Below are positions 1-64,000 of a stretch of 64,000 bases of DNA, in pieces (positions within the stretch are counted from its first letter, which is position 1; every line of letters begins with the position of its first letter). The position numbers and the translations under genes were made by a program. The DNA lies in assembly GCA_013204395.1 (NCBI GenBank), contig JABMNZ010000026.1, forward strand, positions 13,421 through 77,420, written 5' to 3'. A model generated the notes under the pieces. It was not told the origin of the DNA. It saw nothing but the letters and a program-made list of their open reading frames with translations, and did not search any database. The stretch is from Parcubacteria group bacterium. Lineage in GTDB: Bacteria > Patescibacteriota > Patescibacteriia > UBA9934 > GWF2-40-263.

Positions 1-876
1 AACATTGTTTCTCTGCCTGAGTTTCTTAGAGAGGGAACAGCGTTCGAAGACTTTCATAATCCTGACCGCATTGTGATCGGAGCAGACGATGAGATCGCTG
101 CGCAAACAGTAGCAAGCTTGCATGATGGACTTGAGGCGCCAATCGTTATGACTTCTCTTGAATCAGCTGAGCTCATCAAGTACGCATCAAATGCTTTGCT
201 CGCCACAAAGATTAGTTTCATTAATGAGATAGCAAACCTAGCCGAGCGCGTTGGAGCTGATGTGCGAGATGTGGCTAAGGGAGTTGGTCTGGACAGACGA
301 ATCGGGCCACACTTTTTGAAAGCTGGAGTTGGTTATGGAGGATCTTGTTTCCCGAAAGATGTGAGTGCTCTTGCACAACTTGGAGGTGCCAAGGGGTACT
401 CGTTTAAACTTCTTTCTACTGTGATCGAGGTAAACAATCGACAGCGAGAAATTTTCTTTAAAAAAATTATTGACGAGTTGGGTGGTGTAAAGGGAAGACG
501 CATTGCTGTGTGGGGTCTGGCGTTCAAGCCTGATACGGATGACATTCGCGAAAGCGCAGGAGTAGATATTGCTCAACGTCTGTCTGCCTATGGCGCAGAT
601 CTCGCAGTCTATGACCCACAAGCCATGGACAATACTCGTCATGTCCTCTCAGATCATGTGGACTTCACGGCTACGGCCATGGATGCAGCACGGGGCGCAG
701 AGGCATTGATTGTACTTACGGAGTGGCCAGAGTTTCGCGATGTGTCTTTTGCGACCTTGAGCGAGATCATGGTTGGCCAGCACATCTTTGACGGTCGCAA
801 CCATTTTGCTGATATGGATTTACACAAGAAGGGGTTCAAATATCAGGGGGTCGGGCTCGGAAACTGTGCGAGTTAA
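1..876 (+). CDS. ugd: UDP-glucose/GDP-mannose 6-dehydrogenase (5'-truncated by window)
   Basis: Frame open from base 1: PEFLREGTA..PDRIVIG, AELIKYASNA, GYGGSCFPKD, GLAFKPDTDDIRES, FDGRN. Confidence 0.95.
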   Translation, partial: NIVSLPEFLREGTAFEDFHNPDRIVIGADDEIAAQTVASLHDGLEAPIVMTSLESAELIKYASNALLATKISFINEIANLAERVGADVRDVAKGVGLDRRIGPHFLKAGVGYGGSCFPKDVSALAQLGGAKGYSFKLLSTVIEVNNRQREIFFKKIIDELGGVKGRRIAVWGLAFKPDTDDIRESAGVDIAQRLSAYGADLAVYDPQAMDNTRHVLSDHVDFTATAMDAARGAEALIVLTEWPEFRDVSFATLSEIMVGQHIFDGRNHFADMDLHKKGFKYQGVGLGNCAS

Positions 877-2344
877 AACGATTATAAATTCACCGTCAAA
901 AACACTCGCCAGCGCTCTGGCGGTGTTTTGTTTTGGTATCTTGTTGGGTCCATTCATTCCGCCGGGGTGGTGGGAGGTTCTGCTTATCATCTCAATTGGA
1001 CTAATAGTTTCTAGTTCAGTGGTTCGACACAAGACATTCCGGTTTACTCTGGTGATGCTGGGGATATTCTTATTTGCTCTCTTCCGGTACACGCAAGTCG
1101 TCTTGCCCTCAAACATCCTTACCGTAGCTACTGCCCCTAGTTCCCAGATACGTGTCTCGGGAACAGTCGCTGGAGAAGTCGAGCAGCGTCTTGGTGGGCA
1201 ACGGATTGTGTTGGAGGATGTGGCTTTGGCGGACGAGTCTCGTTCTGGACGCTTGCTTGTGTGGGCACAGCTTTACCCAGAGATTAGTCATGGAGATGAG
1301 GTTGTGTTCACTTGCAAGGTGCAGACACCTGAACCATTTGAGGGATTTGCTTACGATCGCTTTTTAGAAAGTCAGGGGATCTTGGCTGTCTGCTATCGCC
1401 CTGAGTACATAGACGTTCATCCTAGAGAATCCTTTTCTCTCGTCGGATCCATTCTTTCATTCAAGCAGATCTCGATCAATCGTCTTGGACTCATCGTTCC
1501 AGAACCACACGCTTCGTTTTTATCTGGATTGATTTTTGGTGGAAGCTCGTCGCTTTCTTCTGAGATGAAAAATGATTTTTCTTCGACTGGTACATCACAC
1601 ATCCTGGCAGCGTCTGGTTTTAACGTTTCACTTTTCTCTCTCGTTTTTCTCGGTTGGATTCTGTCTACACGACTTGGTCGTCGCAAAGGCCTGATCCTCT
1701 CGACGATCCTGATTGTTGTTTATGTGATCATTGCTGGGGCAACTCCTGCTGTGGTGCGGGCGGGTCTTATGGGTGGGGTGGTCGTGCTCTCCTATGGAGT
1801 TAATCGCAAGAGCTCGCTTTTGAACGTTATGCTTGCCACGGCTGCACTGATGCTTTTGATCAACCCTCTCATCCTTATGGCAGACGTTGGGTTTCAGTTG
1901 TCGTTTGTTGCCACGGCGGCTGTATTGGCTCTGACTAAGCCACTGGAAAAATACCTCCAGTTCATCCCAAAGACTTTTGAGTTAAGAACATCATTCGCCG
2001 CATCGCTCTCAGCGATTATTCTCACACTCCCTATTTTGTTATGGCATTTTGGCCAGCTTTCTCTCATAGCCCCATTGGCAAACCTGCTCGTGCTTCCGTT
2101 GGTAGTCTACGCAATGGCGATAACTATTGTTGCATTGGTTGTCTCTGTGGCATTTGTTCCGCTAGGAACACTCGTTGCCTTTCCCGCATGGGCCTTGTCG
2201 TTTGTAATGCTCTGGCTCATTTCTGTGCTTGGATCGATTCCATTTGCCACGCTCGAACTTGCCCATGCCCGACTTTTGGCTATCACCGTGGCAGCAATCC
2301 TCTTTTTCATCTGGTTTCACTTTCGTTATGCGCGCCGCACCTAA
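866..2344 (+). CDS. comEC: ComEC/Rec2 competence protein (membrane, OB and Competence domains)
   Basis: TGTSHILAASGFNV, PAVVRAGLM, DVGFQLSF, PLANLLVLP motifs; GTG at 866 overlaps ugd stop (start inferred). Confidence 0.9.
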   Translation: MRVKTIINSPSKTLASALAVFCFGILLGPFIPPGWWEVLLIISIGLIVSSSVVRHKTFRFTLVMLGIFLFALFRYTQVVLPSNILTVATAPSSQIRVSGTVAGEVEQRLGGQRIVLEDVALADESRSGRLLVWAQLYPEISHGDEVVFTCKVQTPEPFEGFAYDRFLESQGILAVCYRPEYIDVHPRESFSLVGSILSFKQISINRLGLIVPEPHASFLSGLIFGGSSSLSSEMKNDFSSTGTSHILAASGFNVSLFSLVFLGWILSTRLGRRKGLILSTILIVVYVIIAGATPAVVRAGLMGGVVVLSYGVNRKSSLLNVMLATAALMLLINPLILMADVGFQLSFVATAAVLALTKPLEKYLQFIPKTFELRTSFAASLSAIILTLPILLWHFGQLSLIAPLANLLVLPLVVYAMAITIVALVVSVAFVPLGTLVAFPAWALSFVMLWLISVLGSIPFATLELAHARLLAITVAAILFFIWFHFRYARRT

Positions 2345-3221
2345 AGCTCACCACCTCACACGAGAGAGGATCTACCAGGTAGGTCTCGTTTTATGTGTCT
2401 GTGGTTTTGCCATGGCGCTTTGGGCACACACAATTTCTTTGGTCATGCCGTGGGAGCAAAGACCATTGCGAGTCTGGATGTTGGATGTGGGTCAAGGTGA
2501 TTCATTGCTCATCGAGATGCCTACGGGCGAGAGAGTACTTATTGATGGTGGACGAGATAAAAGTGTACTTTCAAAAATCGGAACCATTTTGCCACCCTGG
2601 GATCGTCGCATAGATGTGATCATTCCAACGCATCCTGACGCGGACCATATTACTGGACTCATCGAACTCACAGAGCGTTATGAAGTTGGTCTCATGATAG
2701 AGACTGGTGCCATGGCGCACACTCCACAAGGAGAAGCATTTTCACAGATTGTTATTCCACGGAAGAAAGTGAGTGCCGGTGATGTGTTGGTGTACGGAGA
2801 TGTGACACTTGAAGTTCTTTGGCCAGAACAAACTAAGCAAGGGGAGTACCCTCAAGATCGCAACGGTGCATCGCTCGTGTTCCTGCTGACATACGGTCAG
2901 ACCACCATGCTTCTTACGGGTGACGCTGAGGAATCAGCTGAGCATGCTTTTTCGGAGCTCTCTGGTGATGTAGACGTACTCCATGTCGGTCATCATGGAA
3001 GTCTCACTTCTACTACTTGGAAACTTTTGAATCTGACGAGGCCCGAATTTGCTTTGATATCAGTTGGAGAAAATAATACCTATGGTCACCCACATCCCGT
3101 TGTTGTTTCAAGACTTATTCTCTCCGGTTCAAAAATCTTTAGGACAGATTTAGATGGTGACATATTGCTTACCTCTTATGGTGGGGAACCAACCGTTGCA
3201 CCGCATCCCTTGCTGTTCTGA
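2328..3221 (+). CDS. ComEC-associated metallo-beta-lactamase-fold hydrolase
   Basis: LDVGQGDS, THPDADHITG, LLTGD, HHGS, YGHPH motifs; overlaps comEC 3' end. Confidence 0.9.
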   Translation: MRAAPKAHHLTRERIYQVGLVLCVCGFAMALWAHTISLVMPWEQRPLRVWMLDVGQGDSLLIEMPTGERVLIDGGRDKSVLSKIGTILPPWDRRIDVIIPTHPDADHITGLIELTERYEVGLMIETGAMAHTPQGEAFSQIVIPRKKVSAGDVLVYGDVTLEVLWPEQTKQGEYPQDRNGASLVFLLTYGQTTMLLTGDAEESAEHAFSELSGDVDVLHVGHHGSLTSTTWKLLNLTRPEFALISVGENNTYGHPHPVVVSRLILSGSKIFRTDLDGDILLTSYGGEPTVAPHPLLF

Positions 3222-3265
3222 TAATTTCGTGGTAGTTTTCGCGCAAAATAACGTAAGAATTTATT

Positions 3266-3727
3266 ATGCCAGACACACAAAAAACACTCGTACTTTTGAA
3301 GCCCGATGCCCTACAGCGCGATTTACTTGGTGAGATAGTGATTCGGTTTGAGCGTAAGGGTCTCAAGATTGTTGGAATGAAACTTATTCGTCTCACTGAC
3401 GATCTTCTGGATGAACATTATGCTCATCATGTAGATAAGCCATTTTTTGCATCACTTAAAAAGTTCATGATGCAGACGCCTGTGGTTGGAATAGTTCTTG
3501 AGGGAATTAACGCTATCGATGAAGTGCGAAAAATTGTTGGGTCCACAAATCCACAGGAGGCTGATGCAGGAACTATCCGCGCAGACTTCTCGATGCATGT
3601 AGGATCAAATCTGATCCACGCATCTGACACAGTTGAAAACGCGCAGGCTGAATTGAAACGTTTCTTTAGTGATGATGAGATTTTCCAGTACGACAAGATC
3701 ACAGACAGTTACGTTTTTGGAGATTAG
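3266..3727 (+). CDS. ndk: Nucleoside diphosphate kinase
   Basis: TLVLLKPDA, GTIRADF, NLIHASD catalytic His motif. Confidence 0.97.
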   Translation: MPDTQKTLVLLKPDALQRDLLGEIVIRFERKGLKIVGMKLIRLTDDLLDEHYAHHVDKPFFASLKKFMMQTPVVGIVLEGINAIDEVRKIVGSTNPQEADAGTIRADFSMHVGSNLIHASDTVENAQAELKRFFSDDEIFQYDKITDSYVFGD

Positions 3728-3739
3728 TTTTAGTTAGTT

Positions 3740-3786
3740 AAAAAGCAGGGTTTCAATAGAGATAAGCTCTAGGGCCCTGCTTTTTT
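3740..3786 (+). terminator. Intrinsic terminator after ndk
   Basis: AAAAAGCAGGG...CCCTGCTTTTTT inverted repeat with U-tract. Confidence 0.7.
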
Positions 3787-3788
3787 GA

Positions 3789-3817
3789 TTGACTGAGCGA
3801 GAAGTCTTTGGTAGCTT
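3789..3817 (+). promoter_or_regulatory. sigma70-type promoter
   Basis: TTGACT-17 bp-TAGCTT, with TG extension. Confidence 0.55.
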
Positions 3818-3867
3818 AAATTTTGTGCATTTCACGCACTCAATTCTTACAAAGGGATTATTTCGCC

Positions 3868-4059
3868 ATGGGGAAGTTGTTGAAAGAGTTGGAGGAGCTC
3901 TGGCTGAAGGTGACCGAGAAGAGTTCTCGAATCGTTGATGCGTTCATGTCGAGCTTGCTCACGCTCGAGCAGGTTCGCTACGCATCTGCCACTTCCATGG
4001 GGACGCGTGCCTTGCGTCACTTCTGCAACATCGACGATCCACGATTGGCTCAGGCCTAG
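3868..4059 (+). CDS. Small hypothetical protein (63 aa)
   Basis: ATG after AAAGGGA; downstream of promoter; amphipathic helical N-terminus. Confidence 0.5.
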   Translation: MGKLLKELEELWLKVTEKSSRIVDAFMSSLLTLEQVRYASATSMGTRALRHFCNIDDPRLAQA

Positions 4060-4236
4060 CGTAGCAATCGTCGTCTAGCACGTAGAGACTGTGCTCGCGA
4101 GCGTGCACAACTCCTCTTAAATCGAATCCACTTGCCGAAGGTTCGGTTCCAGAGATTCCTCGGTTCGAGCACTGTTGGTTCATTCAGGCCTACCGTTCAC
4201 ATCTCTACGGCTGGTCACGGGGTTGATGGTCGGCCT
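4052..4236 (+). ncRNA. Long rod-like structured RNA (3' UTR or ncRNA), unassigned
   Basis: Nested helices AGGCC/GGCCT, AATCGTCGT/ACGGGGTT, CGTAGAGA/TCTCTACG, GTGCTCG/CGAGCAC, AATCGA/TCGGTT; G-U pairs favour + strand; terminator at ~4274-4297. Confidence 0.4.
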
Positions 4237-4351
4237 CTTGTCTGTCTCAACGTCTCGCTCTGACACACGCACTGGATCCAAAGTGGGTCCTTTTTTATTA
4301 TCCACAAGCTATTTGACAGAGGGTTCATCACACAGTAGCCTAATTGAAGTT

Positions 4352-4447
4352 ATGAATCAGACAAGTTACATGATGCCCCACATCCTCTCAGCCGAGAATA
4401 TTCTCGACATTATTGTCGTTATTCTTCTAGGCTTTGCGGTGGCATAG
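4352..4447 (+). CDS. Small hydrophobic peptide (31 aa)
   Basis: TTGACA(4313)-17-TAGCCT promoter; MNQTSYMMPHILSAENILDIIVVILLGFAVA; terminator AATCACCGC..GCGGTGATT at ~4477-4506. Confidence 0.45.
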   Translation: MNQTSYMMPHILSAENILDIIVVILLGFAVA

Positions 4448-4590
4448 TATTCTCTTGTAAATAAGAATCACTATCAATCACCGCTTAATAGCGGTGATTT
4501 CTTTTTACAAACAATGGTTCTTTCGCGACAAAACATTCTTCTGGGATGTTCTGTGGCGTAAGAAACGCCTGATTATCCTAGGAGGTGTGC

Positions 4591-5574
4591 ATGCAAGCAC
4601 TCGGCACGGTTGCCCAACTCATCAATCCCGAGTTCGTGGCCACAGAAGGTCTGTATGAGTTTCGGGAAGCTACGGCAGAAGACATTCCAGCGATTCGAGA
4701 GTTGCTGTTTGATTGGTACGGCCCCTCGTACCCTTACCCGGTCAGTGCCCTCGATCCCAAGGGGTACTACCCGGCGGCGATCGATCGGAGTACGGGCATG
4801 CTTGTCGGTTTTGCCAAAGCGGTTCCGTACAAGGGGTTTCCTTCTGTGTACGAGTTCGGTGGGCTGATCGTTGCCAAGTCTCACCGGGAGAAGAAGATCG
4901 CCAAGCATCTTACGCGGATGCGTGTCGATTGGGTTCTGTCGCTGGGTGGAGCCGCTGTGGTAAGCGAGCCCGTGTGCTATCTGAGTGGTTGTCCGAGCCA
5001 GGAGAATCTCATCAAGGCAGGTTTTCACCTGGTGGCTCTGCAGGTTGGGAAGTATCCCGACATCATGCACGACACACTTGGCTTGCAGCCCGAGAGTGTA
5101 CTCATGGCCGTTCGCTGGCTTCGTGGCAATTCCCGGCTGGGACATCGCAAGGTGTTCTTGCCTAGTTACTACCGCGGTGTGTTGCACACGTTCTTGCCCC
5201 GTTACCTGCACCAGCGGCCGTGGGACGAAACGTTTGAAGATGTGCCGATGCCCCCCGCCGTTCTCCACAAGGGGTTCACCACAGCAGGTGGAACAGGGGC
5301 AGAGTTCGCTGATGTTCCTGTGAATTGGCCCGAAGCTGAGGGGATCATTCACAGTCTTCGTCTGCAGGGATTCAGGATGTGCGGCATCCTTCCAGGCTTC
5401 GGCCGCCTGTCAGACGATCGACCTTACGACTACCTGCGCATGTACCGGTTGCCAGCAAGCTTCATCATCGGGTCAGAGTCTTTCGACTTTGACAAGGTGA
5501 ATGTTGTGCCGCAGCTGGCCGCACTCAAGCACTTTGCGAGCATGGAACTCCATGGGGACATTCCCATCGAGTAG
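4591..5574 (+). CDS. GNAT-family N-acetyltransferase with C-terminal extension (paralogue 1)
   Basis: AGGAGG SD; FREATAEDIPAI, EFGGLIVAKSHREKKIAKHL (motif A variant). Confidence 0.75.
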   Translation: MQALGTVAQLINPEFVATEGLYEFREATAEDIPAIRELLFDWYGPSYPYPVSALDPKGYYPAAIDRSTGMLVGFAKAVPYKGFPSVYEFGGLIVAKSHREKKIAKHLTRMRVDWVLSLGGAAVVSEPVCYLSGCPSQENLIKAGFHLVALQVGKYPDIMHDTLGLQPESVLMAVRWLRGNSRLGHRKVFLPSYYRGVLHTFLPRYLHQRPWDETFEDVPMPPAVLHKGFTTAGGTGAEFADVPVNWPEAEGIIHSLRLQGFRMCGILPGFGRLSDDRPYDYLRMYRLPASFIIGSESFDFDKVNVVPQLAALKHFASMELHGDIPIE

Positions 5575-5604
5575 AAACACAGACACACAGAAGACTTGGA
5601 GGGC

Positions 5605-6540
5605 ATGATGCAAGCAGAAATTGATCCAGAAGATCGTTCGAAGACCAGTGATGAACTTTATCTTCGTCCAGGGAGATCTGAAGATATTTCGGCGCTCGAG
5701 CAAATCTACCGTGAAATTTACGGAGAGATGTATCCCTACTTGCCGACCTTGGAGACCGTTTGTCCAAGCAAGGGTCACTTTCTCGTCGCTTTGATTGGGA
5801 AGGAAATCGTAGGCTGCGCTGCGGCCTACGAACAGACAAATCCTTTCCTCGTGGAGTGGGGGAGGCTCGTTGTCAGTGAGCGATTTCGTGGCAGGGGGAT
5901 CGCGAAGAAGTTTGGTCACGTACGTCGCCGCTTGCTCGCACAGGGCTCCATGAACATGGCACATTCTGAGTGCGTGTGTTACGGGAAGGCAAGCCAGCGG
6001 CTGTTGAGTGGTGTTGGCTTCACACACTGGGGCATCGAACCCCTCAAGCACCCAGGGCTCAAGCCAGATGTTTTGGGCACGCAGCCTGAGACAGTGGCAA
6101 TGAGTTTGCTCTGGGACGATGGGAAATTCGGTGGGCTGGGTACACGCTCCGTCTTCGTGCCAGAGGATTGGGTTGATGGCCTGCAACTCTTGGCTCCCAC
6201 AGATATTTTTGAACAAGCACGGCAGGTACGTGCAGGTTTCTGTGTTTCCTCATCGCAAGCACAGTACTATCACCCGCGCACCGATACGTCGACAGGAATC
6301 GAAGGTTCAACTCTGGTTGATGTCGATGTGAATCATGTCAGTGCCCTGAGTGTGATCGCTCAGCTGCGCGCGGAAGATTTCCGTCTGTGCGCGTTCATGC
6401 CTGGGGTGGTTGACCGTGAAGGTGGTATCGCCTCTGATCGTGTTCGGCTCTATCGATCTTCACCCGGTACTTACATCGACTGGAGCCTTATCCAGCTCGA
6501 ACCACAAGTCCACTCCTTCTGTGAGTGGATGCGTGCGTAA
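5605..6540 (+). CDS. GNAT-family N-acetyltransferase with C-terminal extension (paralogue 2)
   Basis: GGAGG SD; EWGRLVVSERFRGRGIA acetyl-CoA motif; shares LGxQPE motif with upstream gene. Confidence 0.8.
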   Translation: MMQAEIDPEDRSKTSDELYLRPGRSEDISALEQIYREIYGEMYPYLPTLETVCPSKGHFLVALIGKEIVGCAAAYEQTNPFLVEWGRLVVSERFRGRGIAKKFGHVRRRLLAQGSMNMAHSECVCYGKASQRLLSGVGFTHWGIEPLKHPGLKPDVLGTQPETVAMSLLWDDGKFGGLGTRSVFVPEDWVDGLQLLAPTDIFEQARQVRAGFCVSSSQAQYYHPRTDTSTGIEGSTLVDVDVNHVSALSVIAQLRAEDFRLCAFMPGVVDREGGIASDRVRLYRSSPGTYIDWSLIQLEPQVHSFCEWMRA

Positions 6541-6660
6541 CAAACGCAAAAGACCTCGACGCATGAGGTCTTTTTTACTTGTGGAAATTTTGTGGATGAA
6601 CAGTGGACGTTTATCACTTGATTCACTTGCGTGGTTCTGGCAGCATGATAAAGTTTACTT

Positions 6661-6908
6661 GCCTTACGGTTCGGATGGGTGTGTCCGAAAAACAAATTGT
6701 AACAACTGGCCTGGGAATGCGGAGCTTCGGCACGGCAAAAGGGCCACACGGTTCTCAACTATCACAGCGTGGACGACATGGCGGATTAGACAAACTGCCA
6801 TCATCGCCACTAGTGATAGAGACAAAACCTGAAAGACTGGACTGGGTACTAGTCAGAACCGAACTGTGAACCAAAACTACAACAGGACCACCCATTCACC
6901 CGTTAGGC
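6661..6908 (+). ncRNA. ~250-nt structured RNA, 6S RNA-like candidate
   Basis: 5' GCCTTACGG..GGATGGGTGTGTCC pairs with 3' GGACCACCCATTC..CCGTTAGGC; A-rich bubble; inner helices; TTGCGT..TGaTAAAGT promoter immediately upstream. Confidence 0.55.
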
Positions 6909-7018
6909 GCCAAAAAAATATAACCACCCCCCGCGGCGCGGGGGGTGGTTTGACGTTTAGGGGGTTTTCTTCTATTCTCTGCCCTTGCTCTTCTCAATTG
7001 AACACGAAAGGAAGTGTT

Positions 7019-8599
7019 ATGGAAACAAAGTTGTTCCGAGCCATTCACCTGCTGGCTGTGATCAGTGTGGCTCAATATGCGGTCGTACGTGCTTACACGT
7101 GGGGGTACCTCGGTAGCACCCCGGAGATGTTGGATTTCATGATGTGGCTATGTATTGCATACATAGGCGTATTTGAGCCACTAGCCGGTGTATTGGATAG
7201 ACGTCATGAACGGATCCTGAACTCCTTGGAATACCAAGTTGGCCACTTTGCGGCGCGGATCCAGTTCAAGACGGCTGACATGGAAGACTGTTTCGTGGCC
7301 ATGATCACTCGCCAGGCAACCAAGCACGGAATCCATTCCAGTGGTGGGTGGGCCGCAACGATTGCAGAAATCGTTTCTCGTCACATCTCCCGATGGGGGC
7401 AAGTTGATGACATGGGAGGACTACATCTCCATACGCAGTTGGAGAGAAGTGGCATCCAATTTGACTTGGATGAGATAGATCGATTCGACACCACCCTCTT
7501 CCAGATAGTGGAACGTCACGCGTCCCCATTACCTTTGGGTGTGGATCCGCTGGGTCACCAATATCTACTTGCTCGCGCCTACCTAGCAGGTGCTCTCAAA
7601 GGACTTGCTGGGTTGACCAAAGAGCTCGGTGGAGACGAGTCGATTACTCGAAACGTGCGGCCTGAGGATTTCGCCCTAGCGATTGATCTCTACTGCATGG
7701 ATCCCAGAGTGACTGACATGACGATGCTGTGGACGATGGAAGGTGATGGGGAAGTCCCGGTTGGTGCCTATGACCTCTTCTGGGTCCTGGCACATTGTCT
7801 TTACATCGGCATCGATCCTAAGTCTCTCAGACGCTACCTCGGTTACCACGGCAGTTACAGCTTCCTGGCTTTGGAAGAGCTGCTTCTGCTCAAGGCCATG
7901 AACACGCGCGTCCTTCAAGAGCTCACGGACAGGCCGAACTCCTTGGACGGGGTCCCATACGAGGAGATCAACGCCCTCGTTTGCCGATGGGAAAGTTGTG
8001 GATATCCAGAGAGCTTGGCGGTGTTCCGACAGTTCCCGGACGATGCAGCGTACTACGCCCACGTCCAAGCGCAGGAGCACGGGCGGGAACAGTTGGCTCG
8101 TCAAGAAGTTGAGCGTCGGGCACAAGAGGCTCATGAACTCGCGGCTCGAAAGGCAGAAAGCGCGCCCAAGGGTCGCAAGCGTGGTCAGGGAAACGCTCCG
8201 GTTTCTGAGCCAGTGGATCTTGATCTTCAGGCTCTGTGCGATGCGCTTGTCGTTTCCACTTCGTTCGAACATCTCGATGGAACGATCGTTTCTGTGATCA
8301 TGGTGATGGGTCTGATGGCGACCGGGGATCGTCTGCCCGCTTGGCAGGATCGACCTTCCCGTACTCGCGGAAAGATCTGGGGCCAGATCCGCTCGGTGGT
8401 TTCTGGATACGATCAGCCTCGGCGGATGGTAGATGACACGGTCACTGCTCTCGTCCGAGAGAGGGTGATTGATTACACGGGTGGCAACTACCGTCTGCGC
8501 GAGCCAAACGACGCCTTGCGAACAAGGAGTCCCGACTCACACGCACTACTCATCAGTGCCAAGGGGCTCATCAGTCGAGCCAAGGCACTAGCAAGCTGA
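7019..8599 (+). CDS. Orphan protein, conserved C-terminal wHTH-like module family member 1 (two N-terminal TM segments)
   Basis: TTGACG(6950)-17-TATTCT promoter, AAAGGAAG SD; C-terminal ~120 aa aligns with members 2 and 3. Confidence 0.8.
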   Translation: METKLFRAIHLLAVISVAQYAVVRAYTWGYLGSTPEMLDFMMWLCIAYIGVFEPLAGVLDRRHERILNSLEYQVGHFAARIQFKTADMEDCFVAMITRQATKHGIHSSGGWAATIAEIVSRHISRWGQVDDMGGLHLHTQLERSGIQFDLDEIDRFDTTLFQIVERHASPLPLGVDPLGHQYLLARAYLAGALKGLAGLTKELGGDESITRNVRPEDFALAIDLYCMDPRVTDMTMLWTMEGDGEVPVGAYDLFWVLAHCLYIGIDPKSLRRYLGYHGSYSFLALEELLLLKAMNTRVLQELTDRPNSLDGVPYEEINALVCRWESCGYPESLAVFRQFPDDAAYYAHVQAQEHGREQLARQEVERRAQEAHELAARKAESAPKGRKRGQGNAPVSEPVDLDLQALCDALVVSTSFEHLDGTIVSVIMVMGLMATGDRLPAWQDRPSRTRGKIWGQIRSVVSGYDQPRRMVDDTVTALVRERVIDYTGGNYRLREPNDALRTRSPDSHALLISAKGLISRAKALAS

Positions 8600-8645
8600 C
8601 CGACATGCTCGGTCTGAGGTCCATACGTTGGACCTCTTTTTTATT
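8594..8645 (+). terminator. Double-hairpin terminator, repeat copy 1
   Basis: GACCGA..TCGGTC then GAGGTCCA..TGGACCTC plus T6; near-identical copy at 10247-10300. Confidence 0.85.
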
Positions 8646-8722
8646 GTCATTCTCTTGACAAAGAGGCCTTTTCCCCTTAATCTCCCTCCTTCGCCTAGGA
8701 AGGCGATGAGAAAGGTTTCTTC

Positions 8723-10252
8723 ATGGGAAAGATGCGTGCCGTTAGGGGAAAGAAGTTCCGTCTGACCGTCCCCGGGCATGGGATGCCTGAAGAAGTGAGG
8801 TCCCTCACTCAAGGACCCGTGCTCGCAAGGTTGATGTCAACCGATTCTGCATCGGTAGTTCTGATCGATGAGCTGATCAAGTCCATGCGTTTGCTCTCAT
8901 CGGACGTCTCGTCTGTACGCGAAGCTCTGCGACGATTTGTGGAGTCTGAGCACAAGGCAGGTGAGGGTTTCGACAAGACACTCTGTCGAGTGATTGAGCA
9001 GCTATCTGAGCGCTGGACTGAGCATGGGATCAGATCCGGAATCAGGACCCTGATCTATCTGGAGAGGCACGGTTTTGCCTACGAGACACTGGGTGAACAC
9101 CTGGAGTGCTTGCGTGGTATGACGGACGTCATCATCATCGCGATCGAAGAGGGGGCACAGTTTCCCCACACCTTGGCTGGGGCTTTCCCCCTTCTTCTGC
9201 AAACGAGGGGAGAGGAGTTCCTCGTTTTGGCGATTCACATGTTCGTTCACGCACTCTCTGAGGAAGAGGGGATGGTGTGTCTGGACTACGCTCCCAGAGG
9301 ACGAAGGGTCTTGAGCATTCCTGTGGTACCCAGTGTGATGATGATGTACTGGAGAGACATGTTCGAGATCTTCAGTCCGGAGTTCGACAGAAAGAAGGCC
9401 ATTGGGCTCCCGACCACACCGTTTGACACAGGGAAACTTATCCCTGATGGGTGGAGGTGCTTCAAGCGCATTGGTGAGCTGGACCTCAATCCAGATGAAC
9501 AAAAGCGGGTCATCGATCTGGGCGCCATTCGTTTGGTTCAAGTTCTGAGGGATCGTGAGCTCAGTGTGCGGACCATGCGTTTGGCACTTTTGGCGACTGT
9601 CTCAAACACAGAACTTCAGAAGCTTCTGGACAATACTCCCGAGTACATCAGGACCGTGAAGGTCTGGGAAGCTCTGGCGTGTCTGTGCTCGCTTGGCGAA
9701 TTCCACACACTCGGAGGAACCCAGGATGCGTGGGAGACTCATGTCGCCAAGAAGGAATCTGACCGAATGCTCCGCGCAGAGCAGGTAAGGCAGAAAGCCG
9801 AGGAAGAAGCTCGTCTTCGACAAGAGCGTCAGGCTGCCAATGCTCCCAACCCACAAAAACGCGGAAGTCGCGGGTACGCTCCGGGCAAGCCTGCAGAAGT
9901 GGACTTCGAGGCCCTGTGCTCCGAGCTCGACGTCTGTACGCAGTTTCCTGGAATGGATGGTGACATCACACGCATCATCCTGGTGCACGGCTTGCTTCGC
10001 GACGGTGAGCGACTGGCTTCACTAGCAAGTCTGCCCGAGCGCAACGAGAAGAAGCTCTGGGGCCAGTGCAAGACATTCTTGGGCGGTGGCACATCACGTC
10101 GCGAGTTCAAGGGTGCTCTCGGGAAGCTCGTATCTGCTCATCTGGTTTCCTTCTCCGGAGGCAGCTACCAGCTTGGCAAACCAAACCCGCGCTTCCCTCA
10201 GGCAAACGCGGTGCTCACACAGCTCCGCGGCCTGGTGAACAAGTACAGCTGA
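8723..10252 (+). CDS. Orphan protein, conserved C-terminal wHTH-like module family member 2
   Basis: TTGACA(8655)-17-TAATCT promoter; DFEALCSELDVC...GGSYQL..NPRFP C-terminus. Confidence 0.8.
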   Translation: MGKMRAVRGKKFRLTVPGHGMPEEVRSLTQGPVLARLMSTDSASVVLIDELIKSMRLLSSDVSSVREALRRFVESEHKAGEGFDKTLCRVIEQLSERWTEHGIRSGIRTLIYLERHGFAYETLGEHLECLRGMTDVIIIAIEEGAQFPHTLAGAFPLLLQTRGEEFLVLAIHMFVHALSEEEGMVCLDYAPRGRRVLSIPVVPSVMMMYWRDMFEIFSPEFDRKKAIGLPTTPFDTGKLIPDGWRCFKRIGELDLNPDEQKRVIDLGAIRLVQVLRDRELSVRTMRLALLATVSNTELQKLLDNTPEYIRTVKVWEALACLCSLGEFHTLGGTQDAWETHVAKKESDRMLRAEQVRQKAEEEARLRQERQAANAPNPQKRGSRGYAPGKPAEVDFEALCSELDVCTQFPGMDGDITRIILVHGLLRDGERLASLASLPERNEKKLWGQCKTFLGGGTSRREFKGALGKLVSAHLVSFSGGSYQLGKPNPRFPQANAVLTQLRGLVNKYS

Positions 10253-10300
10253 CCGAGTTTCGCTCGGTCCGAGGTCCAAACGCTGGACCTCTTTTTTATT
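10247..10300 (+). terminator. Double-hairpin terminator, repeat copy 2
   Basis: GACCGAG..CTCGGTC then GAGGTCCA..TGGACCTC plus T6. Confidence 0.85.
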
Positions 10301-10317
10301 AAGCTATCTGTGGATAT

Positions 10318-10354
10318 CGCTTTACTTGACTAAAGTATTGTAAGCTGTTATCTT
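10318..10354 (+). promoter_or_regulatory. Promoter with overlapping HisR/YerC-type palindromic operator
   Basis: CGCTTTAC-TTGA-CTAAAGTA (10318-10337) overlaps -35 TTGACT; 17 bp; TGtTATCTT -10; ATG 6 nt later. Confidence 0.7.
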
Positions 10355-10360
10355 GTGGGC

Positions 10361-10654
10361 ATGCGTATTGAAGATAAAAATACAGAGAGTCTTTTTCTCG
10401 CCATATTAAGTTTGCAAACCCTTGAAGAATCAAAGGCATTCTTTAGAGATTTACTCACGGAAAAAGAGATTGAGGAGTTCTCCAATCGTTGGAAAGCGGC
10501 TCGTATGCTTTCTGAGGGCATTCCCTATTCAAAGATTCAAACGGAAACAGGATTATCTTCACGGACGGTGGCTCGTATTTCCAAATGGCTCCAGTCTGGT
10601 AAGGATGGATATAAACTTATGATTAACCGAACACATCATCATGACGACTCCTAG
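10361..10654 (+). CDS. TrpR-like YerC/YecD (HisR-type) repressor ending in HHHDDS
   Basis: LFLAILSL..EE..FFRDLLT..EI....RW..A.ML..G..Y..I...TG.S..TV.R....L..G..GY pattern. Confidence 0.9.
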   Translation: MRIEDKNTESLFLAILSLQTLEESKAFFRDLLTEKEIEEFSNRWKAARMLSEGIPYSKIQTETGLSSRTVARISKWLQSGKDGYKLMINRTHHHDDS

Positions 10655-10710
10655 GAGATGCGTCATTTGAATTGTTCAAAAACACGCGTCTCCGGCGCGT
10701 GTTTTTTATT
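10634..10710 (+). promoter_or_regulatory. Putative His-codon-controlled transcription attenuator
   Basis: CAT CAT CAT codons; mutually exclusive helices 1:2, 2:3 (GGAGATGCGT/ACGCGTCTCC) and 3:4 terminator with U-tract. Confidence 0.7.
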
Positions 10711-10724
10711 AGAAATGAAAAAAT

Positions 10725-11870
10725 ATGAATGTTCGTGAACTAACAAAAAAACTCATCTCTCTTCAAAGTTTTGATGATGGAAGACTTTATGAAAAACCAA
10801 TGTCTGATTTTTTGGTCGCCTATGTAGAAAAGAATCTTCCATGGTTGAGTATTGATCTTCAGGAAGTGGAACCGAATCGTTTCAATGTCTATTTACGAGA
10901 TAGTTCTCCAACAAAACTTCTGGTTGTTGATCAGATTGATACGGTTGTGCCAGAGCAGGGTTGGGACGGGGAGGCACTGCTGCCTGTTGAAAGTGATGGA
11001 AGAATTTACGGTCTTGGATCAAGTGATTCAAAGGGGAACGTTGCTGCGTTTTTAAAAGCACTTGAGCGTTTCGGTGAAACAAAAGGTCTTGCCATCTTGC
11101 TTTACGTTGACGAGGAATATTGTTTCAAAGGCATGAAGTATTTTATTTCATCTTCGCTTGCTAAGAATATACAACCAGAGTTCGTCTTGTCGATCGATGG
11201 CAACGGTTCGGTTTTGGGAAGCGGTTGCCGCGGGTTGGTTGAGTTTGATATTCAGATTCGTTCTGAGTCGGGACACACGGCAAACCCAAAAACACCTGGG
11301 GCGCTTTTGCCTTACTTGACCGTTTTTCAAAAATTTCAAACATGGCTAAAGCAATACTCTGATTTGGAGCAAGGGGAGGCTACAGCACAGATTGCGAATT
11401 TACGAAGTGGTTTGATTGTTAACGAATCAGATGAAGGTTTCGTGTTCGGAAAAGAGGGTAACCGCCTTCCGAATTTCACAGAGGCGAAGATTGAAATTAG
11501 AACGACACCGACTCTCTCATGGAAAGAGATTGAAAGCTTCTGGAAGTCTGAGTTGGGTCGCTACGCTGATCTTGACGCAAGCCTAACAGGAATATTCGAT
11601 CTTGATGGATTCTCTACACCTCGTGAGAGATTGAAGCTTTTGGAGCAATCCGTTTTCGATTCCATTGGAAGTGTTTCTTACTTAGATCCATCGACTTTCG
11701 GTTACCTGGATGTGGCGATGTTGAAGACGGTTTTTCCAGATGCAAGTTTGTGTTCTTTTGGAATTGGCGAGCCGGGGGTCAATCATAAGCCAAACGAGTA
11801 TGTTCGTATCGATAGATTAGACGAGGGAGTATCTGTGTACTTGCAGATACTCAAGAAACTTCTCACCTAG
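10725..11870 (+). CDS. M20 family metallopeptidase/deacylase (ArgE/DapE-like)
   Basis: QIDTV, IYGLGSSDSKG, VDEE, SGH, HKPNEYV motifs. Confidence 0.85.
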   Translation: MNVRELTKKLISLQSFDDGRLYEKPMSDFLVAYVEKNLPWLSIDLQEVEPNRFNVYLRDSSPTKLLVVDQIDTVVPEQGWDGEALLPVESDGRIYGLGSSDSKGNVAAFLKALERFGETKGLAILLYVDEEYCFKGMKYFISSSLAKNIQPEFVLSIDGNGSVLGSGCRGLVEFDIQIRSESGHTANPKTPGALLPYLTVFQKFQTWLKQYSDLEQGEATAQIANLRSGLIVNESDEGFVFGKEGNRLPNFTEAKIEIRTTPTLSWKEIESFWKSELGRYADLDASLTGIFDLDGFSTPRERLKLLEQSVFDSIGSVSYLDPSTFGYLDVAMLKTVFPDASLCSFGIGEPGVNHKPNEYVRIDRLDEGVSVYLQILKKLLT

Positions 11871-11879
11871 GAGACAGAC

Positions 11880-12728
11880 ATGGAATCCGTTCTTTTGACT
11901 CAGGGCAGTTGGAAGCGTCAGCGAGAGATCGTCGACGCTCTGGTGCTCGCATACGCAACACAGTTCTGGTGCGGGACCTGGAGAGAGCTGCTCGCGATTC
12001 GTGACGCCGACGGTTGCATCGAACAACAGTTCGGCACCTTCGATCAATACGGCAGCATCTACCCGGAGACACAACAGCTTCTGGAGCTCGCTGGTATTGG
12101 AGAGGATGATCCAAATTGGCCCAACAGGCTTTGGGCCCTGGCCGAATCTGGAGAGCTGAGGACGGTGGATGGCCGACTGGTCACGCCGTACTGGTCGCTG
12201 GATAGTGCAAGGCAGGAACTCCTCAGGTTCGTTACGTCAACGGATTCGGATGGGTACGGAGGCGAACTGCTGGTTCTCGTTGAGAGATCACAGATCGTGG
12301 GCTTCACGGCATACACATGCCTTCGTGACGCGGACGGACGTCAGGTCGCGGACAAGCGATTTCCTGTGGAGCGTCTGCACATTCCGATCGACAGTCCAGA
12401 GGCTACACAAATGTGTCTGGGGGAGTACCTGAAGAGTCAGTACGGTGAGTCACTGACCCTTGGGATCTTTCTCGATCACGCCGTCTCAGAAGTGTATCGC
12501 GGACAACGTCTGGGAAGCCGTCTGTTCGACGAGCGAATCACCCGACTGTTGGAGTTGGGTGCTGAGGTGATTCTCGGAAGAACCATCCTGACGTCCCCCA
12601 GGCAGTACCGTGGCAACTACCTCGCCCGAGGTCTTCGGCCATTTGCCGCTGACGGCACTGACGCCTTCAGCCTGTCCAAGCACTACTTCTGCACAGAAGT
12701 TTCCGAGCTCACTCCCCGAGCGAGCTGA
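11880..12728 (+). CDS. GNAT-family N-acetyltransferase
   Basis: AVSEVYRGQRLGSRLF motif A; AGGAG SD; terminator CCCAAGCC..GGCTTGGG-T7 follows. Confidence 0.75.
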   Translation: MESVLLTQGSWKRQREIVDALVLAYATQFWCGTWRELLAIRDADGCIEQQFGTFDQYGSIYPETQQLLELAGIGEDDPNWPNRLWALAESGELRTVDGRLVTPYWSLDSARQELLRFVTSTDSDGYGGELLVLVERSQIVGFTAYTCLRDADGRQVADKRFPVERLHIPIDSPEATQMCLGEYLKSQYGESLTLGIFLDHAVSEVYRGQRLGSRLFDERITRLLELGAEVILGRTILTSPRQYRGNYLARGLRPFAADGTDAFSLSKHYFCTEVSELTPRAS

Positions 12729-12779
12729 TTACGCACCCAAGCCACCTGGCTTGGGTTTTTTTGTTATACTAGTGTCTAT

Positions 12780-13217
12780 ATGAAAGCTGTTGTTCAACGA
12801 GTAAAACGTGCGTCTGTTACGGTCGATGGGGAAGTGACAGGCTCGATCGATCAAGGGCTTTTGGTTTTTCTTGGGATCCATCAAGACGACACGGACGAGA
12901 TGATTGAAAAGATGGCTGGGAAGATCGCCAAGCTGAGAATTTTTGAAGATGAAGAAGGAAAGATGTCGCGATCTGTGGAAGATATCGGTGGAAGCGTTTT
13001 GATGGTTAGTCAGTTCACACTCTACGGAGATGTGCGTAAAGGCAATCGCCCAAGCTTTATAGAATCGGCTCGACCAGAAAAAGCCGAACCCATGTATGAA
13101 GCAGTAGTCGAGTCTATTAGAGGTCTGGGTCTTCCAGTCGAAACTGGGCGCTTCACAGCTATGATGGATGTGGAGTTAGTGAACGACGGGCCTGTAACGA
13201 TACTCATTGAACTCTAG
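12780..13217 (+). CDS. dtd: D-aminoacyl-tRNA deacylase
   Basis: [28 protein letters not shown]. Confidence 0.97.
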
Positions 13218-13370
13218 AATGATCTGAGCAACACGCTCAGATTTTTTGTACCTGCTCTTTTCAATGTCACGCATCTTCCGTAGGTAAGACCGATGCGTGC
13301 CACCTTGAAAAGCATGCTTTGAAGAATGATTAAAATAAAAACCCACCCGCGTTAAAGGGTGGGTGGAAGC

Positions 13371-15401
13371 CTAGGTGGCCTCGAGTTCGGCGATCATGGC
13401 GTCCACTTCGTCGACGAAGACCTGAGGGTCGCCGTCGCTGGGCCAGCGCCACTTGTCGTGGGCGCCGAGCCCCAGGGATGCCACCAGCACGGAGTCCGGG
13501 CTGGCGTTCCTCTTGAACTGCGCGAAGTCAAACTTGATGTACCAGTCGCGCATCCACTTGAGAAGGAACGCTCGGTCGTAGATGACGTCGTCGTCCTTCT
13601 CCTTGCGACCAAAGGCTGTCTCAGCCAGGAAGGCCATGCGTCTGGGCTCGGCGCCCGTTCGCATCATATCGTGCATGTAGAAGTCCGTGACGGGGTAGGG
13701 CCCCATCTTGTCTTCAGAGGACTGGATCTCTTCTCCCTCTGCCACCTGCACCAGTTCTGGTGAGATGCGTCGGTTGACGATCCTCATGAGAACCTCTTTG
13801 AGAGGCTCTTCATGGGTCATGTACTCGATGTAGTACTGGACCAGGTACTGGACCAAGGTCTTGGGGATGTTGGCGATGACGTGGAAGTGCGACGACTGGT
13901 CGCCGCCTTCCGTGCACCACCCCTTGGCCGCTTCGCTCATGTCCCCGGTTCCCAGGTTGAATCCCAGGGTCTTGAGGACGAAGGTTCGGGCGCGGGCTTG
14001 GGCATTCTCGCACTGCGTGCACTTCCAGCACGGGTCGTGGCCAGCGGCCTTGAGTGCTGCTGTGGCCAACTCGGTGATGTCAGCCGTGTGAATTCCCGTA
14101 CCTAGTGCTCGGGCCAGGGTGAGCGAGTCGTCCTGTGACTCATCACCTGAGGCAGGGCCTGGAAGCCGGACGCTGGTGAAGAACTGTCGAGACCACCCAA
14201 GGCGGTCGTAGCTGTACACCGTCACCAGGTCAGCAAGACAAGAGTCGAGTCCTCCAGAGAGTCCCATAAATGTCTTGACGGGTTCTCCGTCTTTGCTGAG
14301 GTGCCACAGGCGACCGATGACTCCTTGACCGAGCCCGTTGAAGAGCTCTCTACCCACCTTCTCCATGGCCGTCGGGTCACTGGGGACAAACGGCAGGCGC
14401 TTGAGCTCACGGCGGAAGTCCTTGGTGTCAGGGAACCAGCTGCGCACTTCCGTGGTCACGAAGCGGTAGGGGAAGCGAGCGACACGTTGCGCCTGCCTCC
14501 AGCCATCGTCAGCGTTTCGGTCGTGCATCAGCTTGCCAATGTCGATGTCGCTCACCAACAGCTCGCTTTGGCCAGGCAACATCCAGCGCTTGCTGGACGC
14601 CAGGATGCGACCATCCTCGATGATCATCGAATGTCCATCCCACACCACCGACGAGGTGGAATCACCTGCCTGGATAGCGTAGATGTACACGCTCTTTTGA
14701 CGACCTGAGTTCGCCGGGAACAGCACTTCTCGCCACGTATCCTTGCCCAGCACCCAGTTGGATGCGGACAGATTCACAATGACGGTGGCACCGTTGTGAG
14801 CGTGGCGATCTGCTGGACTTGGCGTTTGCCATCCATCCTCGCAGATCTCGATCCCCATGGTGAACACGTCTTCATATCGTCTGTCGACAAACGGGATCAG
14901 AATGTCCGTCCCAATGGGAACAGGTGTGTCCTGCCACTCGAGCTTGACCTCGGTGGCTTGCAGGTCACACGCGGCGGAGAACCACTCGTTCTCCTGCCAC
15001 TCGCTGCGTCCAGCCAGGTAGCTCTTGGGAATGAACGCGATGACCTGTCCTTGAGAGACAACCGCCGCGACGTTGAACAGAGCGTCCAGTGCGAGGGGGA
15101 GTCCCAAGACAAACGTCGTTGCGATGTCAGCGGTTTTCAAGCAGAAAGTCTCAAGCGCTTCCAGGCAGGCGATCTGTAGACCGCGCTGACGGAAGGCATT
15201 GCGGCAGCCGTAGCCAGAGAGGCCCAGCTCAGGAAAAGCCATGAGCTGGATCTTCTCGGCGTCAGCCCGCAAGGCCATTTCCAGATGGCGCTTGAGGTTG
15301 ATGGCAACGCCCTTGGGCTTTGTCCAGAACGTGGCTGTTGCTACACGAGCAAAGCCGAAGCTGCTTGAACGACCGCGAGCGGTCTGTACTCGTTGGGTCA
15401 T
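13371..15401 (-). CDS. nadE: Glutamine-dependent NAD+ synthetase
   Basis: Nitrilase triad motifs FPEL/PKSYL/ICED; GLSGGLDS; ENAQARAR; TGDMSE; ISPEL; QFKR. Confidence 0.93.
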   Translation of the reverse strand: MTQRVQTARGRSSSFGFARVATATFWTKPKGVAINLKRHLEMALRADAEKIQLMAFPELGLSGYGCRNAFRQRGLQIACLEALETFCLKTADIATTFVLGLPLALDALFNVAAVVSQGQVIAFIPKSYLAGRSEWQENEWFSAACDLQATEVKLEWQDTPVPIGTDILIPFVDRRYEDVFTMGIEICEDGWQTPSPADRHAHNGATVIVNLSASNWVLGKDTWREVLFPANSGRQKSVYIYAIQAGDSTSSVVWDGHSMIIEDGRILASSKRWMLPGQSELLVSDIDIGKLMHDRNADDGWRQAQRVARFPYRFVTTEVRSWFPDTKDFRRELKRLPFVPSDPTAMEKVGRELFNGLGQGVIGRLWHLSKDGEPVKTFMGLSGGLDSCLADLVTVYSYDRLGWSRQFFTSVRLPGPASGDESQDDSLTLARALGTGIHTADITELATAALKAAGHDPCWKCTQCENAQARARTFVLKTLGFNLGTGDMSEAAKGWCTEGGDQSSHFHVIANIPKTLVQYLVQYYIEYMTHEEPLKEVLMRIVNRRISPELVQVAEGEEIQSSEDKMGPYPVTDFYMHDMMRTGAEPRRMAFLAETAFGRKEKDDDVIYDRAFLLKWMRDWYIKFDFAQFKRNASPDSVLVASLGLGAHDKWRWPSDGDPQVFVDEVDAMIAELEAT

Positions 15402-15504
15402 GGCGTCTCCTTAGGTCCAGTTAAACGTGAGGGCATGATCAGAGATTTGATCGAGCTCTCGCGTAAAAGCTCGTGCGTACCACGAGCGGGTGGGGACCTG
15501 AGGG

Positions 15505-16155
15505 TCAGGTCATTTCGTAGGACTTGTTGGAGTTGCGATCTCCGGCCGACGCGGCCTGCGGACGCTTTGCTTCGGCCAGCTGCTGCTTCAAGCGTTCGGC
15601 TCGCAGCCACTGGGCGAAGGCGAAGGTGCGCACGCCGTCGTGGATGGTGGTTGGATCGCAGAACACGCTGATGGGCATCCACAGACGGCTGATGTCCTCA
15701 CCTTCATTGGGATTGCCAAGGCCGGTGTCAGGGCCAGTCACCTTTGCTGTGTCGATCCTTGCCACGCTCAGGAAGGCGCGCTCGGTGAGGATGCCAGCGG
15801 ACAGGCTCATGGAGCGCCCACCATTGAGGACGACGACTGCGTCTTCCGTCATGGCCGCACCAGCTTCTTCCGAAGCTTCCTTTACCGCCAAAGCCTTGGG
15901 GCCGAGGTCGACATCAAAGCGCCCGGCGACCGTTTCGATTTCGACACCCGTGGGGTTGTCATCGCGCATTTGCGTCAGGTGCATCTGTGAGATGAGGAGA
16001 ACGCGGTCTCCTTCCAGATCAATCAGCAGGCAGCTGACAGAGTCGGTCACGCGGACCACTTCTCGAGTGTTTCCGCCGCTGTCCAACCAGGATTCCACTT
16101 GGCAGAAGCCGTCGTGGAAGGTGGCCTCATGTGAGGGGGCTGAGGGTTCTGACAT
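15505..16155 (-). CDS. Nudix hydrolase, ADP-ribose pyrophosphatase-like
   Basis: IETVAGRFD..AVKEASEEAG Nudix box, SAGILTE, GNPNEGEDI; GGAGG SD before ATG 16155. Confidence 0.8.
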   Translation of the reverse strand: MSEPSAPSHEATFHDGFCQVESWLDSGGNTREVVRVTDSVSCLLIDLEGDRVLLISQMHLTQMRDDNPTGVEIETVAGRFDVDLGPKALAVKEASEEAGAAMTEDAVVVLNGGRSMSLSAGILTERAFLSVARIDTAKVTGPDTGLGNPNEGEDISRLWMPISVFCDPTTIHDGVRTFAFAQWLRAERLKQQLAEAKRPQAASAGDRNSNKSYEMT

Positions 16156-16261
16156 GGTCACCTCCTTAGATACTCTATCTGCTAAGCCGCCGAGCATCGG
16201 CAACTTGGTAAATAGGGCGAGGGTACTTGGTGGGTACCAAGGCCTCGCCGCGTTGTTGGAC

Positions 16262-17563
16262 TCAGACCCTCTGGGCGTGGAAGTAGTCCACATCGTAGTC
16301 GAACACCCGCTTGAGGCGTTCGATGAATTCCGGGTCACCGATCGCCTTGGCGATGTTGTCGGTGAGCTTGCCGGTGGGGTACCAGATGCCATCAGTTCCG
16401 GTTTTGGCGAACCAGGGCTTGATCACCACCGAGCAGGTCGGAAGACCCAGGTCGTTGGTGAGGTTGGTGCCCCAGCCAAAGGAGGTCTTGACCTGGTTCA
16501 GGAACTTGCTGGCCAGCTCGCACATCAATTTGAGGTCCAGGCCGTCGGAGAAGATGACCATCTTGGATCGAGGGTCGATCCCGAGTGCCTTGTAGAAGGC
16601 GATCATCTTGAAGCAGTAGTCCTTGGGGTCTCCCGAGTCCTGACGGGTACCCTTCCAGTTGCGCGCCATCTCCTGCGTGAAGTCACGGAGGAAGGCGTCG
16701 GTGCCGAAGGTGTCGGTCAGTGCGATGGAGAGACCTTCACCGAAGGAATTCCACCACAGATCGAGCAGCTGACGCTGGACGCCAGCCAGGGCGGCATCAG
16801 GATCCTCAGCGGCCATACACAGTGCGGCCATGACCATGACGAGCTGGTGGGCGTTGGTGCCCATGGGAAGCAGAGAGAAGTTCATAGCTGCCTCCACGTT
16901 GGAGGTGCCAAGGAACTGCTCGGGGAGCTCTTCGGCCATTCGCTGATCGATGTACCGCTGCCAGGCACGGTGGAAGCGACGACGTGTACCGAAGTCGCAG
17001 AACATCAGGTACGGGTGGTACTTACGAAGGAATGCGATCTTCTCGTGAAGCCGGCTGACACCTTGAGCCATGGTGGCTTCTCGATCCATGCGAGACATGG
17101 CACGCAGGGCGTTGCGCGAGCGCATGCCGTTGATGAGCGACAGGGCAGGGACTTCCCAGTGCATGCCCCGACCCCAGTTCCCACCAAACGTCAGATCGAA
17201 CTGCCCATCCACAACACTCAGGTGGTAGCCCGGACGCTGTAGGTCGCGGAGATGATCTACGTACGAGGCGGAGAACATGCGTTCTCCGTACTCGTCCGTG
17301 CCCTTGATGTAGTGCAACTCCGAGCGCTGGAAGCGTTGGGCCTGGAGCTTGTCGAGCTCATCACCGAGGTCGTCGACATCGATCTCATCCGCCAGGCGAA
17401 CGTCTGCCGTCCTGTTGGTCAGGCCGTACCTGACCTCCACGTCCGGGAACTCTGTGTGGATCACACGTCCCATGGTGAAGGTGTAGAAGTCGTCGTCGAG
17501 CATTCCGCCGACCAATGGGCCGTCGAGAATCTCATCGATCAGGTTGCCAAAGGGTGCTGACAT
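16262..17563 (-). CDS. pncB: Nicotinate phosphoribosyltransferase
   Basis: LDDDFYTFTM, DFGTRRR, GTSNV, GTNAH, RQDSGDP, IFSDGLD, SFGWGTNLTND. Confidence 0.93.
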   Translation of the reverse strand: MSAPFGNLIDEILDGPLVGGMLDDDFYTFTMGRVIHTEFPDVEVRYGLTNRTADVRLADEIDVDDLGDELDKLQAQRFQRSELHYIKGTDEYGERMFSASYVDHLRDLQRPGYHLSVVDGQFDLTFGGNWGRGMHWEVPALSLINGMRSRNALRAMSRMDREATMAQGVSRLHEKIAFLRKYHPYLMFCDFGTRRRFHRAWQRYIDQRMAEELPEQFLGTSNVEAAMNFSLLPMGTNAHQLVMVMAALCMAAEDPDAALAGVQRQLLDLWWNSFGEGLSIALTDTFGTDAFLRDFTQEMARNWKGTRQDSGDPKDYCFKMIAFYKALGIDPRSKMVIFSDGLDLKLMCELASKFLNQVKTSFGWGTNLTNDLGLPTCSVVIKPWFAKTGTDGIWYPTGKLTDNIAKAIGDPEFIERLKRVFDYDVDYFHAQRV

Positions 17564-17615
17564 GTCTGTCCTCCAAGTAGGTGCAGGTCCTCACGACGTT
17601 TATCGTCGTGGGGAG

Positions 17616-17650
17616 AAATCTGGTCTCGAGTTGCTCGAGCTCAGGTTTCT
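17616..17650. repeat. Intergenic hairpin repeat, copy A
   Basis: AAATCTGGTCTCGAGTTGCTCGAGCTCAGGTTT; near-identical to 19209-19241. Confidence 0.75.
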
Positions 17651-17707
17651 TTTTTTAAATAGGTCGCGCCGCCCAGGAGAGAAGCTCCAGGACGGGCGAC
17701 AGAGGGA

Positions 17708-19156
17708 TCACGTGGGGAAGTAGAGTCCACGGATCTTGGCAGCGAGGTTGGTCTCTGGGAAGAACCCGAGGGTCGCCGCGTGGGTGCGCGAGAGGCGCAT
17801 GGAGACGCGGATCACGTCCTCCATGCGGACACGACCGTTGAGCAGGAGCTGCATCGGTCGCTTGCGGGTCGTCTCGATGTCGACGGTGACTTCGTCCTCT
17901 GCGCTCAAGCGGGCGAAGTTCCATCGTTGACCGCGGTAGGTGGTTCCTGCGCCTACGAGGATCATCTCTGGGGTACCGGCCGTCAGGGGCATGCCACCGT
18001 GAGAGCGAGCCCATCCTGTGGAACCCGCTGCTGTGGCGAGCATGAGGCCGTCGCCGGAGAGGCGATCGAAGACGAGGTTTCCGTTGAGGTACACCCGCAT
18101 GGCTCCGCTCTGTACGGATGTGCCATTGCTGACGGCGCGGATGAAAGCCTCGTTGAAGGCGAGCTCCTTGATCTGCCGACCATTGGAGTCTATAGCCGAG
18201 ACTTCCAGCAGCGGTTGCTGGTACAGGTGCACCACTCCGCGTTTCAGACGCGCTTCCAGCTCCGTAATGGTTCCGCCGTTGAGAAGGAAACCTACGGTGC
18301 CAGCGTTGAGTCCGATGGACGGGCGAGGGTCACCAGGGTTTTCTTGGACACAGTCCAGAAAGTATCCATCCCCACCGATGACGATCTTGTGGGTGAGGAG
18401 ACGATCGCTCAGGCCGTTCACTCGGTCCATCATGAGGCCAAGGGCTGTTTCCCGATCGCTGCGTTCAGGATCTGTGCTGCAAGCCACCATGACTTGCGCT
18501 CGGCCCTTCAGCGTGGCGCGGACCGGACCCAGGGCGACGCGGCTGGTGTACAGGCCGTACATGCACATGTAGGCCGCGACGCCCGGAGAGACGAGGTGCT
18601 CGAACTCTTCGTATAGGGCCGCGTTCTCGCGAATCGCCCTGCTGGAAGCTCCACGTGAGAGCCAGTTGTCGAGGAGCTCAGAGTTCGGTGGAAGATCCGC
18701 TTTGTCGAAGTGGACACCTGCTCGTGGAATCACGAGGAACTTGGCGTGGGCCCAGAGCCTCTGACCTTGGTGCCAGTTCTTCTGGATCTCACTTTCCTGG
18801 TCAGCGCCACCAACGATGAGATCACCACCGACCACCAGCCAGACATCATGCCCCTGACTCGTGAGTCGATCGAGTACACAAGCGGACCGTTCGTACTCGT
18901 CACGCTCAAGATCGCTGAGATCCAGGGTGATGCGCGAGTCGCGAGCCTCAAAGGCGATGCGGCACAGGTTGGCGCGATGCAAAGGACTGACGTCCTGTGT
19001 GCTTTCCTTGTCCGGTCGACCTCCACAAGGGATGATCAACAGACGGTCAGCTGAAGTCATGTGGTCCAGAATGATGTCCGCGATGCTCTCGTGATGACGT
19101 CCCGGGGGGTTGAAACTCCCTCCCAAGAAGAATGTACGTCCTTCGGGTTTCTTCAT
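17708..19156 (-). CDS. Fused nicotinate-nucleotide adenylyltransferase (NadD-like) and NAD kinase (NadK)
   Basis: N-term GGSFNPP..H, VVGGD, SSRAIR; C-term IGGDG, NAGTVGFL, AFNE, GDGLMLATAAGSTG; GGAGG SD before ATG 19156. Confidence 0.88.
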   Translation of the reverse strand: MKKPEGRTFFLGGSFNPPGRHHESIADIILDHMTSADRLLIIPCGGRPDKESTQDVSPLHRANLCRIAFEARDSRITLDLSDLERDEYERSACVLDRLTSQGHDVWLVVGGDLIVGGADQESEIQKNWHQGQRLWAHAKFLVIPRAGVHFDKADLPPNSELLDNWLSRGASSRAIRENAALYEEFEHLVSPGVAAYMCMYGLYTSRVALGPVRATLKGRAQVMVACSTDPERSDRETALGLMMDRVNGLSDRLLTHKIVIGGDGYFLDCVQENPGDPRPSIGLNAGTVGFLLNGGTITELEARLKRGVVHLYQQPLLEVSAIDSNGRQIKELAFNEAFIRAVSNGTSVQSGAMRVYLNGNLVFDRLSGDGLMLATAAGSTGWARSHGGMPLTAGTPEMILVGAGTTYRGQRWNFARLSAEDEVTVDIETTRKRPMQLLLNGRVRMEDVIRVSMRLSRTHAATLGFFPETNLAAKIRGLYFPT

Positions 19157-19208
19157 GATCTCCTCCAAGGGAATGAGTGAGTCTCCATGAACGATTGCTC
19201 CTGGAGTA

Positions 19209-19241
19209 AAATCTGGTCTCAAGCGATTTGAGCTCAGGTTT
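19209..19241. repeat. Intergenic hairpin repeat, copy B
   Basis: AAATCTGGTCTCAAGCGATTTGAGCTCAGGTTT; stem changes are compensatory. Confidence 0.75.
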
Positions 19242-19308
19242 AGAAAAGGGGAGGGTGTCGAGGGGTGCTCGACGACCCGTCCCCGAGATTGTGTGGGTGT
19301 GTTCGTGC

Positions 19309-20130
19309 TCAGCCCACGACGAACTGGCTGGTGTGGGAGAACTTGACGCCGGCGGCCTGCAGCCTAGCGAAGATGGCCAGACGATCTTCCTGAGAGATGA
19401 ACGCCAGGAAGCCGATGGAGTCCATGACCATGTACACCTCGATGCCGAAGCGCGAGAGGTTCAGAGCGGTCAGCATGATGCAGACTTCCAGGGCGTTGCC
19501 ACCGAGGAAGACCCGGCGAACCATCTGGGGTCGCGCGGCGATGCACTCCATCACACCGACCGGGTTGCCCACCGCATCCCAGATTCCGCTGTGGGAGTAG
19601 TGGAGGGGGTGCGTTCCCTTGTAGAAGATGTTGGAGAACAGTCTCGGGAAGATCGGGGTGATGAAGAGGGTCTCGAAGGTACCGATCAAGGCATGCTGCG
19701 CCCAGATGACCTGATCGCTTCCGGTGAACATCCGCGTCAGGCGCGCGTGATGGAGTAGGCTTCCCAAGGAGAACTGCGCGTAGGGCTGCAGGATGTGTTG
19801 CTCACCGATGCGCATCCAGCCTTGGATCAACTCCTCGGTGAGGAGGGTGTGGTTGGGGATGACGCCCGCCACTTCGGTGTAGGCATCGTGACCGTGAGCA
19901 CTGCCTGGGACATGCGCGTCGCACACGGCCAGGCAGTTCTCGCGTTCCATGAGGGTCATGACGTTGAGGCTGTTCAAGGCTGCCTCGAGAGACCCTTCCA
20001 CTGGCAGGGTGCCATCGAGACCAAAGGCGCCCGTGTCGTCGACACTCAGCCAGATGTCCTGGCCGGGGGTGATGTCTACTGGTCCTTTGACCAAGAGATG
20101 GTCTGGGGTAACGGAAAGGGCGGTGGGCAT
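19309..20130 (-). CDS. pncA: Nicotinamidase-like isochorismatase-family hydrolase
   Basis: SVDD..F..DGTLPV, DAH, WAQHA..GT, YKG, GNALEVCI (catalytic D/K/C present); first gene of NAD operon. Confidence 0.8.
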   Translation of the reverse strand: MPTALSVTPDHLLVKGPVDITPGQDIWLSVDDTGAFGLDGTLPVEGSLEAALNSLNVMTLMERENCLAVCDAHVPGSAHGHDAYTEVAGVIPNHTLLTEELIQGWMRIGEQHILQPYAQFSLGSLLHHARLTRMFTGSDQVIWAQHALIGTFETLFITPIFPRLFSNIFYKGTHPLHYSHSGIWDAVGNPVGVMECIAARPQMVRRVFLGGNALEVCIMLTALNLSRFGIEVYMVMDSIGFLAFISQEDRLAIFARLQAAGVKFSHTSQFVVG

Positions 20131-20228
20131 TCAAGACTCCTGGGTGAAAGTACTTGCGGCGGTCGCAAGCGTAATCACACTATTTTTAGTGAAATTACGT
20201 CTGTGGCCACATCTCTCAACAAGGCGAG

Positions 20229-20257
20229 AGAATAGTTAATTTTGACGGTTTTGTCAA
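20229..20257 (-). promoter_or_regulatory. sigma70 promoter of NAD salvage operon
   Basis: TTGACA-17 bp-TATTCT on minus strand, ~90 nt upstream of pncA. Confidence 0.7.
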
Positions 20258-20470
20258 TGATTTATGGATGGATATGAAATGAATTTTTTTACGTGTAAAC
20301 CTCCGTGGGTACGACACATGCACGTAATTGCTATGAGTTAAGTTTTTATCATTTTGTCGGGAGCGCGCTCGGGTCTAGGCTCAAAAGGTCTAAACCCGAG
20401 CCGCTCTCTCTTTCCAGCATCGTACGCTGGGGTGCGGGGAGAGAGGGTCATCCCGCACCTTAGGGTATGA

Positions 20471-20489
20471 TGATGTAGATACTACACTA
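20471..20489. promoter_or_regulatory. Candidate NrtR operator
   Basis: TGATGTAGATACTACACTA, GT-N7-AC palindrome similar to the site at 21208. Confidence 0.45.
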
Positions 20490-20530
20490 AGTCTTGGTAG
20501 TGTTTAGGCGGGGAATGATCCCCGCCTATT

Positions 20531-21205
20531 TTATACAACTTGTACGTAGACAAGTTTTCTTTCTTTGAATCGATAGAGGGCTGCTGGCCTATGGGCTTGG
20601 CCGGATCGTTTATGACCGGTGGCCTGGATCAGGTGGAGTTCATTAATTCGTTTTCTGAAGTTTCTTTTATCAAGATCTTGATCCATGACGATCTCGTATA
20701 CACGTTGGAGCTCTGTGAGAGTGAATTCTTTTGCAAGCAGACTCCAGGCGATGTTGGTGTATTGGATTTTTGTTTTTACGCGCTCCAATGTGGTCTGCAC
20801 GATCGTCTTGTGATCGTAAGCCAGGGGAGGGAGCTTGCTCACAGGCCACCACTTAACGTCCAGGTATTTTTCACTGGTCTTTAGTGAGGCATGTTCATCT
20901 GGAACAAGAGCGACATGGGCAATAGAAATGACTCGTCCTGCTGGGTCGCGGTCTGGTTCATCAAACGTCATAAGTTGCTCAAGGTATACCTGAGTGAGTC
21001 CGGTCGATTCTTTCAAGATTCTGCTCGCAGCCTGTTCGCTGGTCTCTTCTTCTTCAAGAAGCCCACCAGGTAATGCCCATTGCCCCTCAAACGGTTGCTT
21101 CTTCATTTGAATGAGCAAGACATGAAGTTCATCATCTTGAATAGAAAGAATGCACGTATCAACCGCGGCTTTAATATTCTGTGGTGATGAGTGATGCTTA
21201 ATCAT
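20531..21205 (-). CDS. nrtR: NrtR-family Nudix-wHTH transcriptional regulator
   Basis: WALPGG, LEQL.TF..PDRDP.GR, LAYDH, FTL.ELQ.VYE, DKRNFRK, HRPAALY. Confidence 0.92.
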   Translation of the reverse strand: MIKHHSSPQNIKAAVDTCILSIQDDELHVLLIQMKKQPFEGQWALPGGLLEEEETSEQAASRILKESTGLTQVYLEQLMTFDEPDRDPAGRVISIAHVALVPDEHASLKTSEKYLDVKWWPVSKLPPLAYDHKTIVQTTLERVKTKIQYTNIAWSLLAKEFTLTELQRVYEIVMDQDLDKRNFRKRINELHLIQATGHKRSGQAHRPAALYRFKERKLVYVQVV

Positions 21206-21207
21206 AT

Positions 21208-21243
21208 TGGTGTGTATTGTACACAAACTATGGTGGATGTCAA
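21208..21243 (-). promoter_or_regulatory. nrtR promoter with overlapping candidate NrtR operator
   Basis: TTGACA-16-TACAAT; palindrome TGTGTA-TTG-TACACA overlaps -10. Confidence 0.6.
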
Positions 21244-21273
21244 GTCAAAAGAAAGACGCTATACTTTTGAGGT

Positions 21274-22254
21274 ATGAAATTGGAAAGGATTAGCTCTATT
21301 TCTTGGGAAGAGATCTGGCGGCGATGGCGCGCAGACGAAGAAGAAGTCTGGCGAGATCACTATCAAGAAAAGGGACATGATAATTGGGAGAGCTGGCGCG
21401 GTGCGTCCGTGAATAAACATCATCCTGAAACCTGGTCATGGACTTTGTATGCGGCTGATGAGTTTCTCGTCGATGTGCCCGACATGTTTGTGGGGACATT
21501 CCCCGGGTGGAGAACATTTTTTTCAGATCGGGAGCATTCTCGGTTTAAGGACATAGCCGTCTATCCAGGCTTTCTTGGTGGTCAGACTCATGAGAAGATC
21601 GAGTCTATTTTAGAAGACTTCCCGAGAGACATTCAACTCGTGGGAGTAAGATTCGGTGAGGAGATAATGATTCTTGAGTGTACCCACAGATCGACGGCCA
21701 TAGCGGTGGCTGTTAGTGAAGGGAGGGAACTAGAGGCAAAAGTGACCATTGCTTTAACAGAACTTACGCAGAAGCAGTGGAACCAATATTGCAGAAAGTT
21801 TATGTGCATTTCATCCCCCGTGTTTAATCACCAGTCGCTCATTCCATCGCTCTACACCTGTGACGGTGACAATGTAAGTCCACCGCTGGTGTTTAAAGAC
21901 GTCCCGGAGGGTGCGGTTTCATTGGCTCTAATTATCGAAGATCCAGATATACCCGCCTATATCAGAGAGGATGGCATGTGGAACCATTGGGTGGTTTGGA
22001 ACATTTCTCCAGACAGATTGGGAATTGAAGAAGCAGAGGAATCCCCTGGGGTTGTGGGTCTTTCAACACGTGAGGTGAACAAGTATGGTGGGCCCTGCCC
22101 TCCAGATCGAGAACATAGATACTTTTTCTATCTGTATGCCTTGGACTCGATGCTTGAGTTACCTGTAGCTTCTACAAAAGAAGACTTGCTTGGTGCCATG
22201 GAGGGGCATGTGATCGAGCGGGCGGAATTAATGGGTCGCTACGAGCGAAAATAA
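21274..22254 (+). CDS. Unknown N-terminal domain fused to YbhB/YbcL (PEBP) domain
   Basis: C-term YTCDGDNVSPPL, EDPD, HWVVWNI, YGGPCPP..EHRYFF.LYALD. Confidence 0.8.
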   Translation: MKLERISSISWEEIWRRWRADEEEVWRDHYQEKGHDNWESWRGASVNKHHPETWSWTLYAADEFLVDVPDMFVGTFPGWRTFFSDREHSRFKDIAVYPGFLGGQTHEKIESILEDFPRDIQLVGVRFGEEIMILECTHRSTAIAVAVSEGRELEAKVTIALTELTQKQWNQYCRKFMCISSPVFNHQSLIPSLYTCDGDNVSPPLVFKDVPEGAVSLALIIEDPDIPAYIREDGMWNHWVVWNISPDRLGIEEAEESPGVVGLSTREVNKYGGPCPPDREHRYFFYLYALDSMLELPVASTKEDLLGAMEGHVIERAELMGRYERK

Positions 22255-22255
22255 T

Positions 22256-22996
22256 ATGCATCTAAAAAGATCTTTGTTCGCAAACGAAATAATCGCGGAG
22301 TTTCTCCCGCCGGTCAGACCATCAAATCGTGTGGTTATTTTGTGTGATGGTCTGCCATCTGTTCCTGGAAAGGCACAGGTGGTGCGATGGTTCTCAAAAA
22401 AAGGTTACTGGTGTTTCAACTTGAGATATCGCGGGACTTGGGAGAGCCTTGGAAATTTTCTCGATCACGATCCCACACAAGACGTGCTGGACCTGATCGA
22501 TTCTTTACCAGGGGGGTTCAGAACTATTTGGAGTGAGGAAGATTTTCAAGTTGAGCCTGATTTTGTGGCCGTAGTGGGTGCAAGCTTTGGTGGGGCTGTT
22601 GCGCTGATGGCGTCGCTTGATGATCGAGTACAAAAAGTTGTGGCTCTGGCGCCTGTAATCGATTGGACTGATGAAAGTGAGGATGAGCCAATGGACTGGT
22701 TTGCGAATGTGATAAGGCAGGGATACGGGGGAGCTATAACATTTAGAGATGAGGATTGGGGTCGTCTTAGTCGCGGGGAATTTTTTCAACCGGCCGCACA
22801 CATAGATCAGCTTGATCCACACAAGCTCTTCATAGTCCATGCTCAGGATGATAGAGTGGTTCACATAGGTCCGACACTAGAATTGCTCAAACGAACCGGT
22901 TGTAAGGGTAAGGTGTTAAAGCGTGGTGGACATTTGTCCTCTAGGATTGTGACAAAATGGCCACTCAGTCGTCAGGTTCAAAAATTCCTTTCATAA
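22256..22996 (+). CDS. Alpha/beta hydrolase
   Basis: GASFGG nucleophile elbow, HAQDDRVV, GGH. Confidence 0.85.
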   Translation: MHLKRSLFANEIIAEFLPPVRPSNRVVILCDGLPSVPGKAQVVRWFSKKGYWCFNLRYRGTWESLGNFLDHDPTQDVLDLIDSLPGGFRTIWSEEDFQVEPDFVAVVGASFGGAVALMASLDDRVQKVVALAPVIDWTDESEDEPMDWFANVIRQGYGGAITFRDEDWGRLSRGEFFQPAAHIDQLDPHKLFIVHAQDDRVVHIGPTLELLKRTGCKGKVLKRGGHLSSRIVTKWPLSRQVQKFLS

Positions 22997-22997
22997 T

Positions 22998-23357
22998 ATG
23001 CGTGCACAATTTATCTATATCGCCGTTATCGTCATCACCACGTTTATTCCGTGGTTGATTACTCTTGCCGCGCTAGGTCCCGCCAGCTCACTGCCAAGGT
23101 TTCTTTTTCTGGCGGTGTACTATGCCATAAGCGTTCTGCTCTTCGGGGTGGCGTTTGCAAATTATTTTAAGGGTCACCAAAAAGAAAGTCCGTTTTCTGT
23201 CATGGGAGTAGCCATGCTAAGCATCTTCTTTTTCGAGATCGTCTATTTCAAATATCTTTATGTGGGTGACCTGTGGTTTCTCACCTATCTTGATTGGGTC
23301 GTGCCAGTGTTCCTCATATCCTCAACCATTTACTTCGTAGGAAAGGCCCTTAAGTGA
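22998..23357 (+). CDS. Small 4-TM membrane protein (paralogue of 29096-29452)
   Basis: Hydrophobic; FKYLY.G..WFL...DW.VPVFL shared. Confidence 0.7.
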   Translation: MRAQFIYIAVIVITTFIPWLITLAALGPASSLPRFLFLAVYYAISVLLFGVAFANYFKGHQKESPFSVMGVAMLSIFFFEIVYFKYLYVGDLWFLTYLDWVVPVFLISSTIYFVGKALK

Positions 23358-23420
23358 GGCCTTTTCTGTTTGGAGTATCTCTGCTAACCTCTCTCGACAT
23401 GCTCAACGGGAGGTAGTGCT

Positions 23421-24281
23421 ATGTTCAAGAAGTTTCTGGGAATCATGACGGTCGTGATCTTTGCGATCGGAATGCTGATCGTGTCGATCCCCGAACTGCT
23501 CTGTCGCAGAATGCTGAATGCACTCAAACGTGCAGATGAAGACGTCCGAAGTCACACCGAACGTCGGTGGCAGGCTGTCTGGGCCAGACGGTACTGGTGG
23601 CTGATCAAGGCCATCATGGGCATGGAGATGACGCCGAAGTTTCTGGGTCCGCCCCAGACAACTGGTGGGCCGTACATTTACCTACTCAACCACCGATGTG
23701 TCCTGGATCACTTCCTTGGCCAAATGGTGATTGACGCTCAATTTGTTCACGACAGCTTTTGGGTGATCAAGGAAGCTATGGCGCGAGCTCCAGGAATGGG
23801 GCGATCCATGGCGACGGCCGGGTACGCGCTGGTCAAGCGTGGCGGTCAGGATCCTGAAGGGGACATTGAGCGCATCTGCGAGATGGCCAGGCGTGCCAAG
23901 CTCATCGGGGCGTCAGTGGTGATCTACGCAGAGGGAACGCGTTACGATTACCTGGAGCGGTCGCTCAGAGGACAGCGAAGCGACTTCGATCCCCATTTGG
24001 CCAACCCAAGGACAGCTGGCTTCAATGCCCTGTGTAGCGAGCTTCCAGATTACCGCGTGAAGGTGGTGTGTCTGGACTGGGCTGGCATGGAAGGGGGACG
24101 CACTCTCTGGGATGGCAGGGCCTTCGTTGGTCTTCATGGCAGTGTCCATGTCTGGGAAGAGGAGAATCCTGGAGCAGACGGCGCAGCCAACTTCCTACAC
24201 GCGATGTGGCAGCGCATGCACGACACCATGAGCGGCAAAGACGGACTGTCCTTGCGCGTGGTCAGCAACACAGGAGCCTGA
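23421..24281 (+). CDS. PlsC-like acyltransferase
   Basis: NHRCVLD (HX4D), YAEGTR; GGAGG SD. Confidence 0.8.
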   Translation: MFKKFLGIMTVVIFAIGMLIVSIPELLCRRMLNALKRADEDVRSHTERRWQAVWARRYWWLIKAIMGMEMTPKFLGPPQTTGGPYIYLLNHRCVLDHFLGQMVIDAQFVHDSFWVIKEAMARAPGMGRSMATAGYALVKRGGQDPEGDIERICEMARRAKLIGASVVIYAEGTRYDYLERSLRGQRSDFDPHLANPRTAGFNALCSELPDYRVKVVCLDWAGMEGGRTLWDGRAFVGLHGSVHVWEEENPGADGAANFLHAMWQRMHDTMSGKDGLSLRVVSNTGA

Positions 24282-24336
24282 TCGGTTCCAACGCACTCGT
24301 CGAGTCATCGGCGGGTTTTTTTGTTACACTGGATTC

Positions 24337-24669
24337 ATGAGAGTCTTTTACTATAATGACCAATGTCCTTACTGTCGGAGCTGGGCTCGGTGGTGTGAGG
24401 CTAGGGTGGGGGAGTTCGTTGCGTTTAAACCGCTTGGCCCAACGGATTCAAAAACATCGCCGAAGTATATCGACGACGCTGGAACGATTTTTTTGGGCTC
24501 GCGTGGCGTGTTTGAGATGTTGTCTTTTTCAAAGCGTTGGCGATGGCTCAAGACACTGTATCGATTTGTTCCTGGGTTTGCCCCTGTGAGCGAGTGGCTA
24601 TTTGCCTATCTGTCCAAGTGCCCGGTATGTGCCAGTAAATTTACACGTTTAATTTTAAGATCTAAATAA
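24337..24669 (+). CDS. DCC1/DUF393-like thiol-disulfide oxidoreductase
   Basis: N-terminal YNDQCPYCR (DxxCxxC-type). Confidence 0.7.
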   Translation: MRVFYYNDQCPYCRSWARWCEARVGEFVAFKPLGPTDSKTSPKYIDDAGTIFLGSRGVFEMLSFSKRWRWLKTLYRFVPGFAPVSEWLFAYLSKCPVCASKFTRLILRSK

Positions 24670-24674
24670 GACTT

Positions 24675-24878
24675 ATGTCACACGGTGATTATTATAAGGT
24701 AACAGGTTTAATCTTTCTTCTTGTGGCTGGGCTACACGGTACTCGAGCATGGCTTGGTTGGGAGCTCGTCTTAAACGGCTGGTTAATTCCCATCTGGGCA
24801 TCTTGGGCGGCCGTAGTTATCCTTGGGTTATTAGCGGCAAATGGTTTTTACCACACAGCCAAGCACAATATCGGTTAA
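24675..24878 (+). CDS. Small 2-TM membrane protein
   Basis: IFLLVAGLH..R...GW....GW.IP.WASW. Confidence 0.65.
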   Translation: MSHGDYYKVTGLIFLLVAGLHGTRAWLGWELVLNGWLIPIWASWAAVVILGLLAANGFYHTAKHNIG

Positions 24879-24985
24879 AGATTATTCAGGAAAAATATCT
24901 AGCTTAAGCTGGGTATTTTTATTGAGATATACACATGGGAACTTTTTAAACCCTTAACAAGTTCATTTTTCTCGTCTATAGTTGC

Positions 24986-26407
24986 GTGGTTTTAAGATTA
25001 ACCACCCTTGTAGATATGATTATGGATCACGCAAAGATGTTGTGGCGCACAAAACGGTTTCATGTAATTTCTTTCTCCGCTTTGGTTGTGTTGGCTGCAA
25101 ATACCGTTACTGCTTCTGGAGGGGGAGGGGCTGTGGAGGGTCATGGGGCAAGTATTACGTTGCTTTGGATCGCCCTCATATTAATTGCGGCAAAACTTGC
25201 CTCACTTGTTGAGCGTTGGGGGCAGCCTGCGGTTCTTGGTGAGCTCGTCATGGGTGTGATTCTCGGAAACTTGTTCTTATTTGGTATCGACATTTTTGAA
25301 CCTATTAAGAGCGATGAGATCATTGCCTTTCTTTCAGAGCTCGGGGTGATTATTCTCCTGTTTCAAATTGGTCTTGAGTCCAATATCGCTGAGATGAAAA
25401 AGGTGGGTCTACGAGCCCTGCTTGTGGCTATCGTTGGGGTTGTGGTGCCGTTTGTCTTGGGAACATATGTTGTTGGACCATGGCTCATGCCGGGTCTAGA
25501 AGCAACCGCTTACCTGTTCTTGGGAGCCGCATTGACCGCAACGTCCGTTGGTATCACGGCTCGAGTGTTTAAGGATCTTGGAAAGTTGCAGACAAAAGAA
25601 GCTCAGATTGTTCTTGGTGCTGCCGTCTTTGATGATGTGTTTGGTTTGATCATCCTTGCTGTGGTGAGTGCGATTGCAACTGTTGGAGCGGTTTCAGCAG
25701 GGGTTGTGAGCTTGATTGTAGCTAAGGCCTTTTTGTTCCTCGTGTTATCCATTGTTCTCGGTCACCTTGGGGCACCTTATGTAGGAAAGGCATTTTCAAA
25801 AATTCATACAGGCGTAGGCATGAAGTTTACGTTGGCTGTGTCCATTTGTCTTATCTTTGCGTATGTCGCTGGCCTTATTGGCCTGGCACCTATTATTGGT
25901 GCTTTTGCCGCAGGACTTGTTCTTGATCCAGTCCACTTTAGGTACTTTAAGGCACCTAAGATGGTCCATGATATCCGTAAGCTTGCAAAAAAACATAATG
26001 GAAGTTTTAAGGATGACCTTGAAGAAATCCTTGAGCCTCACGCTCACAGACATATTGAGGATCTGATTGAGCCGCTTTCGTACTTTCTCGTTCCGATCTT
26101 CTTTGTGGTTACAGGTATGAAAGTGTCTATGGAGAGTTTGTTTAATACACAAATTCTTGGTGTCGCTTTAGGGATCACCCTGGTGGCGATTATTGGTAAG
26201 TATGTAGCTGGGTATGTAGCTGGTAACGTAAACAAGAGGATCGTAGGGATTGGCATGGTGCCACGTGGAGAGGTTGGACTCATCTTTGCTGCGATCGGTC
26301 AGAATTTAGGGGTGCTTTCAGATGACCTATTTTCTGTGATTGTGGTTATGGTTGTTATCACGACTCTATTGGCTCCACCGATGTTGGCAAAATTGTTACA
26401 GAAATAG
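24986..26407 (+). CDS. Cation:proton antiporter (CPA2/NapA-like); start uncertain
   Basis: GQPAVLGEL, LFQIGLE, ATSVGIT, AAVFDD, GMVPRGEVGL. Confidence 0.92.
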   Translation: MVLRLTTLVDMIMDHAKMLWRTKRFHVISFSALVVLAANTVTASGGGGAVEGHGASITLLWIALILIAAKLASLVERWGQPAVLGELVMGVILGNLFLFGIDIFEPIKSDEIIAFLSELGVIILLFQIGLESNIAEMKKVGLRALLVAIVGVVVPFVLGTYVVGPWLMPGLEATAYLFLGAALTATSVGITARVFKDLGKLQTKEAQIVLGAAVFDDVFGLIILAVVSAIATVGAVSAGVVSLIVAKAFLFLVLSIVLGHLGAPYVGKAFSKIHTGVGMKFTLAVSICLIFAYVAGLIGLAPIIGAFAAGLVLDPVHFRYFKAPKMVHDIRKLAKKHNGSFKDDLEEILEPHAHRHIEDLIEPLSYFLVPIFFVVTGMKVSMESLFNTQILGVALGITLVAIIGKYVAGYVAGNVNKRIVGIGMVPRGEVGLIFAAIGQNLGVLSDDLFSVIVVMVVITTLLAPPMLAKLLQK

Positions 26408-26479
26408 TCCTAGAGAATAAAACCGCCCGCGTTGGGCGGTTTTTTTGTACAAAAAATCCCCACCGTCGTAGGTGGGGGG

Positions 26480-27208
26480 TCATGACTGGTCCAGCCAAGT
26501 CATGATGCGGTCGAGTGTTGGGCGAACTCTCTGGAAGTTCTCTGTGCAGATCAAGCTGTGGTCACCGGCGGTGCGCACGGTCTGAACGTCCTCGCCAGGG
26601 TAGGTGGCAGCAGAGACGAAGAAGTCGTTCTCTGGCACGATCGCCATCACTGGGCAAGGGAAAGGCTTTTGCCAGAGTCGAAGTGGTGGAAGAGCAAGCT
26701 GCTTCACGGCCTTGCAGGGTTCTCCATGCATGGCTCCCATGAGCTGCCGCTTGAAGGACGAGTCACCGTCTTCAGACGTTCCATTGAGCATCAGCGCGTC
26801 GAGCTGAGTTGGTGTGTCCAGTATCAGGTCGTGGCCGCGCAGGACTCTCCAGAGGGGCTTGAAGGCGATGGGGAGCGAATGTAGGAGGACCAGTATTCGG
26901 ATCCCGCAACGTTCTAGGCCGCTGATGAGTACTACCTTCTTGAAGAGGTTTGGACGCAGAGTCGCAACACCCCGAGCTGTCTGGGCTCCAGCGCTGTAGC
27001 AGATCGCGAAGGCCCCGTCTGGAACGTCTCGGAGCTTTGCTTCAGCATCGCTGACGTAGTCCTTGAGAGAGTGGCTACGGTAAGAGATCAGGATGATGTT
27101 CCAGTCCACGAAGTGACTGATCACGTGGCGGAACCACCAACGGACATACTTCTCGTTTCTGTTTCCCCAAGAGCCCGGAAAGAGCACTAGGTTTTGTCTG
27201 CCTCCCAT
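26480..27208 (-). CDS. Alpha/beta hydrolase
   Basis: CYSAGA elbow, ENDFFV, GDH; GGAGG SD. Confidence 0.7.
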   Translation of the reverse strand: MGGRQNLVLFPGSWGNRNEKYVRWWFRHVISHFVDWNIILISYRSHSLKDYVSDAEAKLRDVPDGAFAICYSAGAQTARGVATLRPNLFKKVVLISGLERCGIRILVLLHSLPIAFKPLWRVLRGHDLILDTPTQLDALMLNGTSEDGDSSFKRQLMGAMHGEPCKAVKQLALPPLRLWQKPFPCPVMAIVPENDFFVSAATYPGEDVQTVRTAGDHSLICTENFQRVRPTLDRIMTWLDQS

Positions 27209-27299
27209 GAATCCTCCGGAAAAAGGGTGACATGGGAGCGTAGGTAATTTTAGGGTTCACGTCAAGGAATATAAAGAAAAATGAGACTCCGTATGAGTC

Positions 27300-28868
27300 T
27301 CATGTCGAGTACTTTGCCACCAGGCCCCAGAGCTGCGAGAGCAGGGTGTTGGCCTTGGGGAACCGTGGATTTTTGCGGGCGAGTTGGTAGTTGCCGCCCG
27401 TGTAGCTGATCAGGTGGGCATCCACCAGTGATCGCATGGCTTTGACCAGCTGCCTTCGGCTGGTAAGTGACACGTGATCTTTCACCTGTCGCCACACCTT
27501 CTTGTCATCTCGCGATGGCAGGGAGTCTGCCGTTGCCAAACGCTCTCCAGTTTGCAGGAGCCCGTAGACAAGTACTGCGCTCACGAGATCTCCGTCCAGG
27601 TCCGGGAAGGACGCGCAAACGTTGAGCTCGGAGCAGAGTGCATCAAAATCTGCAGATGCTTGCTCGCCATCATCTTTGAAGTTGGGGTGATGGCGTTTGT
27701 TTCCGGTTGGTTTTTGTTCGACAGGACGAGTGGGTGGGGACGTGTTTGCATCGCCTGATGGGATTGCTTGCAGACGTGGCAAAACCGTTTCCGTTTTCAG
27801 GGCCTCTAGGGCTGCTTTCGCGGTCAGGTGATTGTTCCAGTCAGCAGCAGAGCCACCAATGTCCCAAAACTCCCTGAGCAGGCAGGGACGTCCGACTTGC
27901 TCCCATTGATCAACAAGGTGTCGTAGTAGAGCCTGGTCGTTAAAGGTATAACGGAGGAGATCTGGTTCCTGCAGGCAGAGCGTCAAACTCTCTTGCGTGA
28001 GATCTCCGCGCTCGATCATGAGAAGGGCCATGAGTCCACCCGTGAACGAGAGTTCCTCGATGACTTTGCGCAAGTCGACCCTTCTGAATCCACTCAGTCG
28101 CGCTGCTGTGAACAGCTCCCACAACCGAAGTGGACCGTAGATCTCTTCGTAGAACATGACCCTATCGCAGACGTCGCGAATCTCAGGGAACGAGAGAAAG
28201 AACTCAATGGCAAGTAGCAGTGCGTCAAGGTCCTGCGGGTCTGGAAGGACAGGAGGATTTTCACTGAGAATGATCCGCCGGTCTTTGGTCAAGGCCAGCA
28301 TGGCCGTTACGGCGATTAGGCGCTTCGCCTGCGGTCCGTAATTACTGTCCGATGTCTCGATGACGTCAAGCTTGTTTTTGCTCAGGTCACTAAGACGGTT
28401 CACGAAGCTTTGAAGGTTCCTTGTACTTGTGAACCTCAGACCAAACGTCTCTACGATGTGTAGAACGCTGAGTGTCCTGTCGAGGTCTTTGCCGAAGATG
28501 TCCGTAAGTGATGCCACAACGCTGTTCATCGTGGCCAGGTATCCACCACGCTTCATGGGGCCCACACTGAGCGTCATTCTCGTGAGTGCCGTCGTCAGAC
28601 ATTCAACTGAGCCGGGTTGGATTCCCTTGTCTTCAAGCCATTTGCGCCACGTGGAGGGGATGAGACGATCGTCATCCTTGATCATTCTCCATGCATGGCT
28701 AGAGGGAATGATGTCGATGTCCATTTCACGGCCAAGCGAGTGGAGTACACCATTACGACGCTGCCCCTTGTATCCGGGGATTTGTTCGAACTCTGCTGTA
28801 AGCCTGGGTTCGATGGTGAGACACTGGATGTAGCGGTATCCACGACTGGATCTGCCTTGCAGTTTCAC
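27300..28868 (-). CDS. Orphan protein, conserved C-terminal wHTH-like module family member 3
   Basis: TTGACG-17-TAATCT promoter (28944-28916), AAGGAGG SD; DFDALCSELNVC...GGNYQL..NPRFP; terminator GAGACTC..GAGTCTC. Confidence 0.8.
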   Translation of the reverse strand: MKLQGRSSRGYRYIQCLTIEPRLTAEFEQIPGYKGQRRNGVLHSLGREMDIDIIPSSHAWRMIKDDDRLIPSTWRKWLEDKGIQPGSVECLTTALTRMTLSVGPMKRGGYLATMNSVVASLTDIFGKDLDRTLSVLHIVETFGLRFTSTRNLQSFVNRLSDLSKNKLDVIETSDSNYGPQAKRLIAVTAMLALTKDRRIILSENPPVLPDPQDLDALLLAIEFFLSFPEIRDVCDRVMFYEEIYGPLRLWELFTAARLSGFRRVDLRKVIEELSFTGGLMALLMIERGDLTQESLTLCLQEPDLLRYTFNDQALLRHLVDQWEQVGRPCLLREFWDIGGSAADWNNHLTAKAALEALKTETVLPRLQAIPSGDANTSPPTRPVEQKPTGNKRHHPNFKDDGEQASADFDALCSELNVCASFPDLDGDLVSAVLVYGLLQTGERLATADSLPSRDDKKVWRQVKDHVSLTSRRQLVKAMRSLVDAHLISYTGGNYQLARKNPRFPKANTLLSQLWGLVAKYST

Positions 28869-29095
28869 GTGCACCTCCTTTCTCTACGCCTAACGTTGCC
28901 GTAGACGAAGAAATGAGATTAGTTGAATTGGACTCTACCGTCAAGGATTATAGGATCTGAAAAAAGGGTGTCAAAGTTGGAGAGAGGTCCTTCTGGTACC
29001 TTGAGTTCTCGCGCACTGGTCAGGAAATACGTTTCCGTATGTAGCGCACAATGTGGTCTTTTTCTACATGACGAGCTCGTGTACCATTGATACAT

Positions 29096-29452
29096 ATGTT
29101 ATTTAGCACCGTCATCCTTATAGCCTTACATACCTTCTTGGCCTGGATACTCATCGAGTCATTTGTGAATTTGTCTCATAAACTTGCACGTTCGACGTAT
29201 GTGCTTACGCACTACGCGGTTGTGGTGGGAACATTCAGCACACTTTTCGCCGTCTATTTTCGGTATTTTTCAGATGGAGTTTCAGTCTTTTGGGTGGTGG
29301 TTACCTCTCTTACCTTTTTATTGTTCTACGAGTTGGTAGTATTCCGGTATCTCTATAGTGGGGAACGATGGTTCTTAAACTGGACCGACTGGATCGTCCC
29401 AGTATTTTTATCCATGACCACTATTTATAGTGTTGGAAGATTAATGACATAA
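29096..29452 (+). CDS. Small 4-TM membrane protein (paralogue of 22998-23357)
   Basis: FRYLYSGERWFLNWTDWIVPVFL. Confidence 0.7.
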   Translation: MLFSTVILIALHTFLAWILIESFVNLSHKLARSTYVLTHYAVVVGTFSTLFAVYFRYFSDGVSVFWVVVTSLTFLLFYELVVFRYLYSGERWFLNWTDWIVPVFLSMTTIYSVGRLMT

Positions 29453-29456
29453 TTAT

Positions 29457-32120
29457 ATGGATAGATTTGGAGAATCACATAGTCGCCGTGAAACCAGTGG
29501 GCAGGAGTCAATTGGTGAGACACACGAAAACATTTCAGATGCTGAGACCCTTGGTGTCGAATCAAAAAATAATTCAACACTATTTGATCGATTTGAAGAT
29601 GTTGTCAAAGAACACCTAACTTCACACGGGAAGGGTCTTTTGAAGGATCGCTTCATTGAACTAGAATCAATGATTCCTGATACTGGTGTGTTGAATCAAC
29701 TTGTCGATGAGATAGTGGGTGATGCGCATCCAAGTTATATTCTTTCAAAAGTTCTTGAGTTAAAACTAATGGTTGCAGAACTCTATAAGAATGGTGCGGA
29801 AGGTTTTTCTTGGTTTGAAAAAGTTGTTGGGCAATTCTCCCCCGCTACAGCACTCCGTTTTCTTGAGCAGGCGGATCGTATCGGGGCCGAAAATGTGCGG
29901 CTTTTTATTATGGAACGAGGGGGGGAATGGGATGAACAAGATGAGTTCCGTGGGGCTATTTTAGAGGAGTTTTTTGTTGATTATAAAGTTGCCGCAGAAT
30001 TGTCAAAACAAAAAATCGCTGCGATGGTTGCGGAGAGGTTGGCTCAGAATAGGCCGCTGGAGATGCCGGAGCAAGATGGGGTAGATGTGTCTGTGGGAGT
30101 GGTACTTGAGATGCCTTCCCTTGAATTTGATCCAGCTTGGTATTCACTCGATGATAACAAGTACTACAAATTTACAGATGATCATGATGATTCAGATTAT
30201 GAGCTCCCTTCTGAGTTGAAAGAATATGCAAGATTGGCACGATCCCCCAAAAAAGGAGATCTGCTACAACTCTATGCGTCTTTAAAAGAAGGTGCAGTAG
30301 ATGATTCCACTGAATTACTTGAATCCGTGATTGGACTTGGGCCGATACCACCAGAAAAATTAATCAAAGTAAGAAAGGCGTTAGATTTAATGGCACAGGT
30401 TTGGGGACTCCAAGAAGGAGATTCTGATGAGGTGGAGAAGTTGAAGGGGAAGTTAGAAGGTGTACGTGACAATTCACGTTTACCACCATCATCTGAATCA
30501 TTTTCGTTACATCATCAAACGCTCGATCGATCAAGAACCATCCCCTCATTTGAAAATGCTTTGCAGAAGCAGATGATGGAGTCTCTTGTTGCCTCTGCGG
30601 TTCATCACGCTCGGGTAGATGATGAAAACTATTTGCAGATGGCTGAGACATTAATTTCAGCTGAGCGCCAGGCGAGGAAAATGTATAAAGAGGTTGTTGA
30701 TAAGGGGGTTCCTGTTTTTAAAGAATATGTACGTTGGGTAAACACTGAGGCGAAAGAGGCTAAACAACAGGGCCGTGAGTACCCAGGAGAGTTCTATGTT
30801 GGAAGAGACACGTATCAGACACTGTATCCAGCTGCAAAAGCCATGAGGTGGGGTGGTATGTCTGGGGGAGAAAAAAACCGACTCACCGTATTTGTGAATG
30901 TATCACGCCCCTTGTTGGCAAACATGAACAAGGGACAAGAGGCAAAAGAAATCATGCGCGCCTGGTTAAAACAAGAGGGGGTCACGCAGGAGATGTTCGG
31001 TATAGATGGTGGGTACTCTGGAAGTGGGCCCTTTGGAGTGTTTAGGTCGCTCGATCCAGGATTTTCGTATGAGCAGGGAGATGAGCAAATTCGCTTGTTA
31101 GAAACAGGTCAAGATGAAAGACGTTTCAATCTCGATAAGGATTATTATGGAGTTGTTGAATGGATGGAAACTTTGCCAAAGTTTACAGATAGGGCTCAAA
31201 AAATTGGTGCCACAGACATGGGAAAGTATTATGCACAATCAAAGGACCGTTCACCTATAGAGCAAATGTTGGCATGGACCGTTCAGCATGCTGTGTGGAG
31301 AGAGATGGTGCAGTTTGATCCAGAGAATTCACTTGAAATGTCTGGTGAGAAAGCGGCCTCTGGCAATGACACGTCTGATGATACACACCCATCCTCTACT
31401 TGGAAGGATGGTTTAGAGGTTCCGGATGCCGTGGCTTTATCCATGGAGCATAAGTATGGAAAAACGTTATTTTATGAAGATATTGGTCATGTCATGACGA
31501 GTATTGAGTGGAATGCTGCCACTAAAAGGTATGAGCTTAGGTTGGACTCTTGGGAGACTGAGGAGATTGCCATTGAACTTCCATTCGGGGTGACGCAAGA
31601 TCAGGTTAATGGCCTAATTCCTGATATACGCACGATCGTTGCAAATAAAAGAGTGACTCAAGAAGCACAAGATGCTTTAAGGGACCTTATTACTACGATA
31701 CCCGTTTTGGAGAAAGAGTTTCAAATTGATCTGAGTTTAAAAGCGTATTATTCAGATAGTTTTGGGTATGTTTCGATAAGCCAACCTGGTTATCATGGCC
31801 CAGCCTCTATCTTTTTTCAGGATTCAAATATTCTCTTGAAGTTGCCACAGTTCGTGACTTCTTTAGAATTACCAGGGATTTGGGCTGGAGTTCTTGAGAT
31901 TCTTGCCGAAGAAAACCAGAAAGAAGAAGGTGAATTGAGTGTTCATGAGAAGATTGTTGAGTACCTCTCCTATCTATTCCCTGGTGAAGAAATTGAGCAA
32001 GCATCTTCAACTTGGCAAGACTATGGGGGTCATGAGGAAGAAGATGGAGATTTAGATGTTGAGGATATGTATTGGATGGACATGGACGGTGAGCTAGATA
32101 TGTACGAGGGACAATGGTAA
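29457..32120 (+). CDS. Large acidic hypothetical protein with possible phosphoribosyltransferase-like central domain
   Basis: 887-aa ORF; FYVGRD..LY, VNVSR, GIDGGYSGS motifs. Confidence 0.7.
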   Translation: MDRFGESHSRRETSGQESIGETHENISDAETLGVESKNNSTLFDRFEDVVKEHLTSHGKGLLKDRFIELESMIPDTGVLNQLVDEIVGDAHPSYILSKVLELKLMVAELYKNGAEGFSWFEKVVGQFSPATALRFLEQADRIGAENVRLFIMERGGEWDEQDEFRGAILEEFFVDYKVAAELSKQKIAAMVAERLAQNRPLEMPEQDGVDVSVGVVLEMPSLEFDPAWYSLDDNKYYKFTDDHDDSDYELPSELKEYARLARSPKKGDLLQLYASLKEGAVDDSTELLESVIGLGPIPPEKLIKVRKALDLMAQVWGLQEGDSDEVEKLKGKLEGVRDNSRLPPSSESFSLHHQTLDRSRTIPSFENALQKQMMESLVASAVHHARVDDENYLQMAETLISAERQARKMYKEVVDKGVPVFKEYVRWVNTEAKEAKQQGREYPGEFYVGRDTYQTLYPAAKAMRWGGMSGGEKNRLTVFVNVSRPLLANMNKGQEAKEIMRAWLKQEGVTQEMFGIDGGYSGSGPFGVFRSLDPGFSYEQGDEQIRLLETGQDERRFNLDKDYYGVVEWMETLPKFTDRAQKIGATDMGKYYAQSKDRSPIEQMLAWTVQHAVWREMVQFDPENSLEMSGEKAASGNDTSDDTHPSSTWKDGLEVPDAVALSMEHKYGKTLFYEDIGHVMTSIEWNAATKRYELRLDSWETEEIAIELPFGVTQDQVNGLIPDIRTIVANKRVTQEAQDALRDLITTIPVLEKEFQIDLSLKAYYSDSFGYVSISQPGYHGPASIFFQDSNILLKLPQFVTSLELPGIWAGVLEILAEENQKEEGELSVHEKIVEYLSYLFPGEEIEQASSTWQDYGGHEEEDGDLDVEDMYWMDMDGELDMYEGQW

Positions 32121-32155
32121 TTAAATACCGGTAGGGAGACCTACCGGGTTTTTGT

Positions 32156-33094
32156 TTACGGGACAAGTGCCCGTGCAACACGTGTAAGCGTTGCTCGTCC
32201 TTCCAGACAGTCTCGCCATTGACGTGGGACGGCACCTGGACCGAGTGTGGCCCCGAGGATGGCGCCAGCCATCGAGCCGGTCGAGTCACTGTCACCTGAG
32301 TGGTTGACGGCGAAGCGGACTCCTTCCAGGTAGTCCGTGGGGAAGCACCTTGCTGCGTAGATGCCCATTGCCAATGCGTCGTCCGCATCCCAACCGCTGC
32401 CTATATTGTCCATGTTGCGACGTTCGTTTGCGCCAACAGGGAGATCCAGTACAGATGTTGTGATTGGAAGAGTGCTTCTTCCGATCCTGTTGATCAAGAG
32501 CCTCATGACAGCCAGGCCCTCATCGAGAGTCGAGCCATCACACAGGGAGCTGATCAGAGCGGCCATGGCCCCGCCGGCTGTGACAGCTTCGGACCCTCCG
32601 TGCGTCAAGACACTGACTTCCATGCCGATTCGGAATGCCTCGTCTGGTTTTCCCGCGAAGGCGATGCCGACGGGGTGTACACGCATAACGGATCCACAGC
32701 TGTCTGAGTTGTTCAGTGGATCCTTGAGGGTTCCACTGCGCTGTCCGCTCAGTGAGCCCATAGACGTGCCACCAGGAGATCGGTTCTCCCGTGGGTCTGA
32801 CTGAGTCAGATGCCAGCGCTTGAGTTCGTTCCAGACTCGTCCGCGAATGGATTCGGTAGAATTCCCATCCAGAGCTGAGAGGATCAATCCTTCGGCAACG
32901 GCGTGTGCCTGCTGAGTATCATCGGTGATGACACCTGGCGGCAGTCGGAATGCAGGTTGTAGATCCTGGACTCCGTTTGGTCCATATCGTTTGAGGATCT
33001 CTGCATGGCTAATGAATTCGACGGCGGCACCCAAGGAATCACCTCCAGCCCCGCCAAGCATGCATCCAATAGCACGATCAATGGTAGTCAACAT
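32156..33094 (-). CDS. ADP-ribosylglycohydrolase (DraG/ARH family)
   Basis: GDSLGAAVEF, TDDTQ, GSVMR, LTH, VNHSGDSDSTG. Confidence 0.93.
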   Translation of the reverse strand: MLTTIDRAIGCMLGGAGGDSLGAAVEFISHAEILKRYGPNGVQDLQPAFRLPPGVITDDTQQAHAVAEGLILSALDGNSTESIRGRVWNELKRWHLTQSDPRENRSPGGTSMGSLSGQRSGTLKDPLNNSDSCGSVMRVHPVGIAFAGKPDEAFRIGMEVSVLTHGGSEAVTAGGAMAALISSLCDGSTLDEGLAVMRLLINRIGRSTLPITTSVLDLPVGANERRNMDNIGSGWDADDALAMGIYAARCFPTDYLEGVRFAVNHSGDSDSTGSMAGAILGATLGPGAVPRQWRDCLEGRATLTRVARALVP

Positions 33095-33207
33095 GGTTTC
33101 CTCCTTTGCTTAAGCTGGATGTCGACCGTGAAACATAGAGGAAAAAACCGTTATTGTCAACCGAAAAAGGTTGACCTCACAGATGAGAGGGGTATCCTTA
33201 CGGCGCT

Positions 33208-34518
33208 ATGCCTGATGTATTTAAAGTTATGGGTGGTACCCCACTTCACGGGGAAATCACTGTTTCTGGCGCTAAGAACGCCGCGTCCAAGATGATGATC
33301 GCAAGCCTGCTCACCGATGAGCAGGTAGTTTTGTCTAATGTGCCACGTCAAAGGGAAACAGAAATTACGCTAGAGATTATTGAAACCGTTGGGGCTAAAA
33401 CTAGTTGGCAGGATCAAAACATTCTCGTCACTCAAACACAGGATGTGACAACAACGGCCGTGAGTAAACTTACGCGTAAGAACAGAATTTCAATTCTTGC
33501 TCTTGCTCCACTTTTACATCGAGCAGGAGAAGCGTTTGTTCCTGGCCCAGGGGGATGTCCACTCGGACCTCGGCCCGTGAACTTTCATATTGAGATTCTT
33601 AAACAGATGGGTGCACAGGTTGAGAATATCGATGACGGATATCATGCACATGTCACAGGACGTTTACAGGGAGCTGTGATTGAACTTGATTATCCATCTG
33701 TGGGAGCAACTGAGACCGCTATCTTGGCTGGAGTGCTTGCCAATGGCCGAACAACAATTCGAAATGCTGCCGGAGAGCCAGAGGTGAAAGAGCTAATTAT
33801 GATGCTTCAGAACATGGGAGCGATTATTCAGGTGAATACGGGAAGGCACATTGAAATAATCGGCGTAGAAAAGTTGCACGGTGTGCAGGCTCGAGTCATG
33901 CCCGACAGAATGGAAGCTGCGTCGTTTGCTTGTATGGCCCTTGGGACCGGTGGCGAGATTTTTATCAGAGAAGCTGAGCAAACACACATGATCACTTTTT
34001 TAAATGCTGTGCGAAAGATTGGCGGCACTTATGAGGTGAGGCCTGATGGAATTTTGTTTCGTGGTACAAAACCATTTCATGGCATGGAGCTAGAGACCGA
34101 TACCCATCCAGGATTCATGACAGACTGGCAGCAACCGTTTTTGGTTGTGCTCACTCAGGCCAAGGGAACGTCTGTTATTCACGAGACGGTGTATGAGGAA
34201 CGATTTGGTTATACAGACGCCTTAAAAAAGATGGGAGCAGAGGTAACACTTTTTAGTAATTGTCTTGGAGAGATCGACTGTCGGTTTAAAGGCCGGAACT
34301 ATAAACACTCAGCCGTGATTACTGGACCACGGAATTTAAAAGCTGCGGACGTTGACGTACCAGACATCCGCGCTGGTCTGGCATTGGTGGTCGCTGCATT
34401 GGTTGCAGATGGAACGTCGACACTTAATGGTATCCATCATTTAGATCGCGGCTACGAGAGGTTGGAGGAAAAGCTGCGAGGTGTGGGAGCAAAGATTGAA
34501 AGGGTGGTAGAGAATTAA
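33208..34518 (+). CDS. murA: UDP-N-acetylglucosamine 1-carboxyvinyltransferase
   Basis: SGAKNA, PGGCPLGPRP, SVGATE, HPGFMTD, DIRAG, LDRGYE. Confidence 0.96.
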   Translation: MPDVFKVMGGTPLHGEITVSGAKNAASKMMIASLLTDEQVVLSNVPRQRETEITLEIIETVGAKTSWQDQNILVTQTQDVTTTAVSKLTRKNRISILALAPLLHRAGEAFVPGPGGCPLGPRPVNFHIEILKQMGAQVENIDDGYHAHVTGRLQGAVIELDYPSVGATETAILAGVLANGRTTIRNAAGEPEVKELIMMLQNMGAIIQVNTGRHIEIIGVEKLHGVQARVMPDRMEAASFACMALGTGGEIFIREAEQTHMITFLNAVRKIGGTYEVRPDGILFRGTKPFHGMELETDTHPGFMTDWQQPFLVVLTQAKGTSVIHETVYEERFGYTDALKKMGAEVTLFSNCLGEIDCRFKGRNYKHSAVITGPRNLKAADVDVPDIRAGLALVVAALVADGTSTLNGIHHLDRGYERLEEKLRGVGAKIERVVEN

Positions 34519-34551
34519 AAAAACACTCCGCATGTTGCGGAGTGTTTTTTC

Positions 34552-35262
34552 TTAGTAGGCAAAAGCCTTATTTAGTTCTTGGAAAAGTAGATCGATCTGC
34601 CCGACGTTACGCCTAAAGGGTTCGATTCCCATTGTGTCAGCTCGACTTATTTCATACTGAATGAGCAGGAAATCTTCCCAGTCAATATCAATCGCATTCA
34701 CATCTAATGCTTCAAGCGGTTCCATTAACTTCTTCTCCAGGAGTGTTTTGATACCGTCGCGAAATTTGGCACCAGTTCTGGATAGCAAGTTGATGTTATA
34801 TCCAAAGTAGTCACATGTCTGTAAAAGAGTAGCGAATACTTTTTTATCTGCATCGATTTTAAAGAATTCAGGATCAGTTTCTTCAATTTCACGAATTGCT
34901 TCTTCAGCCGCAGACGTTTTTGATGAGCGTCGATCACCATGCTCTTCTCCGCTTTTGTCTAGGTCGTGATAAAGTGCAACCATTCGCATTAGCTCAGGTA
35001 CATTGAAAGTTGTTCCATCTAAGGACATTTTAGACAGTTTGTCTGTACGAAGATTGGTTAGGACCAGTCTTGTGTGTTCTAAAATTGTTTTACCGTCAAT
35101 TTCGTGCCTTATATTTTCTAGATTCAAAACTTTCTTTCTTTTTAAATTCGCAGCAACAAATTGTTCCCGGTTGGAAATACTCATTCTGAACTCTGAATCA
35201 AGCATTTCCCCTCGTCGAAGTTCTGTTGGTTCCCTTGTTGGCATTTCTAGCATATTCAACAT
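34552..35262 (-). CDS. HD-domain-like hypothetical protein
   Basis: TILEHT...ALYHDLDK...RAD. Confidence 0.55.
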   Translation of the reverse strand: MLNMLEMPTREPTELRRGEMLDSEFRMSISNREQFVAANLKRKKVLNLENIRHEIDGKTILEHTRLVLTNLRTDKLSKMSLDGTTFNVPELMRMVALYHDLDKSGEEHGDRRSSKTSAAEEAIREIEETDPEFFKIDADKKVFATLLQTCDYFGYNINLLSRTGAKFRDGIKTLLEKKLMEPLEALDVNAIDIDWEDFLLIQYEISRADTMGIEPFRRNVGQIDLLFQELNKAFAY

Positions 35263-35313
35263 TGATCATGTTACGAGAATAGAATACCATCTTAGTGAAT
35301 AAGATATACATAT

Positions 35314-35829
35314 ATGTTTTCCACAAATGAATTAAGAGATCATGGCAAAGCTGGGGGCAGAGGTGAATGGAAGCGGATAGAGAAAAAAAATGCTTTGCAA
35401 TTTGAGATAACTGACGAGTTAGAAGAAGCTCAAGAAATTGTTGCAGAACTTCTTAGGTCCGGTGAAAAACCTGTGATCACTGTTCCAGATGAGCACATTG
35501 AGAACATAAAAAAGAATGGCATCCCACAGATTTCTCAGTACGACCGTTCTGGTATGGGTAAACATTACAGTGTTCTGGCTGGACGATTGGGGTCTGAACC
35601 GTATTTTAATGCCAAGGAGGAAAGATGGGTTGTGGTTATTGATCCAAGTAACCTTACTATTAGTCCAAGAATGACTGGTAAGGATGATTCATTTTACGGC
35701 ACGATTACAATTGATGGTCGTGTGCCAGCTGAAAGCATTACTGTTCTTGGTAAGTTTTCAAAAAAAACTTGGGCAGAGTATTCAGAGAAGAATGATAAGG
35801 AATCGGAGGTAGATAATTTGGCTGCATAA
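35314..35829 (+). CDS. Hypothetical protein
   Basis: 171-aa ORF with -10-like TAAGAT upstream; ends DNLAA. Confidence 0.6.
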   Translation: MFSTNELRDHGKAGGRGEWKRIEKKNALQFEITDELEEAQEIVAELLRSGEKPVITVPDEHIENIKKNGIPQISQYDRSGMGKHYSVLAGRLGSEPYFNAKEERWVVVIDPSNLTISPRMTGKDDSFYGTITIDGRVPAESITVLGKFSKKTWAEYSEKNDKESEVDNLAA

Positions 35830-35854
35830 AAAAAGAAGTCAATGGAAATTGACC

Positions 35855-36256
35855 TCAGCGCGTGTAGCTGTCACGACCTTCTCCAAAGACCTCCAGGGTC
35901 AGTGGGTTCCATCGCATGCCAATCCGTCCGGATGAGCCGTTGATGAGAACTGGAAGACCGAACATGAGTTGTTCGATGGCGTCGGAAGCTTCTGCGAAAG
36001 AGAAGTGGGTGAATTCCGTGTCGTCGCCGATAGGCACTATCTTGTGCCCAGATACGTGGCCAGTGGAATCAAGGATCACACCTCCACGACCATCGGCTTG
36101 GTAGCCGGCTAGTGAGAGTCGATCTCCAGTTGAGAACTGGCTCAGTACTCGAAGTTGATCCTTTCGAATCTCTTCAACTTCCTCCAGTTCACCTGTGGGT
36201 GCGGAGGAAACTTTGTCACGGTTGACGCCCGTGACAGTAATCTTAATCACTTTCAT
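35855..36256 (-). CDS. Hypothetical protein
   Basis: 133-aa ORF; TTGACA-17-GATACT promoter upstream. Confidence 0.6.
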   Translation of the reverse strand: MKVIKITVTGVNRDKVSSAPTGELEEVEEIRKDQLRVLSQFSTGDRLSLAGYQADGRGGVILDSTGHVSGHKIVPIGDDTEFTHFSFAEASDAIEQLMFGLPVLINGSSGRIGMRWNPLTLEVFGEGRDSYTR

Positions 36257-36355
36257 GACACCGTCCGGGTTGTGTTGGTTCAGTGGGCTGATGAGTATCT
36301 ACTAACTAAAGTATCTTGTCAATACTATGAGTAACATCCTTTTTCAGAAATCTAT

Positions 36356-37039
36356 ATGTTTTTAGAACTTTTTTTTGGATCACCGGCTATTGCGTTTGCT
36401 TGGGTTGCGGCGATTTTGATTTCTCTGACCGTTCATGAGTTTTCTCATGCACTTATGGCAAAGTGGCGTGGAGACCGTACGGCTGAGCGTGAGGGGAGAC
36501 TTACGTTGAATCCAATAGCTCACATGGATCCAATGGGGACCATTTTGATTTTGTTGTTTGGATTTGGGTGGGCTAAGCCAGTTCCTTACAACCCATATAA
36601 CCTAAAGGAACCAAAGTGGGATTCTGTGAAGATTGGGTTGGCTGGGCCAGCATCAAACTTAATAATGGCCATTGCGGCTGGAATTGGATTTAGACTTCTC
36701 GTTGGTGGAGATGCTTTGAGTGTATTTAATCTCCTTTCGATTTTTTTATTCTGGTTGATTCTTTTAAATTTATTTCTTTTGTTGTTTAATATAATTCCTG
36801 TGCACCCTCTTGATGGGTCAAAACTATTCTTTGCCATTTTTGATCAACCAAAGTACGCTAAAATGCGTCAACTTGTGGCAACGCGAGGCCCTCAGGTCCT
36901 GATGGTTGCCGTGCTTTTAAGCGCGTTTACATCACTTAACATCTTTTTCTTTATCTCAGAGCCAGCCTTTGGGATCTGTGATGCACTTACAGGAACAAGT
37001 TGTATCCGTTACTTTTCAGGAATTTTTTCATTGATCTAG
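36356..37039 (+). CDS. Site-2 protease (M50) family membrane metalloprotease
   Basis: HEFSH, GRLTLNP, GWAKPVP, AGPASN, FNIIPVHPLDG. Confidence 0.92.
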   Translation: MFLELFFGSPAIAFAWVAAILISLTVHEFSHALMAKWRGDRTAEREGRLTLNPIAHMDPMGTILILLFGFGWAKPVPYNPYNLKEPKWDSVKIGLAGPASNLIMAIAAGIGFRLLVGGDALSVFNLLSIFLFWLILLNLFLLLFNIIPVHPLDGSKLFFAIFDQPKYAKMRQLVATRGPQVLMVAVLLSAFTSLNIFFFISEPAFGICDALTGTSCIRYFSGIFSLI

Positions 37040-37098
37040 CTGTGGAGCTCCCGTCTTGACCAAAAAAAGGTCGGATGGTACGCTTCCGCCGAAAAATT

Positions 37099-37524
37099 AT
37101 GCCAACAGTAAATCAACTTATTCGAAAGGGTCGCAAGACAAAAGCTGTCAAAAGCAAGTCTCCGGCCATGCAGTACACCCTGGACTCGCTGCACCGTAAA
37201 CAAACTCTCCTGAAGAAGGGTAGTTCGTTTAAACGTGGTGTTTGTGTGAAAGTGGCTACCATGACTCCAAAGAAACCGAACTCAGCTATCCGAAAGGTTG
37301 CTCGTGTCCGTCTTTCAAATGGAACAGAGGTCAACGCTTACATTCCAGGTGAAGGTCATAATCTCCAAGAGCACTCTATCGTGATGATTCGCGGTGGCCG
37401 TGTGAAGGATCTTCCTGGTGTGCGTTATCACGTTGTACGTGGTGTCTTTGATACACAGGGTGTTGAGGGGCGTATGCAGAGTCGGTCAAAGTATGGAGTG
37501 AAGCGACCAAAAAAGAAAAAATAG
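37099..37524 (+). CDS. rpsL: 30S ribosomal protein S12
   Basis: [31 protein letters not shown]. Confidence 0.98.
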
Positions 37525-37624
37525 ATCGTAGAAAGTAGAGAGCCCTGCTTTCTACTTTTATTTAATACATTCGTCGGAGTACCTCATCGCATGGGGGAAG
37601 ACTCGGCGAGGAACCGTCATAACT

Positions 37625-38095
37625 ATGCGAGGTAAGCAAGCCCCACGGCGCGTAATTACGCCAGACCCAAAATACGGTAACGTCTACGTTGCCAAACTTA
37701 TTAATTACATAATGCTCGACGGCAAAAAGTCTACAGCTCGAAAAGTTGTATACGATGCTTTTGAGACCATGGCTGAGAAAACGAAGACTGATGCCATTGA
37801 TGTTTTTGAAAAAGCCCTCAAGAATGTAATGCCTTCACTTGAGGTGAAGAGCAAGCGTGTTGGAGGGGCAAACTACCAGGTGCCAATGTCTGTGCGTGGC
37901 GAACGTCGTTACGTTTTGGCTTATCGTTGGATTATCACGGCAGCTCGAACAAAGAAGGGTCGTCCAATGGCACAGCGTTTAGCTGATGAACTCATTGCTG
38001 CTTCACTTGGAGAAGGTGATGCAATGAAGAAGAAACAAGATGTACAACGGATGGCCGAGGCCAACCGTGCTTTTGCTCATTTCGCTCGAAGATAA
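37625..38095 (+). CDS. rpsG: 30S ribosomal protein S7
   Basis: RVGGANYQVP, MAEANRAFAH. Confidence 0.98.
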   Translation: MRGKQAPRRVITPDPKYGNVYVAKLINYIMLDGKKSTARKVVYDAFETMAEKTKTDAIDVFEKALKNVMPSLEVKSKRVGGANYQVPMSVRGERRYVLAYRWIITAARTKKGRPMAQRLADELIAASLGEGDAMKKKQDVQRMAEANRAFAHFARR

Positions 38096-38104
38096 ACATT
38101 TTAT

Positions 38105-40192
38105 ATGGCACGTGAATATCCATTGGATAAGATCCGAAATTTCGGAATTTTTGCACACATTGATGCGGGTAAGACAACTGTTTCTGAGCGCATTCTTTTT
38201 TACACAGGCCGCAAGCATAAGATTGGGGAGGTTCATGAGGGTGGTGCAACTATGGACTGGATGGAGCAGGAGCAGGAGCGTGGGATTACCATCACTGCAG
38301 CCGCTACGACTTGTTTTTGGAAAGATCACCGATTGAACTTGATCGACACTCCAGGGCACATTGACTTTACTGTTGAGGTGAAGCGTTCTATGCGCGTTCT
38401 TGATGGAGGTATTGCTGTATTTGATGGTGTCGCAGGTGTGGAGCCACAGTCTGAGACTAACTGGCGCTATGCTGATGAGTATAAAGTTCCACGTATTGTT
38501 TTCATTAACAAAATGGATCGTACAGGAGCTGATTTTTATAAAGACTTAGATTCAGTTCACGATCGATTGACTAAGAGCGCATACGCAATTCAGTTGCCAA
38601 TCGGGGCTGAGGCAGATTATCTCGGTGAAATTGATTTGATTCGGATGAATGCGACCATTTATCATGATGACTTAGGGCGTGAGATGGAAGTGATTGAGAT
38701 TCCAGATGAGCACAAGGAAAAGGCAAAAGAGTGGCATGCAAAACTTATGGAGGCCGTTGCAGAGAATGATGAGGTGCTCATGGACAAGTATTTGTCAGGG
38801 GAAGAACTTCCAGTGGAAGATGTTATTCGTGTGATTCGAAAGGCCACTCTCGCAAATGATTTTATCCCTGTAATGTGTGGAACAGCTTTGAAGAACAAAG
38901 GCGTCCAATCACTTCTAGATGCTGCCGTAGCCTTTTTACCAAGTCCATTGGACGTGGAACCTGTAAAAGGACTTGATCCAGACGATGATGATAAGGAGAT
39001 TGTTCGAAAGCATTCTGATGAAGATCCGTTTTCTGCGCTTGCATTTAAGATCGCAGCTGACCCATTTGTTGGGAAACTTGCATTCTTCCGAGTGTACTCG
39101 GGTTCTGTAAAAGCTGGTTCTTACATTTTAAATTCCTCTACTGGGAAACGAGAACGTGTCGGCCGTATTGTACGTCTACATGCAAACTCACGAGAAGAAC
39201 TCGATGAAGTGTTTGCTGGTGAAATTGCTGCCATGGTGGGACTTAAAGAGACTTTTACTGGTCATACACTTTGTGATCCTGACCATCCGATTATTCTAGA
39301 GTCGATTTCATTCCCTGAGCCTGTTATCTCGATTGCTATTGAACCAAAAACAAAACAAGATCAAGAAAAAATGGGTGTGGCATTACAGAAACTTGCCGAG
39401 GAAGATCCAACGTTCCGTGTGCGAACAGATGATGAGACAAACCAGATCATTATTTCTGGAATGGGCGAACTTCATTTAGATATCATTGTTGATCGCATGA
39501 AGCGCGAGTTTAATGTTGAATGTAATGTTGGACAGCCTCAGGTGAGTTACCGAGAGACTATTAAGGGTGATGCTGAAGGTGAGGGTAAGTTTGTGCGACA
39601 ATCAGGAGGACGAGGGCAGTACGGACACTGTCTGGTGCGCATGGAGAAGTTGAAGCCAGGAGAAGGTGTCCAATTTGAAGAGGTTGTGAAAGGTGGAGCT
39701 ATTCCAAAGGAATACTTCAATGCTATTGAAAAAGGTGTTCGCGAAGCAGCGGATCGTGGTGTGCTTGCTGGATATCCGATACTTGATTTGAAAGTAACTT
39801 TATACGATGGAACCTATCATGATGTGGATTCATCTGAGGCTGCGTTCAAAATTGCAGGGTCCATGGCCTTTCAAGTGGCTGCAAAAAAAGCTGGTGTGGA
39901 TTTGTTGGAACCGATTATGAAGGTGGAGGTAAGTACCCCCGAGGATTTTATGGGATCAGTTGTTGGTGATTTAAATGCAAAACGAGGTCAGATTCAGGAA
40001 ATGAATGATCGGGTTGGTGCTAAATTAATCTCTGCATTTGTTCCACTAGCTGAAATGTTTGGTTATGCAACATCACTTCGTTCCATGACTCAGGGTCGCG
40101 CCAGTTACTCTATGGAATTTGATCATTATGGAGTAGTTCCATCAAATGTAGCTAAAGAGATTGTGGAGAAACGCGGCGGTTCGGGAAGATAA
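38105..40192 (+). CDS. fusA: Elongation factor G
   Basis: [26 protein letters not shown]. Confidence 0.98.
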
Positions 40193-40230
40193 TCAGGATT
40201 TAAAATAGAGCCCCATGGGCTCTATTTTTA

Positions 40231-40770
40231 TTACACGATATATAATATAGCTTTTCCTCGTTTTGATATTGGGATTCGTTCTGGTATCTCGAAGGCATTT
40301 GAAATAATACGTGTTCCCTTTGGAAGTTCTGTTTCTATTTTATCTCTTAGCTTTTCCATGGAATAAGGGATTTGGTATAGGAATACAACCGTAGTTTCAG
40401 ATAGATCTGCTTTCCACATGGATTGTTTCCTAATTTCCACTTTGTTGGCAATACCAGCAAGACTTACTTTCTGCCTAGATAATTTCACTAGTCCTGGATG
40501 AATCTCATATCCAATAGCTTTTGTTGCACCAGCTCTTGTGGCAGCTATTAATATTCGTCCATCTCCAGAACCAAGATCAATTACCGTATCAGTCTCTTTA
40601 AGATTTGCAATTGATATCATGTCCTTAACAATTTCATGTCCTGTTGGAACATACGGTCCACCACCAGCAATAATGGGAATAAACATACTTCCAAGCCAGC
40701 AAATTGCCGCGATATCTGTGGCTATGATAAGTGTAGCAAAGAGTAAAAAGAAGAATGTGATAGAATCCAT
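40231..40770 (-). CDS. Class I SAM-dependent methyltransferase with N-terminal TM
   Basis: PYVPT, DLGSGDGR, GYEI. Confidence 0.85.
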   Translation of the reverse strand: MDSITFFFLLFATLIIATDIAAICWLGSMFIPIIAGGGPYVPTGHEIVKDMISIANLKETDTVIDLGSGDGRILIAATRAGATKAIGYEIHPGLVKLSRQKVSLAGIANKVEIRKQSMWKADLSETTVVFLYQIPYSMEKLRDKIETELPKGTRIISNAFEIPERIPISKRGKAILYIV

Positions 40771-40775
40771 ACGCT

Positions 40776-41795
40776 ATGAAAAATTCAATTCCTAAAGAAG
40801 TTCTTGAAGCTAATGATATAGGGAAAATCGATTCAGTGAAAGTTGTTACTGATGGATTGGTACATAAAACGTATGATCTCAAGACGGATAGGGGGCGGTT
40901 TATCTTACAGAGGGTTCATTCGGTTCTTGCAACTAAAGCTGTGTCTGCCGATTTTTTGGCCGTTACCAGTTTTCTTTGTGAAAAGGGATTCCCAACGCCG
41001 AAAGCGGTATTGTCAAAGTCTGGAGAAGTGCTTGTTCATAGCAGAGGAGATAAGTGGAGAATGCAAACAAAACTTCCTGGAAAGACATTTCATGTTTTGA
41101 ATGATCGAACAATGGCGTATGAAGCAGGGAAGATTTACGCCGACTTTCACAATGTTCTAAATGAGATCTCTTATAAATTTAAGGCAAAAAAACTTCTTCA
41201 CGAGACAGAGAAGATTTACAATAAATTTTTGGGGGAGATAAGGAGACCCAGACACACTTCATTTTTAGGTGATGTTGAAAAGGAAATTGAATTCATAAAA
41301 TTGGAGTTACCAACTTATTTCTTGCCGAATGATCTTCCGATTCGTGTCATTCATGGAGATCCAAAGATTTCAAATATTTTGTTTGATGGAAAAGGAAGGG
41401 CTAAAGCAATTATTGATTTAGATACCTGTAATCGTAGACCGCTTCTTGTTGAGCTTGGAGATGCGTTTCGATCGTGGTGTGGAAATGAAGAAGATGATCC
41501 AAAAAATAAGTTTTGCCTTCAAATGTTTCAGTCATCTTGGGGTGGTTACAAAGAGGGTGCTGGAGACCTTATGACAGATCGTGAAAAAGAATATCTTCCG
41601 CAAGCTATTGGAACTATTACTCTTGAGCTGGCGTGCCGTTTTCTGACAGATTATTTTACCGACAATTACTTTGGTTGGGATGATGGGAGATATACCTCTC
41701 GTAGAGCACATAATTTGGCTAGGTGCCGCGGTCAGATCAAGCAGTTTCAATCCTATAAGAAAAAGCTGTCAAAGATAGAAAAGATTATTGCTTAA
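40776..41795 (+). CDS. APH-family phosphotransferase (N-acetylhexosamine/aminoglycoside kinase-like)
   Basis: HGDPKISNILF, IDLDT, LGDAFRS, RFLTDY. Confidence 0.85.
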   Translation: MKNSIPKEVLEANDIGKIDSVKVVTDGLVHKTYDLKTDRGRFILQRVHSVLATKAVSADFLAVTSFLCEKGFPTPKAVLSKSGEVLVHSRGDKWRMQTKLPGKTFHVLNDRTMAYEAGKIYADFHNVLNEISYKFKAKKLLHETEKIYNKFLGEIRRPRHTSFLGDVEKEIEFIKLELPTYFLPNDLPIRVIHGDPKISNILFDGKGRAKAIIDLDTCNRRPLLVELGDAFRSWCGNEEDDPKNKFCLQMFQSSWGGYKEGAGDLMTDREKEYLPQAIGTITLELACRFLTDYFTDNYFGWDDGRYTSRRAHNLARCRGQIKQFQSYKKKLSKIEKIIA

Positions 41796-41796
41796 A

Positions 41797-41828
41797 ACAA
41801 AACACCCGGTCGCTTGGACCGGGTGTTT
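41797..41828. terminator. Bidirectional terminator
   Basis: AAACACCCGGTC-GCTTG-GACCGGGTGTTT. Confidence 0.75.
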
Positions 41829-42080
41829 AAATCTGAGCATGGAAGTTCTGTTTCAGGCTTAACAGTGTTACTTACATCCTGTTCATCAACTTCTTCCTGT
41901 GCTGCACTGGCTCAGAATATCATCGTCAAGTATTAACATTGACTGAATCGCGATATCGCACAAGAAGACAGGATAGCAAAGATAGAAGATTATGTCAAGG
42001 TATTTCACCTATACTCCTTTAAACATAGCTCAAATTTGTCTCCTTGACACCAAACGATTATGGGCTAAAATGCCGGCACT

Positions 42081-42560
42081 ATGAATAATAATTTTGAGCG
42101 CATTTTGAATCTTGTGAGGCGGACGGGGGATAAAATAGTCGTTTTCGAGAAGGAAACTGATTCAGGTTATGTTGTCATGGATATTGAAGAATATGAACTA
42201 ATGGTTGATGTTCAAGATGACTTGTGTGAGCTTGCTGGTCATGATCCATATGAAACAGGGGATGATTTTGAGCAATCTACAGATGATTCTTTTGACGACA
42301 ATGACTTGGAGACGAGTGGTAAGATTAATGTGTGGGATGTGATGCAGAGTGCTGGAAATGAGGGGGAAACATGGGATCCAGCTGATCTTACGGATAGTGA
42401 GCTTGTGGAGCTTGAGGAGCAGTACCAGGCATTTGCGAATCGTCATTTGCAAGAGGCTATTACTGAAACCCAGTCAAAAGAGGTGGAAAGTAAATCTAAG
42501 TCCAAAGATTCAGAGGATGATTTTGGAGAAGAATCTTTTTATCTGGAACCCGTAGAATAG
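42081..42560 (+). CDS. Acidic hypothetical protein
   Basis: TTGACA-17-TAAAAT promoter; RRTGDKIVV..YVVMDIEEYE; C-term FYLEPVE. Confidence 0.75.
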   Translation: MNNNFERILNLVRRTGDKIVVFEKETDSGYVVMDIEEYELMVDVQDDLCELAGHDPYETGDDFEQSTDDSFDDNDLETSGKINVWDVMQSAGNEGETWDPADLTDSELVELEEQYQAFANRHLQEAITETQSKEVESKSKSKDSEDDFGEESFYLEPVE

Positions 42561-42708
42561 TCCTGTTTTATGGTGTTAATAACTCGTGAGTAGAAGGCTT
42601 GCATCATTTAATACCCTCTGTTATACTGCGCCACGTCTCTAATTTGAGCTAAAAACAGTAAAAAATCGTAATTAATTTCGGGCAAAAATGCCCAAATCTT
42701 ATATCGTT

Positions 42709-43902
42709 ATGGCCGAAGTCTTTGAACGAAATAAGCCGCACGTGAACGTAGGTACAATTGGTCACGTTGACCATGGTAAAACCACCACGACGGCAGCCCT
42801 ACTCGCAGTTTTGAGTGCAAGGGGAATGAGTGCCCAGACAAAGGGTGTTGATGATTTGGACAAAGCTCCTGAATCTAAAGCACGCGGCATTACAATTGCA
42901 ACTGCTCATTGTGAGTACGAGTCAGATAAACGTCATTATGCGCACGTAGATTGCCCTGGTCACGCTGACTACATCAAAAACATGATTACAGGTGCGGCAC
43001 AGATGGATGGTGCAATTTTGGTAGTATCTGCAGCAGACGGCCCAATGCCACAGACACGTGAGCATATCCTTCTTGCCCATCAGGTTGGTGTTCCAGCCAT
43101 GGTTGTTTTTTTGAACAAAGTAGATCAAGTGGACGACCCTGAGCTTATAGATCTTGTGGAAGAGGAAGTTCGTGACCTTTTAAAGCAATACAAGTATCCA
43201 GGGGATGAGATCCCGGTTATTCGTGGAAGTGCATTGAAGGCCCTTGAAAATCCAACTGACCCTGAAGCAAGTAAACCAATCATGGAGATAATTGAAGCAC
43301 TTGATAATTATATTCCTGAGCCAGTTCGTGACACTGAGAAGCCATATTTGATGCCAATTGAGGATGTGTTCTCAATTGAAGGTCGTGGAACAGTTGTAAC
43401 TGGTCGTATTGAGCGTGGAATTGTCAAGGTTGGTGGTGAGATAGAAATTGTTGGTATTAAAGAAGAATCAACAAAAACAACCGTCACAGGTATTGAAATG
43501 TTCAATAAGTCATTGGACGAAGGGCGTGCTGGTGATAATGCCGGTATACTACTACGTGGAATTAAGAAAGAAGATGTTGAGCGCGGAATGGTGCTTGCAG
43601 CTCCTGGATCTATTACTCCACATACAGTGTTTGAGGCAGAGGTGTACGCACTATCAAAGGAAGAGGGTGGTCGTCATAAGCCATTCTTTAAAGGCTACAA
43701 GCCACAGTTCTACATTCGAACTACTGATGTTACAGGTGATGTGACATTGCCAGAAGGAACTGAAATGGTCATGCCTGGAGATACAACAAATCTTACAATT
43801 ACATTGATTCAACCAGTTGCACTTGAAGAAAAGATGACATTCGCAATTCGTGAAGGTGGTCGAACTGTTGGTGCTGGAATCGTAACAAAAATTATTACTT
43901 AA
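42709..43902 (+). CDS. tuf: Elongation factor Tu
   Basis: [29 protein letters not shown]. Confidence 0.98.
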
Positions 43903-43959
43903 TCCAGAGGAGGGATCCAGAGTGTCTGGATCCCTCCTTATTCGTTCCTTTTTACGCTT

Positions 43960-44292
43960 GTGTCTGAAGAAAAAAAAATTAAAGACGAAAAGACCCGCAT
44001 CCGCATTAAGATCAAGGCCTATGATCATAAGATAATTGATCAAGCCACTCAGACGATTATAAAAACGGCTGAACGATCTGGTGCTCAAGTTGTTGGTCCG
44101 GTCCCGCTTCCGACTGAGAAGCGAAAGTATACCGTAAATAGATCAACCTTTGTTTTTAAGGACTCTCGAGAACAGTACGAGATCAGAGTTCATAAAAGGC
44201 TTATCGATATCACCAATCCTACAGATAGGACGATTGATGCGCTCATGAGTCTGAATTTACCAGCAGGTGTAGACGTTGAAATTAAAACTTAA
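43960..44292 (+). CDS. rpsJ: 30S ribosomal protein S10
   Basis: [23 protein letters not shown]. Confidence 0.97.
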
Positions 44293-44580
44293 CTTTGATG
44301 GGGTGGAAATTGAGAAGATTATGTTCACATGTCTTTTCAACAGCCACCCTATCAACAAGCGACCCGGAAACGGGGAAGATAGATCTCGTGTTACTAGACG
44401 CTGATTTTGGAGAAAACCTTCCTGTGATTAACGGATTCGCTTATGGAGACCTTCATATTCTAATATTCATTTACTCTCAATCTTTATTTTCGAGCCATTA
44501 AGCTTGATCGATTGTGAGCTAGGAGTCGGTAGAGGATTATATCTTCCTCTTTCGACTTCTAGCTTTTATACTTCCCTCAT

Positions 44581-45210
44581 ATGACATTCATCGTCGGACG
44601 AAAAATTGAAATGACTCAGCAATTCAAAGATGACGGAACTGTTGTTGCCGTAACTTTAATTAAGGCTGAGCCAAATGTTGTTACTCAAGTTTGTGATCCA
44701 ATAGACTGTGAACACAGGACTGTCCAGATTGGTTTTGAGGTTTCTTCAAAGTTGAACAAGCCTGAATCAGGGCACTTAAAAGATCTGCCGCAAGTGCAGA
44801 CTCTTAAGGAATTTCGTGTCGCTAAAGATGCGGATTTTTCACGCGGAGACAGTATTACCGTTGAATCTTTTTCTCCTGGAAATCATGTTGATGTAACTGG
44901 GGTTTCGAAAGGAAAGGGGTTTGCTGGAGTTATGAAACGTCATGGTTTCAAATGTGGACAGGCGACGCATGGAAATAAGGACCAGCAGCGTATGCCAGGA
45001 TCAATTGCTTCTTTTCCACAAGGTAAGATTATCAAGGGAAAGCGTATGGCGGGACGGATGGGAACTGATCGTGTGACAGTGAAAAATTTGGAGATCATCT
45101 CTATTGATCCTGCAAATCATGTGATTGCAATTAAAGGTGCCGTTCCAGGTGCACGTGGAGGTCTTGTTATGATTAAGACTCGTGAAGGAAAATTAGTATG
45201 GCAAGCGTAA
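44581..45210 (+). CDS. rplC: 50S ribosomal protein L3
   Basis: SKGKGFAGVMKRH, MAGRMG, KGAVPG. Confidence 0.97.
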   Translation: MTFIVGRKIEMTQQFKDDGTVVAVTLIKAEPNVVTQVCDPIDCEHRTVQIGFEVSSKLNKPESGHLKDLPQVQTLKEFRVAKDADFSRGDSITVESFSPGNHVDVTGVSKGKGFAGVMKRHGFKCGQATHGNKDQQRMPGSIASFPQGKIIKGKRMAGRMGTDRVTVKNLEIISIDPANHVIAIKGAVPGARGGLVMIKTREGKLVWQA

Positions 45211-45833
45211 CGCTTTATAGAATTGACGGAACACAGAACGGGGCTCTGGATTTACCAGATGCATTGTTCGGTGTGAAGGTTGATCCGGGATTGGTTCACG
45301 AAGCTGTCGTGGCACAGGGGGCGAACTCTCGCTCTGCTATTGCTCACACAAAGACACGGGGTGAGGTGCGTGGTGGTGGGCGAAAGCCATGGAAACAAAA
45401 GGGGACAGGTCGAGCTCGTCATGGATCTCGTCGTTCACCTATTTGGTCTGGTGGTGGAATTACATTTGGTCCTAGATCAAATCGAAATTTTTCACTAAAA
45501 ATGAACAGGAAGGCTCGTCAAAAGGCTCTTGCAATGGTTTTGACAGATAAGCTTGCGAGCGAACGCTTGGTGGCACTAGAGTCACTTTCTTTTGATGAAG
45601 TTAAAACAAAGGTATTGGTTGATGTTCTAAAGAAGTTGCCAGTTAACGGAAAAAAGACATTAATTGTAACAACTCCAGAGAATAAAAGCGTGTCTTTGGC
45701 TGCAAAGAACATTCCTTTAGTTGATACACTTCCTGCAAATGCCTTGAATGTGATCGATCTTCTGCGTTTTGATTATCTCTTGATAACAAAAGACGCTGCT
45801 GAATTTATCGGTGCTCACTATAATAGAACATAG
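45198..45833 (+). CDS. rplD: 50S ribosomal protein L4
   Basis: KPWKQKGTGRARHG. Confidence 0.97.
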   Translation: MASVTLYRIDGTQNGALDLPDALFGVKVDPGLVHEAVVAQGANSRSAIAHTKTRGEVRGGGRKPWKQKGTGRARHGSRRSPIWSGGGITFGPRSNRNFSLKMNRKARQKALAMVLTDKLASERLVALESLSFDEVKTKVLVDVLKKLPVNGKKTLIVTTPENKSVSLAAKNIPLVDTLPANALNVIDLLRFDYLLITKDAAEFIGAHYNRT

Positions 45834-45835
45834 AT

Positions 45836-46249
45836 ATGAGTCTTTTAAATCGATTCAAAAAATCTGATAGTGAGATACCTGTCAAGAAAAAGGCACTATC
45901 TGAAGCAAAGCTTCCTGATGTTCAGGTTGCAAAAAATAAATCAGTTAAAGCTGGTTCATTATCTGCCGTGACAACAGATGTTGTAGTAAAGCCTTTGGTT
46001 ACGGAAAAGACAGCTGTGCTTGCCAGTAATGGGAAGTATGTATTTGTGGTGAGCGGTGGAGCCAATCGTGTTCAAGTAAAAATTGCCATTAATGAAATGT
46101 TTGGCGTCATGCCGACATTCGTCAACATACAAAATGTGCGAGGAAAACGAGTACGTTTTGGAAAACGGCATGGAAAACGTTCAGATTGGAAAAAGGCAAT
46201 AGTTACACTTCCAAAGGGTCAGAAAATTAATGTCTACGAAGGCGTTTAA
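45836..46249 (+). CDS. rplW: 50S ribosomal protein L23 (N-terminal extension)
   Basis: [14 protein letters not shown]. Confidence 0.95.
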
Positions 46250-46254
46250 ACGAT

Positions 46255-47103
46255 ATGGGTGTAAAGAGATATAAACCAACTACTCCAGGACGCCGCATTT
46301 CAAGTGTGGATGATTTTTCTGATGTAACAAAGTCGTCACCAGAGAAAAAGCTGACGATTAAAAAAAATAGGAAAGCCGGACGTACAAATGGAAAGATTAC
46401 TGTTCGTCACAGGGGTGGTGGAGCAAAGCGTCGTATTCGTCTAGTTGATTACAAGCGCGATAAATTTGATGTTCCAGCAAAGGTTGCCTCTATTGAATAT
46501 GATCCAAATCGAGGAGCCAGACTCGCACTGCTACATTATGTAGACGGAGAGAAGCGATATATGGTGGCACCAGTTGGATTGAAGGTTGGTGACTCGGTAG
46601 TTTCATCAATGAGTAAGGGTGAGATTCAGACCGGAAATCGTTACAAGTTGGAGCACATTCCTATTGGAATGCAGGTGTATAACATCGAACTCAAGCCTGG
46701 AAAGGGCGGGCAAATTGTACGAGGTGCCGGAACGACAGCCCAGTTAATGGCGGTTGATGGATCACATGCAACAGTTCGTCTTCCATCAGGGGAGGTTCGA
46801 ATGGTGGCAAAGCTTTGCATGGCAACACTTGGACAGACCTCAAATCCAGATCGTAGATTGATTAGATGGGGTAAAGCTGGTAGAACACGTCTCCGTGGAA
46901 TTCGTCCTACGGTGCGTGGAAAAGCAATGAACCCTGTGGATCACCCTCATGGTGGTGGAGAGGGTAGAAACCCAATTGGTCTAAAGAGACCTAAGACACC
47001 AACTGGTAAACCAGCACTGGGAGTAAAGACACGGCGCAAACGCGCATCAGATAAACTGATTATCAAACGTCGAAAGAAAGGGCGATTTGTAGGCGGAAAA
47101 TAA
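46255..47103 (+). CDS. rplB: 50S ribosomal protein L2
   Basis: [20 protein letters not shown]. Confidence 0.98.
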
Positions 47104-47104
47104 T

Positions 47105-47374
47105 ATGTCTCGAAGCTTGAAAAAAGGACCTTACGTCCACCCAAAATTGTTAAAGAAAATCGCTGCGCGAAAGCCTGGTGAGGGAGCACCCATTAAAACT
47201 TGGGCGCGTGCTTCTACTATTACGCCAGAGATGGTTGGATTTACCTTTGCTGTTCATAACGGAGGAGATTTTATCTCAGTTCGTGTTGTAGAGAATATGG
47301 TTGGGCACAAGCTGGGAGAATTTTCTCCAACACGAAAGTTTGTTCGTCATGGAGGTAAAGCTCAGAAAGGATAA
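47105..47374 (+). CDS. rpsS: 30S ribosomal protein S19
   Basis: [18 protein letters not shown]. Confidence 0.98.
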
Positions 47375-47379
47375 ACTGT

Positions 47380-47763
47380 ATGGATGTAAATGCAAAAGCA
47401 AGATATGTACGCATGTCACCACGTAAAGTTCGTCTCGTGGTCGATTTGATTCGTGGAATGACTGTCGCGGAAGCTAGGTCTCAGTTGAAGTTCATGAAGA
47501 AGGCTGCCGCTGAACCAGTGTTGAAGCTGTTGAATTCTGCCGTTGCTAATGCGGAGCATAACTTCAATCTTGATACTCTGGAATTGTATGTGAAAGAGAT
47601 TAAGGCTGATGGTGGGCCAGTGTTAGGACGATGGCGCGCACGTGCATTTGGACGGGCGGCACCAATCCGAAAACGTACCACGCACATTTCTATCATAGTT
47701 AGCGAGAAGGAAAAAAAAGCTCCAAAGCAAGAAAAAGAAATTGTTAACACATCAGCAAACTAA
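47380..47763 (+). CDS. rplV: 50S ribosomal protein L22
   Basis: SPRKVRLV, SAVANA, RAFGRA. Confidence 0.97.
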   Translation: MDVNAKARYVRMSPRKVRLVVDLIRGMTVAEARSQLKFMKKAAAEPVLKLLNSAVANAEHNFNLDTLELYVKEIKADGGPVLGRWRARAFGRAAPIRKRTTHISIIVSEKEKKAPKQEKEIVNTSAN

Positions 47764-47771
47764 TCATCCGT

Positions 47772-48419
47772 ATGGGACAGAAGGTACATCCAAAAGCTTT
47801 CAGACTTGGCATCATCCGTGGATGGGACGGAGTTTGGTTTGCAAACAAAAAGAACTTTCAAAACTTACTTAAAGAGGATGTTGCCCTACGCTCGTTCTTG
47901 AAGAAAAAACTTAAGGACGCACTTGTTGATCGGATCGCGATTGAACGCTCACGTCAGGAGGTTAGACTAATCGTGCATTCTGCAAAACCAGGTATCATAA
48001 TCGGTCGTGGTGGTGCTGGAATTGAGGATTTGACCAAAGAAATAAAAGCTAAGTTCTTTCCAGGACGTCGCACAAAGTTGAGTGTTAATGTAAAGGAGCT
48101 CCAAAAACCCTCTCTTTCAGCTGAAGTGGTTGCTCAACAGATCGTTGCTGATATTGAGAAACGCATGCCATTTAGACGTGTTATGAAGATGTCTCGGGAA
48201 CGTGTCATGAAAGCAAGTGCCGAAGGAGTTAAGATCAGTGTTGCCGGCCGATTAAATGGAGCAGATATTGCTCGCACTGAAACAATTTCCCAGGGCAAGA
48301 TTCCGTTGCACAATCTTCGTTCAGACATCGACTATGCATCAGTGCCTGCACGTACAATTTTTGGGGCAATTGGTGTGAAGGTGTGGATAAATCGTGGTGA
48401 AGTCTTTGAGAATAACTAA
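47772..48419 (+). CDS. rpsC: 30S ribosomal protein S3
   Basis: [23 protein letters not shown]. Confidence 0.98.
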
Positions 48420-48427
48420 ACAGACGT

Positions 48428-48847
48428 ATGTTGATTCCAAAGAAACTAAAACATCGAAAATGGCATAAGGGACGTGGACGTGGAAAGCGTATTGCTTCAC
48501 GGACCACAACCATTGCATTTGGAACGATCGGATTAAAAGCAACCACCGAGGCGTGGGTGACTTCCCGTCAGATTGAAGCTGCTCGTCGTGCGATGACTCG
48601 TGCGGTAAAACGTGGTGGTAAAATCTGGATTCGCATCTTCCCAAGCAAGCCTGTTACATCCAAGGGTTCTGAAATGCCTATGGGAAAAGGTAAGGGTGCC
48701 GTTGATCACTATGTCCGAGTTGTTCGACCTGGTACTGTATTGTTTGAAATGGCTGGTGTAGATGAAGAGCTTGCAAGAAAGGCTTTGACTCTCGCGGCTC
48801 ATAAATTGCCAGTCAAGTGGAAGATTGTTACTCGAGACATGATGTAA
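48428..48847 (+). CDS. rplP: 50S ribosomal protein L16
   Basis: [22 protein letters not shown]. Confidence 0.98.
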
Positions 48848-49056
48848 TGCTTATGACAGCTCAAACTTTAAAAGACAAAACAGTGATGGCTCTTGAGAAA
48901 GAGCTTGATGAAGCAATGAATCACATTAAGGAGCTTCGTTTCAAAATTTCAGCAAATCAGCTGAAGAATGTGCGTGACGTACGAAAGACTCGTCAGGTTA
49001 TCGCACAGATTCGAACAGCTCTTGCGGAAAAGAAAACTGAGAAAGAACAAACATAA
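48847..49056 (+). CDS. rpmC: 50S ribosomal protein L29
   Basis: ELRF...QLKN...RK.IAQIRT; position in operon. Confidence 0.92.
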   Translation: MLMTAQTLKDKTVMALEKELDEAMNHIKELRFKISANQLKNVRDVRKTRQVIAQIRTALAEKKTEKEQT

Positions 49057-49060
49057 TTGT

Positions 49061-49309
49061 ATGACCACTGAAACAATTCAACGCAAACTTACTGGCACTG
49101 TCGTCTCAACAAAGATGGACAAGACGCTTGTGGTACGTGTAGAACGCACTGTCATACACTCAAAGTATCAAAAACGTTATGTTCAAAGCCGTAAATATCA
49201 CGTCCATGATGAGAATAATGCTTATCAGGTTGGTGAAACGGTTACGTTCCTTCAGTGTCGTCCTTATTCAAAGACTAAGTGCTGGAGAGTGCTAGCCAAG
49301 AAAGCATAG
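49061..49309 (+). CDS. rpsQ: 30S ribosomal protein S17
   Basis: [22 protein letters not shown]. Confidence 0.97.
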
Positions 49310-49313
49310 TTGT

Positions 49314-49685
49314 ATGGTGCAAAATCTATCAATGCTACAGGTCGCAGATAATAGTGGGGCTAAAAGGCTCATGGTTATTCGTGTTCTTGGAGGGTACAAG
49401 AAGAGATATGCAGGCATAGGGGATATTATCACCGCGACAGTGAAAGAGGCGATTCCCCATGGCAATATCAAAAAAAGTGATATTGTCACAGCTGTGGTTG
49501 TTCGAACAAGAAAAGAAACTCGTAGGAAGAATGGTACGTACATTCGTTTTGATGAGAACGCAGCGGTAATTATTGATAAGAAAACGAAAGAACCTAAAGG
49601 AACGCGCATTTTCGGGCCTATTGCTCGCGAGCTTCGTTCTCTAGGTTATAAAAAGATCATTTCTTTGGCCCCAGAGGTCCTTTAG
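49314..49685 (+). CDS. rplN: 50S ribosomal protein L14
   Basis: VADNSGA, GTRIFGP, SLAPEVL. Confidence 0.98.
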
Positions 49686-49689
49686 TTGT

Positions 49690-50013
49690 ATGAAGATTAA
49701 AACTGGTGACAACGTCCGAGTTCTCTCGGGAAAAGACAAGGGAAAGCAAGGGAAGGTTCTTCAGGTGTTTCCTGAACTGAGCCGTCTTGTTGTTGATGAA
49801 GTAAACATGATGACAAAACATCTTCGTAAGCAAGGAGATCGCCCAGGTCAGAAGATTCAGTTTCCGGCTCCACTTCATATTTCAAATGTTCAACTAGTAT
49901 CATCAAAGAGTGGTATATCTGGACGTGTTGGGTATAAGATGATTGAAAAGGATGGTGCAAAAACGAAAATCCGTGTAATTCGATCGAAGGGTCAATCAGA
50001 AGATATTGAATAA
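49690..50013 (+). CDS. rplX: 50S ribosomal protein L24
   Basis: GDNVRVLSGKDKGK, HISNV. Confidence 0.97.
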   Translation: MKIKTGDNVRVLSGKDKGKQGKVLQVFPELSRLVVDEVNMMTKHLRKQGDRPGQKIQFPAPLHISNVQLVSSKSGISGRVGYKMIEKDGAKTKIRVIRSKGQSEDIE

Positions 50014-50017
50014 TCTT

Positions 50018-50560
50018 ATGGCATTTAAAGCATTTTACAACCAAGAGGTGATCCCTAAGCTCCGTGAGGAATTCGGTTTCAAAAACCCAAATGCCGTACC
50101 GACTGTTAAGTCAATTGTATTGAATGTGGGTCTTGGTTCTGGCCTAAAAGATTCCAAGTTCATTGAAACGGTTGAAAATACTCTGACTCGAATTTCTGGA
50201 CAAAAACCAGTAAATACCAAGGCTAGAAAATCGATTGCTGGCTTTAAGATTCGTGAGGGGAATGTTGTTGGAATGAAAGTGACATTGAGGGGTGCACGTA
50301 TGTGGGATTTTCTCGAAAAACTTATAAAGGTCTCCTTACCACGCGTTCGAGACTTCCGTGGTTTGTCGGGTCAGTCATTTGATGGGCAAGGAAATTACTC
50401 AATGGGTTTAAAAGAACACATCGCGTTTCCGGAAATTCGAAGTGATGAGATTGAGCAGATTCACGGCGTACAAGTCACCATATCAACATCGTCAGAGAAT
50501 GATGATCAAGCTCGGTCCCTCCTCACTCATCTCGGTCTTCCACTGAAAAAGCAGGAATAA
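50018..50560 (+). CDS. rplE: 50S ribosomal protein L5
   Basis: GQKP, FKIREG, LPRVRDFRG. Confidence 0.97.
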   Translation: MAFKAFYNQEVIPKLREEFGFKNPNAVPTVKSIVLNVGLGSGLKDSKFIETVENTLTRISGQKPVNTKARKSIAGFKIREGNVVGMKVTLRGARMWDFLEKLIKVSLPRVRDFRGLSGQSFDGQGNYSMGLKEHIAFPEIRSDEIEQIHGVQVTISTSSENDDQARSLLTHLGLPLKKQE

Positions 50561-50563
50561 CCT

Positions 50564-50749
50564 ATGGCAACTGAAAACCAAATTGCTAAATCAAAAAAGA
50601 CACCAAAGTTTTCATCGAGAACGGTGAATCGTTGCTGGTGTTGCGGACGGAAACGTGGGTACATGCGGGCCTTCGGTCTTTGTAGAATCTGTTTCCGTGA
50701 GCTTGCAAACCGAGGAGAAATTCCAGGTGTAAGAAAATCAAGCTGGTAG
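50564..50749 (+). CDS. rpsZ: 30S ribosomal protein S14, zinc-binding type Z
   Basis: RCxxCGR...LCRICFRE, 61 aa. Confidence 0.95.
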
Positions 50750-50750
50750 T

Positions 50751-51143
50751 ATGATGACTGATCCAATTTCAGACATGTTGACACGCATTCGTAATGCGCA
50801 GATGGTCCATAAATCTGACGTGTCTTTGCCATACTCAAAAATGAAGTTCGCCATTGCAAAGCTTTTGCAAAAAGAAGGATACGTAGGGAAAGTCGATCGT
50901 ATCGAGGTGGCTAAATTTTCTGAGTTGCATATTCAACTTAACTACAACGATCGTGCTCCAAAAATCCAGTCTATTAGACGGGTGAGTAAACCTGGTCGTC
51001 GCGTATACGCGAAGTTTTCTGAACTTCCTCGTGTACTTTCTGATTACGGAATTGCTATCATTTCGACACCAAACGGTATAATGACCAATAAAGAAGCTCG
51101 AGCCCGACATCTTGGGGGAGAGGTTATTTGCGAGATTTCATAG
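50751..51143 (+). CDS. rpsH: 30S ribosomal protein S8
   Basis: DPISDMLTRIRN, SKPGRRVY, GGEVIC. Confidence 0.98.
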   Translation: MMTDPISDMLTRIRNAQMVHKSDVSLPYSKMKFAIAKLLQKEGYVGKVDRIEVAKFSELHIQLNYNDRAPKIQSIRRVSKPGRRVYAKFSELPRVLSDYGIAIISTPNGIMTNKEARARHLGGEVICEIS

Positions 51144-51145
51144 AT

Positions 51146-51703
51146 ATGTCACGTGTTGGAAAAAAACTAGTGGTTATCCCAAATGGCGTTGATGTCACAG
51201 TTGATGGCAATGTCGTTACGGTGAAAGGCCCAAAAGGACAGTTATTTGAGAACCTCAACGAGGCTGTATCAATTTCTCTTTCTGATATTGATGGAGTAAA
51301 AGCGGTTAATGTTACGGTTACAAATGAGACTGACAAGAATGAGCGTTCTCAGTGGGGAACGGCTCGTGCATTAATATCCAATATGGTAGTTGGTGTGACT
51401 GACGGGTTCTCAAAACAATTGGAGGTGAATGGTGTTGGGTATCGTGTAAACTTATCTGGACGTGCTGTTGTTCTGAACGTTGGATACTCACACGAGGTTC
51501 CTTATCAGCTTCCAGATGGAATTGAAGCGTCAGTAGAGGGGAATCTTATAACCATTTCTGGTGCAAGCAAACACATGGTTGGTGAAGTTGCTGACAACAT
51601 TCGGAAGGTTCGAAAGCCAGAGCCATACAAGGGCAAAGGTATTAAATATGTCGATGAGATTATCCGTCGTAAGGCTGGTAAAACTCAGAAGGCTGGTGAA
51701 TAG
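51146..51703 (+). CDS. rplF: 50S ribosomal protein L6
   Basis: MSRVGK, PEPYKGKGIKY. Confidence 0.98.
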   Translation: MSRVGKKLVVIPNGVDVTVDGNVVTVKGPKGQLFENLNEAVSISLSDIDGVKAVNVTVTNETDKNERSQWGTARALISNMVVGVTDGFSKQLEVNGVGYRVNLSGRAVVLNVGYSHEVPYQLPDGIEASVEGNLITISGASKHMVGEVADNIRKVRKPEPYKGKGIKYVDEIIRRKAGKTQKAGE

Positions 51704-51706
51704 TCT

Positions 51707-52057
51707 ATGAATTCCTCTACAAAACAAAATGCTGCAAAACGTCGGGCACATCGAACACGTGCCCGTCTACATGGGACAAGTGAACGACCACGTTTAACCG
51801 TGAAGCGTTCTCTTAAGCATGTGTATGCTCAACTTATCGATGACGATAAGGGTGTGACCATTGTCTCTGCTTCAGATAAAGATATCGCCACTAAAGGTAA
51901 ACCTCTTGAAGTTGCTCAGGCGGTGGGGGTATTAATTGCAGAAAAGGCAAAGGTCGCAGGGTTAACTGCAGCCATTTTTGATAGAGGGAGTTATCGGTAT
52001 CATGGTCGTGTGGCTGCGATTGCTGACGGCGCTCGTGAAGCAGGGTTGAAAATCTAA
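51707..52057 (+). CDS. rplR: 50S ribosomal protein L18
   Basis: RPRL, YAQLIDD, FDRG..YHGRV. Confidence 0.97.
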   Translation: MNSSTKQNAAKRRAHRTRARLHGTSERPRLTVKRSLKHVYAQLIDDDKGVTIVSASDKDIATKGKPLEVAQAVGVLIAEKAKVAGLTAAIFDRGSYRYHGRVAAIADGAREAGLKI

Positions 52058-52061
52058 ACGT

Positions 52062-52703
52062 ATGGCTGAAACAACAAGAACAACTTACAAAAAGCCAGGG
52101 GATAACACGAATAATTCTTCTGGTGGAAACGATCGAAATCGTGGCCGAGGCCGTGGTCGTGGTAAACGTCCAGAAAGAGCTCCACAAGAATTTGAGCAGA
52201 AAATTCTTGATCTTGCTCGTGTGACTCGAGTTACCGCTGGTGGAAAGCGTATGTCTTTCCGTTGCGCACTCGTGATCGGTGATAAAAAGGGGCGAGTTGG
52301 ATTTGGTGTGGCAAAGGGTGCCGACGTGCAGATTGCTATTGAAAAAGCTTTCAAACAGGCAAAAAAGAATGTTATTACAGTTCCAATTATTGATGAGACC
52401 ATTCCTCATTTAGTCTGGGTGAAATACGGTTCAGCTTTGGTAATGTTAAAACCAGCTCCTGCTGGTACTGGACTTAAGGCTGGTGGCGCTATGCGTATGG
52501 TGCTGGAGTTTGCCGGAGTTCCAAATGCTGTTTCAAAAATTGTAAACTCATCAAATAAAATAAACATTGCTAAGGCCACGCTTGAGGGCATCCGACAGAT
52601 GCGAGTCATTGAGAGACCTGCTAAGAAGCAGGCGCCAGCGACTCCAGACGCGTCAGCGGAAAAAGTGGAAGCAGTGGTTGTTGATAAGGAAACCACAAAA
52701 TAA
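52062..52703 (+). CDS. rpsE: 30S ribosomal protein S5
   Basis: RVTRVTAGGKR, PAPAGTG. Confidence 0.97.
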   Translation: MAETTRTTYKKPGDNTNNSSGGNDRNRGRGRGRGKRPERAPQEFEQKILDLARVTRVTAGGKRMSFRCALVIGDKKGRVGFGVAKGADVQIAIEKAFKQAKKNVITVPIIDETIPHLVWVKYGSALVMLKPAPAGTGLKAGGAMRMVLEFAGVPNAVSKIVNSSNKINIAKATLEGIRQMRVIERPAKKQAPATPDASAEKVEAVVVDKETTK

Positions 52704-52708
52704 TTGAT

Positions 52709-53155
52709 ATGCCACTTACTCTAAATACAATCTCGCCAAAGAAAGGCTCACGTAAATCCAAAAAACGTATTGGACGTGGTTTAGGTTCAACAGGTCGTTA
52801 TAGTGGACGTGGTATCAAAGGACAGCGTTCCCGTTCTGGTGGAAAATCTGGTCTTGCCTTGAAGGGTCTCCGTCAAGTCATGTTGGCCACACCAAAGCAA
52901 AAAGGATTCAAGAGCGGACGTCCTAAGGCTCAAGTTGTTAATGTTTCTGCTTTGAATAAAGCATTTAAAGGTGGGGTGAAAGTGACACCAAAGCTTCTTG
53001 TGCAAAAAGGACTTATTTCAAATATCACAGATCCTGTAAAGATTCTCGGTACAGGTTCAATTGCCATTACTATAACAGTCTCAGGTTGCAATGTTTCAGA
53101 GGCCGCTAAGAAGAAGATTGAGGATGCAGGCGGAAGTGTAATTATCTCCAAGTAA
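52709..53155 (+). CDS. rplO: 50S ribosomal protein L15
   Basis: KRIGRG.GS, GRGIKGQRSRSG, KILG.G. Confidence 0.96.
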   Translation: MPLTLNTISPKKGSRKSKKRIGRGLGSTGRYSGRGIKGQRSRSGGKSGLALKGLRQVMLATPKQKGFKSGRPKAQVVNVSALNKAFKGGVKVTPKLLVQKGLISNITDPVKILGTGSIAITITVSGCNVSEAAKKKIEDAGGSVIISK

Positions 53156-53164
53156 TCATTCGTT

Positions 53165-54427
53165 ATGAACACGCTCCTTCGCATTTGGAAAGTGAAAGAG
53201 GTGCGCAACAGCATTCTCTTCATTATTGCCATGCTCATTCTTTTTAGAATCACGGCACATATTCCTGTTCCTGGTGTAGATGCGAGTGTGCTCAAAGATA
53301 TTTTTGGTGATAATCAATTCTTTGGTCTCCTTAACATCTTTTCAGGTGGAACCCTTGAGAGCTTCTCGGTGGTGGCTATGGGGGTCATGCCGTACATTAC
53401 AGCCTCGATCATTTTTCAGCTTCTTGGCATGATTGTCCCCCAGATTGAGGAAATGCAGAAAGAAGAACAGGGACGCCAGAAGATAAATCAGTGGACTCGA
53501 TTAGCAACAATTCCATTGTCTGCCGTACAGGCTTATGGTCTCATTTTACTTCTTTCTCAGCAGGGAAGCTTTTTTACAAGTTCAAGTGGGTGGATGACAT
53601 TATTTGCCATCGTGAGCATGACCACAGGTACGGTTTTCCTCATGTGGATTGGAGAGCTAATTTCAGAAAAAAACATTGGAAACGGAATTTCGATTCTGAT
53701 CCTAGCTGGTATTATTGCTGGACTTCCAACTTTCTTGAGCCAGTCCCTTTCAATTTACGATCGTAGTCAGCTCGTCACTTTGATTCTGTTTGTTGCAGCA
53801 TCAATTATAACTGTTGTGAGTATCGTGATTATGAACGAGGCTCAGCGCAATATACCTGTTCAGTATGCAAGGCACATGCGAGGATCACGACTCTCTGGGT
53901 CTGTGAGTTCTCACATTCCACTTCGTCTGAACATGGGTGGTGTGATTCCAATCATTTTCGCCATTTCCATAGTCTTGTTCCCAACCATGATTGCTCAGTT
54001 TTTCATCAATGCACGAACAGTGTGGTTGCGTGAGGTTGCGACATGGACACTTCAAATTTTTCAGAACCAACTATTCTACGGAATTATCTACTTCGTTCTT
54101 GTATTCACATTCGCATATTTCTATACGGCCGTAATTTTTCATCCAGATCAAGTGGCTGAAAATATCCAGAAGCAAGGAGGATTTATTCCTGGTATTCGAC
54201 CTGGGAAACAGACATCTGATTATCTAGGTTGGGTCGTAAACCGTTTACTCTTTGTTGGTGCCAGCTTCCTGTCATTAGTTGCTGTTCTTCCACTTATAGT
54301 TCAACAGTTTACTGGTAATGCCAGTTTAGTTATTGGTGGCACATCAATTCTGATCATTGTTGCTGTTGTGATTGACTCTGTAAGACAGGTTGAGGCACAG
54401 CTTACGATGCGTGAGTACGATGCCTAG
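53165..54427 (+). CDS. secY: Preprotein translocase SecY
   Basis: PYITASII, GIGNGIS-like, GVIPIIFA, FIPGIRPG, GGTSILI. Confidence 0.98.
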   Translation: MNTLLRIWKVKEVRNSILFIIAMLILFRITAHIPVPGVDASVLKDIFGDNQFFGLLNIFSGGTLESFSVVAMGVMPYITASIIFQLLGMIVPQIEEMQKEEQGRQKINQWTRLATIPLSAVQAYGLILLLSQQGSFFTSSSGWMTLFAIVSMTTGTVFLMWIGELISEKNIGNGISILILAGIIAGLPTFLSQSLSIYDRSQLVTLILFVAASIITVVSIVIMNEAQRNIPVQYARHMRGSRLSGSVSSHIPLRLNMGGVIPIIFAISIVLFPTMIAQFFINARTVWLREVATWTLQIFQNQLFYGIIYFVLVFTFAYFYTAVIFHPDQVAENIQKQGGFIPGIRPGKQTSDYLGWVVNRLLFVGASFLSLVAVLPLIVQQFTGNASLVIGGTSILIIVAVVIDSVRQVEAQLTMREYDA

Positions 54428-54519
54428 GGACTTAATAGAAATATCTCATCAAAGAATCCGTCACTTGGCGGATTTTTGAATACTCGACGCCCTGACGAAT
54501 TTTGCTATACTGGGCCCAT

Positions 54520-55137
54520 ATGATGCATAAAATATTACTTATGGGTCCGCAGGGAAGCGGAAAAGGAACAGAGGCAGAAATCTTCTCAGAAAGACTTAAT
54601 ATCCCGGCGTTTGGAATGGGACAGCTTATTCGAGATGAAATTGTCACAGGATCAGATTTTGGTAAGAAAATGGAAGAGATCATTTTGCGTGGAGAGCTTG
54701 TCTCAGATGAGAACGCCGCGCATCTGCTGAAACTTCGACTTGCAAAACCCGATACTGAAAACGGATACATTCTTGATGGATATCCTCGTAACATCTCCCA
54801 ATACAATGCCTTTGATTTTGACACGCCCACACACGTTCTTGTGATAGACATACCGCGCGACGAGTCGCTTAAGCGTCTTAGTGGCCGGCTTACCTGTAAA
54901 GGTTGTGGCAGGGTCGGGGCAGTGAGTGGTGATCTAAAGGCTGGTGATCTTTGTGGGTGTGGAGGGGAGTGGTACCAACGGGACGATGACACACCAGAGG
55001 CAATAACTCGTCGACTAGAGATTTATAAAAATGATACTGCACCTGTTATTGAAAAATATGGAGATCTTGTGAAGATGATAGATGGGGTTGGTAGTATTGA
55101 AGTGGTAACAGATCGGATTGAAAAAGTACTAGCGTAA
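54520..55137 (+). CDS. adk: Adenylate kinase
   Basis: GPQGSGKGT, LDGYPRN, CxxC LID, QRDDD. Confidence 0.93.
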   Translation: MMHKILLMGPQGSGKGTEAEIFSERLNIPAFGMGQLIRDEIVTGSDFGKKMEEIILRGELVSDENAAHLLKLRLAKPDTENGYILDGYPRNISQYNAFDFDTPTHVLVIDIPRDESLKRLSGRLTCKGCGRVGAVSGDLKAGDLCGCGGEWYQRDDDTPEAITRRLEIYKNDTAPVIEKYGDLVKMIDGVGSIEVVTDRIEKVLA

Positions 55138-55139
55138 TT

Positions 55140-55922
55140 ATGGCTTTGACTAAAACAACCGAAGAAATTGATTCAATGAGACGTGGCGGAGCTTTGCTTT
55201 CAAAAGCATTGGGAGCGGCCGTGGCTTTGGTAGCTCCCGGTGTGAGATTGAGAGAGCTCGATGCTGCTGCAGAGAAAGTTATCCTAGATGGTGGCGGACA
55301 ACCTTCATTTAAGGGGTATAAGGGTCATCCAGATGATACTCCGTTTCCAAGCACTGTTTGTATTTCTGTTGATGAAGAAATTGTTCACGGTTTAGGAAAT
55401 CGAGATCGTGTACTTGTAGAGGGAGAAATTGTTGGTTTAGATATTGGTCTATGGCTTGAAGGACTTTGCACAGACATGGCCATCACTGTACCTGTTGGAA
55501 AAGTGAATCAAGCACTGATCGACCTGATGCAAGTTACACGCGATTCATTAATGAAGGGGGTCGAGGCTGCACGTGTTGGTTCTGCCATTAAGGATATTAG
55601 TAGGGCCATTGAAGAGCATGTTAAGCCGCATGAGTATGGAATTGTACGCGCCCTTGTTGGGCATGGTGTTGGGCATCAGGTACATGAGGCTCCACATGTA
55701 CCAAACTTCGTTTCAAGTAGCTATCCTTATATCGAAATTCAAGAAGGTATGTGCCTCGCACTCGAGCCTATGGTTGGGTTGGGTGGAGACCCGCGTATTG
55801 ATACAGCTGATGACGGTTGGAGTATTCTCATGAGAGACGGCAAGCCAGGTGCACACTTTGAGGTCACGATTGCTATCACGAAAGAAGGTGGGGCAGAAAT
55901 TCTTACTCCGCTGCCTGTATGA
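55140..55922 (+). CDS. map: Methionine aminopeptidase type I
   Basis: CISVDEEIVHG, DMA.T, GHGVG..HE.P, EPM, HFE.T. Confidence 0.96.
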   Translation: MALTKTTEEIDSMRRGGALLSKALGAAVALVAPGVRLRELDAAAEKVILDGGGQPSFKGYKGHPDDTPFPSTVCISVDEEIVHGLGNRDRVLVEGEIVGLDIGLWLEGLCTDMAITVPVGKVNQALIDLMQVTRDSLMKGVEAARVGSAIKDISRAIEEHVKPHEYGIVRALVGHGVGHQVHEAPHVPNFVSSSYPYIEIQEGMCLALEPMVGLGGDPRIDTADDGWSILMRDGKPGAHFEVTIAITKEGGAEILTPLPV

Positions 55923-56311
55923 GAATTTTGGGAATCGACTACGGTGATAAAAAGATAGGTTTGGCTTTCGGGGAAAGCGATGCTCGATTAGCGATACCTT
56001 TAGATGTTGCGCCAAACAAAGGAGAGGAAACTATTCGAATTTTTGCTGAGCGCGCTAAGGTTGATGATATTGATTTGATCGTCGTGGGTGTTCCTCTTTC
56101 TACTGGTGGACATCATGACTCCGAACAACTTAAAAAGACTCGGACTTTTATTGATGCTCTGCGACTGGCAGTTGAGATTCCTGTGGAAGAACAAGACGAA
56201 TCTTTTACAACAGCAGACAGTATTCGTTTACAAGAAGAAGAGGGTGCTACAGCGGATGAGGATGCCCTAGCTGCCATGCTGATTATTAAATCGTATTTTG
56301 ATAGTATTTAA
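55919..56311 (+). CDS. ruvX: YqgF/RuvX pre-16S rRNA nuclease family
   Basis: LGIDYGDKKIGLA, VVGVP, DESFTT, DALAA. Confidence 0.92.
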   Translation: MRILGIDYGDKKIGLAFGESDARLAIPLDVAPNKGEETIRIFAERAKVDDIDLIVVGVPLSTGGHHDSEQLKKTRTFIDALRLAVEIPVEEQDESFTTADSIRLQEEEGATADEDALAAMLIIKSYFDSI

Positions 56312-56319
56312 GAAAGTAT

Positions 56320-56778
56320 ATGACAGCGCACTCTGAAAGATTCAAAGCCATTCCCTCCGTGTACCTGATTTTGCTCAATGATGCAGGAGAGGTGCTGCTG
56401 TTAAAGCGTCAGAACACTGGTTACAAAGATGGGGAGTGGGGATTGCCCGCAGGGCACGTCGATGGCAAAGAGGAGCTTAAGGTTGCTATGGCACGTGAGG
56501 CCAAGGAAGAAGTTGGGATTGATCTTGATCCAGAGTATCTGTCACTTTCACATGTCATGCACCGCAATCATGAAGAGCGCGAAGAAGATGAGCGCATGGA
56601 CTTTTTCTTCACCTCGCGCAAATGGACTGGTGAGATAAGTAACTGTGAGGAACATAAATGTTCGGAACTCATGTGGGCGCCCATGGACAATCTTCCAGAT
56701 GGTGTGATCGACTATTACATTGAGGTCTTCGATAAGATTCGTCAGGGAGAGGTGTACAGTAGTCGTGGGTGGAATTAA
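56320..56778 (+). CDS. Nudix hydrolase
   Basis: R.NTGY.DG..GLPAGHV...AREAKEEVG, N.EEHKC. Confidence 0.9.
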   Translation: MTAHSERFKAIPSVYLILLNDAGEVLLLKRQNTGYKDGEWGLPAGHVDGKEELKVAMAREAKEEVGIDLDPEYLSLSHVMHRNHEEREEDERMDFFFTSRKWTGEISNCEEHKCSELMWAPMDNLPDGVIDYYIEVFDKIRQGEVYSSRGWN

Positions 56779-56795
56779 TAAAGAACTATTTGAAT

Positions 56796-57044
56796 ATGGA
56801 ATCAAGAAACTCACATCGCATGTCAGGAAAAGAAGTGGCCGCACTTTTTGGGCGCGAAGAACTTCTGGCAGAGGAAGCGCGACTAGAAGAGCTGAAAGCT
56901 GAGCTGACTGTGCATGAGGAAAACAAGGAGCTTGACTGGGAGACCTATGAAACAGAGCGCGCACGTCTCCGAGAAGAGGTTCGTGTCCAAGATGGAAAGG
57001 TTCGTGCTGGCAGCAGAGAGTGGGCAAAGAAACGCGCGAGTTAA
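56796..57044 (+). CDS. Small coiled-coil hypothetical protein
   Basis: E/R-rich 82-aa ORF in operon context. Confidence 0.5.
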   Translation: MESRNSHRMSGKEVAALFGREELLAEEARLEELKAELTVHEENKELDWETYETERARLREEVRVQDGKVRAGSREWAKKRAS

Positions 57045-57177
57045 TGGGATGTTGAACTAGAGTATGAAAACAGCCAATGTGGCTGTTTTTTGTTTTGCGC
57101 GTGCACGAATGAAACCATTGACAAAACTATAAAAATATGGAAATATATTGCACGCAACATTGGAATTGGAGACCCAC

Positions 57178-57597
57178 ATGCACATGGCCATCGGGCTGCT
57201 CGCAGTCCTCTATCTCGTCTCGGCGCGCCTGATCGGCCTGCCACTTGCCAAGCTGTCCTGGGACATCTGGGACGGCGTGAAGAGGGATCACCCTCGCGCC
57301 AAGTTCTTCTTCCCCATCTCGGTGAAGTCGAGGTACTTCGGCAACGATTACTTCGCCTGGAGCCTTCTCATGAGCTTCTGGCACGGTGAGTTCAGTGGCA
57401 ATGGGTTCGGGGTCATGAATCCGGGACCTCGTGCTCGGGCGTACTACTTCTTCACCTACGCCATGACCTGGCCCATCGACGTGGCCATCAACGTGACCCT
57501 CATGACGGTCTTCTTCCTATACGGGGTCGCTGCCCGGCTCTGGAACAGCAGCTGCGACCTGCTCTACAAGGGCGTGACAGCAGTCGTTGGGTCCTAG
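57178..57597 (+). CDS. Hypothetical membrane protein (GC-rich singleton)
   Basis: TTGACA promoter at ~57118, GGAG SD, hydrophobic segments, terminator CCCGGTC..GATCGGG-T6. Confidence 0.6.
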   Translation: MHMAIGLLAVLYLVSARLIGLPLAKLSWDIWDGVKRDHPRAKFFFPISVKSRYFGNDYFAWSLLMSFWHGEFSGNGFGVMNPGPRARAYYFFTYAMTWPIDVAINVTLMTVFFLYGVAARLWNSSCDLLYKGVTAVVGS

Positions 57598-57681
57598 TAC
57601 CCACGCTCCCGGTCTTCTGATCGGGTTTTTTCATTGGTATTTTTTTGACGCTCAGATCGAGTGTATATAAGATGCTCTGGT

Positions 57682-58035
57682 ATGTCTGATATCAAAGAAA
57701 TGACCGAGGCAATTCTGAAGTTTCGCAGTGAGCGAGACTGGGAGAAGTTTCATAAGCCCAAGGACTGCGCGATTTCACTTACCCTAGAAGCCGCCGAAGT
57801 GGCCGAGCTTTTTCAGTGGAAGACTGATCAGGAAATGGATGCGATGAAGACAAGCGAAGGCCAAGAAGACCTAGCTGACGAACTCTCAGACGTCATCTGG
57901 TGGGCCCTACTCATGGCACACGACTTTGACATCGACATGAAAGAGGCTTTTATGAGAAAGGTGGAGAAGTCGGGGGAAAAGTATCCGGCGGAGAAGTCTA
58001 AGGGGAATGCGATTAAGTATACGAAGTTGGGGTAG
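57682..58035 (+). CDS. MazG-like nucleotide pyrophosphohydrolase
   Basis: FRSERDW.KFH.PK, EAAEVAELFQW, LADELSD, KYP. Confidence 0.9.
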   Translation: MSDIKEMTEAILKFRSERDWEKFHKPKDCAISLTLEAAEVAELFQWKTDQEMDAMKTSEGQEDLADELSDVIWWALLMAHDFDIDMKEAFMRKVEKSGEKYPAEKSKGNAIKYTKLG

Positions 58036-58138
58036 TAAAAAAGCAGCCGTAATGGCTGTTTTTTGTTTTGACTGGTGGGGTTGAGGGGGCTATTATGAGT
58101 GCATTGATCTCGGCTAAATATGCTGGATTTTTGTTATT

Positions 58139-58441
58139 ATGACCCATAGTACTCGTGCAAAAGTTTGGCTTCATGCTTCTGATAAGGCTGCTTGGCATTT
58201 TGTTACACTGTCGAATGCTGTTGCTACAAAATTAGAAAAAGAGTTTAAACGTCCACGTCGAGGCTGGGGTTCGATTCCTATTCAGGTTACTATTGGAAAA
58301 AGTGTTTGGAAGACATCGATATTTCCAAATAAGAAATCCGGAGGTCTTATTTTGCCGATTAAATCAAAGGTTCGTAAGGCTGAGGGAGTTTCAGCAGGAG
58401 ACACGGTTTCTTTCATTGTTGAAGTAGACCGTTGGCGTTGA
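58139..58441 (+). CDS. DUF1905 domain protein
   Basis: AWHFV, GWGSIP..VTIG...WKTSIFP, LPIK..VRKAE. Confidence 0.8.
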   Translation: MTHSTRAKVWLHASDKAAWHFVTLSNAVATKLEKEFKRPRRGWGSIPIQVTIGKSVWKTSIFPNKKSGGLILPIKSKVRKAEGVSAGDTVSFIVEVDRWR

Positions 58442-58449
58442 TCAATTAT

Positions 58450-59547
58450 ATGAAAAAAGAACTTATTGGATTTTTGGCGGTATCACTATTACTCGTGCCA
58501 GTTGCGGGTGTCTTTGCTAGTGGGGAAGTTCGAGAACATTTGGTTCAGCCGGGGGAGAATCTTTGGCAGATTGCTGGGGACGAGCTTGGGAGTCCTTGGT
58601 GCTGGACGCTGATCGCGGCTATTCCTGAAAATGATCTTGATTATCAAGGGTATCTTTATGCTGGCGACTCAATCACATTGCCGCCTGTGGAATCCTGCAC
58701 TGCCTTGGCCAATCCATTGTCAGTTAGTGGGAGTCAGGTTGATGAAGAGGTTCTTGAGCACGTACTAATACATCCTTGGTATGCAACCGGTTCTAAGGCT
58801 GAGACTTACATAGAAAAAACCTATCGTGATGCAGTCAATCTTGTTGGTTATTCAAAGGCTGATGACATGTACCATAGAAATGATCCGGATTTGTATCGAG
58901 AGCGTGATGGAGATACTTGGTACGTCAATTCAAGAGGAGAGCGCAGTCAGGCTTGGGACTATGTAGATCATGTTTTGAAGAATGATCAGACGGGTTCTGT
59001 TTTTTATCGTGCGCGTGATATTCAGGGCCGGTGGTATTTGGTGAGTAATGAGGAGTCAACACTTCTTTCATTTGAACCTAATTATGTCTACCTGAACACC
59101 ATTACAGATGAGGCCTTTGTGTATCGTGGAGACGATGATTCAACTCAGTTTTACTCGTCAACTGAATCATGGGTTGTTTCACAGCGACTGTATGTTGTGG
59201 CAGCGGCTTCAGATGGGAGAATCTTGTTTCAGAATAAAAATAACATCGCATTACGAACGATCGACGATAACGGTGAGATTGTAGATATGTGTGATAGTGC
59301 TGCTTGCTCGTCTGAGATAACGTATTGGTTGAGTGGAGAAAAGATTGCAACAGTGTCTAGCACAATGGTGCCACTTTTTTCTCAATCAGACGCAGCTGTG
59401 AAACTCCCATTTTATTTTGTGGGAGCACAGAAGGCATTTAAGTACTACGGCGCCTTTGGCCGCCCGTGGTTTGATGCTGATGGAAATCTTGTCTTTACCA
59501 CCATCTTTGATAATAGAATTTCCAAGCAGACATTTGATCTTAAGTAG
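58450..59547 (+). CDS. Secreted LysM-domain protein
   Basis: Signal peptide; HLVQPGENLWQIA...LG....W..I....L.AG..ITLP. Confidence 0.8.
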   Translation: MKKELIGFLAVSLLLVPVAGVFASGEVREHLVQPGENLWQIAGDELGSPWCWTLIAAIPENDLDYQGYLYAGDSITLPPVESCTALANPLSVSGSQVDEEVLEHVLIHPWYATGSKAETYIEKTYRDAVNLVGYSKADDMYHRNDPDLYRERDGDTWYVNSRGERSQAWDYVDHVLKNDQTGSVFYRARDIQGRWYLVSNEESTLLSFEPNYVYLNTITDEAFVYRGDDDSTQFYSSTESWVVSQRLYVVAAASDGRILFQNKNNIALRTIDDNGEIVDMCDSAACSSEITYWLSGEKIATVSSTMVPLFSQSDAAVKLPFYFVGAQKAFKYYGAFGRPWFDADGNLVFTTIFDNRISKQTFDLK

Positions 59548-59550
59548 GTT

Positions 59551-59796
59551 ATGTGGACCATTTACATCTTGAGGTGCAGTGACGACACACTCTACACAGG
59601 CATCACCACAGATCTTGATAACAGGATCGAGGTTCATAATGCAGGTAAGGGTGCTAAGTACACACGTGGTCGTGGACCTGTGAAGGTGGTGTGGTCACGC
59701 GGTGGTCTTACTGAAAGTGAGGCTCGAAAGAAAGAAATTCAGATAAAGAAAATGTCACGGAAAGAAAAAGAGACTTATGCCAGGAACGACTCGTAA
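59551..59796 (+). CDS. GIY-YIG nuclease (UPF0213/YazA-like)
   Basis: [25 protein letters not shown]. Confidence 0.92.
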
Positions 59797-59974
59797 AAAT
59801 ATTACTCCAGGGCTGTATGTAGCCATCGTGCAGAAAGAAGATCAAAGGTCTGGGAAATTGACTCAGGGATTTGTGAAGGATCTGCTTACTAGCTCTTCTG
59901 TACATCCAAGGGGAATCAAGGTTCGCTTAGATACTGGGGAGGTTGGGCGTGTTCAGCATATTCTGCAGAGGTGA
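59777..59974 (+). CDS. YwbE family protein
   Basis: [30 protein letters not shown]. Confidence 0.9.
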
Positions 59975-60025
59975 TATCTGCTATAATAGAATTATAAATA
60001 GGTAATGATGTAGAACAATAACTAT

Positions 60026-60391
60026 ATGGAAACATTTTTTCTTGTCGCTCAGGTGATTCTCGGTATGTATTTTGTTATGGCTGGTGTCATGCATTTTATG
60101 AAGCTGGATATGATGGTTGGTTATGCCACCTCAAAAAAGTTGCCTGCACCAAAGTTAGCAACGATTCTTTCAGGGCTAGTTCTTCTTCTTGGAGGTCTCG
60201 GTATCTTATTCCAGTACGAGCTTACATGGTCCTATGGTCTACTTGCAGGATTTCTAGCCGTGGCTGCTCTCACAATGCATCGTTTTTGGGAAGATAAAAC
60301 TCCTGAGGCAAAGATGTCAAATATGATCAACTTTGAAAAGAACCTGGCCTTAGCATCAGCACTCGTGATGCTATTGGTTCTCCAGTCATAA
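60026..60391 (+). CDS. DoxX family membrane protein
   Basis: G..HF, MHRFW, NFEKNLAL. Confidence 0.85.
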   Translation: METFFLVAQVILGMYFVMAGVMHFMKLDMMVGYATSKKLPAPKLATILSGLVLLLGGLGILFQYELTWSYGLLAGFLAVAALTMHRFWEDKTPEAKMSNMINFEKNLALASALVMLLVLQS

Positions 60392-60522
60392 TAGTACTTT
60401 TTAAAAATCCTCCTTAGGGGGGATTTTTTTGTTTTGTCATGTTTCTCTTAATTCGACCTCTACCATTGACGAAACTCTTAAAATGACTATACTATTCAGA
60501 CCTCGCTCGAAAGGAGCATCTC

Positions 60523-60924
60523 ATGCTCGAGGCTCACACCACCCCATCTGCCATCCCCAGCAAACCTGGGGCCACCGTCGTCTACTTACACAAGTGGCGA
60601 GGCTTCAGGAACAAGGAGATCGGACCCTGTTTCACTCCGATCGCGGTCAAGACGCTGCGCAGGATGCAGCCTGGATCGCTGGTCTGGGTCGACACCGACC
60701 CCATGCACATGCAAGGAAAGGTCTACGGCTACACGCTCGTTACGATCGGCTCGATCACGGATCGTGGCAACGGAAAGTTCTGGATCTCGTTCAACGGTGG
60801 CGGATCCCTGGTCGATGGCAACAAGACCAAGCAGCACAAGTTCATGCGGGTGCAGGCCCCGGTTCGACTCGAGGGCTTGCTCCGAGACAATCCCGACGCC
60901 ACGAAGCCCGCTCACGAATACTGA
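60523..60924 (+). CDS. Hypothetical protein (GC-rich singleton)
   Basis: TTGACG-17-TATACT promoter, AAAGGAG SD, terminator CCCGTCT..AGACGGG-T7. Confidence 0.65.
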   Translation: MLEAHTTPSAIPSKPGATVVYLHKWRGFRNKEIGPCFTPIAVKTLRRMQPGSLVWVDTDPMHMQGKVYGYTLVTIGSITDRGNGKFWISFNGGGSLVDGNKTKQHKFMRVQAPVRLEGLLRDNPDATKPAHEY

Positions 60925-61005
60925 GTCTTCGATCGAAGACTCCCCCCCGTCTCTTGCAGACGGGTTTTTTGTTTTCACCACTCACATTTGTTACACTGAT
61001 CGCCT

Positions 61006-61674
61006 ATGAATACTCCTAAACTTGTTGGATTAGATTTTGATGGCGTTGTTGTAGCAGGATCGAATCAAGCTTACTTTGATGCGTACCACATGGCCCTTGA
61101 GGCCGTGGGTGTGAAGCTGGATCCAAAGGTGGAACATGAGCGAATCATTCAAGGATGGGGGAGCGGTTGCATTGAACAGCTGGAGATTATTCTGGCCGAG
61201 CATCCAGATAAGGTTGAACAAGCTGGTGTGGTTTGGAATGAGCATGTTGAGTCAGAAGCTTTTTGGGAGAAGGTTTCCATTATCAAGGGGTGCAAGGAGG
61301 CGATAGAGAGGATGTCTCGCATTGTGCCTGTGGTGGTTGTTAGTGGAACGCGCGTGCATCACATAGAAGCGCTCCTGAAGGAGGGTGGCATCCAGGGGGT
61401 ATCAGCTATATACTCTTCTTATGACGTGGCGTCTGAACTAAAGAAACCTCACCCTCACACCCTTCAGCTCGCTTTGGAGAAATTCAATGTGGTCCCAGAA
61501 GATACAATTTACGTCGGTGACATGGTCAACGATATAGTCATGACTCGCGCAGCAGGTGCGAGGCCCGTGGCCGTGCTGACCGGGGAGCTGGATACCCCCA
61601 CGGCAGAGTCAATGGAGGTTGAGTTTATAGGAGGGGATTTGTTGGCTGTTGCGAACCAGTATTTTCCACAGTAG
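61006..61674 (+). CDS. HAD-family hydrolase
   Basis: DFDGVV, SG, KPHP, YVGDMVND. Confidence 0.9.
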   Translation: MNTPKLVGLDFDGVVVAGSNQAYFDAYHMALEAVGVKLDPKVEHERIIQGWGSGCIEQLEIILAEHPDKVEQAGVVWNEHVESEAFWEKVSIIKGCKEAIERMSRIVPVVVVSGTRVHHIEALLKEGGIQGVSAIYSSYDVASELKKPHPHTLQLALEKFNVVPEDTIYVGDMVNDIVMTRAAGARPVAVLTGELDTPTAESMEVEFIGGDLLAVANQYFPQ

Positions 61675-61698
61675 TCCCTTTTATTCACATCCTAAGCC

Positions 61699-61727
61699 TT
61701 GACCAGTAAACGTTTCAGTGCTGTAAT
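61699..61727 (+). promoter_or_regulatory. sigma70-type promoter for the intergenic RNA
   Basis: TTGACC-17 bp-TGTAAT with TG extension; predicted TSS ~61733. Confidence 0.55.
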
Positions 61728-61732
61728 AGAAG

Positions 61733-62045
61733 TGGATGATAAGCTAGAAGATAAAAAGATAATCCCCCTACGTTATAAATACGTTGGGGGATTTGTGTTT
61801 TGAGTTGTTGGAACCGTGGGCCCGGCTTGGTGCGTCTTTTGGCTTATCATCCAAGAAGATTGGGGTTCGAAACCCCACGGGTCCACGGTTTTAACGGCTT
61901 AAGATACGTCGATGCATAGAATTGTGTTTCCACACAAGATTTTGTGTTTGTTAAGTTACAAACGAAACATACGACGGCCGTCGTATAAAGCGTCGTGAAG
62001 ATGTTGGGTCACTTGTTACTGGCCGTACCGTACAGATGACGTATA
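61733..62045 (+). ncRNA. Unassigned structured RNA containing a tRNA-like domain (61818-61885)
   Basis: Acceptor GGGCCCG/CGGGTCC-A, T arm TGGGG-TTCGAAA-CCCCA, no full D arm; acceptor helix extended by 18 bp; extra flanking domains. Confidence 0.65.
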
Positions 62046-62056
62046 ATGTCGTTGGT

Positions 62057-62791
62057 ATGAATCGTGAGTATAAAATAAGGCTAGATAAGGAGTATGTTGC
62101 TCACGGTGTTTTTTCTGGTTCAGTAAAAAAGCCCTTGGTGATAATTGTTCATGGACTTGGTACGGGTATTACAGAGGGGTTGTATGAGCAGGCGCAAAGA
62201 TGGTTTACAGAAAACGGTTATGCGACCTATTTGTTTGGTCTTTACGGTTGGCAAAAAGATGCGCGACAATTAATCAACTGTACACTAGAAATACATTCAG
62301 CAGATCTCGATAAGGTGGTAGAGCATTTCCGTCGCAAGGGGATTAATAAGATCTACGCTGTTGGTCATAGTTTTGGAGGGCCAACAATATTACGTTCAAA
62401 AAAACAACGATTCGATGCAGTTGCGGTGTGGGACCCTTCGTACGATCTTTCTTTTACAAAAAAAAGTTACGGTATGCCCGGAGGAGAATACGTGAACCAA
62501 CTGGATGGATATCTTATGCCCTGGGGGATAAATGTTTTGATAGGGCGAGCTATGGCTGAAGAGTCAGATCAACTTGATTGGGCTGCAATTCCTAAAACGT
62601 TTCATGTCCCACTCAAGATCATTGTTGCTGGTGACGGGGTCTTGGTGTCTGGTTGTCAGAAATATTTTGCTTCTGCGAACAAGCCAAAACAGCTTTCTGT
62701 TCTGAAAGGAGCAACTCACTTTTTTAATGATTCACAAAAGATGCGTGAGAGATTGTTTAAACTAACGAGTAAGTGGTTCGAGAAGTTCTAG
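62057..62791 (+). CDS. Alpha/beta hydrolase
   Basis: VHGL, GHSFGG, AGD, GATHFF. Confidence 0.88.
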   Translation: MNREYKIRLDKEYVAHGVFSGSVKKPLVIIVHGLGTGITEGLYEQAQRWFTENGYATYLFGLYGWQKDARQLINCTLEIHSADLDKVVEHFRRKGINKIYAVGHSFGGPTILRSKKQRFDAVAVWDPSYDLSFTKKSYGMPGGEYVNQLDGYLMPWGINVLIGRAMAEESDQLDWAAIPKTFHVPLKIIVAGDGVLVSGCQKYFASANKPKQLSVLKGATHFFNDSQKMRERLFKLTSKWFEKF

Positions 62792-62793
62792 GT

Positions 62794-63570
62794 ATGTCCG
62801 TCCTCTATCAAACAACTGGAATTGTGCTGTCGCGCCGGGATCATAAGGAGGTAGATCGGTGGTACAGCGTTTTTACCCCCGACCGTGGGAAGGTCGAGTT
62901 TTTGGCGCGTGGAGGACACAAGCCGTTGGCGAAACTCACTCCCCACCTTGAGTCCGTTGCTGTTGTGGATCTTTTGTTGGTTTACGGACGGCACTATCAA
63001 ACCGTTGCCGGGGTAGATCGACGGAGGGCTTATGAGGGCGTGCGGACAGATCTTTCTCGACAGGTGCTCGCGTACAATGCCTTGCATCTGGTAGACATTG
63101 GCACGCGAGCTGACGAGGCAGATCCCTCCATTTACAGGTTAATCGAACAGTGGCTCGAGTTTCTCGATCAGGACGTAACGATTACTGCAGAGAGGGCAGG
63201 ATTCCTCCTTGGTGGATTTGCCCTGAAACTTCTTGGTCTAGTTGGGTATCACCCCGAGCTTCGTGAGTGTCTTGGGTGTCGGCTAGCGATAGGGGCAGGT
63301 CAATATCGATGGCATGGTCTAAGAGGAGGGGTGGTGTGTTCTGGGTGCACAGATAAAGACCAAGAGCAATGGTTTTCCGCACGTACAATGACCGATGAGG
63401 CCCTCAAATTGGTCCGTTTTGCCCTCTCAGAGGGCTTTGACGCTCAACTGCGCCCACATCTGTCTGGAGAGCATTTAACGGGCTTTCACGAGGCGACAGA
63501 ATCTCTCATGATTTCACACTTCCCAACTATCCCCGCCAGCTCATTGAGGGGGGCCTGTAGGGTGTGTTAA
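62794..63570 (+). CDS. recO: DNA repair protein RecO
   Basis: GIVL......E.DR....FT...GK....ARG..K..KL; G..PEL..C..C...GGVVC..C. Confidence 0.93.
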   Translation: MSVLYQTTGIVLSRRDHKEVDRWYSVFTPDRGKVEFLARGGHKPLAKLTPHLESVAVVDLLLVYGRHYQTVAGVDRRRAYEGVRTDLSRQVLAYNALHLVDIGTRADEADPSIYRLIEQWLEFLDQDVTITAERAGFLLGGFALKLLGLVGYHPELRECLGCRLAIGAGQYRWHGLRGGVVCSGCTDKDQEQWFSARTMTDEALKLVRFALSEGFDAQLRPHLSGEHLTGFHEATESLMISHFPTIPASSLRGACRVC

Positions 63571-63582
63571 GCTGTTTTTACT

Positions 63583-64000
63583 ATGAATTCAACAACCGTT
63601 TCTTCTATATCTACCCATGTCGGCCAAGAGGTTGAACTAAAGGGGTGGTGCTATAACTTCCGCTCAAGCGGAAAGATTTTTTTTCTACAGTTTCGCGATG
63701 GATCTGGACGTGTGCAAGTCGTCTATTCTAAGGGGGATCTTTCTGAAGAGCAGTGGGAGGCCTTGCAGTCACTCCGACTGGAATCATCTGTGATTGTCAC
63801 TGGGCTTGTGAAGGAAGACTCACGCTCTCCATCCGGTTTTGAACTTGAGGGACGTGGGGTGAACATCGTTCAGATTGCCGATGAGGGGTATCCCATTGGC
63901 AAGAAGGAACATGGCCCTGACTTCTTGCTAGACAATCGTCACCTTTGGCTGCGTTCTGAAAGTCAGTGGGCGGTTCAACGCGTGCGTGATCAGATCATCA
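63583..64000 (+). CDS. asnS: Asparagine--tRNA ligase (3'-truncated by window)
   Basis: Manual translation: VELKGWCYNFRSSGKIFFLQFRDGSG...YPIGKKEHGPDFLLDNRHLWLRS. Confidence 0.92.
   Translation, partial: MNSTTVSSISTHVGQEVELKGWCYNFRSSGKIFFLQFRDGSGRVQVVYSKGDLSEEQWEALQSLRLESSVIVTGLVKEDSRSPSGFELEGRGVNIVQIADEGYPIGKKEHGPDFLLDNRHLWLRSESQWAVQRVRDQII

Follow-up and report, generated by a model that had tools for sequence, protein, structure and literature searches.

A HisR-type repressor gene in a Patescibacteria genome that may double as the leader peptide of a histidine attenuator

Introduction

Repression and attenuation are textbook mechanisms, and the leaders of attenuators are taught as short, throw-away peptides, which are sought as small open reading frames (ORFs) in intergenic DNA. 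Can the gene of a repressor itself be such a leader? The question is raised by a locus in the 1.1-Mb genome of a tiny, uncultured member of the Patescibacteria (hereafter G000), where, within the window analysed (the whole stretch of 64,000 nucleotides), the TrpR-family gene hisR ends in three His codons ahead of genes for an M20 hydrolase and a GNAT-fold protein (Table 1). An earlier note on this DNA had proposed that the gene is at once an autorepressor and an attenuator leader, and this dual reading is now supported by the conservation of the His run and helices, by modelling, and by the operator box. Because the three His codons overlap conserved competing hairpins, the gene is likely both a self-repressor and a ribosome-read His sensor.

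Table 1. Feature coordinates at the hisR locus (positions in the window)
Feature	Position	Strand	Remark
Intrinsic terminator of upstream gene	10271..10298	+	Stem 10271–10291 plus T run; isolates hisR unit
Predicted HisR operator over −35	10318..10337	.	Core CTTTA-N6-TAAAG 10320–10335; consensus from accessible part of PMC9413887
Sigma-70-type promoter-like site	10326..10354	+	−35 10326–10331, extended −10 10349–10354
hisR (YerC/YecD, TrpR family), 97 aa	10361..10654	+	3′ end, putative leader peptide
Three CAT His codons (control codons)	10634..10642	+	In frame
Segment 1, protector strand, coding	10641..10650	+	Base-by-base check of helices
Segment 2, partner of 1 or of 3	10654..10666	+	Starts ~12 nt past last His codon
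Antiterminator inner helix/spacer	10666..10680	+	Base-by-base check of helices
Segment 3, partner of 2 or of 4	10681..10693	+	Base-by-base check of helices
Segment 4 plus U tract, intrinsic terminator 3:4	10694..10707	+	Terminator search, folding
M20 (ArgE/DapE-like) hydrolase, 381 aa	10725..11870	+	PF01546; Gln in place of first metal-ligand His
GNAT-fold protein, 282 aa	11880..12728	+	ESM Atlas features and structure; orthologue pair in L190
Operon-closing intrinsic terminator	12735..12763	+	6 nt past stop codon

Results

Repressor, predicted operator, and promoter-like site

Judged from its family scores (78.7 bits against TIGR02531, cut-off 42.2; 70.8 bits against PF01371, cut-off 27) and its size and fold (~100 aa, all-helical, helix-turn-helix), the hisR product is a YerC/HisR-family repressor, and it matches PDB entries 3kor, 3g1c, and 3frw with E<1e-13. 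The structure model contains six helices, with pLDDT values of 96–98 at residues 11–90 and of 60 at residues 91–97, where the His tail continues the last helix with this low confidence. All 10 fixed bases of the CTTTA-N6-TAAAG box are matched in the predicted operator, which encloses the −35 element; no other site in the genome matches the box perfectly. Nor does any site there match it with one mismatch and the a..t flanks, so that no wider HisR regulon was found. The palindrome CTTTAC-TTGA-CTAAAG of the earlier note does overlap the −35 and contains the perfect 10-base core, although its 6+6 arms carry one mismatch. A box lies ≤70 nt upstream in 60/65 His-tailed homologues (0/256 background windows), over the −35 or the −10. 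According to the accessible part of PMC9413887, HisR of R. gnavus binds a cacTTTA-N6-TAAAgtg-type consensus in a His-dependent manner, which together with the conserved box argues for autorepression as proposed. Hence a 20-bp palindromic TTTA-N6-TAAA operator, as expected for a HisR repressor, is predicted at the promoter.

The attenuator could sense His while the protein has ceased to be a His-responsive repressor, having acquired another ligand or serving mainly as a long leader. Such a change of role has a precedent in HisR paralogues reassigned to tyrosine/tyramine genes (PMC9413887, accessible part), and the identity of our protein to the solved HisR is moderate, with a recognition helix of S-S-R-T-V-A-R versus S-T-A-T-I-S-R. 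However, the core residues are invariant across 59 homologues, the box is retained at the promoter as described above, and his genes lie behind tailed and tail-less homologues alike, so that we regard this explanation as most improbable.

The promoter-like site consists of −35 TTGACT at 10326, a 17-nt spacer, and a TG-extended −10 (TATCTT, 10349–10354) lying, as described earlier, 6 nt before the ATG at 10361, at which hisR is predicted to start leaderless. Among 65 homologues, 38 have a TA-N3-T hexamer exactly 6 nt upstream of the ATG, and a Shine–Dalgarno-like motif precedes the start in one.

Competing helices and modelled switch

Re-checked base by base, all codons and segments proved to be where the earlier note had placed them, with ACA CAT CAT CAT GAC GAC TCC TAG at 10631–10654. 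The 1:2 helix pairs 10641–10650 with 10655–10666 (−8.2 kcal/mol alone), and the 2:3 helix pairs 10654–10663 with 10684–10693 (10 bp including one U-G; −18.3 kcal/mol), enclosing an inner 6-bp helix (10666–10671/10675–10680). The 3:4 helix pairs 10681/2–10690 with 10694–10703 (−13.8 kcal/mol without the U tract), after which the U run extends to 10707. The 111-nt region folds with z = −4.78, and none of 200 shuffles was equally stable. With three sizes of ribosome footprint, a value taken from general background, the modelled probability of 2:3 was 0.86–1.0 when the A site held His2 or His3; that of 3:4 was 1.0 when it held the stop codon and the terminator stem had been transcribed. The stall-and-pass logic proposed earlier is thus reproduced at the locus, within an equilibrium model, in which alone a stalled ribosome frees segment 2 and a passing one covers it. 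The Asp-Asp run likewise yields a modelled switch. Translation of the His-codon ORF is suggested by the conservation of the protein; the leader would be a conserved 97-aa repressor gene rather than a short dedicated peptide.

In the Rfam scan of the locus no family reached its gathering score, and RF00514 (His_leader) was not among the 17 matches at E≤10. A Leu_leader match was rejected, as it corresponds to the complementary strand of the terminator.

The arrangement is unique in the genome and exceeds what chance would give. In any frame, 1731 His-His runs lie ≤15 codons from a stop; a terminator follows 33 of them, and among all of these the hisR locus is the one modelled switch, no second being found.

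Conservation of the His tail and its spacing

We compared 68 His-tailed with 58 tail-less homologues, an antiterminator being scored where the partner of segment 2 was stronger than in 95% of dinucleotide shuffles. A downstream terminator was present in 62/68 tailed loci, and an antiterminator as well in 57/68, versus 18/58 and 5/58 of the tail-less ones. Four of these last five are loci with frameshifted His tails (L077 and L109), a split leader (L092), or an in-core His class (L086). In a phylum-wide sample of Patescibacteria, made up of the 70 best among 197 matches and comprising 67 usable, distinct loci, terminator and antiterminator were found in 15 and 14 of 18 tailed loci and in 14 and 3 of 40 tail-less ones. 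A His run lies ≤15 codons from the end in 101/119 close protein homologues. The His codons in the runs are CAT and CAC at 139:44 versus 2676:2376 genome-wide.

The end of the His run is separated from segment 2 by 10–20 nt in 59/62 loci and from the stop codon by 0–45 nt, with segment 2 lying past the stop codon in seven loci and within the ORF in 52. As this spacing is fixed while the stop wanders, it is the RNA geometry that is conserved, and not the peptide. In a swap test on 30 dissimilar loci, segment 2 paired with its own terminator arm at −14.2 kcal/mol versus −8.4 kcal/mol with foreign arms, and 0/10000 permutations fell below −10.7 kcal/mol; the own arm ranked first in nine of the 30 rows and in the top five in 28, first places being few because many helices share GA-rich strands. 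Synonymous codons favoured pairing in 12/22. Both the His run and the 2:3 pairing, whose lack of conservation would have spoken against the attenuator, are therefore conserved across Patescibacteria with changing sequence, and the survey of homologues proposed earlier yielded His tails, covarying helices, and fixed spacing.

Alternatively, the tail might be a protein feature for metal or ligand binding, the hairpin a constitutive terminator of a monocistronic hisR, and the 2:3 pairing incidental. Nine Peribacteria-type homologues have HRHH at the same place followed by 31–68 more codons, mostly without a matching switch and in five cases without a detected terminator, and the tail extends the last helix in the structure model, as a protein element might. 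Yet pLDDT is only 60 there, 58/135 homologues and the YerC of Listeria have no His tail, and segment 2 is kept as nucleotides after early stops, in line with the spacing described above. Moreover, a candidate internal promoter for the M20 gene was sought and not found in the 17 nt between the terminator and that gene. We judge a purely protein-level role very unlikely.

Returning to the attenuator, the modelled switch was found in 49/62 homologues (24/30 dissimilar ones), and in 13/62, including the closest relative (L003), the equilibrium model gave none. With any of 16 codons allowed as the stall site, controls switched in 2/18 tail-less loci and in 17/346 gene ends of the genome. The modelled terminator probability was minimal (0.21–0.30) when the A site was occupied by one of the four codons that end the His run, and it rose to 0.94 five codons further on. 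Without a ribosome, 31/62 homologues terminate in the model; the default state is thus not uniform.

Timing of transcription and translation

G000 contains NusG; no Rho scored over the cut-off in this genome, and 53/140 strict terminators lie ≤12 nt from a stop codon. Work on B. subtilis reportedly links such traits to a polymerase running ahead of the ribosomes. The missing Rho and the short stop-to-terminator gaps suggest loose coupling, in which case a 97-codon leader needs a pause of the polymerase. The motif TTNTTT, which we take to be a pause signal, was found in 24/62 homologues versus 14.0 expected, a modest enrichment, and is absent from the window.

These properties would also suit an attenuator that reads the general progress of ribosomes or the supply of Asp (two GAC codons), or a device acting post-transcriptionally on mRNA stability with the polymerase uncoupled, as would the switch modelled on the Asp-Asp run, the half of homologues that antiterminate without a ribosome, and the diverse, often non-His cargo. 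By contrast, the residue repeated in the tails is His in 73/135 homologues (HH), followed by KK in 26, and Asp in 5 (DD), and the modelled terminator probability is lowest precisely at the His run; stand-alone His leaders of the same geometry exist, and his genes are among the cargo. These alternatives are accordingly rated unlikely.

Cargo genes

The M20 hydrolase proposed in the earlier note was recognised by Pfam (PF01546), and all its NCBIfam scores are under cut-off (TIGR01910, 76.2 versus 217.6). Its first metal ligand of five is Gln instead of His, as also in the orthologue of locus L190, a departure from the ArgE/DapE deacylases. For the following gene, the GNAT label gains support from GNAT-family neighbours of the 282-aa protein in the ESM Atlas (0.96–0.97 by features), although its product has no Pfam or NCBIfam match; at L190, a 56% GNAT orthologue adjoins the M20 orthologue. 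That the pair scavenges histidine is a guess of the earlier note, the best family scores being far under cut-off and the first metal-ligand His being Gln.

Pfam was run on 102/126 first and 41/43 second downstream ORFs. One of the first two genes following the fused attenuator is hisG or hisI in 8/68 loci, and a His-racemase-like gene was found in two of 68; most cargo genes have no evident role in His metabolism. Downstream of tail-less hisR genes, his genes are found as well. Control of His biosynthesis or transport is typical of HisR; G000 itself lacks hisG and hisD.

Kinship and spread

On a quick tree (86 columns), 61/68 fused copies fall on one 71-row branch (SH-aLRT 92), so that the counts given above are not independent events; 15 changes are needed on this tree, and the starred branches force three. 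A 96% complete relative (G036) has no PF01371 gene, and its M20 (58%) and GNAT (56%) orthologues stand behind a stand-alone 19-codon His-His leader showing the same switch as the hisR locus. Separate His ORFs were candidates at 13 tail-less loci, from which L067, L083, and L152 were dropped (TTG starts, one inside hisS); the 10 tested gave the same switch in five, a borderline one in one, and none in four. Most likely, the fused form arose from hisR plus a separate His leader, as still seen in relatives, or gave rise to that arrangement.

Outside Patescibacteria, the repressor occurs in 20/121 genomes of Bdellovibrionota (the phylum of G459); none of these 20 combines a His tail with a terminator, and two of the repressors have His-His as their last residues, with no terminator detected behind them. 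No relative of the hisR-type repressor was found in the viral contigs searched.

As a separate observation, an in-core class with an H-W-x-H-H motif has a long hairpin overlapping a terminator, ahead of hisG, hisS, or hisI.

Discussion

The hisR gene probably encodes a His-dependent self-repressor and at the same time the leader peptide of a ribosome-mediated attenuator that would admit the polymerase to the M20/GNAT genes only when charged tRNA-His is scarce. In the model, a ribosome whose A site holds a His codon would hide segment 1, so that 2:3 forms, and one 2–4 codons past the His run would hide segment 2, letting 3:4 terminate at ~10707. With plentiful His, His-bound HisR would damp initiation and the few transcripts made would end after hisR, so that the repressor would still be made with the cargo off. 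When His is short, the brakes of repression and termination would both be lifted; as just three codons follow the His run, the stall would also hold back newly made repressor. A polymerase pause near 10670–10680, the weakest step of this scheme, would be required to give the ribosome time to get into position.

In the open-access literature searched, we found no description of a repressor gene fused in this way to an attenuator leader. In SecM/MifM, expression of a gene depends on ribosomes stalled on the complete protein-coding gene ahead of it; there, arrest is caused by the nascent chain and not by tRNA charging, control is translational, and the protein is not a DNA-binding regulator. The hisR locus shares the full-length upstream gene and the predicted stalled ribosome, and differs in its predicted response to tRNA charging and in encoding a DNA-binding regulator. 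The enterobacterial hisL/trpL attenuators, together with those for His that have been predicted in the B. cereus group, Peptostreptococcaceae, and Erysipelotrichales (PMC9413887), likewise possess consecutive control codons and the helices 1:2, 2:3, and 3:4, and show read-through upon stalling. Unlike hisL/trpL, the leader here is a 97-codon repressor gene with only 2–4 His codons and no RF00514 match, and the cargo is variable, at this locus not biosynthetic. A TrpR-family repressor is also paired with attenuation in E. coli trp (PMC7755916, accessible part).

The HisR regulons of Firmicutes, Actinobacteria, Synergistetes, and Proteobacteria resemble this one in family, box type, autoregulation, and hisR being first in the unit, whereas YerC of Listeria is without the His tail of the Patescibacteria hisR; in the accessible part of Ashniev et al. 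2022 (PMC9413887), attenuators occur only in lineages without HisR. Patescibacteria are outside the scope of that work, as far as this part of it goes, and its supplements contain neither 'Candidatus' nor 'Parcubacteria'. Chlamydia trachomatis YtgCR, with its WWW motif, also has tandem control codons in a repressor coding sequence and amino-acid-dependent synthesis, but stalling there has the opposite polarity, leading to termination and loss of the trans-acting repressor, and the codons belong to the permease portion; the accessible part of PMC7755916 describes no 1:2/2:3/3:4 switch. The trpR-IGR-trpBA unit of the same organism, with a putative, unvalidated separate trpL (same source), resembles the split form of hisR plus His leader. 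The mycobacterial leaderless polycysteine ORFs (bioRxiv 10.1101/834739, accessible part) share the leaderless first ORF, the amino-acid run, and the ribosome-read operon sensor, and differ in being short, without protein function, and in masking a downstream ribosome-binding site.

Patescibacteria are nearly all amino-acid auxotrophs, and it could equally well prove right or wrong that they possess a portable one-gene His sensor, with the ORF of a transcription factor serving as attenuator leader, built twice (C-terminal His tail; His codons in the repressor core) and re-used before unrelated cargo as a switch for host nutrition or starvation; dozens of enzymes as yet uncharacterised would thereby be marked as His-responsive. 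Where a leader lies concealed at the 3′ end of a gene annotated as a regulator, attenuator searches aimed at small ORFs would miss it, as would the one survey of HisR (PMC9413887), in which His leaders were sought only in the absence of HisR. If the proposal is true, one 350-nt unit would exert two-level control, sensing free His via the repressor and charged tRNA-His via the ribosome, and repressor synthesis would be maintained while the genes behind stay silent. It would then also link orphan enzymes (M20/GNAT, AstE/GNAT, racemase-like, and SLOG) to histidine, and provide a testable handle on regulation and transcription–translation coupling in Patescibacteria.

Gene context and the hisR locus

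The genome holding the window (G000, with the window at C25:13421-77420; 1.10 Mb, 97.7% complete) contains one tRNA-His(GUG), and a search of it found neither hisG nor hisD. HisR is a YerC/YecD TrpR-family protein scoring above the TIGR02531 cut-off, and on re-checking, all the coordinates given in the earlier note for codons, helices, promoter-like site, and ORF were borne out, as was the mutual exclusion of the 1:2, 2:3, and 3:4 helices. Its nearest named relative, from a Candidatus Uhrbacteria MAG, is 91% identical, and the hisR gene of this relative has the same contig position as in the same-genus genome G001; G000 is therefore placed in the Patescibacteria. Three solved HisR-type structures align with the protein up to residue 90–92, and the His run (residues 92–94) belongs to the terminal stretch that the predicted structure shows with low confidence. 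The folded region at the hisR 3' end was more stable than 200/200 shuffles. Among 1731 His-His runs near a stop in G000, 33 have a terminator and a single one, hisR, has a modelled switch.

The M20 protein encoded behind hisR is only weakly ArgE/DapE-like, with Gln replacing the first metal-binding His, as in a 58% identical orthologue; the substitution is a subfamily trait, perhaps with a mononuclear or altered site. Two large ORFs upstream of hisR have similar C-termini, and neither has a Pfam or NCBIfam match.

Coordinates of the features discussed
Feature	Sequence	Coordinates	Remark
GNAT-domain gene	window	4585-5574	upstream of the two large ORFs
GNAT-domain gene	window	5596-6540	upstream of the two large ORFs
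Large ORF	window	6866-8599	
Large ORF	window	8723-10252	
hisR	window	10361-10654	
M20 gene	window	10725-11870	
GNAT gene	window	11880-12728	
ORF cluster, by eye	window	13371-19222	presumably NAD salvage: Gln-dependent NAD synthetase-like, NUDIX-like, nicotinate phosphoribosyltransferase-like, NadD/NAD-kinase-like fusion
Stand-alone His-His leader	L190	1367-1426	19 codons, genome G036
Leader-attenuator region	L190	1367-1490	genome G036

Conservation of the His tail and the hairpins

Homologues were collected at 155 loci (138 distinct, 135 with sufficient downstream DNA), including the best 70 of 197 phylum matches, and were classified from protein sequence only as His-tailed (His run ending ≤15 codons from the stop; n = 68), long-tailed (His run and long tail; n = 9), or tail-less (n = 58). 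Terminators, counted when they lay no more than 150 nt downstream with a stability of −8 kcal/mol or better, were present in 62/68, 4/9, and 18/58 loci, respectively, and an upstream strand pairing with the terminator 5' arm better than 95/100 shuffles in 57/68, 1/9, and 5/58; the tail, terminator, and pairing strand are kept together (57/68 vs 5/58 tail-less), the opposite of the lack of conservation by which the note's reading would have been refuted. Four of the five positives among tail-less loci have another explanation: the tail is frameshifted, the leader is separate, or the locus belongs to the in-core class described below. In the evenly drawn phylum subset (best 70 of 197 matches), the corresponding numbers were 15/18, 4/9, and 14/40 for terminators and 14/18, 1/9, and 3/40 for pairing strands. 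Close HisR proteins without DNA context carry the tail in 101 of 119 cases. Because most fused copies sit on one branch of the tree (61 of its 71 rows), these counts partly mirror descent, and the changing helix sequences are better evidence.

These sequences vary widely between loci, yet pair with their own partners. In a swap test of 30 dissimilar loci, own partners gave −14.2 vs −8.4 kcal/mol for foreign ones, beyond all 10000 permutations, with the own partner top-ranked in only 9/30. Segment 2 starts 10–20 nt past the last His codon in 59/62 loci, whereas the stop codon lies 0–45 nt past the same point; segment 2 falls within the ORF in 52 loci and past the stop in seven, including the window locus. 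When segment 2 falls in coding sequence, the synonymous codons used help it to pair in 12/22. As read from sequence and folding models, the His run with its hairpins is most likely an attenuator, not a His tag.

Modelled switching

The ribosome footprint, 11–15 nt from the P site, was masked on the RNA in equilibrium rather than kinetic models. In the window, the antiterminator formed when the A site held His2 or His3, and for His1 as well when the footprint was at least 13; a ribosome at the last codons, or none, gave the terminator. The switch appeared in 49/62 homologues, with a mean terminator probability of 0.21–0.30 across the last four His-run codons and at least 0.94 from five codons later; 13/62 loci, the nearest relative included, do not switch in this equilibrium model. 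Among controls, in which any of 16 codons was permitted as the stall, 2/18 tail-less homologues and 17/346 G000 gene ends (756/762 examined, loose terminator rule) switched.

G000 has NusG, and no Rho match over the cut-off was found in it; 53/140 strict terminators, including that closing the hisR operon, lie ≤12 nt from a stop codon. By analogy with work reported on B. subtilis, the lack of a Rho match and these short gaps suggest loose transcription-translation coupling in G000; the attenuator would then need a polymerase pause. The no-Rho, short-gap pattern may mean that transcription in Patescibacteria is uncoupled.

The geometry of the long-tailed HRHH group does not match that of this attenuator. 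In this family (f21: L106, L117, L121, L126, L128, L130, L134, L145, and L148), HRHH lies six codons past the last GY motif and is followed by 31–68 codons, often with ribD downstream, and a HisR box was found upstream of 0/9.

Exchange of sensor and cargo

In G001, the genes behind a near-identical hisR and attenuator encode a hydrolase of the AstE/AspA family and a GNAT other than that of the window. Fused units stand ahead of hisG or hisI in 8/68 loci (L023, L024, L026, L030, L043, L101, L133, and L136) and of His-racemase-like genes in L033 and L105 (matches far below cut-off); other cargo comprises SLOG proteins, nucleoside phosphorylase, alanine racemase, and proteins without known role. 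Conversely, in G036, where a genome search found no TrpR-family gene, orthologues of the window M20 and GNAT follow a stand-alone leader with the same switch. Split forms, with an early hisR stop and a distinct His leader behind it, occur in several genomes; modelling gave a clear switch in 5/10. These exchanges and split forms together mark the His run as a sensor element that can be detached or fused.

Separate leaders follow hisR in L092, L093, L094, L096, L115, L135, L141, L150, L012, L104, and L186. In L135, where the M20 downstream is 29% identical to that of the window, and in L186, the stop of hisR and the start of the leader share bases (ATGA), likely an intermediate between split and fused forms. 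One-base frameshifts (decay or assembly error) in L077 and L109 put hisR and the His run in different frames and leave the switch intact. In L185, a short Thr/Ile-codon-rich ORF just past hisR, followed by hairpins, resembles a thr leader.

A further Patescibacteria subfamily (L086, L110, L116, L124, L153, L159, L182, and L183) has His codons inside the HisR core, mostly as A-H-W-x-H-H-G; a His tail was found in 0/118 in-core proteins. The coding 3' end folds with the UTR, within the 50 nt past hisR, into a long hairpin of −25 to −38 kcal/mol that extends into the terminator 5' arm, with synonymous-shuffle p ≤ 0.02 at 6/10 in-core loci vs 1/42 tail-less controls, and hisG, hisS, hisI, racemase-like, and phosphorylase genes lie behind. 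A switch at the first His was modelled in L159 and L182, partially in L086, and not in L110, L124, L153, or L183. From sequence and models, this class is possibly a second, independent repressor-as-leader design.

Repressor half and comparison with known systems

The perfect CTTTA-N6-TAAAG box at hisR is the sole copy in the whole of G000. A box lies ≤70 nt from the start in 60/65 His-tailed, 15/54 tail-less, and 0/9 long-tailed homologues, mostly on the −35 or −10, and in 0/256 background windows. A −10-like hexamer stands exactly 6 nt ahead of ATG in 38/65 and an SD-like motif in 1/65; the box placement, this spacing, and the near absence of SD motifs support the leaderless, autoregulated transcript proposed previously. 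The consensus box is that of PMC9413887, which reports HisR autoregulation in 183 genomes and His-dependent DNA binding by one HisR protein.

The unit would work like hisL/trpL combined with TrpR, and both sequence and box place its protein in the HisR family; the unit differs from classical His leaders in that the leader is not short and has no Rfam match. As to control codons lying within a repressor gene, chlamydial YtgCR (PMC7755916) comes closest and has the opposite polarity. Leaderless sensor ORFs exist in mycobacteria (10.1101/834739). Searches of the open-access literature turned up no repressor gene described as doubling as an attenuator leader. The mechanisms are known and the fused layout is undescribed in that literature; on the comparative and modelling evidence, we consider the fused repressor-leader real, conserved, and very probably functional.

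Follow-up and report, generated by a model that had tools for sequence, protein, structure and literature searches.

Between two hydrolase genes in the 64,000-nt stretch of Parcubacteria group DNA analysed here (the window), we identified two adjacent small RNA genes, one for a 68-nt D-armless tRNA-like RNA that combines an alanine acceptor with an aspartate anticodon, and one for a predicted antisense RNA complementary to its anticodon-like arm. The pairing of tRNA gene and antisense gene is established by covariation and stands even without toxicity. Judging from sequence comparisons, the two genes probably constitute a toxin-antitoxin system made of RNA alone: left uncovered by the antisense RNA, the anticodon of the tRNA would direct alanine to aspartate codons. 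Covariation, the conserved elbow, the hybrid identity, an anticodon-covering partner and a patchy, multi-copy spread support this reading. We see about an even chance for the wider proposal that such modules are widespread all-RNA addiction or defence elements of bacteria, archaea and phages, in which an alanine-charged tRNA toxin would recode Asp, Gly, Val or Ile codons as alanine, an antisense antitoxin would mask its anticodon, and the toxin of Patescibacteria would be a D-armless tRNA that still decodes on the bacterial ribosome. We rate the tRNA-antisense module as categorically new. An initial annotation of the locus had proposed an undescribed D-armless tRNA-like RNA with the alanine identity set, which our results support, and had missed the aspartate anticodon on the alanine acceptor.

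All elements of the module lie on the forward strand. A predicted sigma-70-type promoter at 61699..61727 (-35 TTGACC, 17-nt spacer, -10 TGTAAT), already proposed in the initial annotation, is present in the sequence at the position relative to the antisense segment that is typical of the family, though it is not among the listings of a consensus promoter scan. It would drive a ~68-nt antisense small RNA, the likely antitoxin, with predicted ends at 61733 and 61801. The first 21 nt of this RNA are unpaired in the fold, and its antisense segment (61733..61752) forms, as had been claimed, 20 pairs (three of them G-U) with 61834-61853, a stretch that comprises the anticodon loop and the 5' strand of the arm. 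The RNA closes with an intrinsic-terminator-like hairpin and a U-rich run (61760..61801 in the fold). The whole region had originally been taken for one ~310-nt RNA; the hairpin at 61761-61793 and its U-rich run resemble instead the terminator end of a short RNA. A 5' leader (61800..61817) and a 3' trailer (61885..61902) flank the tRNA-like RNA (61818..61885, the likely toxin) and prolong its acceptor helix by 18 pairs, as annotated, six of which are G-U. The trailer masks the site where CCA addition would be needed after the predicted processing. Both-side changes in this leader-trailer helix were found in seven homologues, and at least 7 of 10 pairs form in 52 of 104 D-armless copies.

The acceptor GGGCCCG/CGGGUCC (61818-61824 with 61878-61884) contains G3:U70, and A73 at 61885 is followed by CGG, so that CCA is not encoded; this part of the annotation was confirmed base by base. 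The D arm is missing, as described, and its place is taken by a linker with the elbow GG, although the linker measures 9 nt rather than the reported 10 nt if G61834 pairs with U61860. The anticodon-like arm consists of 7+2 pairs with one bulged A and is closed by an 8-nt loop at 61843-61850, and the T arm (61861-61877) is canonical; loop and T arm were both correctly described from the start. In a tRNA register borrowed from cloverleaf relatives with a 7-nt loop, U33 falls at 61845, the anticodon AUC, which reads the Asp codon GAU, at 61846-61848, and A37 at 61849. Compared with shuffles, the folding z-score was -6.79 for 61690-62060 and -7.48 for 61800-61902. The multibranch 3' domain that had been proposed for 61904-62044 fared less well: its closing pairs (61904-61910 with 62038-62044) exist, but the domain folds no better than shuffles (z -1.6), is unmatched in relatives and holds a palindromic REP-like repeat (61958..61993, no strand assigned). 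This repeat lies outside the module, occurs at five intergenic places in the genome (contigs C19, C24 twice, C25 and C27) and is absent from homologous loci. Contigs from one sequencing run (X1), possibly the source of the assembly, span the stretch with zero differences, and contigs from a second run (X2) miss the element; these data say nothing about expression.

The genes on either side are not part of the module. Upstream lies a HAD-family hydrolase gene (61006..61674, +, PF00702), and downstream an alpha/beta hydrolase gene (62036..62791, +, PF12146) is followed by recO (62773-63570, RecO family match) and, from 63583, by a gene for which asnS is the best family. A same-genus genome (G001) has the order HAD gene, phosphoribosyltransferase-like ORF (which we take to be hpt), recO and asnS, and the RNA module is absent from it. 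At the corresponding locus of this genome (L464), the phosphoribosyltransferase-like gene separates the HAD gene from recO, whereas the matching interval of the window (compared over 61675-62791) contains the RNA module and the alpha/beta hydrolase gene.

Class membership was assessed with ARAGORN, which made no call in the window, and with Rfam, where the element scored below threshold both for mascRNA (31.3 against a cut-off of 42.5 bits) and for tRNA (RF00005; 27 against 29 bits). Neither an ordinary tRNA, nor a known Rfam family, nor an unconserved pairing, outcomes that by the initial annotation would speak against it, was found. Lacking a D stem, the element falls short of the tRNA gathering score and of the four-arm cloverleaf, whereas its cloverleaf relatives reach both. 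It keeps the 7-pair acceptor, the T arm and the 18-55 and 19-56 elbow. The 18-55 pair is the elbow contact of tRNA and was tested by covariation; the 19-56 pair is conserved and unvaried. In bacteria, alanine identity is given as A73, G2-C71 and G3:U70, while aspartate identity needs G73 (Table 1 in the available text of PMC9976931), and G3:U70 is described as sufficient for AlaRS in the available text of PMC11415595. The window element has the complete alanine set and departs from the tRNA-Asp set (G73, G34, U35, C36, C38) with A73 and A34.

In a BLAST search over 60 relatives, six genomes gave homologues, all of them confined to the tRNA part. The seven aligned copies had 95.5% of cells paired and both-side changes in 20 of 32 pairs, a value reached by none of 500 shuffles, with the consensus structure drawn from the same seven sequences so that the shuffle controls lean in its favour. 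The homologue search and covariation test suggested in the initial annotation thus yielded a family with covarying helices. A model built from the seven copies was run on 151 genomes of the order and scored at least 50 bits at 40 places in 30 of them, seeds included; some genomes have several copies and the same-genus genome has none. Pattern scans of species genomes gave at least 121 loci and those of viral contigs 14, and the record titles of the listed pattern matches name many Patescibacteria groups, Acidobacteria, Dehalococcoidia, Woesearchaeota and Nitrosopumilus. A phylum-wide model search gave a hit at E 1e-8 in 1 of 150 other genomes, a result that is no frequency estimate, because scoring was confined to 28 candidates per genome, with an order-biased model, and the pattern scans found many other Patescibacteria. 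No family match was obtained in the plasmid collection, a point against the toxin-antitoxin reading. Family forms range from D-armless to full cloverleaf, and the cloverleaf relatives, which share the hybrid identity, score as tRNA (36.6-68 bits).

The elbow covaries across the family. In the 80 classifiable copies among 103 short ones, we counted 58 G18/U55 and 21 A18/G55 combinations, no A18/U55 and a single G18/G55, the last in the copy with a T-loop insertion. This copy (G006, L012:1384-1560, - strand) carries an 87-nt repeat-like insertion in the T loop and retains its partner, and a near-identical copy without the insertion is present in G131. The 51 model copies (54 matches minus two ordinary tRNA-Ala and one deleted copy) have G3:U70 plus A73 in 46 cases and a purine at position 34 and A37 in all 51, with the loop consensus N-Y-Y-R-Y-Y-A-N; their anticodons are GUC (24), AUC (22), GCC (2), GCU (2) and ACC (1). 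The pattern-derived copies, 129 of the 180 considered below, were preselected for G3:U70, A73 and RUC and are no test of those features. CCA is encoded in 45 of these 180 copies among the matches listed. Since GUC, GCC and GAC are one change away from the Ala anticodon GGC, the family may well descend from tRNA-Ala, as its sequences suggest. The closest phage matches of one cloverleaf member are tRNA-Ala genes, and six of the seven acceptor pairs of 61818-61885 are the same as in the host tRNA-Ala(GGC). Cloverleaf copies with 8-nt loops were observed inside tRNA clusters (L084 of G044, L078, L081, L114 and L115); their upstream antisense segment spans the loop and the 3' side of the stem, and they stand midway between normal tRNA and D-armless copies.

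The antisense partner was assessed in 180 distinct copies among the matches listed (51 from the model, 117 from genome patterns and 12 viral, some with short flanks). A same-strand partner with an antisense score of at least 12 lay within 200 nt in 128 of them, compared with 15 of 500 swapped pairs. A further 21 copies had an opposite-strand partner, and in many of these a promoter and a terminator of matching orientation can be recognized. Copies with a partner within 200 nt on either strand number 149 of 180 among the matches listed, leaving 31 without one by this score. The 128 same-strand partners among the matches listed cover the anticodon in 126 cases and lie downstream of the tRNA-like copy in 110 and upstream in 18; the layout of the window (antisense segment, terminator, then tRNA) is that of the latter 18. 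In 91 of the 128 listed loci, TTGAC precedes the antisense segment by 28-44 nt (mode 35), against 79 of 2560 random places, and a terminator follows the segment in 107 of 127 listed loci, against 16 of 256 background places, giving a median RNA of 66 nt. By a strict scan, only 19 of 108 downstream-layout loci have a terminator ahead of the tRNA, so a damping of toxin expression is no general feature. No antisense partner was found for any of the 31 ordinary tRNAs of the host genome. Within eight multi-copy genomes, the strongest duplex of every one of the 22 copies is that with its own partner (mean -29.6 versus -15.1 kcal/mol), a comparison in which partners were picked by best pairing and for which the swapped-pair test is the fair control. 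In four cloverleaf loci (the Nitrosopumilus records L128, L129 and L136, and L200), a TATA-like box ~26 nt upstream of the antisense gene replaces the -35/-10 elements; L128 adjoins an archaeal-type RqcH gene.

These counts bear on the built-in conformational switch that had been proposed for the locus. In cis, the cloverleaf form (-76.2 kcal/mol) is favoured over the switch form (-64.5 kcal/mol) by 11.7 kcal/mol, and the antisense gene varies in both side and strand, and we rejected the cis switch on both grounds. Binding of the short RNA in trans to the mature tRNA form has a computed gain of ~15 kcal/mol. The antisense stretch is, from its sequence, a separate ~65-nt RNA gene predicted to act in trans, and it changes along with its tRNA partner. 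Hence the antisense lock on the anticodon-like arm recognized in the initial annotation was upheld, while its placement within the same RNA was not, since the small RNA is predicted to have its own promoter and terminator and may lie on either side or strand. A CreT-like action on the host tRNA-Asp was also considered and rejected: the window antisense segment forms a duplex of -30.5 kcal/mol with the tRNA-like element and of -8.9 kcal/mol with host tRNA-Asp, and the element is the genome's best seed complement.

The miscoding toxin-antitoxin reading would work as follows, given the order of promoter, antisense segment, terminator and tRNA within a long leader-trailer helix. Most transcripts would end at the terminator and supply the ~68-nt antisense RNA in excess, and occasional read-through would give the tRNA precursor. 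Cleavage by RNase P, trimming of the 3' end and the action of the CCA-adding enzyme would then free a stable 68-nt tRNA, at a slow pace owing to the extended helix. AlaRS ignores the anticodon, and by these identity rules it would charge the 68-nt tRNA with alanine. The host genome (1.10 Mb, 97.7% complete) carries alaS, RNase P RNA and a CCA/poly(A) polymerase-family gene, and its tRNA set includes two ordinary tRNA-Ala and one tRNA-Asp with G73. If the L-shape is kept, as the elbow covariation suggests, EF-Tu would be expected to deliver the charged tRNA to GAU and GAC codons, which make up 6.2% of host codons in long frames. The outcome would be Asp-to-Ala errors, or frameshifts and stalls caused by the 8-nt loop. 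The antisense RNA is predicted to open the arm and hide the anticodon. Should transcription stop or the locus be lost, the short RNA would disappear before the tRNA, which would then halt growth in the manner of addiction or abortive-infection modules. According to the available text of PMC5389517, missense allo-tRNAs arrested and killed E. coli, and six variants were inactive in translation.

The relation between anticodon and partner offered a natural control. A loop-free scan gave 229 distinct matches, of which 143 with the full 7-pair acceptor were kept and 86 were dropped. An anticodon-covering partner accompanies 2 of 49 copies with an Ala anticodon and 38 of 94 with another anticodon, a contrast to be read with the caveat that most Ala-anticodon rows come from another phage scaffold, one that has a small D hairpin, and that kin are not independent; seven rows called as GCA appear on visual inspection to be UGC read in a different register, which would sharpen it. 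The partner-bearing copies have mostly GUC, AUC, GCC, ACC, GAC and GAU. Among non-Ala anticodons, the partner was found in 32 of 51 copies starting with a purine and in 6 of 43 starting with a pyrimidine. The remaining 37 of these 43 have no partner within 200 nt, and the wider flanks of the 35 loci inspected showed none evident except two already counted. A mismatched anticodon therefore need not have a partner, and this counts against the toxin-antitoxin reading.

This control weighs on an unlikely alternative, a toxin-antitoxin pair whose D-armless RNA takes no part in decoding and would instead jam the A site or drain AlaRS, EF-Tu or RNase P until the antisense RNA unfolds it. With an 8-nt loop, no D stem and no variable region, the D-armless forms may fail to decode, the elbow and acceptor are strictly kept, and two translation-inactive allo-tRNA variants still killed cells (available text of PMC5389517). 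Yet copies with an Ala anticodon would drain the same factors and seldom have a partner, and a non-decoding RNA leaves unexplained an anticodon that is constrained at positions 34 and 37 in every model copy and covered by nearly every antisense partner among the matches listed.

We also hold it unlikely that the module serves regulated, useful mistranslation, with a stress-released tRNA that diversifies the proteome or slows growth and the antisense RNA as its switch. A natural mistranslating tRNA, tRNA-ProX, and protective effects of mistranslation are reported (available text of PMC11415595), many pyrimidine-34 copies are partnerless, and the same neighbour recurs at five Acidobacteria loci, a sign of vertical retention. 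However, no regulator or neighbour is common across groups, the module is absent from the same-genus genome, and gain, loss and several non-cross-reacting copies per genome fit selfish modules better.

RNase P processes the C4 and P4 CI antisense RNAs of phages. Like the family described here, these are tRNA-like processed RNAs with a complementary sequence nearby, and P4 CI RNA controls termination by an RNA factor (available text of PMC3632133). By analogy, the tRNA-shaped RNA could be the regulator and the antisense stretch its leader target, controlling termination before a downstream gene (itself or hydrolase-recO-asnS), an idea that we regard as improbable even though the target stands at the promoter start and a terminator follows it. 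The next ORF past the module runs in the opposite direction in 59 of the 128 listed loci, in the same direction in 34, and is absent in 35. The 91 of 93 downstream ORFs that were scanned belong to many unrelated families with none in common, the most frequent being radical SAM (five genes, from related Acidobacteria), and no Cas/CRISPR family was among them. These ORF directions and the gene order of the same-genus genome, which has HAD-hpt-recO-asnS without the module, led us to reject the leader function for hydrolase-recO-asnS that had been suggested initially. Overall, the spread is patchy and multi-copy, with unrelated neighbours. Moreover, 20 loci gave no C4 or IsrK match at the gathering score, no regulated downstream gene is seen in the family, and the alanine identity and anticodon that it keeps would be superfluous in such a regulator.

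The tRNA-like domain of tmRNA is D-armless and has G3:U70, an alanine acceptor and a T arm. The resemblance had suggested a split or minimal tmRNA, cut down to this domain and rescuing ribosomes with SmpB or replacing a lost tmRNA, which we now consider very improbable. Neither smpB nor tmRNA was found in the 97.7% complete host assembly or in G012, which may be due to assembly gaps or to true loss; smpB is present in 52 of 61 genomes, and five other early carriers have it. This check, proposed in the initial annotation, is favourable to a reduced tmRNA for these two genomes, but normal tmRNA is present in 4 of 5 carriers tested, and without SmpB no such action would be possible in the host. 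The family has no mRNA-like domain, coexists with normal tmRNA, and includes D-armed relatives that are full cloverleaves with tRNA anticodon loops, as well as copies in archaeal records; in the window the arm is closed by the 8-nt loop, and the locus is not among the RF00023 matches. Two ARAGORN tmRNA calls were rejected, one on L044 that spans two tandem copies of the element and one made at default settings on contig C19 that has no RF00023 support. Relaxed ARAGORN over the host genome gave only noise. A decayed tRNA with a chance inverted duplication, to which the sub-threshold tRNA score and one relative with a deleted copy might point, is refuted by the compensatory changes, the elbow covariation and the partner gene co-evolving with 149 of 180 copies among the matches listed, and retains a negligible probability. 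In the deleted copy (L082:239-299, +), the anticodon arm is entirely gone and a partner is lacking, as one would expect if the toxin had been inactivated.

Returning to the miscoding toxin with an antisense antitoxin, we compared it with known systems. The available text on TADB 3.0 (PMC10767807) lists creTA and SdsR-RyeA as the validated kinds of type VIII toxin-antitoxin systems. These resemble the module in consisting of adjacent small RNA genes, on either strand, with no protein; here both components are RNA, lie within 200 nt of each other in 149 of 180 listed copies and share no protein, and the toxin and antitoxin roles are predicted. In creTA, according to the text available, CreA represses transcription via CRISPR Cascade and CreT sequesters tRNA; the antitoxin is derived from a CRISPR repeat and lies beside cas genes, whereas the module's antitoxin is of another kind and is predicted to pair with an RNA arm. 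The SdsR and RyeA genes differ in overlapping on opposite strands. In the module, unlike both, a charged tRNA would act as the toxin, and a separate gene would supply the antitoxin, which is predicted to pair with the anticodon arm.

The allo-tRNAs (Mukai et al., PMC5389517) are, in the text available, similarly non-canonical, have Ser or Ala identity with foreign anticodons, are lethal when expressed, and sit near toxin-antitoxin loci and transposases. They differ in their 8/4 or 9/3 acceptor branches, compared with 7/5 and frequent loss of the D arm in the present family, and the word 'antisense' is absent from the main text of that paper. Likewise, tRNA-ProX of Streptomyces joins the acceptor of one amino acid to the anticodon of another, but it has proline identity, a full cloverleaf and no antisense partner described in the available text of PMC11415595. 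Three-armed tRNA folds are shared with D-armless mitochondrial tRNA-Ser and with mascRNA, for which the window element has a weak score. Such D-armless tRNAs can translate in mitochondria (available text of PMC7609411). However, they are eukaryotic or organellar, have cognate identity or do not decode, and lack an antisense gene.

Within a literature search that included few subscription journals and left aside the supplements of PMC5389517 (irregular tRNA polycistrons, which may hold related sequences), we found neither a description of the module nor any tRNA that is controlled by an antisense gene of its own or serves as toxin in a toxin-antitoxin system. If the miscoding reading is right, the module would add one more mechanism to the few all-RNA toxin-antitoxin systems and provide natural D-armless decoding tRNAs in bacteria, and many metagenome genes labelled tRNA-Asp, -Gly or -Val would be miscoding tRNAs. 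As the module is shorter than 250 bases and universal factors should suffice, it is directly testable in E. coli.

Two further kinds of tRNA-like genes were observed in the course of the scans. Many phages among the viral contigs (L344-L463; e.g. L350, L359 and L385) have a short, nearly always partnerless tRNA-Ala(UGC) with G3:U70, in which a tiny D hairpin is joined straight to the acceptor, making it a second non-canonical scaffold. Several partnerless copies with UAC or CCC anticodons (L394, L245, L264, L297, L302 and L356) often lie near or just before insertion-sequence transposases, IS1-like in L394 and IS1595 near L356, with similar ORF starts by eye in the others, as has been reported for allo-tRNAs.
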